Source: a virus. Taken from it: a stretch of DNA of 64,000 nt. A model generated the notes under the pieces. The model saw nothing but the letters and a program-made list of their open reading frames with translations, searched no databases and was not told the DNA's origin. The first letter of the stretch is position 1, and each line of letters starts with the position of its first letter. Made by a program: the position numbers and the translations under genes. Location: positions 1-64,000 of IMG/VR virus record IMGVR_UViG_3300050132_000112. One strand, written 5' to 3'. Shown piece by piece: positions 1 through 64,000 of this stretch.

Positions 1-240
1 CAGTCGCCTGTGTTCCTGTCGCCTGTGTTCCTGTAGCCTGTGTTCCAGTCGCCTGTGTTCCAGTTGCCTGTGTTCCTGTCGCCTGTGTTCCTGTCGCCTG
101 TGTTACTGTTGCCTGTGTTACTGTCGCCTGTGTTCCTGTAGCCTGTGTTACTGTTGCCTGTGTTACTGTCGCCTGTGTTACTGTCGCCTGTGTTCCAGTC
201 GCCTGTGTTCCAGTTGCCTGTGTTACTGTCGCCTGTGTTC
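1..240 (-). repeat. 16 tandem 15-bp units encoding NTG[D/N/Y][S/R/W]
   Basis: Unit AAC ACA GGC [GAT]AC (AGT/AGG/TGG) counted directly. Confidence 0.95.
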
Positions 241-971
241 TTTAAACCAGTATTGTCCTTACCCATATTAACGACGGTCAATACTTCTAACCATGTTAAC
301 TCTCTGATAAATTCAATTTCAGACGTGCAACTTTTATTACCCTCAATAACCGTTGTGCCATGATCTAAAATCTCAAACACTCTGTTGTTGGGGTCGAATG
401 AATAATAGTCGAAGCAATCTGCAGCCACTACACAATAGTGAAAACCGCTGTTACAAGGCGATACAACGCCTGTATGCTTATATCTTTTATTTAACTCGTA
501 CTTGTACCCACGGCATGACATATCTTTATTAGTGACCTTATAGCCCCTTATTGGTGCAGGAATACTTAATACATCAACAAAGCGTTGAGGCCATGACAAA
601 TTAGTCGGGTTATCTTTAAATAGCTGAGCAAATAACGGTGCTACTTCTTCGGGTGTAAACCCTGCAATACCGCATCCTATCTCTGTTAATAAGAAATGTT
701 TAGCAGGTATTTGATGAACATGAAATGCAAACTTCTTTATATACTCTTTTAATGCGATTAGCGACACTTTCGCCATTTTGGTATCCAATGTGGGTATGGC
801 GAACGATTGTCCTTGCATACCGAATGCCTGACCGTTTACAGCCCCGAATTTGTCTACTGCTAATCTTGCTGCTCCACCCAAGTGGTCGCCGTTCTCATTT
901 GAACCGAATACGAACACCTCATTCTTTTTGAGTTTCGTAATGTTGTTTGGTGTAATTTTCATTTTGACCAT
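1..971 (-). CDS. Partial (runs off window): macrodomain-like domain + Cys/His domain + NTGxx pentapeptide repeats
   Basis: Hand-translated, missed by ORF track: M(VKM)KITPNNITKLKKNEVFVFGSNENGDHLGGAARLAVDKFGA..QGQSFAIPT..TEIGCGIAG..GYKVTNKDMSCRGYKYE..CNSGFHYC..NTGDSNTGNWNTGDW; no stop to position 1. Confidence 0.85.
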   Translation of the reverse strand, partial: MVKMKITPNNITKLKKNEVFVFGSNENGDHLGGAARLAVDKFGAVNGQAFGMQGQSFAIPTLDTKMAKVSLIALKEYIKKFAFHVHQIPAKHFLLTEIGCGIAGFTPEEVAPLFAQLFKDNPTNLSWPQRFVDVLSIPAPIRGYKVTNKDMSCRGYKYELNKRYKHTGVVSPCNSGFHYCVVAADCFDYYSFDPNNRVFEILDHGTTVIEGNKSCTSEIEFIRELTWLEVLTVVNMGKDNTGLKNTGDSNTGNWNTGDWNTGDSNTGDSNTGNSNTGYRNTGDSNTGNSNTGDRNTGDRNTGNWNTGDWNTGYRNTGDRNTGD

Positions 972-983
972 TTTTTAATTTGT

Positions 984-1184
984 TTATTTTATTTTAAATA
1001 ATTGTTCTTTATATACTTGTCCTGATTGCATTAACCTTTTCTTCTCTGCCATGCAATGAGCGTAAATAGCGGGTCCAAACCATGCCGTTTTATTATCTCC
1101 GTAGTACAATTTCCAGTCACTCTTTTGTTGTTTAGGGTGATACTGTTTGTAGACTATGGCGGTTAAATGGCGTTGGGTATTCAT
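984..1184 (-). CDS. hypothetical phage protein
   Basis: ORF in tightly packed minus-strand run. Confidence 0.6.
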   Translation of the reverse strand: MNTQRHLTAIVYKQYHPKQQKSDWKLYYGDNKTAWFGPAIYAHCMAEKKRLMQSGQVYKEQLFKIK

Positions 1185-1187
1185 GGC

Positions 1188-1421
1188 TTAGTACTTATCT
1201 GCAATGTTACCGCAGTCACCGCATAACTCTAAATCACCTAAGTGTACAATGTCGGCACGACAACATGCTGACTTAGCGTAATGCTCTCTATGGTTGTGGA
1301 ACACTTCTTCATTACAAATGATTTGCCCGTTGTTTGTCATGCGGAATTGGTATTCAGTCATGGCACTATCCTTTATCTGCTCAAGCATGGGCATTAAGGA
1401 TGGATGAGATTGTAATTTCAT
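1188..1421 (-). CDS. small Zn-finger-like protein
   Basis: SACC..CGDCG motif. Confidence 0.55.
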   Translation of the reverse strand: MKLQSHPSLMPMLEQIKDSAMTEYQFRMTNNGQIICNEEVFHNHREHYAKSACCRADIVHLGDLELCGDCGNIADKY

Positions 1422-1426
1422 AATGA

Positions 1427-2083
1427 TTATATGTTTCTTGATTTTTTAGTGTTTATTAAACTTATGGTATTAGCGGCTACTCCAAATATCGATGCAATTT
1501 CTTTTTGCCTCCTACCCAAAAGCAACATTGCTTTAATTTCTAAAACCTGTTTATTGCTCAGTTTAGCACGGTGATTGTCTTCGCCTCTTTTTGTCTTATA
1601 TAGACCAGTTTGGTGCCCGTGTATTTTATTTTCTCTATCTGTACACCATTCTAAATTAGATACATGGTTATTTTTTTTGTGCCCGTCGATATGGTTAACC
1701 TGCGGTTTATTTTCGGGATTGGGAATAAAAGCAAATGCAACCAGCCTATGAACCTTTATTTTTTTCAACACGCCGTTTGTATTTTCTAACCATATTGCAT
1801 AATATCCATCTTTAGAGTTACTACCGAAAGTTATTTTTTCTTCTAATATAAAACTCGGACCCCAAGCCAATTTAATTTCCTTTTTATTTACCCCTACTTG
1901 TCCAAATTCATTAACAGAACATTCTTTAAAACCTACACAATCTATAAAATTGGGGGATAAAGGATATTCATTTTTAATAGATTTTGGTTCTTTATTAGCT
2001 TTCTTTTTTGCCCAAAGAGTCTTGTTATAAGCTGACCTTCTCGCCTTAAAATCCTCGATAGATTCAAACTTTTTGTGGTTCAT
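1427..2083 (-). CDS. HNH homing endonuclease with C-terminal HTH
   Basis: VHRLVAFAFIPNPENKPQVNHIDGHKKNNHVSNLEWCT. Confidence 0.9.
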   Translation of the reverse strand: MNHKKFESIEDFKARRSAYNKTLWAKKKANKEPKSIKNEYPLSPNFIDCVGFKECSVNEFGQVGVNKKEIKLAWGPSFILEEKITFGSNSKDGYYAIWLENTNGVLKKIKVHRLVAFAFIPNPENKPQVNHIDGHKKNNHVSNLEWCTDRENKIHGHQTGLYKTKRGEDNHRAKLSNKQVLEIKAMLLLGRRQKEIASIFGVAANTISLINTKKSRNI

Positions 2084-2107
2084 GTGGGTTATAGTGTTTA
2101 GTGGTTT

Positions 2108-2410
2108 TTAATTAATGAACTTTATTTTATTTGGTATAACATGCTCAATTGTGCCATCTGATTTTTCTATAATACCATAAGTATCCATTACCAAAGCATT
2201 ATCGCTATCGGTGCTTTCATATCCCCAACCGTGAAATAAACCATCGGTATCATAGTCTGAACTATAAGCTGCTGTGCCGGGTTTAGTGGTGTATTCCCTT
2301 CGTTCGCTGTATGGTGTAAGTTCGGGCAATTCATTGCCTTCTTTATTTATCCAAACCCTGCTAATAAATGATTTAAATTTTACTTGTCTCATGGTTACGT
2401 TGCTTTCCAT
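2108..2410 (-). CDS. hypothetical phage protein
   Basis: GLFHGWG..GIIEKSDGTI, common small phage protein pattern. Confidence 0.6.
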   Translation of the reverse strand: MESNVTMRQVKFKSFISRVWINKEGNELPELTPYSERREYTTKPGTAAYSSDYDTDGLFHGWGYESTDSDNALVMDTYGIIEKSDGTIEHVIPNKIKFIN

Positions 2411-2559
2411 TACTTTTCTGTATCTTCTCGCTTTATAAGTTTGTCGATTTCGCCCTCTACCAATTTGGTAACAGAGGTTCTTTTTTTCTTAGCTATTTTC
2501 TTAACAGTTTCACGTTTGCTTTCTGTCGTGTAAATAATTATTGGTTTTATTTCTTCCAT
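2410..2559 (-). CDS. ribbon-helix-helix DNA-binding protein
   Basis: KPIIIYTTESKRETVKKIAKKKRTSVTKLVEGEIDKLI; ATG 2559 preferred because the promoter overlaps the longer start. Confidence 0.65.
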   Translation of the reverse strand: MEEIKPIIIYTTESKRETVKKIAKKKRTSVTKLVEGEIDKLIKREDTEK

Positions 2560-2589
2560 GCTTTTAGTGATGATTGCGTTTCCATAATT

Positions 2590-2597
2590 CAAAGGTA
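2590..2597 (-). promoter_or_regulatory. Bacteroidota -7 promoter element
   Basis: TACCTTTG with TTTG at 2616-2619. Confidence 0.65.
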
Positions 2598-2771
2598 ATG
2601 ATAATAATTTAATATCAAAATATTATTACAATTTATTTTCACTTTCTTTATTCTTTCTTTCCCCTCTATCCTACCCCCATAGTAATGTCCTGTTTACTGC
2701 CTATTTACAGTAACTACTTAACTAAGTTTACAAGCTATACGCAATTATCCGAGAGAGCCCATTAGACAGTC

Positions 2772-3524
2772 TTACCTGTCACAGTAACCAAAGGATGTTT
2801 TAGTATAGTTAGCTTTAGTGTTGCACAATATGAAATGGTTTGCCCCTAAATAATAGTAGTCGCCTGTTTCTTTGTTGTATCGGGCGTTTACTATACCTTG
2901 TTTCTTTAGCTTTTGATAATCGCCCTCAGAAATGTTCACTATGCTTTTTTTGATAGTTAAACCGAATGATTTTAAATTCGAGAGTACATTTAAGGCCTGA
3001 GTATGGCTAAGGTTCAAAAGTTCGCCTGCTTTACGGGCTGATAAGTTGGGGGTTTTTGATAACTCATTTTTAATAGAAGATAGTAAGGTGGCAAAACATT
3101 TAACGCTGCGTTGATTTTCGTTCTTTGCTGCTTTAGCGATCTTATATTTTTGTGCTTTTATTTTATGTATGATGATTTGAGCCTGAATAAATCGCTTTAT
3201 GTCGGCTATGGGTACTTGCTTGTAGTTGTTACGCCTTCGGTTGAATAAATGCTTTTCCTCATTGTGCCCGATTAGGTGTAAATGGTCACCTTGTAATTTG
3301 GCTAAACCGTTGGCTATGGCATACTTTAATAAGCGATTGAAGCGAAGTACACCTATGCGTAGTTTAATACGGTGAGCGTCCTTATTTGCCTTGAAATTTA
3401 ATAGGATGGGATGTTGTAGTCCTGCGGATAGTTGTTTGATTAGAATATAAGCATCGGTGTAGTCCTTACCGTGGTTAGACAGTCTGTAACAATCGGGGCT
3501 TAAATAAACGAAAAATCCGCTCAT
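2772..3524 (-). CDS. basic HTH DNA-binding protein, possible replication initiator
   Basis: LSARKAGELLNLSHTQALNVLSNLK HTH; possible second wHTH near N-terminus. Confidence 0.5.
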   Translation of the reverse strand: MSGFFVYLSPDCYRLSNHGKDYTDAYILIKQLSAGLQHPILLNFKANKDAHRIKLRIGVLRFNRLLKYAIANGLAKLQGDHLHLIGHNEEKHLFNRRRNNYKQVPIADIKRFIQAQIIIHKIKAQKYKIAKAAKNENQRSVKCFATLLSSIKNELSKTPNLSARKAGELLNLSHTQALNVLSNLKSFGLTIKKSIVNISEGDYQKLKKQGIVNARYNKETGDYYYLGANHFILCNTKANYTKTSFGYCDR

Positions 3525-3700
3525 ATTTTCTTACAGAGGACGGTCCGGAAAGACGTAAGTTCTTTAAAACCCTGTAATCGATATGAACGGATAACCGTTT
3601 TATCTTTGCTTGAAGTAATTATAACGTGTAGTTTTCCGGACCGTGCGTTTTTAAATACTTAATGATACAAAGATATATATTTTGATTTTGTTTTTACAAA
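3506..3700 (-). promoter_or_regulatory. promoter plus structured 5' leader that sequesters the start codon
   Basis: TATCTTTG 3675-3668 and TTTG 3700-3697; perfect 12-bp inverted repeat 3540-3551/3633-3644; second helix 3515-3526/3581-3592 covers the ATG. Confidence 0.7.
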
Positions 3701-4081
3701 TTAATTCCAACCCTCGCAATCGAAATTAATAGTTCGCATTTTACCTTCGTCCCAATATGCTTGTAATTTTAATTGGAATACCTCTATTATTTCAATTGCT
3801 TTTGGCCTCATGCCGCCGTTGCCCTCTACCAAATGGAATGAAAGGTCGAAATCGGGGTATAGTTCTTCAAATTCACTTAAATACATTGTACCCACAATTT
3901 TTTGTTTATTTTCCAAAAGGTCATAATACTTGCCTTTGATAACATCAATTAAATTATAATCCTCTTTGCTTTTTTTAGGCTTCCTGTCAAAAAAGGTAAT
4001 ACAATCATAGTGTCCACCGTAAATGCCAAACCATATATTTTTAGTAGATATTTTAGGCATTTTTAAACTTGCTGTTTCCAT
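3701..4081 (-). CDS. hypothetical protein
   Basis: ORF track. Confidence 0.6.
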   Translation of the reverse strand: METASLKMPKISTKNIWFGIYGGHYDCITFFDRKPKKSKEDYNLIDVIKGKYYDLLENKQKIVGTMYLSEFEELYPDFDLSFHLVEGNGGMRPKAIEIIEVFQLKLQAYWDEGKMRTINFDCEGWN

Positions 4082-4132
4082 CTTTTTTGCTCTTTTTTTC
4101 CTTTAAAGTGTACTAAATACCCCGATAGTGGG

Positions 4133-4495
4133 TTAATCAATTTTTATAGTCGGCAAAACGGTTAACCAACCCTTTATAACTAATAAGCCAATGGCCGAAA
4201 CAAACCATGACTTTATAAGATCACGTATTTTTCTATTCCAAATATAACTGTCCTTTTCGTGTTCAGATAAAATGTCATATTCTTTATGGTGTCCTACACT
4301 ACACATCGAACCATTATATAATTCATAATTAGCCCAAAATATAGTTTTCTTTACGCCCAAATAATAACAAACAATCACATCTTCAAACAATAGCGGTTTT
4401 TGATTTTTAATACATTCCATTATTGTAGTAAGCAGCAATTGTTGCCCCTTAGACATTTCAGATTTACGATTATGGGTGAGTTGTAAGCCTTCCAT
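4133..4495 (-). CDS. hypothetical protein
   Basis: ORF track. Confidence 0.6.
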   Translation of the reverse strand: MEGLQLTHNRKSEMSKGQQLLLTTIMECIKNQKPLLFEDVIVCYYLGVKKTIFWANYELYNGSMCSVGHHKEYDILSEHEKDSYIWNRKIRDLIKSWFVSAIGLLVIKGWLTVLPTIKID

Positions 4496-4499
4496 TTTA

Positions 4500-4841
4500 C
4501 TATTTATTTACTGGATAATTACCTTCATCATCAGCTATCATAGTACCTAATACATCACTCTCGTCTACTTTGCTGATGTCGTAGCCTGTTCGTTTCCATG
4601 TATGGGCGTACTGAGCGAATTTACCAAAATGCGTATCACAATAGGCGACTTTATCTTTCCAATCGGCATTATTATCACCTCCACGCTCATTAAAAAAGGA
4701 ATTGATAATAATAGTTGCCATATCGTTATTGCCCTTGTAGATGTCGTTTAAGTGCAAATAGTTTCTTAACCGCCATTCTGTTTTATTCATGCCGTGGATT
4801 ACAAGGCGTTCAGCATCTTTATGTTTGTTTCGTCTGCTCAT
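4500..4841 (-). CDS. hypothetical protein (start probably MSRRNK)
   Basis: ATG 4841 immediately follows stop of upstream gene. Confidence 0.55.
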   Translation of the reverse strand: MSRRNKHKDAERLVIHGMNKTEWRLRNYLHLNDIYKGNNDMATIIINSFFNERGGDNNADWKDKVAYCDTHFGKFAQYAHTWKRTGYDISKVDESDVLGTMIADDEGNYPVNK

Positions 4842-4842
4842 T

Positions 4843-5253
4843 TTAGTATGCGTCTGTATAATATTTACCATTAAGTAGGTATAATGAAGCCATTGAATAC
4901 CATCCTCCGCCCTCACAATATTTGTATGGCTGTTTTAATAGTTGAGGTTGCGCTGTATAGTCTTTAAGGGATTTGTTAACAATAGTTGAAACAGGTTTGG
5001 TGTATTCGGACATAGGCATTTCAAAGTTGCCAAATATAAGTGTCTTAACGTTTTGCTTCATTTCAACCTTAACGCAATGTATTTCTGTATGATTAATTGA
5101 AAATATCATATCGGTAAACTTTACTTTACCTTTCTGCCTTGCATCTTCGATTGATTTATAGGTAATACGCTTAGTACTTGGCACATTATCAATTTTAGCC
5201 AATTCCTTTAACATATCGGAATAGTAGCCGGGGTTTTCTTTAGTTAAGTCCAT
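4843..5253 (-). CDS. hypothetical protein
   Basis: ORF track, coupled to neighbours. Confidence 0.6.
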   Translation of the reverse strand: MDLTKENPGYYSDMLKELAKIDNVPSTKRITYKSIEDARQKGKVKFTDMIFSINHTEIHCVKVEMKQNVKTLIFGNFEMPMSEYTKPVSTIVNKSLKDYTAQPQLLKQPYKYCEGGGWYSMASLYLLNGKYYTDAY

Positions 5254-5492
5254 TATTTATAAAGATTAATAGTACCCAGTGCGCTATCAAACGGATTATG
5301 GCTATTTTCAGCCCCTACAAGCGATTTATCCTGTTCTTTGGTGTTATCTATCGTTTGAAACCTTATTTTGTGTTGTAGCACCTCTGGCGTGTCTAAAAGG
5401 TATTCGAACTTTTCAAACAGTTTAGTAAGGTATTCCGTTTCAAACTCACAGTCTACATTTAGAAACTGATAAGTTATTTTGTGGATAATCAT
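5253..5492 (-). CDS. hypothetical protein
   Basis: ORF track, overlapping start/stop. Confidence 0.55.
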   Translation of the reverse strand: MIIHKITYQFLNVDCEFETEYLTKLFEKFEYLLDTPEVLQHKIRFQTIDNTKEQDKSLVGAENSHNPFDSALGTINLYK

Positions 5493-5755
5493 GGCTTTAA
5501 ATAGGTTATCTTATTAAAGATATTTTGCTTAACTTGGTTTATAATATCCTCGGGTACTTCTACCTCTTGAATACCAATGCTTGATCTACGCCTATCAATG
5601 GCATCATACCACTTTAAAGGCTTAAACTTATGGCGTATTGTTTCTCTTGTTTCATAATAATATTCTCGCAAAAGCAATTGCATTTCATCATTTAAGCGAA
5701 ACCTAAATGTTTCTTGAATTAGTGGTGAGTGTGGTATTAGTACGGTGTGATACAT
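5489..5755 (-). CDS. hypothetical protein
   Basis: ORF track, ATGA overlap. Confidence 0.55.
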   Translation of the reverse strand: MYHTVLIPHSPLIQETFRFRLNDEMQLLLREYYYETRETIRHKFKPLKWYDAIDRRRSSIGIQEVEVPEDIINQVKQNIFNKITYLKP

Positions 5756-5757
5756 GA

Positions 5758-5877
5758 TTATTTCATTCTATGTGTATGAGTGCTTGAATAGGCTGGGCAA
5801 AGTACATCACTGCAGCCGGTTAATAAACCCGATAACAGCACTACTATAATGCTGATTAGTAAAAATATCATTTTCAT
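5758..5877 (-). CDS. 39-aa small lipoprotein
   Basis: Hand-translated MKMIFLLISIIVVLLSGLLTG|CSDVLCPAYSSTHTHRMK; lipobox LLTGC. Confidence 0.65.
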   Translation of the reverse strand: MKMIFLLISIIVVLLSGLLTGCSDVLCPAYSSTHTHRMK

Positions 5878-5932
5878 GGTTATTGGTTTTAAGCGTTTAT
5901 TTTGTTATCTTTATGTACGTTATTTGAAATAG

Positions 5933-6130
5933 TTAAATAGTAAGGTCGTAGTAATCACCATTGTTGAACCCTGTACGTGTATGGGCTAAATTCCAACTTT
6001 CCCGCCACGTAGAACGGTTTTCTTCCTGTGGGTTAATGTCTACTAACATTTCGTTAATTTCTTCATTTATGGCGACTATTGTTACCAACCCATTAAACCA
6101 CTTGCTTTTAAAGGTTGACTTTAATTTCAT
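5933..6130 (-). CDS. hypothetical protein
   Basis: ORF track. Confidence 0.55.
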   Translation of the reverse strand: MKLKSTFKSKWFNGLVTIVAINEEINEMLVDINPQEENRSTWRESWNLAHTRTGFNNGDYYDLTI

Positions 6131-6142
6131 TTTCCTGTGTGT

Positions 6143-6313
6143 TTAATAAAATATCTCATGATAAATATGCATAGCCTGTAAGAACAGAAACCTGTCAACT
6201 AAGCTATAATGTTCGAGGTTATTTACAAGGTAGTTAGTTAACTCTACTAAGTCCTGTTTACAGTTAACGCCATCCAGTATTTCAAATACTTCATCTGTTG
6301 AATATGGTTTCAT
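6143..6313 (-). CDS. 56-aa hypothetical protein
   Basis: Hand-translated MKPYSTDEVFEILDGVNCKQDL..; fills gap with ATGA overlap. Confidence 0.5.
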   Translation of the reverse strand: MKPYSTDEVFEILDGVNCKQDLVELTNYLVNNLEHYSLVDRFLFLQAMHIYHEIFY

Positions 6314-6582
6314 ACGGCGTTCATTACTTCGTTTAACACTTCTTTGTCGTAACCATCACTATAAGGGTCGCTAATGGCATATAAAGCCAAACGACACATT
6401 AGTTTGTTTAATTCGGGGTCGTTCAACTGCGAGGCTCTAACAGCCACCATAGACAAAATGTTACGCAATATCTTTAACGGCATAACAACGCCATACATAG
6501 CGGGTCCACCGTGTTATGATATTTCTTTTAATAATGCGGGTGTGTTTACTTTCCAAAGTAAATCTTTTTGATTAGTTGACAT
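6310..6582 (-). pseudogene. phage protein interrupted by an in-frame TAA at 6514-6516
   Basis: MSTNQKDLLWKVNTPALLKEIS*HGGPAMYGVVMPL.. in one frame. Confidence 0.5.
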
Positions 6583-6602
6583 ATTGAGACTTTTTTTAGT
6601 GT

Positions 6603-6869
6603 TTATTTATATTGATATACTGCTACTCTCCTACCATTAACGTTATCATACCCTACATGCTTTCTAAGCTTGTTTAACTGCCCATTGATAGTACGGAGCA
6701 TTTTAAAGTAAACAGCGTGCTGTGCCTTAGCTTTACGCCATTCTGTGGTCTTATCTTCTTCTAAAGTTAAACCCATTGCTCCGGTACGTGCTTTATGTAG
6801 GGTAGCTTCTAAATTAGTTAGTTTATCTTCTATTTCCGCTTGCTGCTGTAATAGTGTGGTAGCGTTCAT
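6603..6869 (-). CDS. hypothetical coiled-coil protein
   Basis: GAMGLT..EWRKAK pattern of small early phage proteins. Confidence 0.6.
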   Translation of the reverse strand: MNATTLLQQQAEIEDKLTNLEATLHKARTGAMGLTLEEDKTTEWRKAKAQHAVYFKMLRTINGQLNKLRKHVGYDNVNGRRVAVYQYK

Positions 6870-6875
6870 GGTTAT

Positions 6876-7070
6876 CTAATAGTTGTTTAATAATCGGTCA
6901 ATAAATATATTGTGGTCAACCTCGCTCAGTTCATCTAATAAATCTAAATGAACTGAATTGCCATCTAAATCATGCATACTTACTATTATTGGATTTAAAC
7001 CCTTTATGTAGTAATGAACCATTATTTCGGTATCTATGCCGTTTATTTTTATTGTTATTTTCCTTTTCAT
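6876..7070 (-). CDS. hypothetical protein
   Basis: ORF track. Confidence 0.5.
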   Translation of the reverse strand: MKRKITIKINGIDTEIMVHYYIKGLNPIIVSMHDLDGNSVHLDLLDELSEVDHNIFIDRLLNNY

Positions 7071-7076
7071 AACGCC

Positions 7077-7286
7077 TTAGTTTAAAGAGCAATGAATGAT
7101 GTTTTTACGCTGTTCATTGAAAGATAAATCAATTTGTTTGTATACCTTTAGATGGGCGCAAGATTGCTTTATAGCGGTTCTAATAGCTTCCTTTTCGCCC
7201 TGCAATGTTTCAACATAAACAGTTTGGCAGTTTTTAAATGTGATTTTATATTTTGTCAAGGTCATAACTATATTATTTAAGAACAA
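7077..7286 (-). CDS. hypothetical protein
   Basis: ORF track. Confidence 0.5.
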   Translation of the reverse strand: MFLNNIVMTLTKYKITFKNCQTVYVETLQGEKEAIRTAIKQSCAHLKVYKQIDLSFNEQRKNIIHCSLN

Positions 7287-7497
7287 CGTTATAATTTTCG
7301 TTCAACCAATTAACCAACTCCTGTGCGCTTTCGTCATTTAATGCCATCCAATTGGTTTGTCCATTTTCGGGGCTATTTATTTTTACTTGAGGTGCATAAC
7401 CAACATGCGGGTTACCAATCTTTTCTAATTGGCTGCGGTAATAATTGTTTAATTTAAGTGTTGACATTCGAGACAATTTAAAAGCCCTTAACGACAT
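7273..7497 (-). CDS. hypothetical protein
   Basis: ORF track. Confidence 0.55.
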   Translation of the reverse strand: MSLRAFKLSRMSTLKLNNYYRSQLEKIGNPHVGYAPQVKINSPENGQTNWMALNDESAQELVNWLNENYNVVLK

Positions 7498-7503
7498 TGT
7501 ATA

Positions 7504-7585
7504 GGCTTGTACTGCCGAATGTCCGTTAACCGAAGCTAACAGACTGGCAGACCTTAAACAAGTGTCTCAGGTTTGTAAAGGGTAT
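7504..7585 (-). ncRNA. structured RNA motif, copy A
   Basis: AUACCCU..CCUGAGA..GGUCUGCCAG[hairpin with cUUCGg]CAUUCGGCAGUAC; paralogue at 8100-8181. Confidence 0.7.
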
Positions 7586-7587
7586 CT

Positions 7588-7848
7588 TTAATGCTCTATT
7601 AATTCCCGTATCATATCGTTTAACGCTTTGTAATCTAACTTCGAGCCGTTCCACTTAATTCTATCAGGCGTATTGCTATCGGTTAGCCCCGCCCATTTAA
7701 TAAAGCCACCATAAAGTTTTTTAGAGTTTGGGTTACCTTTAACATATTCTTTTGCTGATTGATATAGGTTATAATCGTTGTTAATGTGTAAAGCCACATT
7801 CCATGTTTGGCGGTTCTTCCACCCGTTGTAATCTGTTGTAGTTTTCAT
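7588..7848 (-). CDS. conserved phage early protein (YNGWxNxxTW family)
   Basis: YNGWKNRQTWNVALHINND. Confidence 0.7.
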   Translation of the reverse strand: MKTTTDYNGWKNRQTWNVALHINNDYNLYQSAKEYVKGNPNSKKLYGGFIKWAGLTDSNTPDRIKWNGSKLDYKALNDMIRELIEH

Positions 7849-7886
7849 TTGTTTGAGACTGATTAAATGATTAATTATTTGGTTGA

Positions 7887-8057
7887 TTAGTTGTTTAAGT
7901 CGGCTATTGAATAGTTTAACCTATTGGCTATTATTCTAAAATTCTCTTTATCGATTTGATTAGATAGATATATATCGGCATCTACTTCATTTGAATAACT
8001 ACGTAAAAGGCTTTGTGTTGGAATAAAAACAACAGTATAGATAGTTATAGTTTTCAT
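7887..8057 (-). CDS. 56-aa hypothetical protein
   Basis: Hand-translated MKTITIYTVVFIPTQSLLRSYSNEVDADIY.. Confidence 0.5.
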   Translation of the reverse strand: MKTITIYTVVFIPTQSLLRSYSNEVDADIYLSNQIDKENFRIIANRLNYSIADLNN

Positions 8058-8099
8058 GATATTAGTAATTTAAATAGTTAAGTAAATCAAACAGCAACC

Positions 8100-8181
8100 A
8101 GCCGTTTACTGCCTTATGCCTATTCCATTGACGGAGATAGGCTGGCAGACCCCGAAACGCTCTCAGGGATAAACAGGGTAT
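8100..8181 (-). ncRNA. structured RNA motif, copy B
   Basis: AUACCCU..CCUGAGA..GGUCUGCCAG[hairpin]CAUAAGGCAGUAAAC; covaries with copy A. Confidence 0.7.
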
Positions 8182-8183
8182 TT

Positions 8184-9095
8184 TTATATTTTAAACAATC
8201 CTTCGTTTATTGGAAGTGTAATTATTTCTTTCTGTGCCTTAACGTTAGGTTTGAACTTCTTAGCTTTTGATTTACACCCTACACACATTGGCATAAATGG
8301 TTCGGCTTTTAGTAGGTTCCCTTGACCGTTCATTTCTTCTAAGTGATAACGGTTTATATTCTGTGCCCAATCCCACGGGAATTTATTTACAACCTCTTTT
8401 CTAATGTCTGTCCACCATTTACCCCATTTAGGGAAGGCTTTAGCGGCTTCTAATCCATTTGCCATGCTTTGCATCGTTCCGCACATACATTCGCCTGAAC
8501 GACCTAATTCTATGCTTACAGGGTTTCGAGTAATATTATTAGCAGATAGATATTCATCACGTTCTTTTGTTGTCCACCAATGAACCATATTAACCCAAAT
8601 ATTTTTAGGTGCAGCAGGGTCGATATTAAAATATTTATCCCCTAAATTATCTGCCCTGTTTTCACTTTCATCAACCCTAACACCGTTTAGCATTAAGATA
8701 TATCTACCTTTAACACCGTGGCGTATATTCTTAGATATTGCTGTTCTAAATGGCTGTGCTTTTAATACATGGTATGATTTAGTATGAGCATCTACACCTC
8801 TACCAAAAAACCCCTTGCGCATTACGTATTTAAAATACGCATCTCCGGCGTTAGCTTCTGCAAACTTAAAACCTGATTTTTCTGCTACCTCATGAACGAA
8901 ATTTCGTGCTTCGTGTATTCCTGTACCTGTTACACCGTGTAATATTAAATCAATTTTAATTCCTAGTTCATTACATATTCTTTCCAATAACCTACTATCG
9001 TCGCCGCCCGAAAGAAGCAAACAAACCGCATAAGGTTGATAAGTAGTCATTGCTTCGTCATATATTTCAAGTGATTGCCTTAATTTATCGTTCAT
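8184..9095 (-). CDS. PAPS reductase-family (PP-loop) protein
   Basis: LLLSGGDDS PP-loop, GVRVDESENR, SGECMCG, C-terminal CxxC. Confidence 0.85.
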   Translation of the reverse strand: MNDKLRQSLEIYDEAMTTYQPYAVCLLLSGGDDSRLLERICNELGIKIDLILHGVTGTGIHEARNFVHEVAEKSGFKFAEANAGDAYFKYVMRKGFFGRGVDAHTKSYHVLKAQPFRTAISKNIRHGVKGRYILMLNGVRVDESENRADNLGDKYFNIDPAAPKNIWVNMVHWWTTKERDEYLSANNITRNPVSIELGRSGECMCGTMQSMANGLEAAKAFPKWGKWWTDIRKEVVNKFPWDWAQNINRYHLEEMNGQGNLLKAEPFMPMCVGCKSKAKKFKPNVKAQKEIITLPINEGLFKI

Positions 9096-9099
9096 GGTA

Positions 9100-9447
9100 T
9101 TAAATATAATCTTGTTCTTCTAAATTGCACGTTACATTTTCAGCTAAAAACATTCTATCTTCATTTAACATATAATCCATATCGTTTATACTGTTAAGGC
9201 TAATCAATAAATCAGCGAAACTATCTAATTGTTCCTCACGCATACAATCATAATACGTTGTGGTTGTTTGTTTGTATGCCTCTTTAATAACCGCAGAACG
9301 AAATAAGAATATTGTTTTGTTGTAGCGACTAACTGTTGATTTTGCGTCCTTGTATGTTACATATTCGCCTATTGTATCAAATCCATTATGGTCTAACACT
9401 TGATACTCATTTGTTGAGTGTTTTGTAAATGATGCTTGAAGTGACAT
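9100..9447 (-). CDS. hypothetical protein, first gene of leftward arm
   Basis: ATG 9447 lies downstream of promoter-like CATCTTTG (9499-9492). Confidence 0.5.
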   Translation of the reverse strand: MSLQASFTKHSTNEYQVLDHNGFDTIGEYVTYKDAKSTVSRYNKTIFLFRSAVIKEAYKQTTTTYYDCMREEQLDSFADLLISLNSINDMDYMLNEDRMFLAENVTCNLEEQDYI

Positions 9448-9953
9448 GCTTGAGAGCGTTAAGTCAGTAGCGTTATTGCTGATTGACAATACAAAGATGA
9501 AACACTTTACAACACTTTCCCACATTATCAATATTTGGAATAACCTAACACCTTTATACCTATAACAACATCACAACTAAGGCATTTATTATAACAAAAA
9601 GTAATGACCTCTAAAACAACTCTTATTCCTACCTGCCGGAGGCTATTAACAAACCAAACTCTACCAATATAACCAACAATCAATTATACGCCCCAAATAT
9701 TCCCTACAACTAATCATCACCACTTAACCACACCAATCTATCACCAATAGCCCAAAGTTGCTACAACCGCCTTAAACAGCGTTATAACCGATAACCATAA
9801 GTTATGATACTTTACCCTATCCATTACTTTTTGTTATGATTTGATGTTTTGTGTCGAAGGGATTATCCACACCCTTTTAACCAGCCTTTCCCCCTCTAAA
9901 CCAACACGATAGGGTAGGGGAGAGGCATAAACAAACTGCATAGTAAAGCAGAC

Positions 9954-9981
9954 AGTTAACATAATATGTATTATGAGGACG
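9954..9981 (-). other. XerCD dif-like recombination site
   Basis: CGTCCTCATAA-TACATA-TTATGTTAACT vs E. coli dif GGTGCGCATAA-TGTATA-TTATGTTAAAT (22/28). Confidence 0.8.
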
Positions 9982-10481
9982 ATTATTACCAAGCAATTAC
10001 CCACCAATCAAGCGGGCACAACAAAGGTTTACCAAGCGCTTAGCAACACCATCCAATTAGCGACCTGCAAAGTGGTTTACCTTTACCATAGCCCAACAGT
10101 CCAACGGGATTAGGTTGTCGAACCTCTTGCCGAAACATTTACAGACGGGGTACGGGTTAGGTCGGCCATCCCCTTTCCCATTTACACGGTGACGGGCTAT
10201 CCATGGGGGATAATGCCTAATCATTGACTCTGTAAAAAAAATTATAAAAATATTTTTGGCACCAAACCTAAGGCAAGTGTGCATTTCTATTTGGTGACAT
10301 TATTAATAAAAGATAGTTTGATTATAATAGAATAAGTAAGTATTGGTGATAATGGTAGTTATCAATTAGTTACAAAGGTGTAAATGCTGGATTTGGGCAC
10401 TTTAATGCTGGGATTCGATACAGCAGATGCTGACTATTTATCTTTTTATTAGTTTTATTTGGATAGATGTATAATAGTTTG

Positions 10482-10489
10482 TACATTTG
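10482..10489 (+). promoter_or_regulatory. Bacteroidota -7 promoter of rightward arm
   Basis: TACATTTG with TTTG upstream at 10458-10461. Confidence 0.65.
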
Positions 10490-10515
10490 TTATACAATAA
10501 TAAAGACAAAGAAAT

Positions 10516-11034
10516 GTGGATAGTAATAAAGGATTGCCAAAGCGTTCAGCTAAAAAGAATGTCTTTAAAGGCAGGCAAGAGTACTTCGATGCTGCAACAG
10601 GCGCTAAGGTTGGTGAGAAGCTTATTTACCGTTCACAGGCCATTAAAACAATATTTGTAACTATGTATCTGAACGACGATAATATGTATGAGTTTATCTC
10701 TGGATTAGGAAATCCGGGGAAAGTGTTGGCTTACATACTGAAAGACTACAATGATAAAACTGGTATGTTTTATTTCAGCAACACGACAAAAGAATTGATG
10801 ATTAAAGAATTGAAATTGTCAATTGGAACCGTTAGAGGAATAGTAAAAGAGTTCGCCACCAAAAAGACCATTATACATGTTGGTGGTAGCGAGTATATGG
10901 TTAACCCTCGCCTGTTTTATAAAGGCGCTCAGATCAACTACGATGCACAGGTAGAGGCTTTTGATGGGCTACACAAAATATCATCCTTTAAAGAAATTGA
11001 ACGTGCTATTGAAAGTAAGGTTGTTAAAGCATAA
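10516..11034 (+). CDS. RepL-like wHTH replication/maintenance protein
   Basis: ELKLSIGTVRGIVKEF HTH followed by YMVNPRLFYKG. Confidence 0.7.
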   Translation: MDSNKGLPKRSAKKNVFKGRQEYFDAATGAKVGEKLIYRSQAIKTIFVTMYLNDDNMYEFISGLGNPGKVLAYILKDYNDKTGMFYFSNTTKELMIKELKLSIGTVRGIVKEFATKKTIIHVGGSEYMVNPRLFYKGAQINYDAQVEAFDGLHKISSFKEIERAIESKVVKA

Positions 11035-11040
11035 ATTGAG

Positions 11041-11574
11041 ATGGGTTACGTTTATTGCCTGCATGATTTTACAAATAATATTTGCCGTATAGGTAAAACA
11101 AAGGCGCATAAAGCGGGTAGAATTAGATCACAGACTGGTTATTATCCATTTGAATTAACACCTGTTAGTGTATATTTTATTGATGAAAGTGCGGCAGAAA
11201 AACATTTTCACAAGACGTTTAAATCTAAAAATGTTAGGGCCGATTGGTTTAAAATAACGCCCGATGATTTTGATGAAGAAGTTAGAAAATATAAATTAAT
11301 AGTAGGAGAGGTAGTTGCTTCAAGGCCTATAGGCGTACAATCAAATGGAACTATTAAATACTGGCGGGTTTTATCTGAAAGTGTAGAACACAAATGTGAT
11401 TTTGTTCACATCAACATTGGCGATGGGCTTTTAAAATTAAAATGCAAGGATAAGTTTGTAAGCCTTCAGTTGGAAGGTGCCCACGGCTATAGAATAGCTA
11501 AAGATGGTAATTGGGTTAAGGCTTTCGCATCAAGAAAGAATAGTTTTAAATTTGTTAAAGTAAGATTTAAATGA
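11041..11574 (+). CDS. GIY-YIG (T5orf172-like) domain protein
   Basis: GYVYCL..RIGKT..EKHFHKTF..ADWF. Confidence 0.7.
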   Translation: MGYVYCLHDFTNNICRIGKTKAHKAGRIRSQTGYYPFELTPVSVYFIDESAAEKHFHKTFKSKNVRADWFKITPDDFDEEVRKYKLIVGEVVASRPIGVQSNGTIKYWRVLSESVEHKCDFVHINIGDGLLKLKCKDKFVSLQLEGAHGYRIAKDGNWVKAFASRKNSFKFVKVRFK

Positions 11575-12365
11575 ATAAGCGAGATAAGCAACAGTTAGAA
11601 ATTTGGCATAACATTTATCAGTTTATGTCGGCAAGTTTTCAAATACAGGATGATGCGTTGCAAATTGATAAAGACAGAGAAGCGTATCATAACGAACAAC
11701 ATAATCGTGAAAAGTGGTTATTAGATAATTGGCAGATAGTTAGGCCGAATAAATCAACAAGGCAACGACGAAATCCTATAAGCATTTTTAATATTAAATA
11801 ACCAAAAACCCAATTTCCAATATTAAAACGCAATAAATCATGAAACTTAACCTACAAGAACTTATAGATAAACTGCAAAAATTAAGGGAGTGGCACAATG
11901 CCGATTCTTTGGTATTTTTTGAGTTAGGTGACGATAATATTTGCGCCATGAAAGATTATTGTATCACAGGTGTTTATACACACGATGAAAATGAAATAGG
12001 CTTAACTGTTGAAGAAAAATGAACCTCATCGACCTACCCATCCGCATACTAACCCTCATCAACCAAGGCATCGTAAAGGTTTACACTTGGGAGGAATATC
12101 AACAATTTAAAAATAGGAAAAAATGAAAACCGAAAAAGAATTATCCTTAAATATAGACGGATTGCTACACAAAATATCCAATGACAATTTAAGGCACGAA
12201 ATTAAAGTTGCATTCCACGAATACCGTGATGAAATGTATAAAAGACTATTAAATTGTAATCAAAACTTAGCCCATCCCGCTTACGGGCACAGTTCGTCAA
12301 CTTCAATAGGTATTGATAACCTTAGAAACGAAACTTTTGACTTTTTAGAAATTCCTGAAAAATAA
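11571..12365 (+). other. run of small hypothetical genes (11571-11801, 11840-12022, 12123-12365)
   Basis: ORF track, co-oriented. Confidence 0.5.
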
Positions 12366-12826
12366 TGCCTAATCGCTCATATAACGCCGTAGTAGTGCAT
12401 ACAGGTGATGATGCTACCTTGCACTTCATTAATGAAAGATATTGCTTCACAGACCTTAAAAATGCCTTTAAAGACGGCGATAAGGTGACTGTTACCATAG
12501 CAACAAGGCGCAAACCTCGTTCATTGAAACAAAACGCAGTCTTGCATTGGTATATAAACGCCATTGCCGATGAAACGGGTATTGATAAAAATGATGTAAA
12601 GGAGGTTTTAAGACACAAATTTTTGGCTGAGGATATATTAGACCAAAACGGGGAGATAATGGCTGACAAAGCCTCTGGTGAGGTTTTAAGGCGGTATAAG
12701 AGCACTACTGAACTATCGACAATCGAAATGCTAACGTTTACAGAAGAAATTAGGCAGTGGAGTTTAGATTTTCTTAACCTACCTCTCCCACTACCAAATG
12801 AAGAAATAGAACTTAAATTTAAATAA
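12365..12826 (+). CDS. NinB-like recombination protein
   Basis: RSLKQNAVLHWYINAIADETG..STTELSTIEM. Confidence 0.7.
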   Translation: MPNRSYNAVVVHTGDDATLHFINERYCFTDLKNAFKDGDKVTVTIATRRKPRSLKQNAVLHWYINAIADETGIDKNDVKEVLRHKFLAEDILDQNGEIMADKASGEVLRRYKSTTELSTIEMLTFTEEIRQWSLDFLNLPLPLPNEEIELKFK

Positions 12827-12828
12827 TT

Positions 12829-13806
12829 ATGAAAAAAGTTTATGCAACAAAAGACGACGACGGACACTGGTATGTGATTCCGTTTGAAATGAAAGACGAG
12901 TTCATGTCCGATTTGGATGGGCTTAGCGACGATAATATTTACGAATGGGAAGATAAATATAGTCAATACATGACAGGCGGCGATTTAAACCTTATTCAAC
13001 TTTACGCTGAAATATAAATTTTAAACAACAATAATCAAAGGTGCTAAGGGCGAGAAGCCGACCCCAAAAGATTTGTTACACCCTAACTACGGTAAGGACT
13101 TTGAACCAAGTGAAGAAAGTTAACATTGTGGCAAAATCTATATTTTTTAAGTTGGAGATATATCCAGTAGAAGTTTTAGCATCATTTGGACAAACCAATA
13201 AGCAACTGTTAAACGATATAACAGAACGTTGGAACGAACCCTCTATATATAGAGATATTGAAGACGGTATTATGGATATGGATTGTGCGAATGCATTGGT
13301 TAAAATATTCGATTGCCAAGTTATCATATTTCGTTTTCAAAATAATCCTTCAAACAGGATAATAGTGCATGAATGTTTCCATGGTGCTTTTAAAATAATG
13401 GATAGAATAGGGCAGAAATTAACTAAAGATAGTGAGGAAAGTTATGCCTATTTAACAGACTTTTTATTCTCTAAAATAACAGAAAAATAAACAAAATAAA
13501 ATAAATACCATGAACACAAAAACAAAACCATCAATGACCTTTAGAGAGTTAAAGGATTTCGTAAATACACTTGAAGATTGGCAATTAGACGAACCAGTAT
13601 TGGCAAGTGGTGAAGAAAGAGGATTTGGCATACAGTCAGCAAGCGTATTAACAGAGGATAATTATGTAGATGATTACGCTATGCAACCTGTTTCTGTTTA
13701 TGAGGAACAGGAAGGTTATCCAATCCCAGAATCACAAGGTTGGGAAATAATACCAAAGGGGAAACCTTACTTATATTTTGATGAATGGATGGATAGTGCT
13801 GAATAA
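12829..13806 (+). other. three hypothetical genes (12829-13017, ~13128-13490 with HExxH motif, 13510-13806)
   Basis: ORF track; IVHECFH..EESYAY zincin-like motif. Confidence 0.55.
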
Positions 13807-13810
13807 TCCC

Positions 13811-13866
13811 TACCTTTGAATCGGTTATAAGGTTTATCCCTGTCGGAGTTCGGCAGGGATTTTTTT
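13811..13866 (+). ncRNA. candidate ~45-nt small RNA (promoter directly followed by terminator)
   Basis: TACCTTTG 13811-13818, then ATCCCTGTCG-GAGTT-CGGCAGGGAT-T run. Confidence 0.45.
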
Positions 13867-13899
13867 GTGTTTAACAGGGATTTTTTTTTATATTTGTAT

Positions 13900-14430
13900 A
13901 TGGAAAAATGGAAAAAAATACCAGACTCAAACTATAGTGTTTCAACGCATGCGAGGATAAGAAATAATTTAACTAATTATATGTTTAAACTCCATGTTAA
14001 TAAACAGGGATACCAAAAGATACATATTAAAGTCGGGGTAGTTGAAAAAAATTTCTTTGTACACAGACTATTGATGGCAGCATTTGTTCCTAATCCCGAA
14101 AACAAACCGTGCGTTAATCATATTAATGGCATTAAAAACGATAATAGATTAGAAAATTTAGAGTGGTGTACAGTACGGGAAAACAATATTCATGCTTTTA
14201 GATGTTTAGGAAAAAGCGCTGAGGGAAACTATTCTAATCTAAAAAATATACCACCACCAGTACCAGTTTATAGCATAGATAGTTTAGGAAACAAGGTAAG
14301 ATTTAATTCCCTAAAGGAAGCCGGTATAAGTATTGGAACTACAGCTGGTCATGTATATAATTCGGTTTATAAAAAGAAAAAAAATGGTAGTCCGTATACT
14401 GCAAAGGGATATTGTTTTGAGTTGGCATAA
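13900..14430 (+). CDS. NUMOD4-HNH homing endonuclease
   Basis: MEKWKKIP..YSVS; VHRLLMAAFVPNPENKPCVNHINGIKNDNRLENLEW; ATG just after TATATTTG. Confidence 0.9.
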   Translation: MEKWKKIPDSNYSVSTHARIRNNLTNYMFKLHVNKQGYQKIHIKVGVVEKNFFVHRLLMAAFVPNPENKPCVNHINGIKNDNRLENLEWCTVRENNIHAFRCLGKSAEGNYSNLKNIPPPVPVYSIDSLGNKVRFNSLKEAGISIGTTAGHVYNSVYKKKKNGSPYTAKGYCFELA

Positions 14431-14506
14431 AATGGCAGGGATTTTTTATTTGAAAATAATTGCAGTTTGCTATTGTGATTTAAAAATAATTAAATATCTT
14501 TGAACC

Positions 14507-14686
14507 ATGGAAGAATTAAAAAAGAACATTGAAGCCTCTGGATTACTAAAGAGTTTCATTGCCGACAAGGTAGGTGTTAGTTCTGCTCACCTATCAATGA
14601 TGCTAAATGAAAAAGCAACAATGCCCGAAGATGTAAGAAATAAGATTACCCTGCTTTTAAAGCAAGCATCTAAAATAGCTTGTTAA
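14507..14686 (+). CDS. 59-aa XRE/Cro-like HTH regulator
   Basis: Hand-translated MEELKKNIEASGLLKSFIADKVGVSSAHLSMMLNEK..; TATCTTTG at 14495-14502. Confidence 0.75.
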   Translation: MEELKKNIEASGLLKSFIADKVGVSSAHLSMMLNEKATMPEDVRNKITLLLKQASKIAC

Positions 14687-14728
14687 TGGGTTTCCTATCA
14701 CCTAATTTTTAAAAATAATTAAACGCAC

Positions 14729-15328
14729 ATGGAGTTTTCAGAAAAACAAATAGAAGATTTAATTTATAATTCCGTTAAAGATGGGAAGTTAAAGCAACTT
14801 TCAGACAGGGGATTATATGGCATTAGTAAGTATAAATTTTTTTCAAGGCAAGTTACGCTTGGCGATTATGGAAGATTAGACTTGGTTGGTCTAAATTATA
14901 GGCATACAAGTGGTTTTAACTATTCAGAAAATAAAACTTTGGAGGTCGGTTTATTTGAAATTAAAAAAGGAATAATAGATGTAAATGCTTTTCTACAAGC
15001 AATAAGATATTGTAATGCAATTAGGCATTACTGTGCCGACTATATTAATGTTGAGTTTAAGATATTTCTTATTGGAACAGGTATTTGCACTGGCGATTTC
15101 TGCTATATTGATTCAATCATTGATAATCTTGAAGTTTATTCTATTAAACTTGATTTAGTAAATGGAATAAACTTTATTAGAGAAACGGGATATAAATTAA
15201 CAGAACCAAAATTTAAAAAACATGATGATTTAGAATTGTCTATATCAAAAATGATTAAAGACAATATAAGGGAACATGTCTTTGGTAAAAAACAGCAGGT
15301 AATAGAGGACGACGAACTTCCATTTTAA
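14729..15328 (+). CDS. PD-(D/E)XK nuclease (NucS C-terminal-like)
   Basis: GRLDLVG..FEIKKG..QAIRY. Confidence 0.65.
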   Translation: MEFSEKQIEDLIYNSVKDGKLKQLSDRGLYGISKYKFFSRQVTLGDYGRLDLVGLNYRHTSGFNYSENKTLEVGLFEIKKGIIDVNAFLQAIRYCNAIRHYCADYINVEFKIFLIGTGICTGDFCYIDSIIDNLEVYSIKLDLVNGINFIRETGYKLTEPKFKKHDDLELSISKMIKDNIREHVFGKKQQVIEDDELPF

Positions 15329-15331
15329 GAT

Positions 15332-16063
15332 ATGGCATACCGATTTAGCGATACTGGAAAATGGGCTGACGAATGGTTTGTAGACCTTTCACCTCTCGAA
15401 AAATTACTGTTCCTATACCTTTGCGATAATTGCGATATAGCTGGCTTTTATGAACTAAGCCTAAGAAAGCTGAACTTCGACACAGGAATATCACCCGATG
15501 AAATTAAAGGGGCTTTAAAGGGGCTTGAAAGGGGCTATATACTTTCGGAAGATAAAAGGGTTTTGTTTTTAAAGAAGTTTGTAAAGCATCAAAAGAATTT
15601 ACCACTAAATCCCGACAATAAAGCCCATAGGGGCATAATTTCGAGGTTTGAGAACTATTCTGATAGGTTTGAAGACGACTTAATAGCATTCGTAAATAAA
15701 GGGGCTTCAATGGGGCTTCAAAGCCCCACAGGTAATGGTATAGGTAATGGTATAGATACAGGTACTATTAAACTATTTACTAAAGAGGTGAAATTTTTTA
15801 AAATTTTTGAAAGGTGGATTAATTATAAAAAGGCTCGTAAGGAAATGTACAAGACGCAAGATTCTTATGAAACAGCATTTAAAAAACTTTTAAAATATAG
15901 CGCAGAAGATGCGGTGATGGCAAACGAAATAATTGATAGTGCAATTGGGAATAATTATTCTGGTTTTTTTGAATTAAGCCAAAAGGACTTAGCAAAAATA
16001 CAAGCCCCTAAACAACAAATCTCTACGACCCGAAAAATTGACCATAGAAACCAACCACAATGA
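15332..16063 (+). CDS. phage replication initiator
   Basis: RFSDTGKWADEWF..EKLLFLYLCDNCDIAG N-terminus; lies immediately before DnaB. Confidence 0.7.
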   Translation: MAYRFSDTGKWADEWFVDLSPLEKLLFLYLCDNCDIAGFYELSLRKLNFDTGISPDEIKGALKGLERGYILSEDKRVLFLKKFVKHQKNLPLNPDNKAHRGIISRFENYSDRFEDDLIAFVNKGASMGLQSPTGNGIGNGIDTGTIKLFTKEVKFFKIFERWINYKKARKEMYKTQDSYETAFKKLLKYSAEDAVMANEIIDSAIGNNYSGFFELSQKDLAKIQAPKQQISTTRKIDHRNQPQ

Positions 16064-18579
16064 TTTTTGAGAACGACAAGCAATATAGTGCCGATACACT
16101 TTCAGGTAGAACACGAAGCGTTTTAACACCTTACACTGGATTAGGCAAACTACCTCCGCAAGCAACTGATTTGGAAGAGGCGGTATTGGGCGGCATCCTA
16201 ATAGACAAAAACGCTTTTATGACCGTGATTGAGGTTTTAAAAGTCGAATGTTTCTATCGTGATAACCATCAAAAGATTTTTAATGCCGCTAAGTTATTAT
16301 TTGAAAAAGGTGACCCGATTGATATTCTAACCGTAACATCACAATTAAGAAAATTGGGGGAGTTAGAAATGATAGGCGGTGCTTATTACATTACCGAACT
16401 AACCAACAGAATAGCTTCAACCTCAAACATTAAAACGCACTCGCTTATTATTTACGAAAAGTTTTTGCAGCGGGAGATGATAAGGATAAGCACCGAAACG
16501 ATTAATTCGGCTTACGAAGATACTACCGATGTATTTGAAATGGTAGAAAAAAACCAAAAGGAAACCTATTCGCTTATGGCTAATCAGAACGGTAGGGATG
16601 TCAAAAATATTGGTGACTTAGGCAGACAACGTTTGAAAGATTATCAAGCAACTACATTAAGTGGTTTAACGGGATTGGGAAGCGGATTTACTTCGATTGA
16701 TGAAATAACAGGGGGTTGGCAGAAAAAAGATTTGATAATAGTTGCTGCAAGACCCGCCATGGGTAAGGCGCAACCATTAAACTCTAAGGTATTAACACCT
16801 ACTGGATTTAAGAAAATTGGCGAACTAAAAATTGGCGATGTTATATGTAATTCAGGCGGTGGTATTCAAAAAGTTAACGGTGTATTTCCGCAGGGTAAAA
16901 AACAAACATATACTGTAATGTTTAATGACGATACTGAAACAAGATGTTGTGACGAACACCTTTGGCTAACACATAGCCGCAGCGAAAGAAAAAATAAAAT
17001 GGACCCGTCTGTTAAGTCTTTAAACGAAATAAGAAACACATTAAAAACAGGTAAGGATAATAGAAAAAATCATTCTGTTGATTTTGTTGAACCCGTATTC
17101 TTTTCAGCCAAAAAACTATTAATTGACCCATATTTAATGGGGGTATTACTTGGTGATGGATGTTTATCCCATTTAAGCATAACTAACCCGGAGTTTGATA
17201 TAATAGAGAGAATATCTAAAGCGTTGCCCGAGGGTTGTGTTATTAAAAGAAAAAAATCAAATATCAGGTGCCCGGAATATAGAATAAATGGCGTTACTGT
17301 TGGGAAAAACCCACTGATTGGATTATTAAAGCATTATGGACTGGACAGTAAACTATCCGCAGATAAAATAATACCGCCCGAGTACCTAAGAAATTCTTTT
17401 GCTAACAGGCTGGAATTATTGAGAGGATTATTAGATACCGATGGGTATGTTGTTGATAGACATTGTATCGAGTTTTCTACTACTTCAAAATGGATTAAAA
17501 TTGGAATAATTGATTTGGTTCGGTCGTTGGGAGGAAGGGCAACCTTTAAAGAAAAACAAGGTAAATACACAAAAAATGGCATTGAGGTTATTTGCCAAAA
17601 ATTTTACAGGATAAATATTTCATTTACCACCAACGGGTTTACTCCGGTAACATCTAAAAAGCACCAAGAAAGGTATGGATTTTCAAAAAATAAACTTCAA
17701 AAGTTTATATCAAGTGTTGTTCCTGATAAAATAGAGGATTGTGTTTGTATAAGCGTATCACACCACGACCAACTTTATATAACCGACGATTACATTTTAA
17801 CCCACAATACTGCATTAGCGTTACAGATAGCCAAAAACGCCTCTATAAAGCACGAAACGCCCGTAGCCATATTCTCACTTGAGATGAGTGAAAACCAGTT
17901 AACAGACAGGCTTATTTCAAGCGAAACGGGTATATTTCAGGATAAGTTGTTGAAAAGGCAACTATCAAAGTTTGATTTTGAGGAATTGGAAAGCAAAACG
18001 ATAAATCTTTTTAAATCTAAAATATTCATTGATGATACTGCATCATTGTCGATAACGTCTTTGAGAAGTAAGGCAGTTAGGCTTAAACAACTTTATGGAA
18101 TTGGATTAATAGTAATTGACTATTTGCAGTTGATGGAGGGTGCTAAAGATAAAAACACCAACAGGGAGCAGGAAATAAGTAAAATAAGCCGAGGGTTAAA
18201 AGGATTGGCTAAAGATTTGGATATTCCTGTTATTGCCTTATCGCAGTTGAGTAGAGAGGTTGAAAAACGTGCAGGAAACGCTAAGCGACCAATGTTATCT
18301 GATTTACGTGAAAGCGGTTCGATTGAACAAGATGCTGATAGTGTTTTATTCCTTTACAGACCCGAATATTATGGCATTGATTATACCGAAAATAATGAAA
18401 GCACAATGGGCTTATGTGAGGTTATATTCGCTAAGAACAGAAGCGGGATTTGTGATACCGCAAATCTAATTTTTAACGGGGCGTTAATGAAGTTTTCTGA
18501 TAGGCAAAATATACCTTTTCAAGCCCCGCAACAACCATCTAATTTTATTATACGACCTAATTATATGAACGAGGATTAA
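16060..18579 (+). CDS. dnaB: replicative helicase DnaB with intein
   Basis: LPPQ..EEAVLG, AARPAMGK|T, FSLEMS, IDYLQL, LSQLSR, DLRESGSIEQDAD. Confidence 0.97.
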   Translation: MIFENDKQYSADTLSGRTRSVLTPYTGLGKLPPQATDLEEAVLGGILIDKNAFMTVIEVLKVECFYRDNHQKIFNAAKLLFEKGDPIDILTVTSQLRKLGELEMIGGAYYITELTNRIASTSNIKTHSLIIYEKFLQREMIRISTETINSAYEDTTDVFEMVEKNQKETYSLMANQNGRDVKNIGDLGRQRLKDYQATTLSGLTGLGSGFTSIDEITGGWQKKDLIIVAARPAMGKAQPLNSKVLTPTGFKKIGELKIGDVICNSGGGIQKVNGVFPQGKKQTYTVMFNDDTETRCCDEHLWLTHSRSERKNKMDPSVKSLNEIRNTLKTGKDNRKNHSVDFVEPVFFSAKKLLIDPYLMGVLLGDGCLSHLSITNPEFDIIERISKALPEGCVIKRKKSNIRCPEYRINGVTVGKNPLIGLLKHYGLDSKLSADKIIPPEYLRNSFANRLELLRGLLDTDGYVVDRHCIEFSTTSKWIKIGIIDLVRSLGGRATFKEKQGKYTKNGIEVICQKFYRINISFTTNGFTPVTSKKHQERYGFSKNKLQKFISSVVPDKIEDCVCISVSHHDQLYITDDYILTHNTALALQIAKNASIKHETPVAIFSLEMSENQLTDRLISSETGIFQDKLLKRQLSKFDFEELESKTINLFKSKIFIDDTASLSITSLRSKAVRLKQLYGIGLIVIDYLQLMEGAKDKNTNREQEISKISRGLKGLAKDLDIPVIALSQLSREVEKRAGNAKRPMLSDLRESGSIEQDADSVLFLYRPEYYGIDYTENNESTMGLCEVIFAKNRSGICDTANLIFNGALMKFSDRQNIPFQAPQQPSNFIIRPNYMNED
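16768..17808 (+). mobile_element. 347-aa class 3 intein with LAGLIDADG endonuclease in the DnaB Walker A motif
   Basis: GK|AQPL..CCDEHLW..GVLLGDG..LLRGLLDTDG..CVCISV..ILTHN|T. Confidence 0.9.
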
Positions 18580-18580
18580 T

Positions 18581-18874
18581 ATGTACACATACCTAATGTC
18601 AGACCACACTAAAAAAAATATTCATGCGGGATATTGTGAAAGCGTTTCAAAAATGGTTGAATGGTATAAGCAATGGAGCGAAATGAGTTTATTTTTAACC
18701 GATGATAAATACCTAAACCGATTGGTTTATTTAGAAGAAAATTCAACAGAGGGACAGGCGATTGACAGGTTCACATATTTTACATTTATACCGATTAGTG
18801 AACGAATTAAAATTATTGAGGGGTGCAACCCAACTTTTATGGATTTAACAACAGCATCCAATTTTGACTTTTAA
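18581..18874 (+). CDS. degenerate short GIY-YIG (UPF0213-like) protein
   Basis: YTYLM..IHAGY..RLVYLEE..NPTFMDL. Confidence 0.55.
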   Translation: MYTYLMSDHTKKNIHAGYCESVSKMVEWYKQWSEMSLFLTDDKYLNRLVYLEENSTEGQAIDRFTYFTFIPISERIKIIEGCNPTFMDLTTASNFDF

Positions 18875-18934
18875 CCCCCTTAAACAACAAATAGATAATT
18901 AATAGAAAACAAACAAAATGTATTATATTTGCAT

Positions 18935-20107
18935 ATGCTAAGGGCTTATAAATATCGCATAATGCCAACACCTGACCAATCTATACTTATCAATAAGCAT
19001 ATTGGTAGTTGTCGGTTTGTTTACAACTTGGCATTAGAGGTGAAGAACAATGCTTATGCTACCCATAGGAAAAACATTACTTGTTTTGATTTGATGAAGC
19101 AATTGCCCGATCTAAAAAAAGAATGTGAATGGTTAAAAGAAGTAGATAGTCAATCTCTACAACAATCGATAATAAATCTTGATAAGGCATTTACACAATT
19201 TTTTAAGGGATATTCAAGATTTCCTAAGTTCAAAAACAAACATTCTGCTCAATCTTTTCGAAATCCACATGGTGAATTTGTAGAAATAAAAGAAGGAAAA
19301 CTATATCAACCAAAATTTAGAAGTGGAATTAAAATAATAATAGATAGAGAATTTACAGGGGAAATTAAATCAACTACAATTAGTAGAACACCAACTGGCA
19401 AATATTTTGTATCCATTTTGGTAGACACCTCTAACAACATACCTGATAAAAAAACAATAGTCGAAAAAACATCAATTGGCATAGATTTAGGTATCAAATC
19501 GCTAATTGTCACCAGCGATGGAGTGAAAATAGATAACCCAAAACATCTTAAAAAGCAATTATCTCATTTAAAATACCTACAACGCCAATATTCAAAAAAG
19601 AAAAGTGGTAGCAATAATAAAACCAAATCCCGATTGAAATTAGCATTATGCCATGAAAAAATAGCCAATCAACGAAAAGACTTTTTGCATAAACTTTCAA
19701 GTGAACTTATCAAGAACCACGATACGCTTTGCTTTGAAACTCTGCAAATTGATAATATGATGAAAAATCATAAATTGGCACAAGCTATTCAAAGTGCAGG
19801 CTGGGGTATGTTTGTAGAAATGTGTAAATATAAAGCCGAATGGAACGGGAAAAATATTTTACAGATTCCAACATTTCAGCCGTCAACCAAGATTTGTTCC
19901 AATTGCGGAGCCACAAATCATACACTTACTTTGGCAGATAGAGAATGGATTTGCGCTAACTGTTTGACTTTGCATGATAGGGATGTAAACGCAGCTATCA
20001 ACATAAAAAATTATTCATTAAGAGATTGCGGTGGGGTACGCCGTGAAAAGCCTGCGGAACTGCCGACGTTAGTTGGAGTAATGAAACAGGAAAATATTAC
20101 AGTGTAA
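18935..20107 (+). CDS. tnpB: TnpB RNA-guided endonuclease
   Basis: AYKYRIMPT HTH; GIDLG, FETL and DRDVNAAINI RuvC residues intact; CxxC..CxxC finger. Confidence 0.95.
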   Translation: MLRAYKYRIMPTPDQSILINKHIGSCRFVYNLALEVKNNAYATHRKNITCFDLMKQLPDLKKECEWLKEVDSQSLQQSIINLDKAFTQFFKGYSRFPKFKNKHSAQSFRNPHGEFVEIKEGKLYQPKFRSGIKIIIDREFTGEIKSTTISRTPTGKYFVSILVDTSNNIPDKKTIVEKTSIGIDLGIKSLIVTSDGVKIDNPKHLKKQLSHLKYLQRQYSKKKSGSNNKTKSRLKLALCHEKIANQRKDFLHKLSSELIKNHDTLCFETLQIDNMMKNHKLAQAIQSAGWGMFVEMCKYKAEWNGKNILQIPTFQPSTKICSNCGATNHTLTLADREWICANCLTLHDRDVNAAINIKNYSLRDCGGVRREKPAELPTLVGVMKQENITV

Positions 20108-20140
20108 ACTTATATATTATTACCATAGATAACATGACTA
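20021..20140 (+). ncRNA. putative TnpB omega-RNA (scaffold plus guide)
   Basis: Nested stems GCGGTG..CGCCGT, CCTG/CAGG, CCGAC-GTTA-GTTGG overlapping the tnpB 3' end; GTAATGA/TTATTAC possible pseudoknot. Confidence 0.55.
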
Positions 20141-20156
20141 ATTCTATTTTACCTCT

Positions 20157-20306
20157 ATGCTTGAAAACTTCCTAAAAACCAACAGAGCCTACTATGACTA
20201 CGCCATAAGCAAGGGACTAACCGCTTTGGCTGCGGCGATTAAACAGTCGATAGAAAAAACGATTGCCAATAAACAAGTTAAACCGAAACAATTAAAATTA
20301 TTTTAA
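20157..20306 (+). CDS. 49-aa protein ending in QLKLF
   Basis: Hand-translated MLENFLKTNRAYYDYAISKG..KPKQLKLF. Confidence 0.55.
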   Translation: MLENFLKTNRAYYDYAISKGLTALAAAIKQSIEKTIANKQVKPKQLKLF

Positions 20307-20307
20307 G

Positions 20308-20919
20308 ATGAAAAAACCGACAAAACAAAACTGCATTGATTTTTTAAATAAAATAGCAGACATTAAAAAATGGGACCCACAGTATGAGGGTGGTGAACCA
20401 ATTGACACTTATTATTCAAAAACCGACGGAAGTTATATTTGCTTTGTAAATAATGCAGAGGATGTCGCATGGATGATTAAAAAGGGAATTACAGACGAAA
20501 TACAATCAATAAATGATGGTAAGGTTGCCTGTATAGGTTTTAACCCCTTAGAACAAAAATGGTATGGATGGTCACATAGGGCAGTTTATGGGTTTGGTAT
20601 AGGTTCTGAATGTAAAAAAGGGGATTGTGGATATGTGCCAACTGATTTAAATGATTTTCTTGAGAGAAGTATTAATTTTTGGAGTGACGATGCACACACA
20701 AATGTTTCTGCTATTCCCGCCGTAAATGACAAAGGTATTCATGGTGCACAGGTTACTTGGGAATATGTACCTGAATTTGTTCCAAATAAAAACCTACACG
20801 GAACTATTGGAGAAACATTTGTTTATCCACCTCAAAAATATGGTAAGGGTGAATGGGTTGCAACGAGCATGGAAGATGCTAAACAAATGGCTATTGATTT
20901 TGCAGAAGGAGTATCATAA
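20308..20919 (+). CDS. conserved phage hypothetical protein
   Basis: KWYGWSHRAVYGFGIG..AKQMAIDFAEGVS. Confidence 0.7.
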   Translation: MKKPTKQNCIDFLNKIADIKKWDPQYEGGEPIDTYYSKTDGSYICFVNNAEDVAWMIKKGITDEIQSINDGKVACIGFNPLEQKWYGWSHRAVYGFGIGSECKKGDCGYVPTDLNDFLERSINFWSDDAHTNVSAIPAVNDKGIHGAQVTWEYVPEFVPNKNLHGTIGETFVYPPQKYGKGEWVATSMEDAKQMAIDFAEGVS

Positions 20920-21726
20920 TGAAAAAACCGATTGATTTTTACGGAACGCCAAATATAGAAAGTCTAACAAGGCATAAGATATTCCTTGACATACAGCCAA
21001 TAGATGATTGGGATAACTGGTATTGTAAAATATATTTTCAAGATGCAATGTCACCATTTTTTGAAGTGTATAAAAAAGGGGTAAAAAAGCACTTTAAAAG
21101 TTATAGGGAGGCATTTAATGATGCAATTGATTGGCTGAGCATTAATGAATATATAAATATTATCGAATTACCATTTTGACCATGATTAAGCAAAATCTCA
21201 CCACCCAAAGAACAGAGGAAGTAGACCAAAGCCTATTTAAGTTGGCCATCCTGTCCGAACTATTTCTATTTGAACACAAAATGGTACTCATGGACACGGC
21301 GTTTAAAACTCCTGTCGCTAACAACTTCGCTAAGCGTATAGGAATGGATGCCAAAGAATTAAAAAGCCGCCTTGGGTCTGTAATAGTCGTTAAGCAGGAT
21401 GAATATGCAGAGGAATTTATCGGTGTGTTGTGGAACATACTTGACACCTTGTGTAAACTTGACTTAGAACCATTACAGGAATTTTCAGAATACGTATCAC
21501 AAGAATTAGAAAAAGTTGGAGTATGATTAAAGAAGTAACATTATCAGAAAAACAGGAGATAGATAAAAAGATGTTTGAATCCTTAAATCCAAAATATTTG
21601 AAAATCTATCAACCCGACTTACACCTAATCGCTTTACAAGCCGCTTCAAGCATAAAATCAGAGGATGTAAACGAGTTATTGAGTAATGCTGACAAGATAG
21701 AACGATGGCTAAATAAAACCGTGTAA
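20919..21726 (+). other. three small hypothetical genes (20919-21179, 21176-21526, 21523-21726)
   Basis: Overlapping start/stop codons. Confidence 0.55.
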
Positions 21727-21786
21727 AAATATTTTTGTTAATTTCAATTTTAGTTCATTAATTTTACATCAACAAATCAACAAGTT

Positions 21787-21948
21787 ATGGCGAAACAGAT
21801 AAAACACAAAGGATTTAAGGCGGTTCAAAAATCTATTGAAAAAGAAGGTTATGGGAAAAAGGCAGCAGGAGCGATTTTAGCAGCAAGTTCACGTAACGCC
21901 TCAGCTAAAGCAAAAAAGGCTAATCCACGATTAAAAAGGGTAAAATGA
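21787..21948 (+). CDS. 53-aa basic protein (possible DNA-binding/virion protein)
   Basis: Hand-translated MAKQIKHKGFKAVQKSIEKEGYGKKAAGAILAASSRNASAKAKKANPRLKRVK; ATGA-coupled. Confidence 0.7.
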   Translation: MAKQIKHKGFKAVQKSIEKEGYGKKAAGAILAASSRNASAKAKKANPRLKRVK

Positions 21949-22352
21949 CCATTGCGAGCAACATAGAAAACATGATGCAGCACCCTTACTTCAAAGATGC
22001 GGTGCAGCGATTTGCAGACGGCGACCCAAAGGACTTAAAGATATTCCTTACCGACCTTAACACCTACCTATACCAAACTACTTGCCACAACAATGCGTTA
22101 GAGTACCGTAAAAACAAAAACTATTCCCCTACGGAAATATACACCAACATTAAAAACATGGAACCCCCGACCAATCTCGACTTTAGGTTACCAATTTACA
22201 AAGTAGGCACAATGCCTGAAATGGAAGTATGTAAAGTGGTAAGTTTTGTAGATAAGGTAATGGCGGTAAAAAAGAAAGTTGCCTCGTATTTTAACCCGAC
22301 GCAACTTTCAATTGTTTTCCCCGATTACTCCATCATGGAGGTAGAGGCTTAA
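21945..22352 (+). CDS. hypothetical protein
   Basis: ORF track. Confidence 0.6.
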   Translation: MTIASNIENMMQHPYFKDAVQRFADGDPKDLKIFLTDLNTYLYQTTCHNNALEYRKNKNYSPTEIYTNIKNMEPPTNLDFRLPIYKVGTMPEMEVCKVVSFVDKVMAVKKKVASYFNPTQLSIVFPDYSIMEVEA

Positions 22353-22585
22353 AGCCCTGCTAACGTAGCCATCGTATCCGTAACCAAATAATCTACCGTC
22401 TCATGGGCATTATTTTGTGCCCTGCTAATACCAATAACAGAGTGAACAGTTGGATAAAGAGCGATTTGCTTTGCAGTAGCAGGCTTAATACGTGTAATAG
22501 CGTACGGGCTAAAAAGATACTGAGTTGCAGTTGTAAGTACTCCATCTGGGGTTACCACAACTGTACATGTGATTGTTGATGCCAT
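22349..22585 (-). CDS. lone antisense gene, T/A/V-rich, possibly structural
   Basis: Own promoter TATTTTTG (22624-22617) and A-rich leader. Confidence 0.65.
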   Translation of the reverse strand: MASTITCTVVVTPDGVLTTATQYLFSPYAITRIKPATAKQIALYPTVHSVIGISRAQNNAHETVDYLVTDTMATLAGL

Positions 22586-22639
22586 AAATTTATGTTTTTA
22601 AGTTAATTAACTGCTTCAAAAATAGTACAAAAATTCTAT

Positions 22640-22780
22640 TACTTTTGAAGAGCGAAATACAAGATGATAACCGATAAAAAAATTAAAAAAACTCCCCCGC
22701 CCAACGTTATCCCAATCAGTCTATTAGTGTTTCGCAATTACTTTTACTTGTTGAGGGCGGGGGCTTTGTTAGTATGGTAA
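22640..22780 (+). promoter_or_regulatory. promoter plus structured leader with 38-codon uORF (22664-22780)
   Basis: TACTTTTG; GCGAAATAC/GTGTTTCGC and CCCCCGCCC/GGGCGGGGG interleaved; uORF overlaps next ATG. Confidence 0.6.
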
Positions 22781-23184
22781 AATTTATAAAATGCAGTTTA
22801 ACTAATGATTTTGTTATAACAAATAAAAAAATTAGGACGTATGATTTTCTATTTTCAGTTTACAATAAAGAGCAAGCTGATTTAGGAATTGATAATGTTT
22901 TAATCGAAGTAATAAATGAATTATGTAATGAGGGCTATAAGGTGGCTTTGTTGGGTAAGTACAAAGAAAATAAACTCCCATTTTACCAACATGAAAATTT
23001 CTTTTATGAACTTGATTTGGGTATAACAGATATTGTTACTGTGCTAATTAAGTGTCAAAACATGTGCATCAGCCTTAATAATGACATTTCAAGAATTTGT
23101 TTTGCCTTTGGGTGTAATAACCTCATTTTAGACGGCAAAATAACTAAGAAAAGATTGTTGACCATCATTCGCAAACATTCATGA
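22774..23184 (+). CDS. hypothetical, resembles GT9 heptosyltransferase C-terminal domain
   Basis: GYKVALLG..ITDIVTVLIKCQNMCISLNNDISRICFAFG resembles GT9 pattern with degenerate D-S/T-G motif. Confidence 0.4.
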   Translation: MVKFIKCSLTNDFVITNKKIRTYDFLFSVYNKEQADLGIDNVLIEVINELCNEGYKVALLGKYKENKLPFYQHENFFYELDLGITDIVTVLIKCQNMCISLNNDISRICFAFGCNNLILDGKITKKRLLTIIRKHS

Positions 23185-23960
23185 CCGAATTTGTTTCAGA
23201 ACGTCCACAAATGCGCCCTACCGATAGAGATATGCGGGAGAATTACGTATGGACGAGGTATGACAAAAAAAGATACTTTTTAGAACGGGTTCATAAGGCA
23301 TTAATCACCACCCTAAACGCCAAGGTTAAACGATTAACGTTAGCCTCAAAGAAGTGGCGTAGTGCCTACATTCAACTGAAAAACACGGTTAAGATAAAAC
23401 ATGCCGCAGAGATACGGGAAAAGGACAGGCAGATAAAAATGCAGAAAGCCAGAGCAGAGAGTTTTAAAGCAACCAGTTGGAAGCGGCGTAACATGCTCAT
23501 GCTTTATCAGAACAATAGCCGTAAACGAACTAAAAAGTACAAACTTCTTGAAAAGAAGCAAAAATTCATGGAGCATAACAAACGCTTCTTCACTAAATGC
23601 TTCGATTGGAATGAATATACCCCAAGGACGGTACTGCATGGTGAAATATCAATACGGGCTATTATTGGCTATGAGCAACTTAGAGAGAACGGTTACATCA
23701 CTAAAATGGAAATGGTCATATTGGTAACAGGGACACACGTAGAGCATTTTAACCGAGGCGATTCGGAATATAGATTTGGTTCAGAGAATGTAGTGGGATG
23801 GGTGACCACCATGAGGCTAATGATAAAAGCGGGACACGTTAAGAAAATAGCCTATCACGACCTTTACTATCTTACTGAGCATGGTAAAACACGGTTGAAT
23901 AACATTATAGAGCAAATCAGAAAAGTACCATTAAGAAACTATTACCCACCCATTATATGA
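23181..23960 (+). CDS. basic coiled-coil protein with C-terminal wHTH
   Basis: LMIKAGHVKK..YYLTEHGK. Confidence 0.55.
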   Translation: MTEFVSERPQMRPTDRDMRENYVWTRYDKKRYFLERVHKALITTLNAKVKRLTLASKKWRSAYIQLKNTVKIKHAAEIREKDRQIKMQKARAESFKATSWKRRNMLMLYQNNSRKRTKKYKLLEKKQKFMEHNKRFFTKCFDWNEYTPRTVLHGEISIRAIIGYEQLRENGYITKMEMVILVTGTHVEHFNRGDSEYRFGSENVVGWVTTMRLMIKAGHVKKIAYHDLYYLTEHGKTRLNNIIEQIRKVPLRNYYPPII

Positions 23961-24796
23961 TACCACAAAAAGGAAAATATTTAGTTAAGGGATTTTTAGA
24001 TCATAAGGAAAAGTATCAACTTACTCCCGACATCGAATTGTACATTGACAAGTCATTTGACAGCAATTTAAGGACACGTAACAGCCAATTGGGAGTTATT
24101 GCAGAGATTGATGAGGATAATGTATTAAACCTATCTAAAGGCGATATAATCGTGGTACACCATTTTACCTTTCATGGTGACATTGCGGAGAATAGGGGCT
24201 TTGAGGTTCAGCAGCACGTGGTACATAATAACGAATTACTATTCCTTATCGACCCAAGTAGAATATTCGGAACATACAATGACGGCGTATTAAAACCATT
24301 GGGCGAATATGTATTTTGCGATAAGATTAAAAAAGAACAGGGTATCATCTACATGCCCGAACATTTGTTGGTTGAAAATAACAAAGCATTAGTTACACAT
24401 GGTAATGGCGATATTGAAAAAGGCGATATACTTATCATGCCCGACAGTTCGATGTATGAAATTGAATTGGACAAAGTGTTTTACCAAAGGGTATTTAAGG
24501 GCGATATTTTCGCTTACATCCGTAATGGCGAGTTTTACCCTTATAAAGACTATTTCTTAGCCCAAGACTTGCCACAAAAGGAACATGCTATATTTGATTT
24601 GTCAATGACCAAAAAGAAAACGGTGAGGTCGAGGATATTGAATGTTGGCGAAAAGAACAGGGATGTGCAGGTTGATGAAGTGGTGTTCAGGGGTGCGGAT
24701 AGTGGGCTTAAATATGAAGATAAAGTTTTGCTTAACTTTGACCACTACCACTTTGTGATAGACGACCCGAACGGAGAAATTAAAAACATAGCATAA
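23957..24796 (+). CDS. GroES/Cpn10-like protein with three tandem domains
   Basis: MIPQKGKYLVK..KGDIIV; LKPLGEYVF..GIIY..KGDILI; FYPYKDYFL..NVG..VDEVV. Confidence 0.65.
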   Translation: MIPQKGKYLVKGFLDHKEKYQLTPDIELYIDKSFDSNLRTRNSQLGVIAEIDEDNVLNLSKGDIIVVHHFTFHGDIAENRGFEVQQHVVHNNELLFLIDPSRIFGTYNDGVLKPLGEYVFCDKIKKEQGIIYMPEHLLVENNKALVTHGNGDIEKGDILIMPDSSMYEIELDKVFYQRVFKGDIFAYIRNGEFYPYKDYFLAQDLPQKEHAIFDLSMTKKKTVRSRILNVGEKNRDVQVDEVVFRGADSGLKYEDKVLLNFDHYHFVIDDPNGEIKNIA

Positions 24797-25155
24797 TGGC
24801 AAAATCAAACATTAAGGGCATTCAGGATGCCATCGCTTTAGGAAAAAGAAACGGTCCCGGACCCACAACCCTAAAAACAGTTGAGATTAAATCAACACCA
24901 ATAGTAAAGGCTGACCCTATTTATCATTTCGGTGATGCTACTGCAAGTCATTCAGATATTGTGAGTAAGTTCCCAAGTGAGCAACAACCTGACGTACATA
25001 AATTCCTTACTGACAACCGCATATTAAAAAGCCAAACAGAACAGGATGGTGATAAGGCACAAACCAATACTAATCATTACGTTTTGAATAGTGCGGTTTC
25101 TCACAACGATATGTACGATGCGGTAAAGTCTGCAGCCCAATCAGTAAAAAAATAA
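24796..25155 (+). CDS. hypothetical protein
   Basis: ORF track. Confidence 0.55.
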   Translation: MAKSNIKGIQDAIALGKRNGPGPTTLKTVEIKSTPIVKADPIYHFGDATASHSDIVSKFPSEQQPDVHKFLTDNRILKSQTEQDGDKAQTNTNHYVLNSAVSHNDMYDAVKSAAQSVKK

Positions 25156-25493
25156 TGAAAGCAAAAGAGGAAGAAAACAAATCATCTATCGGGAAACTGT
25201 TAAAATCGGTTACGATGTTGTTAGATGCCTATGCAGACAATATGGCTATGGTTGCTCAGGGTAAAGAACCTAATATTGTCATTGACGAAAAATATACCGC
25301 AACCGCTATGAAGTGGATAAACATGACTAAAGAATTGGGTGAGTTTGAAACACTATGTAGTGGCGAACGGAAAAAATCAATGGTAGGCACAGGCGAAGTA
25401 TCCGAGGTTGAAAATACATCTATGGCACAGGGAAATGCCTTTGAGTTGCGAAGTAAAAAAGTAGAGGCTAAGTTAAATGGCAAAAAAGTTTAA
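25155..25493 (+). CDS. putative terminase small subunit
   Basis: Size, helical content and overlap with large subunit gene. Confidence 0.5.
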   Translation: MKAKEEENKSSIGKLLKSVTMLLDAYADNMAMVAQGKEPNIVIDEKYTATAMKWINMTKELGEFETLCSGERKKSMVGTGEVSEVENTSMAQGNAFELRSKKVEAKLNGKKV

Positions 25494-27636
25494 CATTAAT
25501 CCTGAATACAAAGAAGGTCAAATACTGACATCGGAAGTGCAAGGGCTTCCTTATGCAACTCCACCAATCCCCAAATTCTCAACTATACGTGGAATTTACC
25601 TGCCGATAGAAGACCAAGTATGGCACAGGCGTGACGAACACGAACAATGGGATAACTGGAATACTGACCCCAATAAGGGCGTAATGTGGACGGTTAATGC
25701 CTCTCCCGAACAACTCCAATGGTTTGATGAAGAAATAGAACGCCTAATGACAGGCGAGTGGATAATGATTAATGGCGTTCCCACTTACTTCAATAAATAC
25801 TGCTACTTTTTTTTTCAATGGTTTCGTTTACTCTCACAACGCTATCCTGAATTTAAGGACGTATGTCTTGAATATTTTGTCTTTTTCATGCTATGCGAGG
25901 AAGACCCCTTATGTTTGGGCGACTTGGGCATTAAAGGACGGCGTGTCGGGCTATCGTCAATGTCCGCTTCAATAAAAGTTCTTATTGGTATATTGGAAAG
26001 CAACACACTATCGGGTATCGTTTCTAAGACAGGTACGGATGCGCAGGAAATGTTTTTCATGGTTAAGAATGGTATTGAGGGCTTACCTGAATTTTTAATG
26101 CCTGACTTAAACAAAGTAACTGAAAGTGAAATTCACATCGCTAAAACCTCCCGTAAGATTTCTGCTAATAATACCCGTATCAACTCCGATAAAGGAAAGA
26201 ATAATCGTGTAAATTACTTAGATACCTCCGAAACGGTTTATGACGGTCGAGGGTTGCGACATTTAACGGTCGATGAGGCAGGAAAATTTATAAAAGCCAA
26301 TGTAAAGACCCTTTTAGCTAAGATTAGTGACACATTAGTACAGGGTGCAATGATAATCGGTAAGATGTCCATGTTCTCTACGGTAGATAAGGGTGACAAG
26401 GGAGGTGATAATTTCCGTGAAATTTGGGAAGGCTCTGACCATATTAATGGCAAAAAAGATATTTACGGTCGTACAAAAACTAAACTTAAACGTTTCTTCC
26501 TCCCTGCTTACCGTGGCTACATGGGTTACATAGGCAAGTACGGCGAAAGCATCATAGAAAATCCTACCCCACTACAAGTTGTTTGGTTGCAGACGCATGA
26601 GTTCATAAACCCAATGACAGGTAAAATGGATAAGTGTCCCGACCCTTTTGTTGGCGCAAGACAATTCATGCAGGTGACACGGGATATGCTCTCTGACGAC
26701 CCAGAGGCATTAGCCGACGAAAAGCGTAAAAACCCATTTGAGTGGAAAGAAGTATTCCAAGGTGCTAATAACCGTTGTAATTTCGACTTAGAAGCCGTTA
26801 AAGCCCAAATAGAACGTGTAGAAGCAAAGATAGAAGCATTAGGCAGAAATGTAGTCACAGGCGAAAACGGTCGTCGTGGCGTAATGAAAAAACGTGATAA
26901 TGGTGAGAAATACTTTGAGGACAACAATCAGGGTATGGTTTACATCCTGCAATTTCCCGATGCTGACTACACCAACAAAACAGTATATAAGAACAGCATT
27001 AAATGCCCCGATAACACGGCTTATGGTGCAGCAGGATTAGATACGTTTGCCAATGCTAAAGCAACCGTAGATAAAGGCTCTGATGCCTGTTTAATGATAC
27101 ACAGGCGATACAATGCGTTAGACCCCGATAATTCCAATATGCCCGTTGCCATGTTCTTAGGTAGACCTAAAACAAAGGGTGAGTTCCACGACCAAATATT
27201 TTGGTTATTGGAGTTTTATGGCGTTAAAATGTTGGCAGAACGTTCCCCTACCGATTGGGAAGATTATGCCGTAGATAAGGAAAGACGTTTAGCCTCACCA
27301 CTTGACCATGTTAAAAAGTATGGTTATTTGATGTCTACCAAGCGTTCTAACAAAACAGAGGTTTATGGAGTTGCACCACAGGATAAAGAGGCGAGAGAGC
27401 AGCATTTAACCGAAATGATAGAGTATGCTTTGAATAACGTACATAAGATTTGGTTCTTGCGCTTATTGAAAGATATGATTGACTTTGACATTGATGAACG
27501 TACCGATTATGATGCTTGTATGGCATGGGGATATGCGTTAATGGCAATAAAGGAACACGTTAACAAACCTGCAGAACCTGAAAGAGAGGAAACGTTTGTA
27601 AGGACGTTTAACTTGTACAACAGGCGAAGCGCATAA
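25477..27636 (+). CDS. terL: terminase large subunit
   Basis: KGRRVGLS Walker A, LTVDEAGK Walker B, GLDTF..SD and DYDACMA nuclease motifs. Confidence 0.92.
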   Translation: MAKKFNINPEYKEGQILTSEVQGLPYATPPIPKFSTIRGIYLPIEDQVWHRRDEHEQWDNWNTDPNKGVMWTVNASPEQLQWFDEEIERLMTGEWIMINGVPTYFNKYCYFFFQWFRLLSQRYPEFKDVCLEYFVFFMLCEEDPLCLGDLGIKGRRVGLSSMSASIKVLIGILESNTLSGIVSKTGTDAQEMFFMVKNGIEGLPEFLMPDLNKVTESEIHIAKTSRKISANNTRINSDKGKNNRVNYLDTSETVYDGRGLRHLTVDEAGKFIKANVKTLLAKISDTLVQGAMIIGKMSMFSTVDKGDKGGDNFREIWEGSDHINGKKDIYGRTKTKLKRFFLPAYRGYMGYIGKYGESIIENPTPLQVVWLQTHEFINPMTGKMDKCPDPFVGARQFMQVTRDMLSDDPEALADEKRKNPFEWKEVFQGANNRCNFDLEAVKAQIERVEAKIEALGRNVVTGENGRRGVMKKRDNGEKYFEDNNQGMVYILQFPDADYTNKTVYKNSIKCPDNTAYGAAGLDTFANAKATVDKGSDACLMIHRRYNALDPDNSNMPVAMFLGRPKTKGEFHDQIFWLLEFYGVKMLAERSPTDWEDYAVDKERRLASPLDHVKKYGYLMSTKRSNKTEVYGVAPQDKEAREQHLTEMIEYALNNVHKIWFLRLLKDMIDFDIDERTDYDACMAWGYALMAIKEHVNKPAEPEREETFVRTFNLYNRRSA

Positions 27637-27679
27637 AAAACCAATGTTTTTGTTCTATTTTTGATTTTCTTAAAGTAAT

Positions 27680-30100
27680 ATGGCAAACACCGACAATTTA
27701 GAATTTCATGATGGCGTTTTTCCATCCCCTATATTGGGTAATGATGTAATAAAAACCCTTGCTTATGGTAAGGCAGTCGGTCGGGCAATATATAAAACAG
27801 CCATAGAAAGCGAGAATAGCTATTATGTTTCCCGCAATAACTCCTTTGCCGAAACAAGAACATTTGCCAACGGTAAACAACCCTTTCAGACCTACCTTGA
27901 CCTTTTAATGGTTGACGGCAAGTCTTCATTCTTAAACTTAGATTACCATCCACGCCCCGTAGCACCGAAGTTCAGGGATATTCTTATCAATACGATAATG
28001 AATAAAACAGAACGCATAGAGTGCTACTCGATGTCGCTCGAAACCCAACTAAAAAAGCGGAATAAGAAAGATGCAGCGGCTTTTCGCATGGCAAACAAGG
28101 ATTTCATTAATGCAGCCCAACAACAAACGGGCATGCAAATGGAACAGCCTGATGCGTTCACTCCTGACAGCGAAGAAGAACTCAACCTATGGGCAGAACT
28201 GAACGACAAAGAACGGGAAGAACTGTTGATGGAAGAAGCCGTACAGTTTGTCAACTATAACAATGACTTTGACAGCATCAAAAAGGATATTGTTTCCGAC
28301 ATTGTTGATGTGGGCATGGGATGGGGAAAGAACTACTTCGATAGTAAAGGACGCATAAAAGAAAAGTCTATCCGTCCTGAAATGATGGTGTACGGAACAA
28401 CAAATACTTATGACTTTCGCCACATGCCATACATGGCACACTTAGAAAGGATGAAGATTGTTGACTTCCGTGCCATGTGGCCTAAATACGATGAGGAAGT
28501 ATTGTATGACCTTGCCTATTCAAGTCGCAATAAGAACGGCAATTCAGCTAATTTAAGTGATTACAGCAATGACTATGCTACCGCATTAAGCCGCCCTTAC
28601 GATGGCTATCTGATAGATGTTTTATTTTATGAGTATCGGGTAACTAAATACATTGACTACACCAAGGGAACCGACAGAAACGCTAATCCTGTTTTTGAGT
28701 TCAAACCCAATACAGGTAAAAAGGCTAACCCTAACAAAAAAGAATATAAAGCCAACATTCCTACTATCTATTGTGGTGCATGGCCTGTTGGTGCTGACGA
28801 TGTTGCTGAATGGCATGAAATGAGTAACCTGTTAAGGAGTAATGCTGATGTTGAAGAAGTATCTTACAGCTATTCAGGGTACATCATTAACAATAAAGAT
28901 AACATGCTGCCTAAGTCCCCTATGGACAATATGAAATCATCTATTATTCAGATGGATTTGGCTATTCTAAAGATGCAACAGCATTTAGCTATGGCAGCAC
29001 CCGATGGCATGAACATCGATATTGACAGTATAACCGATATTGATTTAGGTTCAGGCGTTGGTAAGGTGGGTGCATTAAAGCTACGTGAGATACGATTACA
29101 AACTGGTGATACTTATTGGTCGTCAGCTAAAATGAGTGGGGAGAGAAACCAAATGCCACCAATACAGGATGCTATACACTCATTAGGCGATAAACTGCAA
29201 CAATTCATTGGCGTTTATAACTTTGAGTTAGGCTGTATAAGAGATTACATTGGCGTAAACGAATTACGGGACGGCAGTAATACTCCTGATAGGTTAGGGT
29301 TGCAGGTTATGCAAACGCAGATACAAGCCTCTAATACCGCCACACAGCACATCTATGACGCTTTTGTTAGCATCATGGGCAATATGGCTAAAAAGACCAT
29401 TATCATGCTTTGGCAGGTCTTAAAGTTCGGCAATCCTAATTCTATGTACATGAAGATATTAGGTGCGCAGAATATCGACTTTATCAAGGAAAAAGAGTTA
29501 TTGACCGCCAACAATTATAGCACTATGGTTACGGTGGATATGTCAATGGATGATAAACAGTTCCTTGCACAGAACATCACTTTTGCCTTACAGCAAGGCA
29601 CGATTGAATTACAGGATGCCATCTATGTACGTAAAGTGCCTGATTTAGATTTAGCTATGCGTTATTTGGCGTTCGTTCAAAAGAAACGTGCTAAGGAAAA
29701 GAATGATGCCGAATTACAAAAACAGCAACAAGGCATACAGCAACAGGGGCAGCAGGCTCAAACATTAATGCAGCAAAAATCCCAAGACCAACAAGCCGCC
29801 GACCAACTGGAATTACAAAAGGTACAGGCTAAATCGGAACTTGACCAAAAAAATAAAGTTCAGGATGCCATATTACAGGCTAACATCGTTCAAATGCAGA
29901 CAGGTGCAGAAATACCGCCTTACATTCAAATGTTAATGGCGGCACAGATGAAAGACATGCAAGAGCAACAATTGGAACACGAGCAGCAAATGGACGCACA
30001 GGAACAACAGATGAGGCAACAGCAGTCAAGTGGAATCCCTGACGATAGCGGACAACCGCAGCCCCAAGAACAGCAACCCGAGGCTCAAGAGGCTGCATAA
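27680..30100 (+). CDS. portal protein
   Basis: Position after TerL, 806 aa, PKFRDILIN, IRDYIGVNELRDG, Q-rich C-terminus. Confidence 0.85.
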   Translation: MANTDNLEFHDGVFPSPILGNDVIKTLAYGKAVGRAIYKTAIESENSYYVSRNNSFAETRTFANGKQPFQTYLDLLMVDGKSSFLNLDYHPRPVAPKFRDILINTIMNKTERIECYSMSLETQLKKRNKKDAAAFRMANKDFINAAQQQTGMQMEQPDAFTPDSEEELNLWAELNDKEREELLMEEAVQFVNYNNDFDSIKKDIVSDIVDVGMGWGKNYFDSKGRIKEKSIRPEMMVYGTTNTYDFRHMPYMAHLERMKIVDFRAMWPKYDEEVLYDLAYSSRNKNGNSANLSDYSNDYATALSRPYDGYLIDVLFYEYRVTKYIDYTKGTDRNANPVFEFKPNTGKKANPNKKEYKANIPTIYCGAWPVGADDVAEWHEMSNLLRSNADVEEVSYSYSGYIINNKDNMLPKSPMDNMKSSIIQMDLAILKMQQHLAMAAPDGMNIDIDSITDIDLGSGVGKVGALKLREIRLQTGDTYWSSAKMSGERNQMPPIQDAIHSLGDKLQQFIGVYNFELGCIRDYIGVNELRDGSNTPDRLGLQVMQTQIQASNTATQHIYDAFVSIMGNMAKKTIIMLWQVLKFGNPNSMYMKILGAQNIDFIKEKELLTANNYSTMVTVDMSMDDKQFLAQNITFALQQGTIELQDAIYVRKVPDLDLAMRYLAFVQKKRAKEKNDAELQKQQQGIQQQGQQAQTLMQQKSQDQQAADQLELQKVQAKSELDQKNKVQDAILQANIVQMQTGAEIPPYIQMLMAAQMKDMQEQQLEHEQQMDAQEQQMRQQQSSGIPDDSGQPQPQEQQPEAQEAA

Positions 30101-30147
30101 AAATATTAGATAATTGTCTATACCTTTACGAAAAGACGAAACACTTT

Positions 30148-31251
30148 ATGATTATTGAGAACGAAACTACAGAATTAGAAGAAAATGCTATTGAAAAGGT
30201 GGAAACCAATGATGGCAAATCTTACGACCCAATGGTGCTTGAATTTTACGGCAAACCCGAAGAAAAGCCCGAAAATGAAGAAATTAGCGACAAAATAGAA
30301 GAAACGCCACCCGTTGAGGAAGTGCCACCCGTAGAGGAAAAGGTTGTCGAGGAAGTTAAAGAACCCGTAGTCGTTTCTAAATGGGAAGACAGCATTAGCG
30401 ACCCTCACGCCCGTTGGATGGCTGATACGCTTGCTAAAGAGGGTGGAGAAGAAGAAATCTACAACGCTATAAAAGATAAGTACGCTTATAAAGAATATAC
30501 CCCAGAGCAAAAGGTTATTGCTTATTTAGCCGCTGAAAATCCTGAATTAGATGATAATGAATTGTTATTCATGGCAGCACAGGATTATGGTATTGGCATA
30601 GAAACCGACGACGAAGCGGAATTAACACCCGAAGAACAAAAGGCTATAAAGGCACAAGGCATAGCACGTAAGAAAGCAGTATCACAAGCCGATAAATTCT
30701 TTTCAGAACGTGCTGCCGCTATTAAGTTACCTACATTGCCCGACCCATTGCAAAATGACGAAGGCTATCAGGCATATAAGGCTAATTTAGCCCAACAAGA
30801 AGAAATTAAGGCACAACAGGCAGAAGACCAAAAAAACATCGATGCCGTGTTGACCGAAATGAATACTACTGCAAAAACGTTTGAAAAGGTTGACATCGAC
30901 CTTAAATTGGATTTAGACGGTGGCGAGTTTGCCATTAAATCTGACTTTAAATTAGATGCAAAGAAACAACAACAGTTAGCCGATTATGCGCTTCGCTATC
31001 AACCCTCACCGGATGAAGTGAAAGCGTTTACAGACACAAGTGGCAAGTTTGACATGAAGGGTTACATGGCAGTTTTGGCTAAACAATGTTTTTCAGATCA
31101 AATCGTAAAAGCAGCAGTAAAACAAGCCCTATCGCAAGACCGGGAACGTTTCATAGAGAGTGACTTGTATAACAACAAACTCCGTAACAACGACATTAGT
31201 GAATCTACTGACCGTCCGTTGGAAATGTGGGAATTGGCGATGGGTAAATAA
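30148..31251 (+). CDS. capsid scaffolding protein
   Basis: Acidic, helical, between portal and capsid. Confidence 0.7.
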   Translation: MIIENETTELEENAIEKVETNDGKSYDPMVLEFYGKPEEKPENEEISDKIEETPPVEEVPPVEEKVVEEVKEPVVVSKWEDSISDPHARWMADTLAKEGGEEEIYNAIKDKYAYKEYTPEQKVIAYLAAENPELDDNELLFMAAQDYGIGIETDDEAELTPEEQKAIKAQGIARKKAVSQADKFFSERAAAIKLPTLPDPLQNDEGYQAYKANLAQQEEIKAQQAEDQKNIDAVLTEMNTTAKTFEKVDIDLKLDLDGGEFAIKSDFKLDAKKQQQLADYALRYQPSPDEVKAFTDTSGKFDMKGYMAVLAKQCFSDQIVKAAVKQALSQDRERFIESDLYNNKLRNNDISESTDRPLEMWELAMGK

Positions 31252-31284
31252 CAAAAGTATTAACCCAACTTAATTTAAAAAAAC

Positions 31285-32643
31285 ATGGCAGTTCCTGCTT
31301 CTACTCCTTCACACGTGTACATGCCGAATGGCATTAACCGTCAATACTTAACTGACTTATCTTTATTGGTGCCAAGGGCATACGATAAGTTCATTGAGAT
31401 TTATCCAAAACTGGCTTCAAAGAATTACATTGTAATGCGTGAGGCTATGGGTGCTTTAAAGTACACCAAAAACAAACAGTTCTACCAATGGCAACCAATA
31501 GGCAAAAACGCTCCGTCATGGAAAGGTTCTGCTATTACAGGTGCAGCTAACGCCAACGTAACAACTACCGTTCAGTCGCCTTATTACATCGATGGTGGAA
31601 CATTATCACCGCCAGCACCGGGACATTACTACTTCAATGATACCAACGGTCAGTTGTATCAGGTAGTAAGCGTTAATACAACCTCTGCAAATGCACATAC
31701 CGTTGTGTTGGCACAGGCATATACTGGTCAGGCTGCAGCAATTGCCGCTACCGACTTATTGGTGTTCTACCCTACTGTTGTTGGTGAGAAATCAGGTTCA
31801 CAATCTACTATCGCTCAAAACGATGTTAAAGTGACCAACTTTTGCGCCACTATCAAAACAACTAAAGAGTTCACTGATTGGGCAATGTTTGAAACTTTGG
31901 ACATCCCTAACAGCCCTGCCGGTTTCGACCACATCAAACCACGTCAAATGTACAATGAATACGATTTGTTCTTGGCGCAACAAGAGTTGTTAACCATGTT
32001 CGGTCAGCCTATCACCAATATCGCAGGTGTGCAAAATCAGCACACAGGTGTAGTTTGGAACGTTATCAATAACGGTAACGCTGATTTTACCTCAACCACT
32101 ATTAACGGTGCATTCTTTGATAATCTGCGCAGGAATATTGATGCTTTCGGTTACTCTGATGAGTATGACTGGTTGATGAACATTGAGTTGCGTATCAAGG
32201 TTGAAAACTTCATGGCTTCGACTTACAATGCAGGTGCTATCGTTTACTTGGAGAAAGATGCGTTTAAAGGTGCAGGTGCGGTTATCAACCGTAACTTCAA
32301 GGCTTACAACGTTAATGGTATCAAGGTTAACTTTAAAACCTACGATTATTTCAGTTCAGCTAACATTTACGGTGGTGCACCGAATGCAGGCTACTGGAAC
32401 AACGCAGGTTTGATGATACCTTTGGGTACAGGCATTGACCCTGAAAGCGGCGTAAACGTGCCGAGGTTCTCTGTAAGGTGGCAAGCACCATCTGAACAAG
32501 ACGCACCAATCAAGGTACGTCCTACAGGCGGTTGGGCACCTACACCTACTGATGATATTGAGCACTTGCTTATATCTCACGTAGCTACTAAGGGTGTACA
32601 AATGTTCGGTCTTAACGGATATTTCTTCCAACAGTTACAATAA
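31285..32643 (+). CDS. major capsid protein
   Basis: 452 aa, strongly biased codons, position, followed by terminator. Confidence 0.85.
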   Translation: MAVPASTPSHVYMPNGINRQYLTDLSLLVPRAYDKFIEIYPKLASKNYIVMREAMGALKYTKNKQFYQWQPIGKNAPSWKGSAITGAANANVTTTVQSPYYIDGGTLSPPAPGHYYFNDTNGQLYQVVSVNTTSANAHTVVLAQAYTGQAAAIAATDLLVFYPTVVGEKSGSQSTIAQNDVKVTNFCATIKTTKEFTDWAMFETLDIPNSPAGFDHIKPRQMYNEYDLFLAQQELLTMFGQPITNIAGVQNQHTGVVWNVINNGNADFTSTTINGAFFDNLRRNIDAFGYSDEYDWLMNIELRIKVENFMASTYNAGAIVYLEKDAFKGAGAVINRNFKAYNVNGIKVNFKTYDYFSSANIYGGAPNAGYWNNAGLMIPLGTGIDPESGVNVPRFSVRWQAPSEQDAPIKVRPTGGWAPTPTDDIEHLLISHVATKGVQMFGLNGYFFQQLQ

Positions 32644-32651
32644 CAGGTAAA

Positions 32652-32691
32652 AAAATGGGTGTGGCTTAATTGTTGCACCCATTTTATTTTT
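32652..32691 (+). terminator. intrinsic terminator
   Basis: AAAATGGGTGTGGC-TTAATT-GTTGCACCCATTTT then T-rich. Confidence 0.75.
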
Positions 32692-32712
32692 AACCCATAA
32701 AAACTTAAAGTC

Positions 32713-33132
32713 ATGGCAAACGAAACAGTACCAACAGGTACAGACCAAACACAAATTACAGTTCCTGCGAATACGGTAGTAACACCGCCCGCTGAAACTC
32801 CAGATGCCCCTAAAGCATTTGACCCAGCTACTGACCAACCTACCAATGCTGAACAGCAAGGACAGGTAAATCAGTTTAAAGCTAATGCCGAGGAAAATGA
32901 ACCTACGGAAGAACAAAAGGAAGAAGCCGAAAAAGAAGGCACCCACCCATTTAACGCAGAATATCGTGATGGCAAATTAGTCGTAAAGATTAAATTAACC
33001 GAAGATATTTTGTTTTTAAATCCCGATTTGCGTAGTTTAGGCTATCGTGCAGGCGAGATAGTGGAGTTTAGCCCTATTGAAGCACCTGACGCTGAAACCG
33101 CACAAGAAGATGCCGTAGAAGACAAGAAATAA
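32713..33132 (+). CDS. acidic hypothetical protein
   Basis: ORF track. Confidence 0.6.
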   Translation: MANETVPTGTDQTQITVPANTVVTPPAETPDAPKAFDPATDQPTNAEQQGQVNQFKANAEENEPTEEQKEEAEKEGTHPFNAEYRDGKLVVKIKLTEDILFLNPDLRSLGYRAGEIVEFSPIEAPDAETAQEDAVEDKK

Positions 33133-33147
33133 TCAAAAAACAACTAT

Positions 33148-34038
33148 ATGGAACAAGTATTAGAGAAAAGCCCGATTGCGATGAAGGGTAAAAAAGGTTT
33201 TCAAAAAAGGGAAGCCAAATCGCCTACTGATAGGGATTTTGGTATTACAATCGACCCTACAAAAACCTATGTCTTTGAAACTATTAAAAAGAGCGATGCG
33301 CTGAGAACGCAGTCACTTGCAGGCGAATGTCAGATTTTCGATACCGTTGAAGACCGTATCAGAACCATACGCTACATCCCGCAAGCCGATAGCATTTTTA
33401 AAGATGAGCAAGACGAAGCCTACGAGGACTACCATGTTCAAACCCTTTATTTCAGCCGTGACCAATTGGTTATTAATGGTGCTGACAAAAGAGGTGTAGA
33501 GTATTGTATATCTCATGACCGTTATGAAGGCAATAAAAACCCGTTAAGCAAAAAAGGTGCTTTCTTTAAACTATTGGACAAAGAGCAATTTGAAAAAGTA
33601 TTGGATGGTGTATTAACGAAAGAGGCATTAGCCTTTGACTTAGTTACCAAAACCGATATTGAAGAATTGCGTCCTGTTGCCCGTATAGAATTTGGTATTT
33701 TAGATACTTCGGCAATCATTATCCGTAACAGGCTACGTGAAATGGCTAAACGCCCCGCCAAGGACGGCAAGAAAAGCGGCGCACAGGCTATTATAGACGG
33801 CGTGAGCAACCCGCAGATAGTTAGGCGATATAACTTACAGTTAGCAATAGATAAGGGCATACTGGCAATGGATTTACAACGTGCGCAATGCGTATGGGGT
33901 GATACCAAAGTTGCGGTATGTAATCTAAGCAACCTGAAAAGTTCAGAAACGCAATTAAGCGAATTGGTAGCGTTTAGCTTTAACGGTCCTGAGGGTAAAG
34001 AATTTTACGAATTATTAAAAAACAAAATCTCTGTATAG
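33148..34038 (+). CDS. conserved capsid-associated protein
   Basis: RTIRY..SIFKDEQ motif typical of the post-capsid gene in Bacteroidota podoviruses. Confidence 0.55.
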   Translation: MEQVLEKSPIAMKGKKGFQKREAKSPTDRDFGITIDPTKTYVFETIKKSDALRTQSLAGECQIFDTVEDRIRTIRYIPQADSIFKDEQDEAYEDYHVQTLYFSRDQLVINGADKRGVEYCISHDRYEGNKNPLSKKGAFFKLLDKEQFEKVLDGVLTKEALAFDLVTKTDIEELRPVARIEFGILDTSAIIIRNRLREMAKRPAKDGKKSGAQAIIDGVSNPQIVRRYNLQLAIDKGILAMDLQRAQCVWGDTKVAVCNLSNLKSSETQLSELVAFSFNGPEGKEFYELLKNKISV

Positions 34039-34059
34039 TTCTATCTTCATGTGTTTTGG

Positions 34060-34094
34060 AAATGCTGACCGTTGTGAAATGGACAGCATTTTTT
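34060..34094 (+). terminator. intrinsic terminator
   Basis: AAATGCTG..CAGCATTTTTT. Confidence 0.6.
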
Positions 34095-34109
34095 GTTTAC
34101 TTTTGGTTC

Positions 34110-35012
34110 ATGGTTAATATCGATGAACTCCACCAAATAACATTTGCCATATCCGCTAAATCACGGGCAGCATTTCCGTCGCCTGACGAGTGGAATAACT
34201 TTGCCAATTACGCCAATATTGACCTTTTCAATCAGTATAACGATATACGTAAAGCGGCTTTATTAAAGAACAAAGAGGGGCACACTCTTAATATGCCAAG
34301 TTCTTTAAAGGTATTTGTAGTTAATGAAGCACCGATAACTTTTACAACAGGGGTAGGGAATATACCCACCGACCAATCAACTAACCTACAACTAACCGTA
34401 AATGGCTATCCCGTTAAAAAGGTAGACTATAACAGGCGTGAAGCCTACTTGAAAAGCACTATTGATGCACCAACTTTAATAGCACCTATTTATTGTGAAA
34501 CGGGCACATCGTTGCTCATTTATCCGACTACGATTACCAATGGGTTGTTAACCTATTTAAAGACCCCTACAACGGTCAAATGGGCTTATGTGCTACGTTC
34601 AATCTTAACCATGAATACATTAGTCCCCGGCACAGGATATACCAATACAGGGGCTTATACGAACGTCCCTTTAATTGGTGGTACGGGTAGTGGCGCAACT
34701 GCCGACTTTGCTATTATTGGAGGCGTAGTTAGTTCGGTAAACATCAATCAGGGTGGTAAGGGATATACAGCAGGTGATTTGTTAACGGCATCTACCGCTA
34801 ACTTAGGTGGTACAGGAAGCGGATTTACCATTAAAGTAGCTACCATAAGTGCTAATAGACCCGTTTACGATAGTGTTAATTCGGTTAACAGCGAGTTTCA
34901 AAATGAGGAAAAAGTCAAGTTAGCTTCCCGAATATTAGCCTATATGGGTTTACAGGTTAGAGACCAACAAATAGAACAGGCGGCGTTATTAATGACTAAA
35001 CAAGCATCATAA
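34110..35012 (+). CDS. tail ring/adaptor protein with inserted Gly-rich beta domain
   Basis: SPDEWNNFAN..LTYLKTP..KWAY; ATG follows TACTTTTG (34098-34105). Confidence 0.65.
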   Translation: MVNIDELHQITFAISAKSRAAFPSPDEWNNFANYANIDLFNQYNDIRKAALLKNKEGHTLNMPSSLKVFVVNEAPITFTTGVGNIPTDQSTNLQLTVNGYPVKKVDYNRREAYLKSTIDAPTLIAPIYCETGTSLLIYPTTITNGLLTYLKTPTTVKWAYVLRSILTMNTLVPGTGYTNTGAYTNVPLIGGTGSGATADFAIIGGVVSSVNINQGGKGYTAGDLLTASTANLGGTGSGFTIKVATISANRPVYDSVNSVNSEFQNEEKVKLASRILAYMGLQVRDQQIEQAALLMTKQAS

Positions 35013-35635
35013 TGGCAATACAGACAAAACAAAGTTTAGTTGATGAAATAGTTTACGAATTATACGACGGTATGCCTCCCGTTGAGCGCAGCCTATCCGA
35101 CCAATTTATTTTACGGAAAGTCAATAACTACATTGCCGATGCCGCCATGAAAAGCGCATTTCAAAGTAGCAATATTGAAGGTGTAGTCTATGCTGATGAT
35201 ATTTTCCGTTTAACCTATACAACCCTTTCCCTACAAACTGATAACTTTTACCAATTACAGTTTTGCACCTTACCTGCTTTGCCAGTTGGGTTACCACGAC
35301 AAAGAGCATTTGAGGTGTTTTCCACAGGAACAGACCCCGGATTATTTAAAGTAACAAGCAGGGGTAGTTACCAACGTATAAAGGCATTACCATCATTAAA
35401 AAAGGTGTTTTGCTTTGTAGAGAATGGTAAGATGTACTTTGACTTTAGCTTCGTTGACCCGTTGACGGTAGTAGCTACTGTAAACATGTCTATAATCACC
35501 TCTGGGGCACTTGATTTAACGGCGACTATAAACTTACCCGATGATATGATAACAGGACTTAAAGCGTCTATAATTACCGAATTACGTCAAACGATAGGTT
35601 TCCCCTTGCAACCTGAAACTTCACCCCAACATTAA
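35012..35635 (+). CDS. tail ring protein
   Basis: Position and size. Confidence 0.55.
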   Translation: MAIQTKQSLVDEIVYELYDGMPPVERSLSDQFILRKVNNYIADAAMKSAFQSSNIEGVVYADDIFRLTYTTLSLQTDNFYQLQFCTLPALPVGLPRQRAFEVFSTGTDPGLFKVTSRGSYQRIKALPSLKKVFCFVENGKMYFDFSFVDPLTVVATVNMSIITSGALDLTATINLPDDMITGLKASIITELRQTIGFPLQPETSPQH

Positions 35636-35646
35636 TACTGACGATT

Positions 35647-36387
35647 ATGCTCGCATTGGATGAAATCATAAATGGGTTCTTATCAGAACAAGACTTGCCT
35701 AACTCGCAATTTGACCGCATACAGTCCATAGCTATTCGAGGGTATAGGCAATTACACTATCATTCTATTGGCAGACCAAAGCAATGTGAGTTAGATGTAC
35801 TACCTAACAAGACCTCCGTATTACCATGCGATCTGACTAACTTGTTAGATATTGGCGTACTTAACTTTAAGGGCGAATTAGTGTCGTTAACCTATGATGA
35901 TAAATTAGGTCTATATGACAGTACTAATCCACAAAGAACAGCACAACCCATAGCCCCTGTTATATTAACCAACGAGGACTACCTATATACAAGCCCTATT
36001 GCTAATATTGACTATCCATTTTTCTTTATGAGGCAATATGGAACAGGCTCATCAAGCGACTTAGGGTTTTATAAGATAGATTGGAAAGAAAGAGTTATCA
36101 TCTATAATTTCGGCTTTAACTATTCGGAAGTAACACTATCTTATCTACCAATAGCAGGTGATGATGGGGTTTACTATGTTGACCCATTATTTCAAGAAGC
36201 GTTAATAGGCTTTATTACATGGCGACACATGGTAGGGAGCAGAAAGTACACTACTAATGACAGGGAAGAAGCAAAAGCGTATTACGATAACCAATTAAGG
36301 ATAGCCCGTAGAGCACAAAGCCCGTTAAACCCGTCTGAAATTTACAACCAGTTTAACAGGTCAACAAGGTTAGCACCAAGGTCATAA
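35647..36387 (+). CDS. tail ring protein
   Basis: LPCDL..VTLSYL..DPLFQEAL..YYDNQLRIAR. Confidence 0.6.
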   Translation: MLALDEIINGFLSEQDLPNSQFDRIQSIAIRGYRQLHYHSIGRPKQCELDVLPNKTSVLPCDLTNLLDIGVLNFKGELVSLTYDDKLGLYDSTNPQRTAQPIAPVILTNEDYLYTSPIANIDYPFFFMRQYGTGSSSDLGFYKIDWKERVIIYNFGFNYSEVTLSYLPIAGDDGVYYVDPLFQEALIGFITWRHMVGSRKYTTNDREEAKAYYDNQLRIARRAQSPLNPSEIYNQFNRSTRLAPRS

Positions 36388-36427
36388 AAACAATTAATAA
36401 GTTTCACTGTTACTAAAAATAAAAGCC

Positions 36428-36616
36428 ATGTTAGTATCCATCCTTTACTTACTGTTATATTTAGTTATCGCCGTAGTCATAATAGAAATCGTATTTTGGC
36501 TTTTAGCGTTGATAATCCCGACATTTATAGTTAGTTCAAGAATACGTGGACTACTGTACGCCTTAGTGTTTATCTTACTTTTGTTATGGCTATTGGGTCA
36601 TTTAGGTATAGTATAA
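36428..36616 (+). CDS. small two-TM membrane protein
   Basis: Two long hydrophobic segments. Confidence 0.7.
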   Translation: MLVSILYLLLYLVIAVVIIEIVFWLLALIIPTFIVSSRIRGLLYALVFILLLLWLLGHLGIV

Positions 36617-36664
36617 AAGTCCCATTATAACTATTTTTTATGACCTACGTATTAAAATGTTTTG

Positions 36665-38157
36665 TAGTTTTGTGATAAGCGAAACACAAACATGAAAAAA
36701 TACTATTTTATTTATTACAGTTGTTATCGGATTAATTGGCCGAAAAACTTTCCCGTAAACTCTAATCCCACCTACAATCAGGGCATAATCGACATTCATC
36801 CAATTAAATGGCAGTTGGAAACCAACAAGGAATACGACAAAGAAATGCCGTTAGGCGACGGTAAGTACTCTGAAAACTATAAGATTATTAGTTGGCAGGA
36901 ATTATCAAAAAAAGAATACGATGAGTTTGAGGGATGGGTTGGTTAATATGGAAAATCTTGAAATCGGCGATGTAATTTCAGAATATCGAGTTGGAAACAT
37001 TATTTATCAAAAAACTTATATAGGTGGTAACAGTTGGGTAATAATACCCTTATTTTTAGAAATTGAACAATGGAAGAAAATCAAATCGTAAAATCGGGTG
37101 CAGATGTAGTTAAAATAGCCAAGACAGGCTTTATCCCAAAAACAGAACCTATAAAACAGGTAGCAAGTTATCAACCTGCTTTAAAAGGTCACGTAATTGG
37201 CTTACAAGACAAGTTACAACAGTTAAACCATTTCAAGGCGGTTTCAGATGATAGCACCGAAACAATGGTGTTATGCCAAATGACGGAAATTGTTAAAATG
37301 CAATTACACGCAGGTGCAAAGGCTTTATCGGTATAAGTATGACATGGGAAGAAATAGAAATCGAACGTCTTAAAAAAAGAGATGCTCAGTTAAAAAGTGA
37401 TTTTGTATTAAACAACATTGACTTTTTTATTGAGAATGTCTTGTTATTAGATATACAATTACCATTATGAAGTGGTTAATTAACTTATTTGGCAATAAAA
37501 GAAAGGTATATGAGCAACGATATATTGTTAAAAATCCTATTTTGTCGGTTATGGGTATCTATTCAAAATCAGATATGCCATTGGCTTTCAAATTTATTGA
37601 AATGGACAAATTTGACGTGGCTATACATAATGAGGTACCGAGAACATGTTGCTATACCTTGGGATTGAATACTATTTATTTCTTTTCAGATTTCAATATC
37701 ACAAAAGTAATTGTTAACGAGGTTTCCGAGGAGCAAATGAAAGTTGAAATAGAACATTATGAAAAATCACATTTACTATATCTAAAACAAAAATACCCCA
37801 ATATTTAAAACGCTTCCAATGAAAAAGACTAAATCAGTATTCGATGTTAGGGCACTTAGTAATCAAATCGCACAACTTGCATTTAATGATTTGAACGGTA
37901 AACCAATTGACCCACTATCTCCCGAAATGTTAAAAGAGTATGCTAATGCTACGGGTAATTACTATCCAACGCATGACATGATAGAAAACCAAAACAAAAT
38001 ATTTGAGGCATTATATCCATTAACTCCAGAGGAATGTTATCCGATTAGCCAAGAGGGTATTATAGCACAAGTTGAAATGAATGGTGGTACAGTACCCTAT
38101 AATAGTTCAAACAACGTAAGTTTTGATGAAGCAGTAAAGAGATTAAAGAATAGGTAG
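36665..38157 (+). other. accessory cassette of small genes (36692, 37070, 37467, 37819 and two tiny ORFs) with own promoter
   Basis: TAGTTTTG at 36665-36672; ends at terminator 38232-38258. Confidence 0.6.
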
Positions 38158-38231
38158 GTTCGATACCTACAAAGCTGTGAGTAAGGTTCCCTGCAAAGGC
38201 TATGTTCACATAGTACCGTAAGACAGCAATT

Positions 38232-38258
38232 AGCCTTGTAGAAATACAGGGCTTTTTT
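38232..38258 (+). terminator. intrinsic terminator
   Basis: AGCCTTGTA-GAAA-TACAGGGCT-TTTTT. Confidence 0.8.
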
Positions 38259-38276
38259 ATGCTATTTTTGGTTCAA

Positions 38277-39089
38277 ATGAATTTACTCTCAAAAGAAAAA
38301 AAATACCACTTTACTTATCAGACCAAAAACCTGATTAATGGAAAAACCTATATAGGTGTTCATAGCACTAATAATGTGTATGATTCTTATTTGGGAAGCG
38401 GTGATAAACTTTTTTATAGTATTAAAAAATATGGCAGACATAATTTTAAAAGAGAAATATTAGATTTTTTTGATACAAAAGAAGAAGCTTTAGCCGAAGA
38501 AGAATTTTTAGTTACAAAGGAGTATGTTGCCCTTAGAGATAATTACAATATTAATTTAGGTGGATTTATGCCACCAAGTTTTTTAGGAAAGAAATTAAGC
38601 CCGGAACATCGACAAAAACTAATTACAAGTAAGATAGGGTATGTGACATCGGAAGAAACTCGTAGGAGAATAGGGGAGGCCTCTAAAGGGCGACCATGCT
38701 CTCAAGAAACAAGAAAAAAAATATCATCTATTACGAAAGGAAAGATAAATTTAGGACCCAAATCGCCAGAACACTTAGCCAAACTTCGTGAATCTTGGAA
38801 ACACAAACCACCTGTATCTGCCGAAACAAGAGCAAAGCAAAGTTTAAGGCAAAAAGGCAAAAAAATGCCGGAGGGGAATGGGTATAAAATTTGGGAGAAA
38901 AGGCGTTTAAGCATTAAGCCGATGTGGATAGTTGTTTATTCTCATGTTGGGAATGTAAAAATTGGCATGTTCCCGACTATAAAGGAAGCCTCTATTTCGG
39001 TTGGAACATCAATCGCAGCAATTACAAAGTTGCTAAATGGCACCACAAAAAAGCATAATAAGTTTAGAATAATAAAAGGATTAGCATGA
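38277..39089 (+). CDS. GIY-YIG homing endonuclease with NUMOD3 repeats
   Basis: YQTKNLINGKTYIGVH..YLGSG; SEETRRRIG-type repeats; promoter TATTTTTG 38263-38270. Confidence 0.9.
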   Translation: MNLLSKEKKYHFTYQTKNLINGKTYIGVHSTNNVYDSYLGSGDKLFYSIKKYGRHNFKREILDFFDTKEEALAEEEFLVTKEYVALRDNYNINLGGFMPPSFLGKKLSPEHRQKLITSKIGYVTSEETRRRIGEASKGRPCSQETRKKISSITKGKINLGPKSPEHLAKLRESWKHKPPVSAETRAKQSLRQKGKKMPEGNGYKIWEKRRLSIKPMWIVVYSHVGNVKIGMFPTIKEASISVGTSIAAITKLLNGTTKKHNKFRIIKGLA

Positions 39090-42000
39090 GCCAGTTAGAT
39101 AGTTTGAAGCAATTTATTGGCGGAGGGATGGATAATGAATCTGCTTATCCTGATATATTAAAGCAGGATTGGATAACCCAGTTCAATGGTCGTGTGACGG
39201 GGACTTCAGAAAGCGAAAGCGGTTACGTAACCAACATAGAAAGCAACGTACTTGTCCCAAACACACTAAGCACCGGTATCAACCAATGTATAGGGGCAGA
39301 GGGATTTGAACTGTTGAGGGGTGCGATAGGCTTTATCTACAACTCCGCAGGCTTTCACCAAATAGCATGGTTAAACTACGATACCAACACTATCACCACT
39401 TTATTTACCGACAAAACCAATTCAGGGGGCATATCTATCCTACCACTTAACCCACAGTTTTACGTTTGTGACATTAAGCTAATTGACAACGACTTCATAT
39501 TTTTTACGGATAACAATTGTGAGCCGGGATTTTTCAACCTGACTAAACTAATGGCAGGCGGTTATGGAACGTTGCTACCCGAAGACTTAAAGTTGGTTAA
39601 GCCACAAATATTACCGCCGCCAACATCTGTTTATAATAACGATGCGGGACGACCATCAAACTTATTAAGAGAGAAAATATTTCAGATCATAGCCCAAGCA
39701 GAGGGATTTGACTATACTTTTAGTGCATGGTCAACACACTCCAAAAGAACCGTACCCACAAGCGAAAGTACACCAACCGTAGGAACAGACGTAACGGTAA
39801 ACAATAACCTAATTGTAAGTACCGATATAGGCAACTCAAGGGTAATGACCATTAATATTGGTGCACGTTATGATAACCTTGATTTTGTCATGGTTAAAGT
39901 GGTTGACAGGGCTTATGTATTGGCACTACCAAATACGGCAGTTAATGTCGCTAATGAGGTTTATGAGGCTTACGACCCAACAACTAACCTATATTCCTTT
40001 GCTTTTTATAATGACGGTGTATATCCCGCTATTGACGTTTTAGAAACTGATTTGGCGTATGATAAAGTTCCATTGTTGGCAGAAACATGCGAGAATATCA
40101 ACTCCAACGAGATAGCCTTAGCAGGCATCACAGAGGGCTATACAAGACCAGTAACGCCTGTTGTGGTAAAAGCAGTAGGTTATGACCCTAACGTTACGGT
40201 AACGCCACCAACGTCTTATATACCATTATCTATCAAGTTTATCTTTCCCGGTGAAAGTGGTAGTGGTGCAGGTGACCATAAACGCATCATGCAGGTGCTT
40301 TATACAGGCGTACCAAAAACGGGCGATATACTCACCATTACACTTGCTGATATCAGGAACGCTACGGCAACCAACGTTTATTCTTATACCGTTCCATCGT
40401 CGCAGAACAACAACTTGGCGGCTGTTATAAATTCATTCGCACAAACCATACCTAACGCCTCCCAATTTTCAGATGATGCCTATGCTACCACTAATGGCAT
40501 ATCATTCATTGGGTCGCCTTATTACGGGTTACAATCGGCAACCATAACGTTATTTAATGCAGGAGTTACAATAAGTAAGTCGGTGCATGGATTTTTAGAT
40601 AATTCATCCTATCAAGCGGCACTATCATTCAGGGATGCTTACGGACGTTTCTTTCCTTTAGACACCGATAACACTTTTGTCTTTAATACACCGTCTTTTG
40701 CGCAGTTATTAGGGCAGTCCCCTGCAATGTCATGGACAATACAAAATGCCGTTGCCCCTGTTGGTGCGGTAGATTACCAATGGCTAATATCCAAAAACAC
40801 AAGTGCCACTAAGGTACTTGATATTATGGCGGGGTTGATAAATTATGTTGGCGGTTGGAACGCACATACGAATATACCTGCATTAGGACCGTCAAGCGCA
40901 CCCGCAGGAACAGCCTATCAAATTACCGTACCTAACCTATCTACCGATACTGGCTATAATTTAGGTAATGGTTTTGTCAATTATAAAACAGGGGATTATG
41001 TGATTTCAGATGGTAATGTGTGGAATGTATTGCCGGGAGAGTTTGGCGACTTAACATCCACAGGTTCTTATTTAGCCTTTAGTTTAGCCCCGTTAGCGGC
41101 ATTCAACAAAAAGAACGCCTCCAACGTAACGGAAAACTCTATCCTGTTCTATGATTTTACCGTTGGCGACAGGTGTACCCTACATTATTACATTGATGGA
41201 AGCGGCAATAAAGTTTATATTAATAATCCATGTGTTGATTTGGATGTGGTTGCTTATGACCCTTCCACTAATTTAGTTAAGGTGCGCAAGTCTGCATCCT
41301 TAGACCCCGCAACCATAGCGGGTAAGGATGTGTTTTTAAGACTATATACGCCCGAATTAAAATTAGATGTAGAAAGTACTACCACGGCTAATGAAATTGT
41401 CTATTACGAGATTGGAGAGCGTTTTACCATTACTAATGGGCTAATGAATACCTTATCAGGAACAATAACCGATGGGGATGTTTATTTCAAAAGCCGTGAA
41501 ATGGTGGGCTATGTTGACCCGAACACGCTTTATGAACTAAAGGCAACAGATTTTAATTTCAGCGATTTCTACATATCTAATTATACGTCTTATGGCAGAC
41601 CACGTACCTATGATGATGAATTAGAGAGAACATTAAGGGCGGCATCTATACGGTATTCTGAAAACTACATTTTAGGTTCTAAAAACAACGGATTAACACG
41701 GTTCTTCCCTGAAAATATTTATGGTGACGGACCGGGGGAAAGTTCATCTTCTTACGGCACAATTCTAAAGATACAGCAGCGTAACGAAAGCCTGATTTGT
41801 ATTCAAAAGTTAAAGGTTGGCTATATTCCTGTTTACAGGTCAATATTGGAAGATACCGCAGAACAGAAAAACTATGCTATTTCTGAAAAGATATTCAACA
41901 AAATCGAATACAATAATAACCTGAATAAAGGTATTGGTATAGCCAAAGAAAGTTACACCTACTACAACGGCACAGCTTATTGGATAGACAGCTATCATTG

Positions 42001-43735
42001 CCAGCCTATACGGGACGGACTTGATGGAATGAGGGTGATAAGTGGTAAAATGAATAAGTACTTCAAAGACACGCTTAAAACCGCTTTCGCCAACAATAAC
42101 AAGGTAACAAGCTACTATGATGTGTATAACGAAGAATGGGTAGTTACTATTCAACTACCACAAAACGTTGTTCAATCCTTCGCCTTTAACACAGATAACT
42201 GGCAGTATTTAGAAAGCTATACCATATTACCTACCGATATTACTTTGGTAAATAACCCATCACACGGTACAGTTGCTTTTAATGCTACGACAGGCGTTGC
42301 CACCTATACCCCAACAACCGGCTATACAGGTGCAGATAACTTTACATTCGTGTTCAATCAAGGCGGTAACTCTGTTACTAAAAAGGTTTGTATCAATGTA
42401 GCCGCAGGGGTAACAACGGTCAACCTATTCACGTTTGCAGCACAAACAGGTGTACCGTTAAGTACGGTAATAAACTCCAATACCATATCCATACAGGGCA
42501 ATACCATAGCCGTACCAATCAGCATTACAGGCGGTCAATATGCTATTAATGGGGGTTCATTCACTTCATTAGCAGGTATAGTTAACCCTAACGACATCGT
42601 ACAGGTAAGGCAAACAAGTTCGGCAAGTACCAATACAGAAACCGACACTACCCTATCTGTTGGGACACCACCACAGACAGGCGTTTTTGCTGTCACTACA
42701 GGAACAACAGCAGTTAATCCATTTTCATTTACACCTAAGGTAAATCAGCCATTAAGCACTTTAATAACTTCCAATATAATAACAGTAACGGGCAATACTA
42801 TCCCAGCAGCGATCAGCATCACTGGTGGACAATATAGCATCAACGGAGGCTCATTTACTAATGTAGCTGGTACTGTTAATGCGGGAGATACAGTACAGGT
42901 GGAAGTATTATCATCAGCAACAATAAACACGCTAACATCAACCACTTTGACCATTGATACGCAAACTGGAACGTTTGATGTTACCACCTTAGAATTTGGT
43001 AACGTAGCAATAGATGATAACTATAGGAAGAATGATTGTATCTCTGGCGAAACTGGTACTTTTGTTCACGTTAGTATTGCCGCTAATACTTATTTTGATA
43101 GCACGCAGGCAGGTGCTGATGCGCAGGCACAAACGGCGGCTCAGGCAGAGGCTAATTCAGAAGGAACTTGTTTACTTGATACAACCATATCTACTGTATT
43201 AGTAGATTACATAACAGATACAACCGCTGATTTATGTTGCTTTGTGGAAACTACTGGACTATCAGAAAGCGGACAAATAGTAACGGGTACGATAGAAAGT
43301 CCAAGTGGCCCACTATTATTGCCTAATGATGGCACAGACCCATCAAATTGTTTCTTATTATCTTCTGATAAATTAACAGGGGCAGTAGGATGGAGGTTTG
43401 GTATCAATACTGCTTATTTTGCCGCTAAATACGGTGGAACAGCATTATTAAGTGTAACTATCAGGATACAAGGCAGAGATGTATCATCGGGTGCGGTAAC
43501 ATTAAGGGTTGGGCCACGTCCAATAACCGAGGGTTACCTAATATTGGGCGGCAGTCTGGGGGCAATGGAGCCGGGAGTATCTTCTGGAACGTCTGTACCT
43601 ACGAATTATACAAGCCATATAGGTTCTGGTGCTGACGGTACAGTCGGTACAGGCGTAGGTGCACCTGTACTTGATTTAATATATACTTTTGCAGTAGGGA
43701 TAACACCTGATTCATTAGCAGTAACAACGTATTAA
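39086..43735 (+). CDS. tail stabilisation/muzzle protein, N-terminal part with Ig-like decorations
   Basis: FFTDNNCEP; SIRYSE..NGLTRF; YYDVYNEEW; Big_9-like, two tandem repeats and DUF5977-like segment. Confidence 0.7.
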   Translation: MSQLDSLKQFIGGGMDNESAYPDILKQDWITQFNGRVTGTSESESGYVTNIESNVLVPNTLSTGINQCIGAEGFELLRGAIGFIYNSAGFHQIAWLNYDTNTITTLFTDKTNSGGISILPLNPQFYVCDIKLIDNDFIFFTDNNCEPGFFNLTKLMAGGYGTLLPEDLKLVKPQILPPPTSVYNNDAGRPSNLLREKIFQIIAQAEGFDYTFSAWSTHSKRTVPTSESTPTVGTDVTVNNNLIVSTDIGNSRVMTINIGARYDNLDFVMVKVVDRAYVLALPNTAVNVANEVYEAYDPTTNLYSFAFYNDGVYPAIDVLETDLAYDKVPLLAETCENINSNEIALAGITEGYTRPVTPVVVKAVGYDPNVTVTPPTSYIPLSIKFIFPGESGSGAGDHKRIMQVLYTGVPKTGDILTITLADIRNATATNVYSYTVPSSQNNNLAAVINSFAQTIPNASQFSDDAYATTNGISFIGSPYYGLQSATITLFNAGVTISKSVHGFLDNSSYQAALSFRDAYGRFFPLDTDNTFVFNTPSFAQLLGQSPAMSWTIQNAVAPVGAVDYQWLISKNTSATKVLDIMAGLINYVGGWNAHTNIPALGPSSAPAGTAYQITVPNLSTDTGYNLGNGFVNYKTGDYVISDGNVWNVLPGEFGDLTSTGSYLAFSLAPLAAFNKKNASNVTENSILFYDFTVGDRCTLHYYIDGSGNKVYINNPCVDLDVVAYDPSTNLVKVRKSASLDPATIAGKDVFLRLYTPELKLDVESTTTANEIVYYEIGERFTITNGLMNTLSGTITDGDVYFKSREMVGYVDPNTLYELKATDFNFSDFYISNYTSYGRPRTYDDELERTLRAASIRYSENYILGSKNNGLTRFFPENIYGDGPGESSSSYGTILKIQQRNESLICIQKLKVGYIPVYRSILEDTAEQKNYAISEKIFNKIEYNNNLNKGIGIAKESYTYYNGTAYWIDSYHCQPIRDGLDGMRVISGKMNKYFKDTLKTAFANNNKVTSYYDVYNEEWVVTIQLPQNVVQSFAFNTDNWQYLESYTILPTDITLVNNPSHGTVAFNATTGVATYTPTTGYTGADNFTFVFNQGGNSVTKKVCINVAAGVTTVNLFTFAAQTGVPLSTVINSNTISIQGNTIAVPISITGGQYAINGGSFTSLAGIVNPNDIVQVRQTSSASTNTETDTTLSVGTPPQTGVFAVTTGTTAVNPFSFTPKVNQPLSTLITSNIITVTGNTIPAAISITGGQYSINGGSFTNVAGTVNAGDTVQVEVLSSATINTLTSTTLTIDTQTGTFDVTTLEFGNVAIDDNYRKNDCISGETGTFVHVSIAANTYFDSTQAGADAQAQTAAQAEANSEGTCLLDTTISTVLVDYITDTTADLCCFVETTGLSESGQIVTGTIESPSGPLLLPNDGTDPSNCFLLSSDKLTGAVGWRFGINTAYFAAKYGGTALLSVTIRIQGRDVSSGAVTLRVGPRPITEGYLILGGSLGAMEPGVSSGTSVPTNYTSHIGSGADGTVGTGVGAPVLDLIYTFAVGITPDSLAVTTY

Positions 43736-43737
43736 TT

Positions 43738-44655
43738 ATGGTACAAGCACTCGAAAATACTCCCGTATCTATCGATTTAACTATTTCTGCTCAAGATACA
43801 GGGTGGCAAATCGATGGGGTTGTAGCGACACATTCACAATGTAACAGCGGCAATCTTATAAACAAAAACTACCTTATTGTGCCGGGATTAAGTTATACGT
43901 TTACCTACCAAATAATCAGCATATCGGCTGGTCAATTATTACCCTCATTGGGTGGAGTAAACGGCGTATCACGAACAACAACAGGTTTTTTCAGCGATAC
44001 CATAGTAGCTACGACAAATGCACCGTTAAAGTTCTTTTCGGACGCTACGATGAGTATGCAGACATTTGCTATTCAGCCAACACCTTTGGCACAAACATCG
44101 TACATAACAAATACCATAGCCTATGCCGAACTATTAAACAAGTGGACATCGTATTACACCTTTGTTCCCGATAAGGGCTTTAGCATGTTTACAGACACGT
44201 TCACCTTTAATCAGGGTGCAATGTATAAACATGCCCACGGAAGTAACAGCCGAGGTAATTTCTATGGAGTTCAGTTTGGTTGGCGGTTAAAGTTTGTAGA
44301 GAACGAAAATACTACCATTGCTAAGACTTACGAAAGTTTGGCATATCAGGCAAATACACTGTTGGTAACAACTCCATCAGGCATTTCCACATCATTAGGT
44401 CAAATATCAGAATTGATGGATGTAGACTTTTTACAATATACTTTGCAAGACGGTGCGGTAAGTGTAAATGTTTATACTAAGGACGGACTTTATTCAGCCA
44501 CGATACTACGGGATAGCAATGACGATATTAATACAGGCGACTATTTAAAAGGCAACTATATGTTAGTGGAGTTAACCAATTTTGACCCGACAGCAGCAGT
44601 TGAACTATTTACCATTGATATAAAATCTGCTAAATCATTCAATAATATACGTTAA
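43738..44655 (+). CDS. tail stabilisation protein, C-terminal part
   Basis: TIAYAELLNKWTSYYTFVP..NFYGVQ..LKGNYMLVEL. Confidence 0.65.
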   Translation: MVQALENTPVSIDLTISAQDTGWQIDGVVATHSQCNSGNLINKNYLIVPGLSYTFTYQIISISAGQLLPSLGGVNGVSRTTTGFFSDTIVATTNAPLKFFSDATMSMQTFAIQPTPLAQTSYITNTIAYAELLNKWTSYYTFVPDKGFSMFTDTFTFNQGAMYKHAHGSNSRGNFYGVQFGWRLKFVENENTTIAKTYESLAYQANTLLVTTPSGISTSLGQISELMDVDFLQYTLQDGAVSVNVYTKDGLYSATILRDSNDDINTGDYLKGNYMLVELTNFDPTAAVELFTIDIKSAKSFNNIR

Positions 44656-44680
44656 TAAAAAATCCCTACATTTATACCCA

Positions 44681-45145
44681 ATGGAACAGGTAGCAGAAAC
44701 ACAGGCAAACATAGCTAAACTCAATGCCCAAATTGATGAGATAGAGGCAGAAATGGCTAAATACCCGCAAGTGGTATGCCCGTTAAAACACACGTTTACC
44801 AAAGGCATGTATGCCCGTGAAATATTCATGCCTGCCGGTAGTTGGATAATCAGTGAAACCCACCTTACACAGCATCAATACGTCATTTCTAAAGGTTCTG
44901 TAAGCGTTTGGATAGACGAGGTTGAGTATTTACTTCAAGCACCATATAGCGGCATTACAGAGGCTAATACAAGGCGTATGCTGTTTGTTATAGAAGATTG
45001 TGTATGGACTTGCTTTCATCCTACCAATGTTATGCCTGAAAATGATAGCCCCGAAGCAGTTGCCAAGGCTGTTAAGAAAATAGGAAATAAAATTCTAAAA
45101 CATAGGTTTGGAATAGACAAAAAGAAAATGGAGGTACTCGTATAA
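44681..45145 (+). CDS. cupin-like phage protein
   Basis: HTFTKGMYAREIFMPAG..H..H..WTCFHPT. Confidence 0.7.
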   Translation: MEQVAETQANIAKLNAQIDEIEAEMAKYPQVVCPLKHTFTKGMYAREIFMPAGSWIISETHLTQHQYVISKGSVSVWIDEVEYLLQAPYSGITEANTRRMLFVIEDCVWTCFHPTNVMPENDSPEAVAKAVKKIGNKILKHRFGIDKKKMEVLV

Positions 45146-45822
45146 TGGCATGGGTCGGAATAGGCATAGCAGGCGTATCAGCAGGGGCTAAGATAATCAG
45201 TGGTATTAGCCAAAAACATCAGGCTAATCAAATTAACGCAAGTAACATACGTCCTGTTCAGTCGGTTGACCCTGCTTACCAACAAAACGTTAATCAGGCA
45301 GAGCAAATGGCGCAAACAGGTATGCCGTCACAACAGTACAACAATTCCTTAAACAGCATTAACCGCAATCAAACAGGCGGTTTATTGGCATTAAGCAGAA
45401 GTCCTAACCCATCAGCGGGAATAGCAAGTACCATACGTGCGGGTAACGACGCTACTAATAGCCTCGATGCTACAAGTGCGGGTATGCGAAACCAAAACAT
45501 ATTAAACCTAATGCGCCAAAGGTCAATATTGGCTCAACAGAAACAAAATGCTTTTGACTATAACAACAAGGATAAGTACTCTGAAAACTTAGCTAAGTCA
45601 CAGGCACTATTAGGTGCAGGCAATCAGAACATCAACAACGGTCTTAATGACGTTGGTTCGGTAGCGGGCACAATGTTAAAAGGCAATATGTTCAATAGTG
45701 GTAATGGTATGGGAGCGTATAATGCAGTAGCACCACAAGCCGCCGCCTATAACCAAGGACAGTTAGATAACGGGAATTATAACTTCAATCAATACCTAAA
45801 TTCTACAAGACGCAATGGATAG
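45145..45822 (+). CDS. putative ejection/internal virion protein
   Basis: Gly/Ala hydrophobic N-terminus, Q/N-rich. Confidence 0.65.
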   Translation: MAWVGIGIAGVSAGAKIISGISQKHQANQINASNIRPVQSVDPAYQQNVNQAEQMAQTGMPSQQYNNSLNSINRNQTGGLLALSRSPNPSAGIASTIRAGNDATNSLDATSAGMRNQNILNLMRQRSILAQQKQNAFDYNNKDKYSENLAKSQALLGAGNQNINNGLNDVGSVAGTMLKGNMFNSGNGMGAYNAVAPQAAAYNQGQLDNGNYNFNQYLNSTRRNG

Positions 45823-47215
45823 CAACGCAGCCCTTTACGGTGTCGGGCGTGGAAACGCATATGTTATTCAAGGCAATCCCGGTATTGGACTTTTGCAGGA
45901 CATGCAGAAGAAAACCGCATTGGCACAAGCACAGGCACAAAAACAAGCCGATCTTGAAAATGCGCAAAATGCAGCGTCCTTACAGAAATTAGATTACAGT
46001 AAAACAAGAGAAGCCGACCAACCGCAGTTTATAAGCGACTATGGCGACATACAAGGCACTTTTAATAAGCTAAGGACAACTACCGACCCTACACAAAGAA
46101 TAATCCTCAATAACCAACTACAAACCCAACAGAAAGACTTTTTACACAAAGCCGCTTTATCACAAATGGCGTTGGAGAACCATAAAAACCTACGTCAGTT
46201 TGCGCTTAATCACTCTAATGATATACGGGATGGATATACAGGTGATTTAGATAACGCTGATAAGGTAAGCACCTTTTCTAATGACTATCAACCCGCTTTG
46301 GATAAGTTAAACACCAATCCATTAATTACGCCGTTTGACCAAGCCGCTTATGAGAAGAAAGTATTGCCTACGGCATTGACACCTGTAAGCGATTATGGCA
46401 CGTTAAAAACAACTAAATTGGCTAATGGTGCTACAATGACCCAACAGGAAAATGGTAGTGATGTTGATTTGAATAAGCTAAAAACCCAACTACATAACGA
46501 CTATCAGTTAAACAATAAAAGCGGCATAAAACAATATATCAATGGTAAGGTGCAAGCTAACGGTAGCGATGCCAATGCCGAGATAGATAAATATGCACAG
46601 GACATCTATAACCGCAGCCAACCTAATTACGGTAGTGAGTTAATAGCCCCTAAAGGACATATTGTTGAACCACAGAAACCTGATAAGTTCTACGAGCACG
46701 CTATGTGGCGTTTAGACCATCCAACAGCATCACAACAAGCCGCCAATGCACCTACTTACTTTGACGACCTATCCGAAAGGATGAGAACGGGAGTGCCGGG
46801 GTCTGGTGAAGAATTTTCACAGAACTTAGCCCAAAACCCCGACTATAAAAAAGGCTTGAAGATAGATGATACTAATCCAAAGGCAGTTAGGATTACTGTT
46901 CCTGCTAAATACAAGTTTGACCCTAAACAAGTGGAAACAGACGATAACGGAAAACCTATACCCAATAGCGGTAGGGTAGTAGTTAAACCTGCTTACACAG
47001 CAGTATTGGATAAGACAGACCCTAATCAATGGACGGCAGGATTTTCAAGGATATACAAAGACGTAACGGGCGACCAAAACGCTAATCCAACTAAAGCCAT
47101 GACTATTTATGGTAAGGGTAAAGTACCGGGAGGTTTGTCTAAATTTACCGCACCAACAGCAGGCGCAAATCCCGTTAACAAACATAAAAAAGCCGCATCT
47201 GATTACGGATTATAG
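45815..47215 (+). CDS. putative ejection/internal virion protein
   Basis: Helical Q/A-rich, position. Confidence 0.6.
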   Translation: MDSNAALYGVGRGNAYVIQGNPGIGLLQDMQKKTALAQAQAQKQADLENAQNAASLQKLDYSKTREADQPQFISDYGDIQGTFNKLRTTTDPTQRIILNNQLQTQQKDFLHKAALSQMALENHKNLRQFALNHSNDIRDGYTGDLDNADKVSTFSNDYQPALDKLNTNPLITPFDQAAYEKKVLPTALTPVSDYGTLKTTKLANGATMTQQENGSDVDLNKLKTQLHNDYQLNNKSGIKQYINGKVQANGSDANAEIDKYAQDIYNRSQPNYGSELIAPKGHIVEPQKPDKFYEHAMWRLDHPTASQQAANAPTYFDDLSERMRTGVPGSGEEFSQNLAQNPDYKKGLKIDDTNPKAVRITVPAKYKFDPKQVETDDNGKPIPNSGRVVVKPAYTAVLDKTDPNQWTAGFSRIYKDVTGDQNANPTKAMTIYGKGKVPGGLSKFTAPTAGANPVNKHKKAASDYGL

Positions 47216-47217
47216 CC

Positions 47218-50200
47218 ATGGCAGAAGAAATAGAAGCACCCGTTCAAGAACAACAACCTACACCCTATTTAGATAAGGTGTATTCTGCTTTAAAGGATAA
47301 TCTGTCAGGTTTCAATAAAACACCCGAACAGTTTAAAGAGGCTATGAAAGATAGTACATATGCCGCTAAAGCCTATGGCGCACTTAAAGACAATCTTTCG
47401 GGGTTTAATAAACCACAGGAAGAATTTTATAAGGAGGTCGGTATATCAAAAAACGGCTTGCGCAGCGGTGCGCCAAATACCTCAAACTCATTATCAAATG
47501 GATTGGGGCTTATCCCAAATTCCCCGCAAAGTATTGATTATAGTCCTGTACTTCCTCAAAACAGGGCAGATATAAAAGCACAGCAACAAGCTAAACTACA
47601 AGCGCAAACAGACCACTTTAAGCAACTAAGGGCAGAACTTGACCCCGAAGCACAGAAAGGGTTTGATAAGGCGTTAGAATTAGGCAATACCGCTCATCCT
47701 GACCAATTAGGCGCACCCACAAAAGAAGATATCGACCACTATAACTTTATGCAAACACCCGTAGGTAAAGTATTAGGTACAGCGGGTTATATTGGTTCGG
47801 AAGCAACTCATGGCACATTACAGGTAGCTAAAGGGATAGCCCATTTAGCTAATATGGCAAACAACCCTGCCGCAGCGTTAACAGGAATGCCTGAACCAAC
47901 AGACGAAGCGTTCGCCAAAGCCGATAAATTAGCTGATTTAGGCTTAACCGACAACGATAAAGCAGGTATTGAGAATATGTCTATCCCTACTGTTAATGGG
48001 CATAGGATAGGAATAGGCACAGGAATACAGGCAGCAGGACAATTGGCAAACTTCGCACCTATGGTTGCCGCAGGCGAGGAAATGGGGCTACCTAAAACCA
48101 TGTTGTATTTACAGGGGATGGGGCAAATCAAGGAGATTGCTGATAAAATACCCAACTTAAATCCATTAGCAAAAGAGGCACTCATACAGGGAGGCGGTTT
48201 AGTCAACATGGCATTAGCGGACTTTGGGGGTAAGTATTTCAACAAAGGAGTTTCAAACGCTGTTAAAGACAAGGTTATTCAAGGAATAGCCGCAGATGCG
48301 TTACAAGAGGCCGCAGAAAAAGGATTAGGGGAAGATGGGTATAAAAACTTGTTAACTGGTAAGGCGCAATCATTCGCTGAAAAGTTTGAAAGAGCACCAA
48401 GCGAAGTTTTAAAGCACTACGTCGATGCCACCAAGACTTTTACTAAACTCAATGTTGAAAACTATGCAGTCCATAAAGGGGTTGATGCTTTGCAAACCGC
48501 CAATGGTGACAAACCTGTATTCAATGAGAATTTGGGTAATTTAGCCGAGAATGAAATGAACACGCTAACTAAGCAAGTACCTCTGTTTGGTAGTATCGGT
48601 GCATTAGGTGCTGCATCAAAGCTATTGCCTAATTCGGGTTATGAGAATGAAGTTACCAAGTCCATTATAGACAATCCTACGCAGGCTAACATTGATAACG
48701 TAAAGTACGCCTTAGAACAGCATGGTAACGAGAAAGGGTGGTCACAGGAAGAGTTAAATGCTACTCACGACCATGTTGATAAAATAGCCAAAGCCGTTCA
48801 ATCATTGCCACCGACGATTAAGGATAAAACTAAAGCCGTAGGACTGGTTTTGGATAGGAATGAGTTACAATCCGAACTTGACCAATCTATTGCAGAACGT
48901 AAAAAATTAGACCCTGCGGTTGCGGAATTGCCTTCACCTAAAGAACAATACCTTACCGATAAGGTTGAACAGGCTAATGATAAATTGCGTGGCTTAGTGA
49001 CCGACCAAAAGCCAACCTATTCAAAAGGATTGGCAGTAAATAATGAAGATGGTAAGTTCTTTAAAACAACGGGCGATACCAAGGAAGAAATTGAGCCAAG
49101 CCGTTATGAACTGGAAAGGACTGAACGGGATGCTAAAAAGAAAAACGAAATAACAGAAGTATCTAACATAAATCAAACAGAAAATGGCAACAATGATGAA
49201 AAAATCGGCGGTGGTAATGAAGAAAAAGAAAGCCCCGAAAGCAAAGGTGAAAAAGAAAGCAATTCAGGGACTACCGAAAATGGAAAAGAAAATGACCAAG
49301 AAAGCGGTAGCAATCGGAAAGCAGAAGGGAATGTAGTTAAAGCGGGTGCGGATGAAACTGTACCCGTTACTAACGACCCTATCCGTCAAAAAGCCATTGA
49401 CGCTATTACTCATGGCATAATAGGTGACGGTCAAAGAAAGCCGGGGGACGTATCACCACGCTTTGACTTAGATATGACTACCGATGAGCAAGAACGTGCC
49501 ATACGTCATATCATGCAGGGCAAAACAGATAGTAAATCTGCAAGCAAAATGATTGATAAGGTTGTTGGGTTTGAGAAGAAAGGCGAATATCCTATTATTG
49601 AGGGATTGGGCGGTACTACCGACCGTTCTAAATTTGCTACACCCGAAGAAATACAACAGCACATTGACGATGCCAAGTCATTTAAACTGGCAAAAGAACA
49701 AGATATTGAAGCCAACAATAAAGGCTTACACGATTTAGGAATAACACACCAAGATGTTGCAAGGCATGAGGAATACCTAAATAGCAAAGAAGCAAATCAC
49801 CAATCAGATGCAGATATTGAAAAAAGAATGTCTGAATTGGATAATTACCCATCTTTTTCACCCGAAAGACACGAGTACAATCAACTTGAAAAAGAAATGG
49901 AAAAACGAGAAAAAGATAGCGTTTTTTCAGTCCCATTGGACAAAGCAAGCGATGCCATAGATGCGTTGCTGAAAAAAAATAAAGAAATGCCTAATGGGTA
50001 TGGGGCTTTCATAGAAAAACGTGATGCAAGAGAATCTAAAGCGGTTATTGAAAGATACACAACAGATAGGAATGAATTAAGTGAAAGAGATATTAAATCT
50101 GATTTTAAAGGGGCTTTAATGGGCAACCCTGATACATGGTATGCCGATGGGTTAAAGTTGAGGGAATCGGCTAATTTGGCTGCTGAAAGAGGTATAAATA

Positions 50201-53200
50201 TAGGCGATTTGCTAAAAAATGTTCAGGATGAATTTACAAAGGACGGTTATGACGATAAAACATCAAAACAGGTCATAGCAAGAATGTTATCAACTATAAT
50301 AAATAAAGAAAATGGAAAACAAAACGCAGGAGAACAAGGAACAACCGATAACGGACGACCAACTGAAAACACTGCAAGCGATGTACAACGCCCCGAAAAT
50401 GACGAAAAGGCAAGCGTACCACAAAGTACAGGCGGTGAAACAACACAAAGCAAGCCTGAAAGCCGAAAGGGAAGTTTAAGCGAAGATAAGGCGAAGCGAC
50501 TAAAAGAACTTCGTAAAACATTTTCAGGTCAATTAAACGATGTAACCCGTATTCCTACCTTATTAGCAAATAAAGAGTTTAGGGAATATGCAGGGTTGGT
50601 GTTTGAGGACACTTTGGGTGATTTTAAAGCCTTTTCTAAAGAACTGATAGACAATGTTGGTGAAAAGATAAAAGAGCACCTACCGAACTTATATAAGGAA
50701 TTAGGTGGTAAATTACCCGATGAAGAACCTAAAGAACCAACTGGTATCAGGAATGCGGATGTTGAGACAGAACGGGGCAAAGTTGTACCTCGTGATAAAA
50801 TGACCAAAGACCAAATCGAGGCAGAGGGTAAGCGTTTAGTTGATGAGGGTGAGGTTGACCCCGACGAATTGGCTCAACAGGTTATAAAGGATAAAAAGCC
50901 TATTACTGCCGAAGAACAAGCGGCGTTGCTTTACCATAAAACAAAACTGAAAAAAGAACAGCGTTCTATTTTAAAGGACAATGAAGAAAACCCTGATAAT
51001 GTAACCGAAAATCAAATTAAATACGCTAAAAACGCAGATTTGATAGATGCTAATCAACAGGCAACTGAAATAGCGGGTAACGTTACGGGTCGTGCTTTGG
51101 GCTTTAGAACCGAAACCATGAACGAGGATTTCTCCCGTAATTCAGTTATGCGCAGGGCTAAGATGGCGAACCAAAATGAACCATTAGAACCCAAGGACGA
51201 AAAGGCATTAGAAGCACATACCAAACGTATTGAGGAACTTGAAAACAAACTGTCTGACAGGGAACAACAGATACGTAAACTATACGAAGACGGCATTGTA
51301 AATAAGGTTAACAGAAATGCTCATGCCGAAGAACGTGCCGCCAAGCGGGATGTAACGAAAGCATCGTTGCGTAAAGAACGTGAGGGTTTATTGGCAGACT
51401 TACATTTAATTGCTAAAAAATCACGTGGAACATTAGGTGCCAATAAAATACCATTAGACATGGTTGTACCGCTTACTAAGTTAGCACGTAACTATGTTCT
51501 TGACGGCGTAGTAACCCTATCAGGCGTAGTGGATAAACTGTACACAGACCTTAAAGACCATATTGAAGATTTAAACAAGGAAGATATTAAGGATATTGTC
51601 AAAGAGCAATTCTCTAACTACCTGCATGAGCAAAATGCACTTCGTTTAAAGCGATCTAAAACTTTATTACAGACCAAGCTTGATAAACTTAAAGAGCAAA
51701 ACACTACGGGTAATGTAGAAAAGGATGTTAGGCGTAAAATAGAAGTAGATAACGACTATTTAAAAATACGTGCTGACATCAATAGGGAGCAAACCTTAAT
51801 CAATAAGAAGATAGCCGACATAGAACAATCTAATAAGTCTACCCAAAGAAAAGTTGTTGACCTTGCCGTTAAATATGGTAGACAGGCTAAACTTGCCGCT
51901 GTTAAGGTGTTAGGTAAATTGGCGGCTGCAGGATTGACTACGTTGACTTTAAAGCCCATTACAGAGGGTATAGGCACATTTTATTCAGCATTACTACCAA
52001 AGATAGCAGATAAGGCTACAATTGAAGGTAAGGGAAATTTAAAGGTTTTAGCGAATGCGTATGCAAAGGCAGCAACATTGGGCATGGAGGATGCTTATAA
52101 AGAGTTAAACATTAAAAAAGGCGGTCAATCGGATTTGTCGGCATTATATGGCAAGTTTCAGGTTTCTAAACTACCTGCGGAAGCGGCAGATTTCTTTGGT
52201 CACATTCACTCCGCTATAAAAGCACCTGTTAAAAGATTTGCATGGGAATACTCTTATGCCAAACGGATGGAAAACCAAATGCGGCAAGGTATCGATGTTC
52301 AAGACCCTGTTATAGATGCTAAGAACCGATTGGATGCCTATAAGGATGCTGAGAGAGCAATATTCATGGGGGATAACGTAATATCTAAAGCCTACGAAGC
52401 CGCTTTGTCGCCGATGGAAAAGGGTAGCAGTAACTTCGGGAAAAACATTGCGGCTACTGCCCGTATTCTATTACCTTTCGTTAAAGTACCAACCAATATT
52501 GCTTTATCAACAGGTCGCCATGCTTTTGGGTTATTGATGGGTGGTTCTAAATTAGCACAGATAGGCACATCATCAGCGTTGCGCATGGCGGGTGCTGAAA
52601 AAATGGCTAAGATTATCCATACGGGCATGGGTGAGTTAACGCCCGAAGAGAGCGATATGGTCATGAGAAATCTCAAAGTAGGTTCAATCGGCGGTGCTGC
52701 TTTATTATTGGGGTTCTACAATCCTAAAAATGTAGGTGGCTTTTATCAAGAGAACGAACACCGTAAAAAAGGCGATGCTGAGGCAGACGCTTTAAAGATA
52801 TTTGGACATTCCGTTCCTAAATTCCTGACAGAGCACCCGATATTCCAAGCCATGCAAGTAGGTGCAACATTCAGAAGGGTATTAGATGCCCATAAACACA
52901 AAGATGATAATGTGAATGCAGCTACATTAGCAACAGTTTCGGGATTAGCAGAGGGCATACCGTTGGCTAATGAGGCGAAAACATTTACCGATTTATTCGG
53001 AAGCGATACAAAGAAGTTCAATAAGTTTATTTCAAATGTGGTTAAGGGCGAAGTTGAACCGTCCGTATTACAGGAAATGGCGCAAGTTACCGATACTAAG
53101 AACGGTGCTGTAATGTCATTGAATAGTGATAATCAAAATAAACGCTTCCCCGATAAGAAACATGGCTTATTGAAATACATGAAGCAAGACCTAATGATAG

Positions 53201-53241
53201 GTATTCCCGGTGCTCGCAAATACGTGCCTAAAAAACATTAA
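47218..53241 (+). CDS. 2007-aa large ejection/polyvalent virion protein
   Basis: Size, position, C-terminal LLPFVKVPTNIA motif; no RNAP DxDGD motif seen. Confidence 0.7.
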   Translation: MAEEIEAPVQEQQPTPYLDKVYSALKDNLSGFNKTPEQFKEAMKDSTYAAKAYGALKDNLSGFNKPQEEFYKEVGISKNGLRSGAPNTSNSLSNGLGLIPNSPQSIDYSPVLPQNRADIKAQQQAKLQAQTDHFKQLRAELDPEAQKGFDKALELGNTAHPDQLGAPTKEDIDHYNFMQTPVGKVLGTAGYIGSEATHGTLQVAKGIAHLANMANNPAAALTGMPEPTDEAFAKADKLADLGLTDNDKAGIENMSIPTVNGHRIGIGTGIQAAGQLANFAPMVAAGEEMGLPKTMLYLQGMGQIKEIADKIPNLNPLAKEALIQGGGLVNMALADFGGKYFNKGVSNAVKDKVIQGIAADALQEAAEKGLGEDGYKNLLTGKAQSFAEKFERAPSEVLKHYVDATKTFTKLNVENYAVHKGVDALQTANGDKPVFNENLGNLAENEMNTLTKQVPLFGSIGALGAASKLLPNSGYENEVTKSIIDNPTQANIDNVKYALEQHGNEKGWSQEELNATHDHVDKIAKAVQSLPPTIKDKTKAVGLVLDRNELQSELDQSIAERKKLDPAVAELPSPKEQYLTDKVEQANDKLRGLVTDQKPTYSKGLAVNNEDGKFFKTTGDTKEEIEPSRYELERTERDAKKKNEITEVSNINQTENGNNDEKIGGGNEEKESPESKGEKESNSGTTENGKENDQESGSNRKAEGNVVKAGADETVPVTNDPIRQKAIDAITHGIIGDGQRKPGDVSPRFDLDMTTDEQERAIRHIMQGKTDSKSASKMIDKVVGFEKKGEYPIIEGLGGTTDRSKFATPEEIQQHIDDAKSFKLAKEQDIEANNKGLHDLGITHQDVARHEEYLNSKEANHQSDADIEKRMSELDNYPSFSPERHEYNQLEKEMEKREKDSVFSVPLDKASDAIDALLKKNKEMPNGYGAFIEKRDARESKAVIERYTTDRNELSERDIKSDFKGALMGNPDTWYADGLKLRESANLAAERGINIGDLLKNVQDEFTKDGYDDKTSKQVIARMLSTIINKENGKQNAGEQGTTDNGRPTENTASDVQRPENDEKASVPQSTGGETTQSKPESRKGSLSEDKAKRLKELRKTFSGQLNDVTRIPTLLANKEFREYAGLVFEDTLGDFKAFSKELIDNVGEKIKEHLPNLYKELGGKLPDEEPKEPTGIRNADVETERGKVVPRDKMTKDQIEAEGKRLVDEGEVDPDELAQQVIKDKKPITAEEQAALLYHKTKLKKEQRSILKDNEENPDNVTENQIKYAKNADLIDANQQATEIAGNVTGRALGFRTETMNEDFSRNSVMRRAKMANQNEPLEPKDEKALEAHTKRIEELENKLSDREQQIRKLYEDGIVNKVNRNAHAEERAAKRDVTKASLRKEREGLLADLHLIAKKSRGTLGANKIPLDMVVPLTKLARNYVLDGVVTLSGVVDKLYTDLKDHIEDLNKEDIKDIVKEQFSNYLHEQNALRLKRSKTLLQTKLDKLKEQNTTGNVEKDVRRKIEVDNDYLKIRADINREQTLINKKIADIEQSNKSTQRKVVDLAVKYGRQAKLAAVKVLGKLAAAGLTTLTLKPITEGIGTFYSALLPKIADKATIEGKGNLKVLANAYAKAATLGMEDAYKELNIKKGGQSDLSALYGKFQVSKLPAEAADFFGHIHSAIKAPVKRFAWEYSYAKRMENQMRQGIDVQDPVIDAKNRLDAYKDAERAIFMGDNVISKAYEAALSPMEKGSSNFGKNIAATARILLPFVKVPTNIALSTGRHAFGLLMGGSKLAQIGTSSALRMAGAEKMAKIIHTGMGELTPEESDMVMRNLKVGSIGGAALLLGFYNPKNVGGFYQENEHRKKGDAEADALKIFGHSVPKFLTEHPIFQAMQVGATFRRVLDAHKHKDDNVNAATLATVSGLAEGIPLANEAKTFTDLFGSDTKKFNKFISNVVKGEVEPSVLQEMAQVTDTKNGAVMSLNSDNQNKRFPDKKHGLLKYMKQDLMIGIPGARKYVPKKH

Positions 53242-53282
53242 TCCAAAAACCTATTTTTACGGCAACAAAAAGCAGTAAAAAT

Positions 53283-53732
53283 ATGGCCGTACTAACCTCA
53301 GCAACCATCACGCAAGACCCCACAGGTACGCCAGTGACATATACTGATACCTCTACGGGCGTAACAGGCTTAATAAGCCGTACATTAACCATAACAGATG
53401 CTAACGGCAACGTTTTACAAGTAGTTAATATGGGTTCCACCTTAGTGTATAATTTCCCAATGACAAAGGATTTATACCTTTCATTTGGCTTAGTTATTAT
53501 TGATTCAACAGGAACATATCCGTTAACTAAAAACTATCTATCGACCGTATTTTACCAAATAGCCTTTTCTAATGCTATCGCTACGTATGGTGCTAATTGC
53601 AATCCTAATAAATGTTCGATATACGATAAGTCTTTACAATATAAGACCGCTGCCGATATATTCGCTTCAAGGGGATTAGCACCTGCAGCCCAACAATCAA
53701 TCGACGCTGCTAATAAATACATAGGAAACTAA
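53283..53732 (+). CDS. putative tail protein
   Basis: T-rich beta N-terminus, position. Confidence 0.55.
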   Translation: MAVLTSATITQDPTGTPVTYTDTSTGVTGLISRTLTITDANGNVLQVVNMGSTLVYNFPMTKDLYLSFGLVIIDSTGTYPLTKNYLSTVFYQIAFSNAIATYGANCNPNKCSIYDKSLQYKTAADIFASRGLAPAAQQSIDAANKYIGN

Positions 53733-53734
53733 AA

Positions 53735-54286
53735 ATGCCAACGCAAGCACAAATACAGCAAACTATCTATTCAGGTCAACTGATGTTCGCCAATTTGGTT
53801 AATGTTGACCGTATCTTAGTTTCTAACGGTTTCCAAACAGAGAATAGCGGCTTAATAAAGCAGTATCAAAACAACGTACAGGCACTTATTTACAGGCTTA
53901 ACCTGACCGACTATACCAGTAAGACAACCCAAACAATATATGACCGATTAAACTCGCTTATAGGGGTTGATACTACCGTTAATACGTTTGACCCTAATTA
54001 TACCACACCGGGGGTCGTAATCAACAATATTATTATAAACGAACCAATAACATTGAATAAAACAGCGGCAGACTTGGTATATGATTCGGTTGCAGATGCC
54101 TATTATTTACCGTTCCTTAACAATAATGGTGTTGGATTACCTTTAAATAGTGTTCCAGTATCAGTAGTTTTAAACGGCGTTCAAATAAGCCCCGCCTTAG
54201 ACGAAACGCATATGCCGCAAAGGTTGTACGGATTTGCTAACGCAACACCCCCACAAGTCATCACCGTAACCGTAGTAACACCATGA
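53735..54286 (+). CDS. putative tail/fibre adaptor protein
   Basis: Position; ATGA-coupled to fibre gene. Confidence 0.5.
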   Translation: MPTQAQIQQTIYSGQLMFANLVNVDRILVSNGFQTENSGLIKQYQNNVQALIYRLNLTDYTSKTTQTIYDRLNSLIGVDTTVNTFDPNYTTPGVVINNIIINEPITLNKTAADLVYDSVADAYYLPFLNNNGVGLPLNSVPVSVVLNGVQISPALDETHMPQRLYGFANATPPQVITVTVVTP

Positions 54287-57200
54287 GAAAACTATTAACT
54301 ATATTACTACTATTCATTACTTCGGTAAGTTTTGCGCAAACCTATTCAAACACAGGTACGGCTAACTTACAACGTGCTTTATTCGGCGGTGACACCTTGT
54401 ACCGTAATAACATGGGTGCTTTAGGGAATGTTAATTGGTATGATAAATATCAAGTTGATAGATTAATTAACAGTCTTTCTACTGGCTATGTACCAAACTC
54501 AAGAACCCTAACTGTTAATGGCGTATCTTTTGATCTAACCAATAATCGCTCATGGAACGTAGGTACGGTAACAGCATTAAGTAAAACAGATGGTTATGGA
54601 TTTCTATCAACCCTAACCAACCCGACCATTACACCTAATTTTGCTGGGCGTATAGACACTTCTGTAATTGCAAGCCTACTACACTATAACACAACTATCG
54701 GAATGGCTACAGCGGCTTATTTGGCGTTAAAAGCACCTTTAGCAAGCCCTGTATTAACAGGCATTCCCACAGCACCTACGGCTACGTTGGGAACAAATAC
54801 CAATCAGATAGCTACCATGGCGGCTATACAGGCGGCTATTGCCGGTTCAGGCGCAGGAAGCGTGTCAACCGTATCAGTGGTAACGGCTAATGGCGTTTCG
54901 GGAACGGTAGCCAATCCAACAACTACACCTGCGATTACCCTAACTTTAGGGGCGATAACACCAACATCAACAAACGGAGTAAGTGCCGCTACCATGGCTT
55001 TTAACGACGCTACAAGCAGCATACAGACACAATTAAATAGTAAACAAGCATCATTAGGGTTCACACCTGAAAACATGGCTAATAAGACCGCAACCGCATC
55101 AGCAAGCACCACTACTTATCCTAATTGGAATGGATTAGAAACGTATGTTGCAGCACAAGGGTTTGGCAATGGCACAGTAACCTCTTTTGGTAAGGTTGAC
55201 CAATTCGGTATAGTGTCAAGTGTAGCCAATCCGACTACCACTCCTGTTTATACGGCAAAAGTGGATAGTACGACAGTTGAAAGTAAGGTAAACTTTAACA
55301 CTACTATTGGTACAGCCACATCAACCGCATTATCGGGGAAGCAAGCGACAATAGGTTATACTACTGAGAATATTGCTAATAAGGCAACCGATTTTACTAC
55401 TTTAAATAATACATTATACCCAACAACCCAAGCGGTTTCTAATTATGTTTCTGCTAACTACGTACCATTAAGTAGAACATTAACTATTAATGGTACGACA
55501 CAAGATTTATCAACAAACAGAACTTTTACAATATCAAGTCTGCCACCATCAGGAACAGCGGGAGGGTCGTTAGGTGGTACATATCCTAATCCCACAGTAG
55601 TTACGAATGCCAATCTTACTGGTATTGTTACAAGTATAGGAAATGCCACATCCATAGCTAATGGTGCAATAGGAAATTCCTTGCTTACTAATTCAAGTAT
55701 CACAGTTAATGGTACACCAATATCTTTGGGTAGTTCTGTGACGGCTGTTTCATCAGTAGGCGGTACAACAAACAGAATCACTTCTACAGGTGGTACAACA
55801 CCAGTAATAGATATCTCTGCATCTTACATAGGGCAATCAAGTATCACTAATGTTGGTACTATATCTACGGGTACGTGGAGCGGCTTATTTGGAGCAGTTA
55901 GTGGGGCTAATCTTACCAATATAACTCCTGCTAATATAGGTACAGGTACTGCACCAATAAATATTACAGGGAATGCAGCAAGTGTTACATTTAATAGTGT
56001 AGTAGGAGGTGGACCTTACCCATTATTGGTTAATAGTGCTGGTTCGGTTGGTTATAATTCACTTATTAATGTAGACCCTATTACGAGTACAATTTTTGCC
56101 GACCATTTTGCAGGCTCTGCTCTAAGATTAGACACTCCTCGCCTCATACAAGGTATCCCGTTTGATGGAACTGCCAATATTAATATAATTAATGGGACAG
56201 GGTATGTAAAGTCTACAGGTACAACACTAAGCTATGATAACTCGGTGTTTAATCTTCAAACGGTTACTACCTTAGGTAATTCTACTACGATTGCGCCATT
56301 TTTTAATGGAGGAGCGATGTTTGATGGGAATATCGGTGGTTTTAGTCCGGGTAGATTTGATGCTAAAATTACAGCAACAAATGCCGTTACGGGGGGGCAT
56401 ACAATAGTAGATTTGATAAATGTTCTTGCTAATGATGAGGCAGCAATAAACTTTACAGGTATGTTAAGCGATAGCTCCTTTGTTCAAATGGGAGCAATTG
56501 GGATGTTTTGGGAGAATTTCGACAATAATCCGAGTACTCGTATCCCTACTCTTTACTGGCATGGTAATGGATGGAATGGAGATAATGAACCACTTATTCT
56601 TAAAAGCTATAATACAGTAGTTTTAGGAGCAGGTGCAACATCTGCATTGCCATTTAAAGATGCTTATGCAGCTAATACAACGCTTGTAAAAAACAATCTT
56701 GTAACAGAATTAAATAACACGTTTAACGGGAGTATACTTGCAGGAACATCAGGCTCTAACCTTTTATTAGAAAAGTCAACAGGAGCAAGTGTTGTGTTTA
56801 ATAGAAGTGGAACAATGAACGCTTTAATGGAAGACGATGGAAATAAATTTGGCTTTTATTATGGCACGTCGCCAACTTTATCACTTACTGTAGGCTCAAC
56901 AATAGTGGGAAGCGTCCCTATCTCTGCAACAAACTTATCAGGAACAAATACTGGCGATGAAACTACAGGAAGAATTAATGCATTATATGGATATACGCCT
57001 GCTAATGGTGCAAATTATGTTTTAAAATCAGGGGATGATATGACCGGGCATTTAGGTATAACTGTTACATCTGGCAGCAACTTATATTTGGATAGGTCTA
57101 CAGGGGCATCAATGGCCTTTAGGCGTTCAGGAACTTTGGCTGCTTTGATAGAAGAAGATGGTAATGCTTTTGGTTTTTACACAGGTACGGGAAATACTCC

Positions 57201-57720
57201 TGCCGCATCCATATCACCAACAGCAGCTACTTTTTATGGTAGTCTTTCTGTGCCATCTATTAAGCCCGCAGTTGTATATCAAACATCAGCGGGAACGGCT
57301 GGAACAGATAGTATAGCAGTTAAAATTGGAAGTACTGGTAAGTTAGGAGCTATTGCCGCTTCATCAGTGCCTATTTACTCAGAAAGTTCATGGACACCTA
57401 CTGGTTCAACAACAATATCGGTAACTTCAGCCACATATACAAAAATTGGAAATCAAGTATTTGCAAGGTTTAAAATTAGTATTAACACAAATGTAAGTGG
57501 GAGTACATTTTCTATATCAGGATTACCTTTTGCAAACTCATCGAGTAGTTATGGTTCAGTCAATTTTAGTTTAATAACAAACGGTACACTTTATACAGGC
57601 GAGGTACAACCCGGTAATAGCAATTTTAATATGTATACCGCAGCCGGGGTTTTAGTCACAAATCTACAAGTTAGTAATTCATCTATTGATGGAGTGGTTA
57701 TTTATAATACAACGAATTAA
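54283..57720 (+). CDS. tail fibre-like protein with N-terminal Sec signal peptide
   Basis: KAPLASPVLTGIPTAPT, GTVTS repeats, WTP..ATYTKIGNQV..ISGLPF knob; MRKLLTILLLFITSVSFA|Q. Confidence 0.8.
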   Translation: MRKLLTILLLFITSVSFAQTYSNTGTANLQRALFGGDTLYRNNMGALGNVNWYDKYQVDRLINSLSTGYVPNSRTLTVNGVSFDLTNNRSWNVGTVTALSKTDGYGFLSTLTNPTITPNFAGRIDTSVIASLLHYNTTIGMATAAYLALKAPLASPVLTGIPTAPTATLGTNTNQIATMAAIQAAIAGSGAGSVSTVSVVTANGVSGTVANPTTTPAITLTLGAITPTSTNGVSAATMAFNDATSSIQTQLNSKQASLGFTPENMANKTATASASTTTYPNWNGLETYVAAQGFGNGTVTSFGKVDQFGIVSSVANPTTTPVYTAKVDSTTVESKVNFNTTIGTATSTALSGKQATIGYTTENIANKATDFTTLNNTLYPTTQAVSNYVSANYVPLSRTLTINGTTQDLSTNRTFTISSLPPSGTAGGSLGGTYPNPTVVTNANLTGIVTSIGNATSIANGAIGNSLLTNSSITVNGTPISLGSSVTAVSSVGGTTNRITSTGGTTPVIDISASYIGQSSITNVGTISTGTWSGLFGAVSGANLTNITPANIGTGTAPINITGNAASVTFNSVVGGGPYPLLVNSAGSVGYNSLINVDPITSTIFADHFAGSALRLDTPRLIQGIPFDGTANINIINGTGYVKSTGTTLSYDNSVFNLQTVTTLGNSTTIAPFFNGGAMFDGNIGGFSPGRFDAKITATNAVTGGHTIVDLINVLANDEAAINFTGMLSDSSFVQMGAIGMFWENFDNNPSTRIPTLYWHGNGWNGDNEPLILKSYNTVVLGAGATSALPFKDAYAANTTLVKNNLVTELNNTFNGSILAGTSGSNLLLEKSTGASVVFNRSGTMNALMEDDGNKFGFYYGTSPTLSLTVGSTIVGSVPISATNLSGTNTGDETTGRINALYGYTPANGANYVLKSGDDMTGHLGITVTSGSNLYLDRSTGASMAFRRSGTLAALIEEDGNAFGFYTGTGNTPAASISPTAATFYGSLSVPSIKPAVVYQTSAGTAGTDSIAVKIGSTGKLGAIAASSVPIYSESSWTPTGSTTISVTSATYTKIGNQVFARFKISINTNVSGSTFSISGLPFANSSSSYGSVNFSLITNGTLYTGEVQPGNSNFNMYTAAGVLVTNLQVSNSSIDGVVIYNTTN

Positions 57721-57744
57721 ATCAACACCTTAAACAAATATAAA

Positions 57745-57888
57745 ATGAATGAATCAGAAAAAAAACCAGAAACCGTAGACAAGTTAGCAGACGATACTTG
57801 TCCTACTGGTTACTATTGGGATGAAGAAACCCAAAAATGTATTTTAGATGTCGGTCCACCGCCAAACAAAGTTGAAGAAAGTGAATAA
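57745..57888 (+). CDS. 47-aa acidic peptide with C-x12-C motif
   Basis: Hand-translated MNESEKKPETVDKLADDTCPTGYYWDEETQKCILDVGPPPNKVEESE; A-rich leader. Confidence 0.7.
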   Translation: MNESEKKPETVDKLADDTCPTGYYWDEETQKCILDVGPPPNKVEESE

Positions 57889-58249
57889 AAGGATTACACT
57901 TACAATCATAGCCTTGGCTTTATATGTCGGATTATTCAATCTGTACCTATATCGGTTACTCACGAATGAGTTATCGCATAGGCGCATCAGTTTAATGTAC
58001 GACTATATAACTTTGGGCATGATTATATTTTCCTTTTTAGACTTAAAACTTGGGGTTTATAAAGGACTTCACGAACAGTTTAACCTACTTTGTTTTTTAT
58101 CAGTTATTTTTAACTTTGTTATAATTATACTAACACAACACACAATATTAACCAATCCATTACCAACTTTCGTTTCGTTTAATGGTGGCATATTTATAGC
58201 TACAATAATGATAGGCATAAGTTATATAAGACATGGATTCAAAGATTAA
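57881..58249 (+). CDS. four-TM membrane protein
   Basis: Four hydrophobic segments; GTG start overlapping the peptide stop. Confidence 0.7.
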   Translation: MNKRITLTIIALALYVGLFNLYLYRLLTNELSHRRISLMYDYITLGMIIFSFLDLKLGVYKGLHEQFNLLCFLSVIFNFVIIILTQHTILTNPLPTFVSFNGGIFIATIMIGISYIRHGFKD

Positions 58250-58493
58250 AAATATGGCGATACAACCTCAGGCACCAAACCAATGGTTTCAATTTGTTGA
58301 AGATTTATTGCCTTGGGCTACGATATTCGGGTTGTGTTTTAAGGCCATAGACTTGGTGTTTAAATACTATTCTAATGCGCAGGATGCAAGGTTAAGGCAA
58401 TTGGTTAAGGATGAAGTATCGCCACAGATTGAAAGCCTTACACACGCTATTGATGCGCTTAGAGAGGAAATAGGCAGACTTAAAGTAAAATAA
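58233..58493 (+). CDS. holin/antiholin-like protein (1 TM + coiled coil)
   Basis: Directly upstream of endolysin. Confidence 0.5.
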   Translation: MDSKIKNMAIQPQAPNQWFQFVEDLLPWATIFGLCFKAIDLVFKYYSNAQDARLRQLVKDEVSPQIESLTHAIDALREEIGRLKVK

Positions 58494-58495
58494 AT

Positions 58496-59065
58496 ATGAT
58501 AGCAAACGATATAGTCAATCTTGCCAATCAATACGCTGCGGCAGGAATAACCGAAATTCAGCCCAACAATGGATGGCAACCAAATGCTAAGTTTCCGACC
58601 TATGAGCAAGATATGGTTAATCTTACAGGATGGTATCATGGTGCTGAATGGTGTAGCGCACAGGCTATCTTAACATGGAAAAAGGCTTATGCGGGGAATG
58701 CAATCATGTTAGGCATTATTAACCGCCTTGTATCACTTAATTCACAAGCCATGGGCAATCAGTTCCATGCCGATAAATACTGGCCTACATCGTCTAATGT
58801 GCCTCAATTAGGCACTATTGTAATTTGGGCGTTAGGTGATAGTTTAACTACGGGTCATGCAGGTATTGTAACAGCGATTAATGGTAGCACATTTACATCG
58901 GTTGAGGGTAATACTAGCTTGCCCAATGCAGGCAACGAAAGGGAGGGTTGGACAGTTGCATCCCATATTCATACAATAGGGTTGCCTCATTCAACTTTTA
59001 ACCTTAATTTGTCACGATTTATTTATCCTTTAGAAAGTTATAACCCATTAGTAATTTCAGAATGA
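58496..59065 (+). CDS. CHAP-domain endolysin
   Basis: WCSAQ, GHAGIV, SVEGNT. Confidence 0.85.
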   Translation: MIANDIVNLANQYAAAGITEIQPNNGWQPNAKFPTYEQDMVNLTGWYHGAEWCSAQAILTWKKAYAGNAIMLGIINRLVSLNSQAMGNQFHADKYWPTSSNVPQLGTIVIWALGDSLTTGHAGIVTAINGSTFTSVEGNTSLPNAGNEREGWTVASHIHTIGLPHSTFNLNLSRFIYPLESYNPLVISE

Positions 59066-59688
59066 TAGGAATTTACAAAATTACCTCTCCAAGCGGTAAA
59101 ATATATATTGGCTCAAGCATCGATATAAAATATCGTATCAAATATTACAAAAACCTATGTTGCCAAGGACAGGTTAAACTGTATAATTCATTGAAAAAAT
59201 ATGGATGGCATAAGCATAAATTTGAAATTGTAACTGAGTGTTCTGTTGAAGAATTATATCTACTTGAAAGAACGTATGGTGAAATGTTTGATGTTCTCAG
59301 TAAAAACGGACTTAATTTAATATTACCAAAGGTTGGTGAAAACAAAGTCGGTGTTTCAGAAGAAACAAGAGAAAGAATGCGTAATAGAAAAGGCGGTTAT
59401 GCATCTCGACCTCACACCGAATCTGCAAAAGAAAAAATAAGACAATTTCAAACAGGCAGAAAGCATACTGCCGAACACAGAAGAAAGGTTTCTGAAAACA
59501 ACGCCCGAAATAATGCCAAGATTGTTGTGGATATGGAAAATGGTATTTTTTATGATTCAATAAAAGAAGCGGCTTGGGCAAGAAACGAAAACCATAGTAG
59601 TCTTAAAAATAGAGTAAACGGCTATTCACCAACATATACACCTATAAAGATTTGTGGATGGTTGAATGAAAAAAGAAATGTAGCATAA
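59062..59688 (+). CDS. GIY-YIG homing endonuclease with NUMOD3
   Basis: MIGIYKITSPSGKIYIGSS; HTAEHRRKVS. Confidence 0.9.
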   Translation: MIGIYKITSPSGKIYIGSSIDIKYRIKYYKNLCCQGQVKLYNSLKKYGWHKHKFEIVTECSVEELYLLERTYGEMFDVLSKNGLNLILPKVGENKVGVSEETRERMRNRKGGYASRPHTESAKEKIRQFQTGRKHTAEHRRKVSENNARNNAKIVVDMENGIFYDSIKEAAWARNENHSSLKNRVNGYSPTYTPIKICGWLNEKRNVA

Positions 59689-59939
59689 TGGGTATCAAGA
59701 ATGAACAAGGTATCGTAATACCTATCTCACATATCACCAAAGGTTACTTAGTATTCTCTCAAGCGTTTAGTGATTACGGTATTGAAGCTAACCATCCCTA
59801 TAAGATAGGCTTTGAGCCCGACGGGGGATTAGGTGCTTACTTTTTTGCGGATGGTTGTATTAACCTTTGGCGAAATGAATTGAGAGAAGATGTATGTGCT
59901 ACGGCTACACTATATGAAAATAAACCTACTTTAAATTAA
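59688..59939 (+). CDS. hypothetical protein
   Basis: ORF track, coupled. Confidence 0.5.
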   Translation: MGIKNEQGIVIPISHITKGYLVFSQAFSDYGIEANHPYKIGFEPDGGLGAYFFADGCINLWRNELREDVCATATLYENKPTLN

Positions 59940-59944
59940 ACGAT

Positions 59945-60244
59945 ATGAACTCACAATCACCACTATTCTCACTTAACTACAAAGATTTAATCAAGGGGCT
60001 TGTTATGGCGGCTCTTACAGGCATTTTTAACATTGTAATGGCAGATATCAACCAAAATATATTTGCGTTCAATGGTGCTGCTCTTTATCACGGTGCTATC
60101 GTTGGGTTAGTAGCCTATTTAGCCAAGAATTTCTTTACTCCTGCCGTCGCTACTCAAACTACAACGACTACTCCCGATGGAACAGTTACCGAAAAGGTTA
60201 TCAGTACCGATAGTCTGAATGTTAAGGTAGACGCTATCAAATGA
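59945..60244 (+). CDS. putative holin
   Basis: LNYKDLIKGLVMAAL..LVAYLAKNFFT, two TM segments. Confidence 0.65.
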   Translation: MNSQSPLFSLNYKDLIKGLVMAALTGIFNIVMADINQNIFAFNGAALYHGAIVGLVAYLAKNFFTPAVATQTTTTTPDGTVTEKVISTDSLNVKVDAIK

Positions 60245-60276
60245 AAAAAGCCCGATGTTTAGTCGGGCTAAAAAAA
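60244..60276. terminator. terminator hairpin at the convergence of the two arms
   Basis: AAAAAAGCCCGA-TGTTTAG-TCGGGCT; U-tail on minus strand. Confidence 0.7.
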
Positions 60277-60396
60277 TCCTTTAATCCTGTTATTCTATTT
60301 ACAGCCGTTTTGTTGCGGCAGGGATTTATTTCAATTATTTACTTCTTCCCATTTAGTCCATACTTTCACTAATAAGGGTTTTAGCCATGATGGCAG

Positions 60397-60972
60397 TCAA
60401 GAAATAGCAGGACTGTCGCCTACAGGTACATTAGTTAAATCCTGAACAACTTCATTGGCGGCATTTATATCGTTCGCAACCGCACTATTTGGAGCGACAG
60501 CACTTGCAACCTGACTAACCGCAGCACGTATGCTATCTAATAATGTTGGCTTATAAACCAAAGGAACTGCGACAATAGCTTGTTGGAGTGTAGAATTGCC
60601 ACCGTTAGCATTACTGGCGGCATCCCCTATAACAGTTGCAAGATTACTTAACGCCAAAATCCTACTATTACCTGTTAGGTTTCCAATGGCGTTTAAGCCA
60701 TCTGCCGTAATCTGTGCGGGTGTTTTAGTTACCTCGGCAGCTACCAGTCCAAAATCGGTCAGGAATGTATTAATTGCCCCAATAACTGCTGTTCCAGTTC
60801 CCGGCAATAGGGCTTCGATAATTGCCTCGACTGTTGTTCCCGTTGCAGAACCTAAAAAACTCTTGAGTACATTTACTACTGTTGTGGCAGATGTAAAGGC
60901 ATTTTCTACTACAGGTAATTCTTTCTTGAAGAATCCGCTTATAGCATTTCCAATGGTGGTGAAGATTGACAT
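60397..60972 (-). CDS. Ala/Thr-rich amphipathic protein
   Basis: ORF track. Confidence 0.6.
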   Translation of the reverse strand: MSIFTTIGNAISGFFKKELPVVENAFTSATTVVNVLKSFLGSATGTTVEAIIEALLPGTGTAVIGAINTFLTDFGLVAAEVTKTPAQITADGLNAIGNLTGNSRILALSNLATVIGDAASNANGGNSTLQQAIVAVPLVYKPTLLDSIRAAVSQVASAVAPNSAVANDINAANEVVQDLTNVPVGDSPAIS

Positions 60973-61168
60973 TTTGATTTTTGTTTAATGTATATGAATG
61001 AAATTGTTAATTACTTGATTGAATAACAGGCTTTACTCGCCGCATATAGATAAGCACCTGTCGTGGGCTATGTTTTAATTACTTATTTGTCGAGGTGGAA
61101 AAGGATGAGTAGCATTATAGTCATAAAACTAACATAGAATATCCACCAACTGTTTTTATATAGCCACA

Positions 61169-61468
61169 TTATTGAACTATTGCTTGTTTTGCTAAATTAC
61201 TGTATAAAGCACTACTATCTAAAAACCTTATCTGTGCTTCCTGAAACTCTTTACGGTCGGCTTCGGGTTGGTTAATGTAAGAAACGCTTTTATCGAGGGC
61301 ATCAGCGCATTTTAAGAACGTCTTACTGATTGTTTCGAGGCTGTCTGTTTCGCTGATATGCTGTTTAACCGTAACTGTGTGCGTCGGTTTTATAAAAATA
61401 CCTATCAATCCTATAATCACACAAATGCTAAAGGATATAATATATAAAGGCTTTTCTAACTTTCCCAT
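61169..61468 (-). CDS. membrane-anchored protein
   Basis: N-terminal TM. Confidence 0.6.
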   Translation of the reverse strand: MGKLEKPLYIISFSICVIIGLIGIFIKPTHTVTVKQHISETDSLETISKTFLKCADALDKSVSYINQPEADRKEFQEAQIRFLDSSALYSNLAKQAIVQ

Positions 61469-61472
61469 GGCG

Positions 61473-61751
61473 TTACTTCTTTACAGTCGATTTAACGACC
61501 TTTTTAGTAGTGTCGGCAACCAATGCAGGGTAAAGCGATTTAATGACGTTCTGAGCCGCCGTAATGTCTGTACCTGTCGCTTGTGAGGTAGGTAGGTTGC
61601 TATAAGCAAAGCCTAATACCTGTTGTAGCTGTACCAACTGATTTTTTTGTAGTTTTACGTACACCGTATCGCTTTTAGTTTGAGCGTTGGCGTTTAGTAA
61701 GCCCATGGTTAATAACCATGCGATAATGTAAAAAATTGTTTTTTGTTTCAT
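61473..61751 (-). CDS. secreted protein
   Basis: Signal peptide ending ANA|Q. Confidence 0.7.
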   Translation of the reverse strand: MKQKTIFYIIAWLLTMGLLNANAQTKSDTVYVKLQKNQLVQLQQVLGFAYSNLPTSQATGTDITAAQNVIKSLYPALVADTTKKVVKSTVKK

Positions 61752-61762
61752 GATTTTATAGT

Positions 61763-62209
61763 TTAACGTTTGATTGAATAAATTACTTTGTTGGTTACTT
61801 TAGTTTTCTTATCGGCATATAAGAATGTTCCCGATAGCGATTTGCTTTCTTCGTATTCGTTTTTATACCAATCTTGTTGGATAAGATATCCAATACTACC
61901 GCTGCTGTCTGACGTAAACACACCCATTGTTGATTTAACGTAAGTCTGCCAAACTACAAAACCCTTATTCCATTTTTCATAGATAGTTGACCCATCTGAA
62001 AATGTAGTTACAATAGCATACATACTGCCATCTTGATTAGGCTTGCCTATTCCTAACTCCTTGAAAAAAACAGGAATAGTATCGGGTGTAAAATCAACCC
62101 TTTCTTTAACTGTTTTTACCGTATCGTAAAATACGTGTTGTTCAGGTGTTTGTGCTTTTACGGCAAGTGTTGTGGCAATTACCGCCAGTAGAATAATTGT
62201 TCTTTTCAT
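61763..62209 (-). CDS. secreted protein
   Basis: Signal peptide ending VKA|Q. Confidence 0.7.
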   Translation of the reverse strand: MKRTIILLAVIATTLAVKAQTPEQHVFYDTVKTVKERVDFTPDTIPVFFKELGIGKPNQDGSMYAIVTTFSDGSTIYEKWNKGFVVWQTYVKSTMGVFTSDSSGSIGYLIQQDWYKNEYEESKSLSGTFLYADKKTKVTNKVIYSIKR

Positions 62210-62210
62210 G

Positions 62211-62429
62211 TTATTGTTGTTTAAGTGTTAAATTATCTTCGTCGTCGATTTCATGGCATTTAGGGCAGTAACATGCATCGTCACCAATATGCCAACCCGC
62301 ACTGCCCATGCTATCCATCATGTAATCTTGGTCTAAAAATGTTGTCCATCCCTCAAATGGGTGTTCAAAATCTATTTTGCATATATCGCATTCAGCCGAA
62401 TATACGTGTGTTGGTTCTGTATGTATCAT
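62211..62429 (-). CDS. small Zn-finger protein
   Basis: CDIC..GW..CPKC. Confidence 0.65.
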   Translation of the reverse strand: MIHTEPTHVYSAECDICKIDFEHPFEGWTTFLDQDYMMDSMGSAGWHIGDDACYCPKCHEIDDEDNLTLKQQ

Positions 62430-62718
62430 ATTAATGTCGTTTGAAATAATCGTTTACATTTTTCTTTGTTTTGTAGTCGCACCATCGTAAGAAAGAATCG
62501 ATAAGTGCTAATACAATGATTACTACTGTTGAAGTTTCCATTTCTTATCATTTTAATTATTTATTTAAAGGTAGTCCTTTTTAGCCGTTTTAAGCCCTTA
62601 TTAAATACCGAATAGGAATTAGGGCATATCAACTCTTTCTTTGCCTGTACAACTATTAATGATAGCCGCATGGCTTGTTTAGCTAACTCGTGGTGTGGTA
62701 GTGGTTCGTTATCACTTC

Positions 62719-63108
62719 TCATACTATTTTAAATGTTTTTGATAATGGATGTTTTGTTCGCCCTACCAGATAATCCCGGAAGCTGCATTTATGAATACCG
62801 ACAGTTTTTGATGCCATGGATATACTGGTGTAGTAAATACCTGTTTCCAAATTAAGTACTATAAACGTATCTTGATGCGCCCTATGCTTGATAACGTGTC
62901 TTTTCTTACCCACTCTACCCTTTACTAATCTAAACACGGTAGCGGGGCTTATATTGAGTTTGGTGACAATATCCTTAACTGGGGTATTTTCCCAAAGGCG
63001 TAATATCTTTTTAGTTCGCCTATCGTCTAAAGAGGTTTCTAAAACATTATTTACTTCCTCGTATGAATAGGTAGGTTTTGGGCGTTGATAAAAGACTAAT
63101 CCTTTCAT
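62719..63108 (-). CDS. HTH + NUMOD1-like DNA-binding protein
   Basis: KDIVTKLNISPATVFRL; VLNLETGIYYTSISMAS. Confidence 0.6.
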   Translation of the reverse strand: MKGLVFYQRPKPTYSYEEVNNVLETSLDDRRTKKILRLWENTPVKDIVTKLNISPATVFRLVKGRVGKKRHVIKHRAHQDTFIVLNLETGIYYTSISMASKTVGIHKCSFRDYLVGRTKHPLSKTFKIV

Positions 63109-63253
63109 GGCTTATTAATTCTTACGGCGTTAGGAAACAATCTCTTTACTTTTGATACCGACTTGTCGCAACTACCAACTATGTGAATGTTAAACGAAGT
63201 AGCATTAGGGTTCTCAGAAATCATTTTCTTTATGTCAATTCCTATTCTATTTT

Positions 63254-63661
63254 TCATTTGTCTAATCGGTTAAGTGATAAGCCCAATTCCTTTGCCTTGG
63301 TTGGATGTAACTCAATCCAATGGTGACAGTTTTCGCAGCAAGCTAAAAACGTTGTACTATCAAGTAAATATTCGCCCCGACCTTTTTTATGGTGAATTTG
63401 GGTAGAATAATTGGTGCAACCGTCTAACTGTGCCTCACATATAGGATAATTCTTTAAATAAACTCCTCTAAGCGTTAGATAGGTTGCCATTAGCTTTTTA
63501 TGCTTGTCTGACATGGGCTTAACCCGGTATGGTTTATTAACCCTTTTGTCACTTTGTTTTAGAGTTGGCTCTAAAGCCCTCTTAATCTTATAGTGATGTA
63601 GGCACAAACCACCGCTAAAGATGGGAGTGTTACAACCTATAATTTTACAGATAGTTGGCAT
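63254..63661 (-). CDS. HNH-type nuclease
   Basis: CEAQLDGC..IHHKKGR..LACCENCHHWIE. Confidence 0.7.
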   Translation of the reverse strand: MPTICKIIGCNTPIFSGGLCLHHYKIKRALEPTLKQSDKRVNKPYRVKPMSDKHKKLMATYLTLRGVYLKNYPICEAQLDGCTNYSTQIHHKKGRGEYLLDSTTFLACCENCHHWIELHPTKAKELGLSLNRLDK

Positions 63662-63663
63662 GC

Positions 63664-63894
63664 TTACATGGATATAATTCTTGATTTAACCCACCCATAG
63701 TCTTCAAACGGCATTATGGGTAGCGGAATTTGTATTAAACTAAACTTATATTCCATTTCCACCCATCCTAACCAATAAAACTCGCCATCGGTATGTAAAA
63801 ACGGAAACCAAAGAAACGTTCTTTTTATCTTAGTATCGCCAAATTTTGGTTCGGTAACTTTAGGCTTATCGGGTTGTTTTTTCCATTGTATCAT
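63664..63894 (-). CDS. hypothetical protein
   Basis: FLWFP..YWL motif. Confidence 0.55.
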   Translation of the reverse strand: MIQWKKQPDKPKVTEPKFGDTKIKRTFLWFPFLHTDGEFYWLGWVEMEYKFSLIQIPLPIMPFEDYGWVKSRIISM

Positions 63895-64000
63895 TTCTTT
63901 TTTTCCTTATCATTTTCTTTAAACATTCCTCTTGGGATTAGAAATCCAGCCTCCATCAGCTTAGTTACTGGTTCATCAAATTCAGGAATTGACATCATAT

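Follow-up and report, generated by a model that had tools for sequence, protein, structure and literature searches.

A recurrent two-hairpin RNA element behind stop codons in uncultured soil phages

Introduction

The locus described here raises the question of what a short sequence is doing when it stands twice in a single phage operon, each time directly behind a stop codon and with only a few hundred nucleotides between the two copies. To our knowledge, RNAs that act alone on RNA polymerase form very few systems, of which the put RNA of phage HK022 and its kin is the model case. An earlier note, made from the DNA letters alone, had described the two repeats as an 82-nt structured RNA and suggested, among other roles, an antiterminator of the put kind. 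In the present analysis, the fold, the distribution and the genomic setting of this element are described, and the mechanisms that may account for them are weighed. The window, i.e., the whole stretch of DNA analysed, comprises bases 1-64000 of the 73,355-bp IMG/VR virus record IMGVR_UViG_3300050132_000112 (G000).

Results

Two copies in the leftward operon

The two repeats lie on the minus strand, each 2 nt behind a TAA stop codon, and both the coordinates and the strand given in the earlier note proved to be correct. Each copy is approximately 85 nt long, and the two, named A and B, are 80% identical over 85-87 alignment columns, with the AUACCCU motif starting at 8181 in copy A and at 7585 in copy B. 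A covariance model built from both copies (R1) scores A at 101.6 bits and B at 92.3 bits, with the next best match in the window at 11 bits, while the final family model (R3) gives them 81.4 and 57.8 bits, respectively. The pattern CCTGAGA..GTCTGCC is found twice in the window, against no occurrence in 100 shuffles, and twice in the whole 73,355-bp record. The features of the locus, in the order of transcription, are as follows:

8184..8186, minus strand: TAA stop of the 303-aa PAPS-reductase-like ORF (8184..9095), 2 nt ahead of copy A
8098..8183, minus strand: RNA element copy A, consisting of the tail, P2, the linker U, P3, the 3' UA and the A-specific 3' strand of P1
8169..8183, minus strand: 5' tail of copy A, AAAUACCCUGUUUAU, which repeats the CCCUG of the P2 5' strand
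8150..8168, minus strand: P2 hairpin of copy A, CCCUGAGA, GCG loop, UUUCGGGG (minimum free energy, MFE, fold)
8109..8148, minus strand: P3 of copy A, with the base CUGCC/GGCAG, an internal loop of A opposite AUAA, and the distal arm 8142-8118 (MFE fold)
8088..8108, minus strand: hairpin behind copy A, built in part from the 3' side of A's basal helix, with AUUUACUU after it
7588..8057, minus strand: two small ORFs between copies A and B (56 aa, and the 86-aa DUF7249 ORF)
7588..7590, minus strand: TAA stop of the 86-aa DUF7249 ORF (7588..7848), 2 nt ahead of copy B
7501..7587, minus strand: RNA element copy B, the second copy
7573..7587, minus strand: 5' tail of copy B, AGAUACCCUUUACAA
7551..7572, minus strand: P2 hairpin of copy B, ACCUGAGAC, ACUU loop, GUUUAAGGU (MFE fold)
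7512..7550, minus strand: P3 of copy B, with the base CUGCC/GGCAG, an internal loop of A opposite AUUC, and the arm 7544-7521 with its cUUCGg loop (MFE fold)
7482..7508, minus strand: hairpin behind copy B, AAGCCU..AGGGCUU followed by UUAAAUU, which encloses the ATG of the ORF 7273..7497 (present in the MFE fold)

When folded as single sequences, the two copies adopt the same pair of adjacent hairpins, and the minus-strand RNA folds better than its shuffles (z of -2.96 and -2.67 for the two copies), in contrast with the plus strand, which folds no better than shuffles (z of -1.66 and -0.46). The distal arms differ at 15 of 24 positions, yet both form near-perfect hairpins, that of copy B with 10 bp, and only 6 of 5000 random mutants of A's distal arm fold as well as B's arm does. 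The structured minus-strand RNA, the distal arm that changes its sequence while keeping its pairing, and the cUUCGg loop of copy B, all of them claims of the earlier note, are thus borne out.

The note had also held that the motif is not an intrinsic terminator, which agrees with the sequence, given that a GC-rich hairpin with a direct U-tract is absent from the motif. The terminator scan does flag a separate, weak terminator-like site behind copy A, the hairpin 8088..8108, which is favoured in the MFE fold of a longer stretch. The 5' tail of copy A, for its part, is able to pair either with the 3' strand of P2 or with 8108-8098.

A family across several uncultured phages

The note had proposed a search for covarying homologues in other phages as a check of its own claim, and covariance-model searches of the relatives fetched for this purpose recovered nine strong copies in six virus records. 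The element is, therefore, a family found across several uncultured soil phages rather than a private repeat. The final model, R3, run over 1.23 Mb, scores the nine copies at 45-81 bits, with the next best match at 17 bits. The carrier lineages have 28-66% TerL identity, with one further lineage that has none.

The copies were reached by different routes. When four complete relatives (60-66% TerL identity) were searched with cmsearch, G002 yielded copy C (34.4 bits) and G003 copy D (16 bits), and C2 is a diverged second copy located 538 nt behind C. Copy E was found, through the pattern of bases common to A, B and C, in G016, a record with no TerL similarity to the present phage. The pattern shared by D and E then led to copy F in G017, whose TerL is 45% identical, and to copies G1 and G2 in G018, where TerL similarity is barely detectable. 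A prefiltered search of 15 relatives with R1 had returned 0 of 15, a false negative, given that cmsearch was later positive in two of them; the lesson for method is that the pre-filter missed all the homologues, which were revealed by Infernal searches of whole relatives.

Below the threshold, a look-alike with a P3 like that of D and the tail AAUACC is present in G004 (L302:4933-4993, minus strand; 12.9 bits), with a strand switch 1.2 kb ahead of it. Another, in G005 (L407:8031-8109, plus strand; 15.1 bits), is preceded by an ORF-free stretch and then a first ORF, at the stop of which it begins, and an identical sequence is present in G006. More members than the nine counted here probably exist. 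An extra 15.8-bit match in G002 is ambiguous and also below the threshold, and G001 has no copy at E-values of up to 5.

Scanned for in metagenomes and species genomes, the core pattern GTCTGCCAG..GCATNNGGCAGTA gave 69 metagenome and 24 genome rows, in which the C and E lineages alone were genuine. TACCC(N10)TGAGA..GGCAGTA gave 32 viral rows, with G002 alone genuine. The shorter CCTGAGA..GTCTGCC had at least 118 rows in viral contigs, and ACCCT..CCTGAGA..GTCTGCC had 15 viral rows and at least 120 genome rows, with none genuine among the matches listed in either case. The seven viral-contig rows of GGTCTGCCAG..CATNNGGCAGTA were all coding look-alikes, the strict 24-base pattern had no match in the metagenomes, and a BLASTN comparison with 50,697 phage records, made both for the region and for copy A, found no match.

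A few candidates were set aside. A match to the tail and P1 only (L308, 12625-12658) falls within a 220-aa ORF and was dropped as chance, and the matches at L467:10441..10393 (12.6 bits) and L471:19438-19503 (17 bits) have two hairpins without the conserved bases and are not counted. A 54-nt conserved stretch in L318, L322, L328 and some 25 further loci from Lachnospiraceae genomes and gut metagenomes is a chance match to the core pattern, with no P2 and no hairpin, and is probably coding.

Anatomy and covariation of the element

Folded singly, all nine copies form the same two hairpins. In the nine-row alignment (A6), 90.7% of the cells hold standard pairs, against 75% in shuffles and 33-42% for slid partners, and 18 pairs change on both sides, a number that none of 500 shuffles reaches; as A6 was fitted to the model, and is thus biased towards the structure, the single-sequence folds provide the independent check. 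Given that the G-U pairs would be C-A mismatches on the opposite strand, the fold belongs to the RNA of the coding strand.

Variation is concentrated in P2 and in the distal arm of P3, and conservation is found where the two hairpins meet. P2 has 5-9 bp of variable sequence, with covariation at seven of its eight pairs, and the P3 distal arm is equally variable, with covariation at all six pairs. By contrast, the 5-bp base of P3, CUGCC/GGCRG, is near-invariant and changes to G-U pairs exclusively, the R being a G (GGCGG) in F and G2. The linker between P2 and P3 is one U in most copies, and the G before it, the A opposite the AUNN/AAUU loop and the UA after GGCAG are all near-constant. The 1x4 internal loop is conserved in seven of the nine copies, being closed in C2 and variant in D. 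On the 3' side of GGCAG, all copies continue with UA and then mixed sequence.

The basal helix (P1), which the earlier note had drawn as closing the whole motif, did not hold up, given that it has 10 bp in A, is weak and shifted in B, and is missing in four relatives (D, E, F and G2). Standard pairs occupy 72% of its cells over the nine copies, and P1 is outside the conserved unit. The full 82-nt extent is likewise not conserved, the conserved unit being the two hairpins and a short 5' tail.

The tail has two main forms. One, A(A/C)UACCC.., stands exactly 10 nt ahead of UGAGA in A, B and C2. The other, UAAAGUU, belongs to D, E, F and G2, and in the first three of these its UAA is the stop codon. 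The bases with which the P2 5' strand opens recur in the tail of A, B, C, C2 and G1 (CCCUG, CUUUGA, CCGUG, and CCGUU for CCGCU), and the tail of D-F is complementary to the P2 loop and 3' strand, so that the tail could displace the P2 5' strand in eight of the nine copies. Against shuffled tails, the complementarity to the P2 3' strand has p values of 0.015-0.11 per copy and a Fisher p of 4e-5 over seven copies, figures obtained with hairpin borders drawn by eye, related copies and simple shuffles, and the G2 tail has no such complementarity (p 0.62). The tail pairing is thus a lead only.

Placement and genomic context

Eight of the nine copies begin 0-4 nt behind a TAA stop, and G2 begins 11 nt behind the nearest one. 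In three of the six records a second copy follows in the same orientation, at a distance of 596, 538 or 419 nt, and the two enclose one or two small ORFs, which are unrelated from phage to phage. In five of the six records the first copy follows the first one to three ORFs, at 2.3 kb (G000), 1.2 kb (G002), 1.4 kb (G003), 0.4 kb (G016) and 0.6 kb (G017) behind a strand-switch region. The distance to the next start codon varies from about 4 to about 88 nt.

In the present phage, small packed ORFs occupy the minus strand at approximately 1-9.7 kb, and from 10.5 kb onwards the genes for replication, packaging and structural proteins follow on the plus strand. The leftward operon is presumably early, as judged by its gene content, and copies A and B take up two of its few gaps. 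The operon has more than 15 gene junctions, of which no more than one or two carry the element. Between the divergent operons lies an ORF-poor, partly GC-rich stretch of about 0.8 kb (9690-10510), which probably holds divergent promoters; no Rfam match was found in it at E-values of up to 1, and the fold of 9840-10260 is no better than that of shuffles on either strand (z of -0.69 and -1.31).

The neighbouring ORFs and the surrounding DNA are not conserved between carriers. A leader of one gene family was considered and rejected, since five relatives lack the PAPS-reductase-like and DUF7249 neighbours and the adjacent ORFs are unrelated between phages. In an all-versus-all BLASTP of the ORFs of eight records (E 1e-4), G016 shares just five ORFs with the others, of which the only one common to more than one other element carrier (G000 and G002) is an HNH endonuclease (1427-2083, minus strand).

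A hairpin and a U-rich run stand directly behind four of the nine copies (A, B, D and F), and no convincing terminator was found behind the other five (C, C2, E, G1 and G2), G1 having a weak one only. A terminator scan of 1-11000 gave 9 sites against 7.8 in shuffles, i.e., no excess.

The proteins scanned include none that was recognised as a phage RNA polymerase, and on this basis the operon is probably transcribed by the host polymerase. Bacteroidota rarely use Shine-Dalgarno sequences. Shine-Dalgarno-like 4-mers precede only 5 of the 44 long ORFs, a scarcity that makes a Bacteroidota host plausible but unproven, and no relatives of the TerL were found in 185,579 species genomes.

Several other genes of the window deserve mention in their own right. 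The first ORF of the rightward operon (10516-11034, plus strand) resembles the RepL plasmid replication family (PF05732, E 3e-6). Putative homing-type nuclease genes are represented by the HNH ORF at 1427-2083 (PHROG 59), by a T5orf172/MUG113 ORF at 11041-11574 (plus strand) and by an HNH_3 ORF with NUMOD4 at 13867-14430 (plus strand). A 203-aa ORF at 20308-20919 (plus strand) resembles Pfam Tad6, a Type I Thoeris inhibitor (PF25188, E 3.5e-40), and is likely, by this similarity, to be an anti-defence gene in the replication module. A 392-aa ORF at 18929-20107 (plus strand) resembles PHROG 506, annotated as 'transposase' (E 1e-125), and is suspected, from its size, to be a TnpB-type gene. As regards an IS200/IS605 end or a TnpB guide RNA, a search with R1 with filters off found no copy of the element outside 7501-8182.

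Comparison with known RNA classes

Rfam 15 gave no match in the whole window at the gathering thresholds, and on the 801-nt stretch 7450-8250, at E-values of up to 10, it gave just a 13-bit match to a eukaryotic scaRNA, in line with the earlier note, which had recognised no riboswitch or ribozyme consensus in it. ARAGORN found no tRNA or tmRNA genes in the window, and pistol, k-turn and tetraloop-receptor readings, tried by hand, did not fit. The 5-bp stem CUGCC/GGCAG resembles the stem of the type I-F CRISPR repeat, as that of a putative RNA anti-CRISPR or solitary repeat mimicking a host CRISPR repeat would, but the element has a 22-26-nt arm in place of the pentaloop, and GGCGG in F and G2; a genome scan with the core pattern found no array-like matches.

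In the literature on structured phage RNAs and RNA antiterminators, nothing was found that describes the motif. An IMG/VR catalogue lists 8495 candidate structured RNAs, the DNAVirus_X set, which are, like the element, covarying intergenic motifs drawn from IMG/VR, with an average of 67 nt (PMC10690425), and the motif may already be present in this catalogue under a number. The element is a structured RNA of phages, presumably cis-acting, that fits no Rfam family.

Discussion

A proposed host-read RNA of the early transcript

The conservation of the bifurcation, the lack of a common protein, the spread across lineages and the operon-proximal site together point to a cis-acting RNA with a host reader. 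The reader would be a host factor given that the carriers share no phage protein apart from the HNH endonuclease, and conservation at the bifurcation is what a protein-binding platform looks like. By analogy with put, the most likely reader would be RNA polymerase, and a rough probability of 0.3 is given to this reading, which is the one favoured here.

According to this reading, the element would be made within the leftward, presumably early, polycistronic transcript, where the untranslated stretch behind the stop codon would fold into the two adjacent hairpins. The bifurcation, i.e., the closing pair of P2, the linker U, the CUGCC/GGCRG base, the 1x4 loop and the 3' UA, would form a sequence-specific platform, for which the distal arms would be mere scaffolds. 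This platform may be read at the RNA level by a host factor, the likeliest being the transcribing RNA polymerase or an elongation factor bound to it, and the polymerase that has made the RNA may then become resistant to the pauses and terminators of the downstream operon, as occurs with put. Given that the tail touches or includes the stop codon and is able to pair with the P2 3' strand, the formation of P2 may depend on a ribosome that terminates there.

Other phages provide a comparable arrangement. In lambda, nutR and nutL are cis-acting RNA sites that closely follow the first early gene, and each phage has two of them. On the other hand, nut needs a phage protein, and the carriers of the present element share none apart from the HNH endonuclease; no N-like protein was identified.

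The put RNA is closer in this respect. The put RNA has some 70 nt and two stem-loops, the bifurcation of which binds the zinc-binding domain of beta', and it occurs in two similar copies with no need for a phage protein (PMC9378689). The element and putL/putR share a length of about 70-85 nt, two adjacent stem-loops with bulges or internal loops, a place in the early transcript (presumably so here) and the lack of a dedicated phage protein (PMC9378689). Both phages carry two copies, which are 75% identical in HK022 and 80% identical for A and B, and the shared put block of HK022 starts about 20 nt after the cro stop, much as the element follows the first ORFs.

The resemblance to put that the earlier note had proposed thus stands for architecture and placement and fails for homology. 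A search of the 40,751-bp HK022 record with the model R2, with filters off, gave three hits of 7.8-9.8 bits, none of them at putL or putR, and by this sequence comparison the element is not a member of the put family. HK022 has one copy of put per operon, whereas both copies of the element are found in the same operon and have other conserved bases, and the host of HK022 is an enterobacterium, which that of the element probably is not. The binding of polymerase is here a proposal. The presence of two copies in one operon in three phages, 419-596 nt apart, also speaks against put-like action, since a persistent modification of the put type would already be in effect, making the second copy redundant. 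The hairpins with U-rich runs behind four copies count in favour of put-like action, and the five copies with no convincing terminator behind them, like the scan that gave no excess of sites, count against it.

A possible processing or stabilising site

The T7 early operon carries several RNase III sites. A site for the processing or stabilisation of the RNA is nearly as likely an explanation as put-like action. Here, a host endoribonuclease would cut the 3' side of the internal loop, be it RNase III, with P3 and a helix stacked next to it as substrate, or an enzyme with sequence specificity that reads the base and the loop, and the upstream cistron would end in a protective hairpin, while paired copies would release a short separate mRNA. 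The intergenic position directly behind the stops in eight of the nine copies agrees with such a site, as does the presence of up to two copies per operon flanking one or two small ORFs, and a host enzyme would account for the lack of a shared carrier protein. P3 also has the right parts, with an asymmetric internal loop that separates a lower from an upper stem, and a loop that could restrict the RNase III cut to one strand is present as the 1x4 loop of seven of the nine copies.

The T7-type sites, such as R1.1, share the intergenic position and this order of stems and loop, and leave a protective 3' hairpin (PMC1540722). The element differs from them in its shorter helix, its extra P2, its near-invariant base and its one or two copies per operon. 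By the same account, E. coli RNase III acts on about two helical turns and uses no conserved positive sequence determinants, and helix stacking on a neighbour can supply the length (PMC1540722). The 14-16 pairs of P3 fall short of the two turns, which would be reached only if P3 were stacked on P1 or P2, and the near-invariance of its base is at odds with substrates that have no positive determinants. Processing would, moreover, leave P2 without a role and sits poorly with an element found at only one or two of more than 15 junctions.

A possible conformational switch

A further alternative turns on competing pairings, of the tail with the P2 3' strand and of the basal helix against a downstream hairpin. 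As a conformational switch or attenuator, the element would sense a ligand, a protein or the terminating ribosome, and would set either termination or the translation of the next gene. The complementarity of the tail to the P2 3' strand in eight of the nine copies fits such a switch, and so do the surroundings of individual copies, given that the 3' side of A's basal helix doubles as the 5' strand of the terminator-like hairpin, that the hairpin downstream of B encloses the next start codon, and that the tail of D and of F forms pairs with a U-rich run that follows a third hairpin. These downstream hairpins are, however, not conserved, being absent in C, C2, E and G2, and the next start codon is anywhere from about 4 to about 88 nt away. 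A ligand pocket would find few conserved unpaired bases, and the unrelated neighbour genes offer no regulon that would point to a ligand, all of which makes the switch a doubtful explanation.

A possible self-cleaving ribozyme or recombination linker

A new small self-cleaving ribozyme, of which the paired copies would excise the genes between them, would suit the compact form of the element, the near-invariant bases around the junction and the internal loop, the sharp 5' border at the stop codon and the ORFs flanked by paired copies, as well as its presence in the TerL-unrelated lineage G016, which has no shared protein save the HNH endonuclease. The known families do not support it, given that no Rfam match to a self-cleaving ribozyme (hammerhead, twister, twister-sister, pistol, hatchet or HDV-like) was found at E-values of up to 10 in the 801-nt stretch. 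The hammerhead core is CUGANGA, with which the CUGAGAG and CUGAGAC of the element are at odds, and an HDV-like fold could not be drawn by hand, having no P3 or P1.1. The distal loops vary in length and sequence, so that no conserved tertiary contacts are visible, and a ribozyme is improbable.

Least probable of all is a DNA-level linker for the recombinational exchange of early-gene cassettes, with the RNA fold as a secondary trait (e.g., an mRNA end hairpin), which would agree with flanking genes that differ wholly between carriers, with no DNA similarity around the element, with a G2 P2 that is the same as that of E and F and unlike that of its neighbour G1, and with lineages of 28-66% TerL identity and one of none, but compensatory changes in two helices, and G-U pairs that make sense on a single strand, call for more than recombination, and the identity of the copies (80% for A and B) is too low and patchy for efficient homologous exchange.

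A possible version gated by translation

Returning to the put-like reading, the position of the tail suggests a more specific form of it, a translation-gated, protein-independent regulator of elongation in a non-enterobacterial, probably Bacteroidota, host, which is unlikely in this full form. The stop codon of the upstream ORF would belong to, or adjoin, a 5' strand in competition for the P2 3' strand, and only a terminating ribosome would let the platform fold and engage its polymerase. Read-through of the early operon would, in this case, be coupled to the translation of its first genes.

Significance

If the put-like reading is true, the element would be a second, unrelated two-hairpin RNA at a similar site, which would make this strategy more general, and it would operate in soil-phage hosts that likely do without Shine-Dalgarno initiation. 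It would also provide a small, portable part for the control of transcription in poorly tractable bacteria. Should the element prove instead to be a processing site or a ribozyme, it would still be a defined motif of 65-85 nt with a clear consensus.
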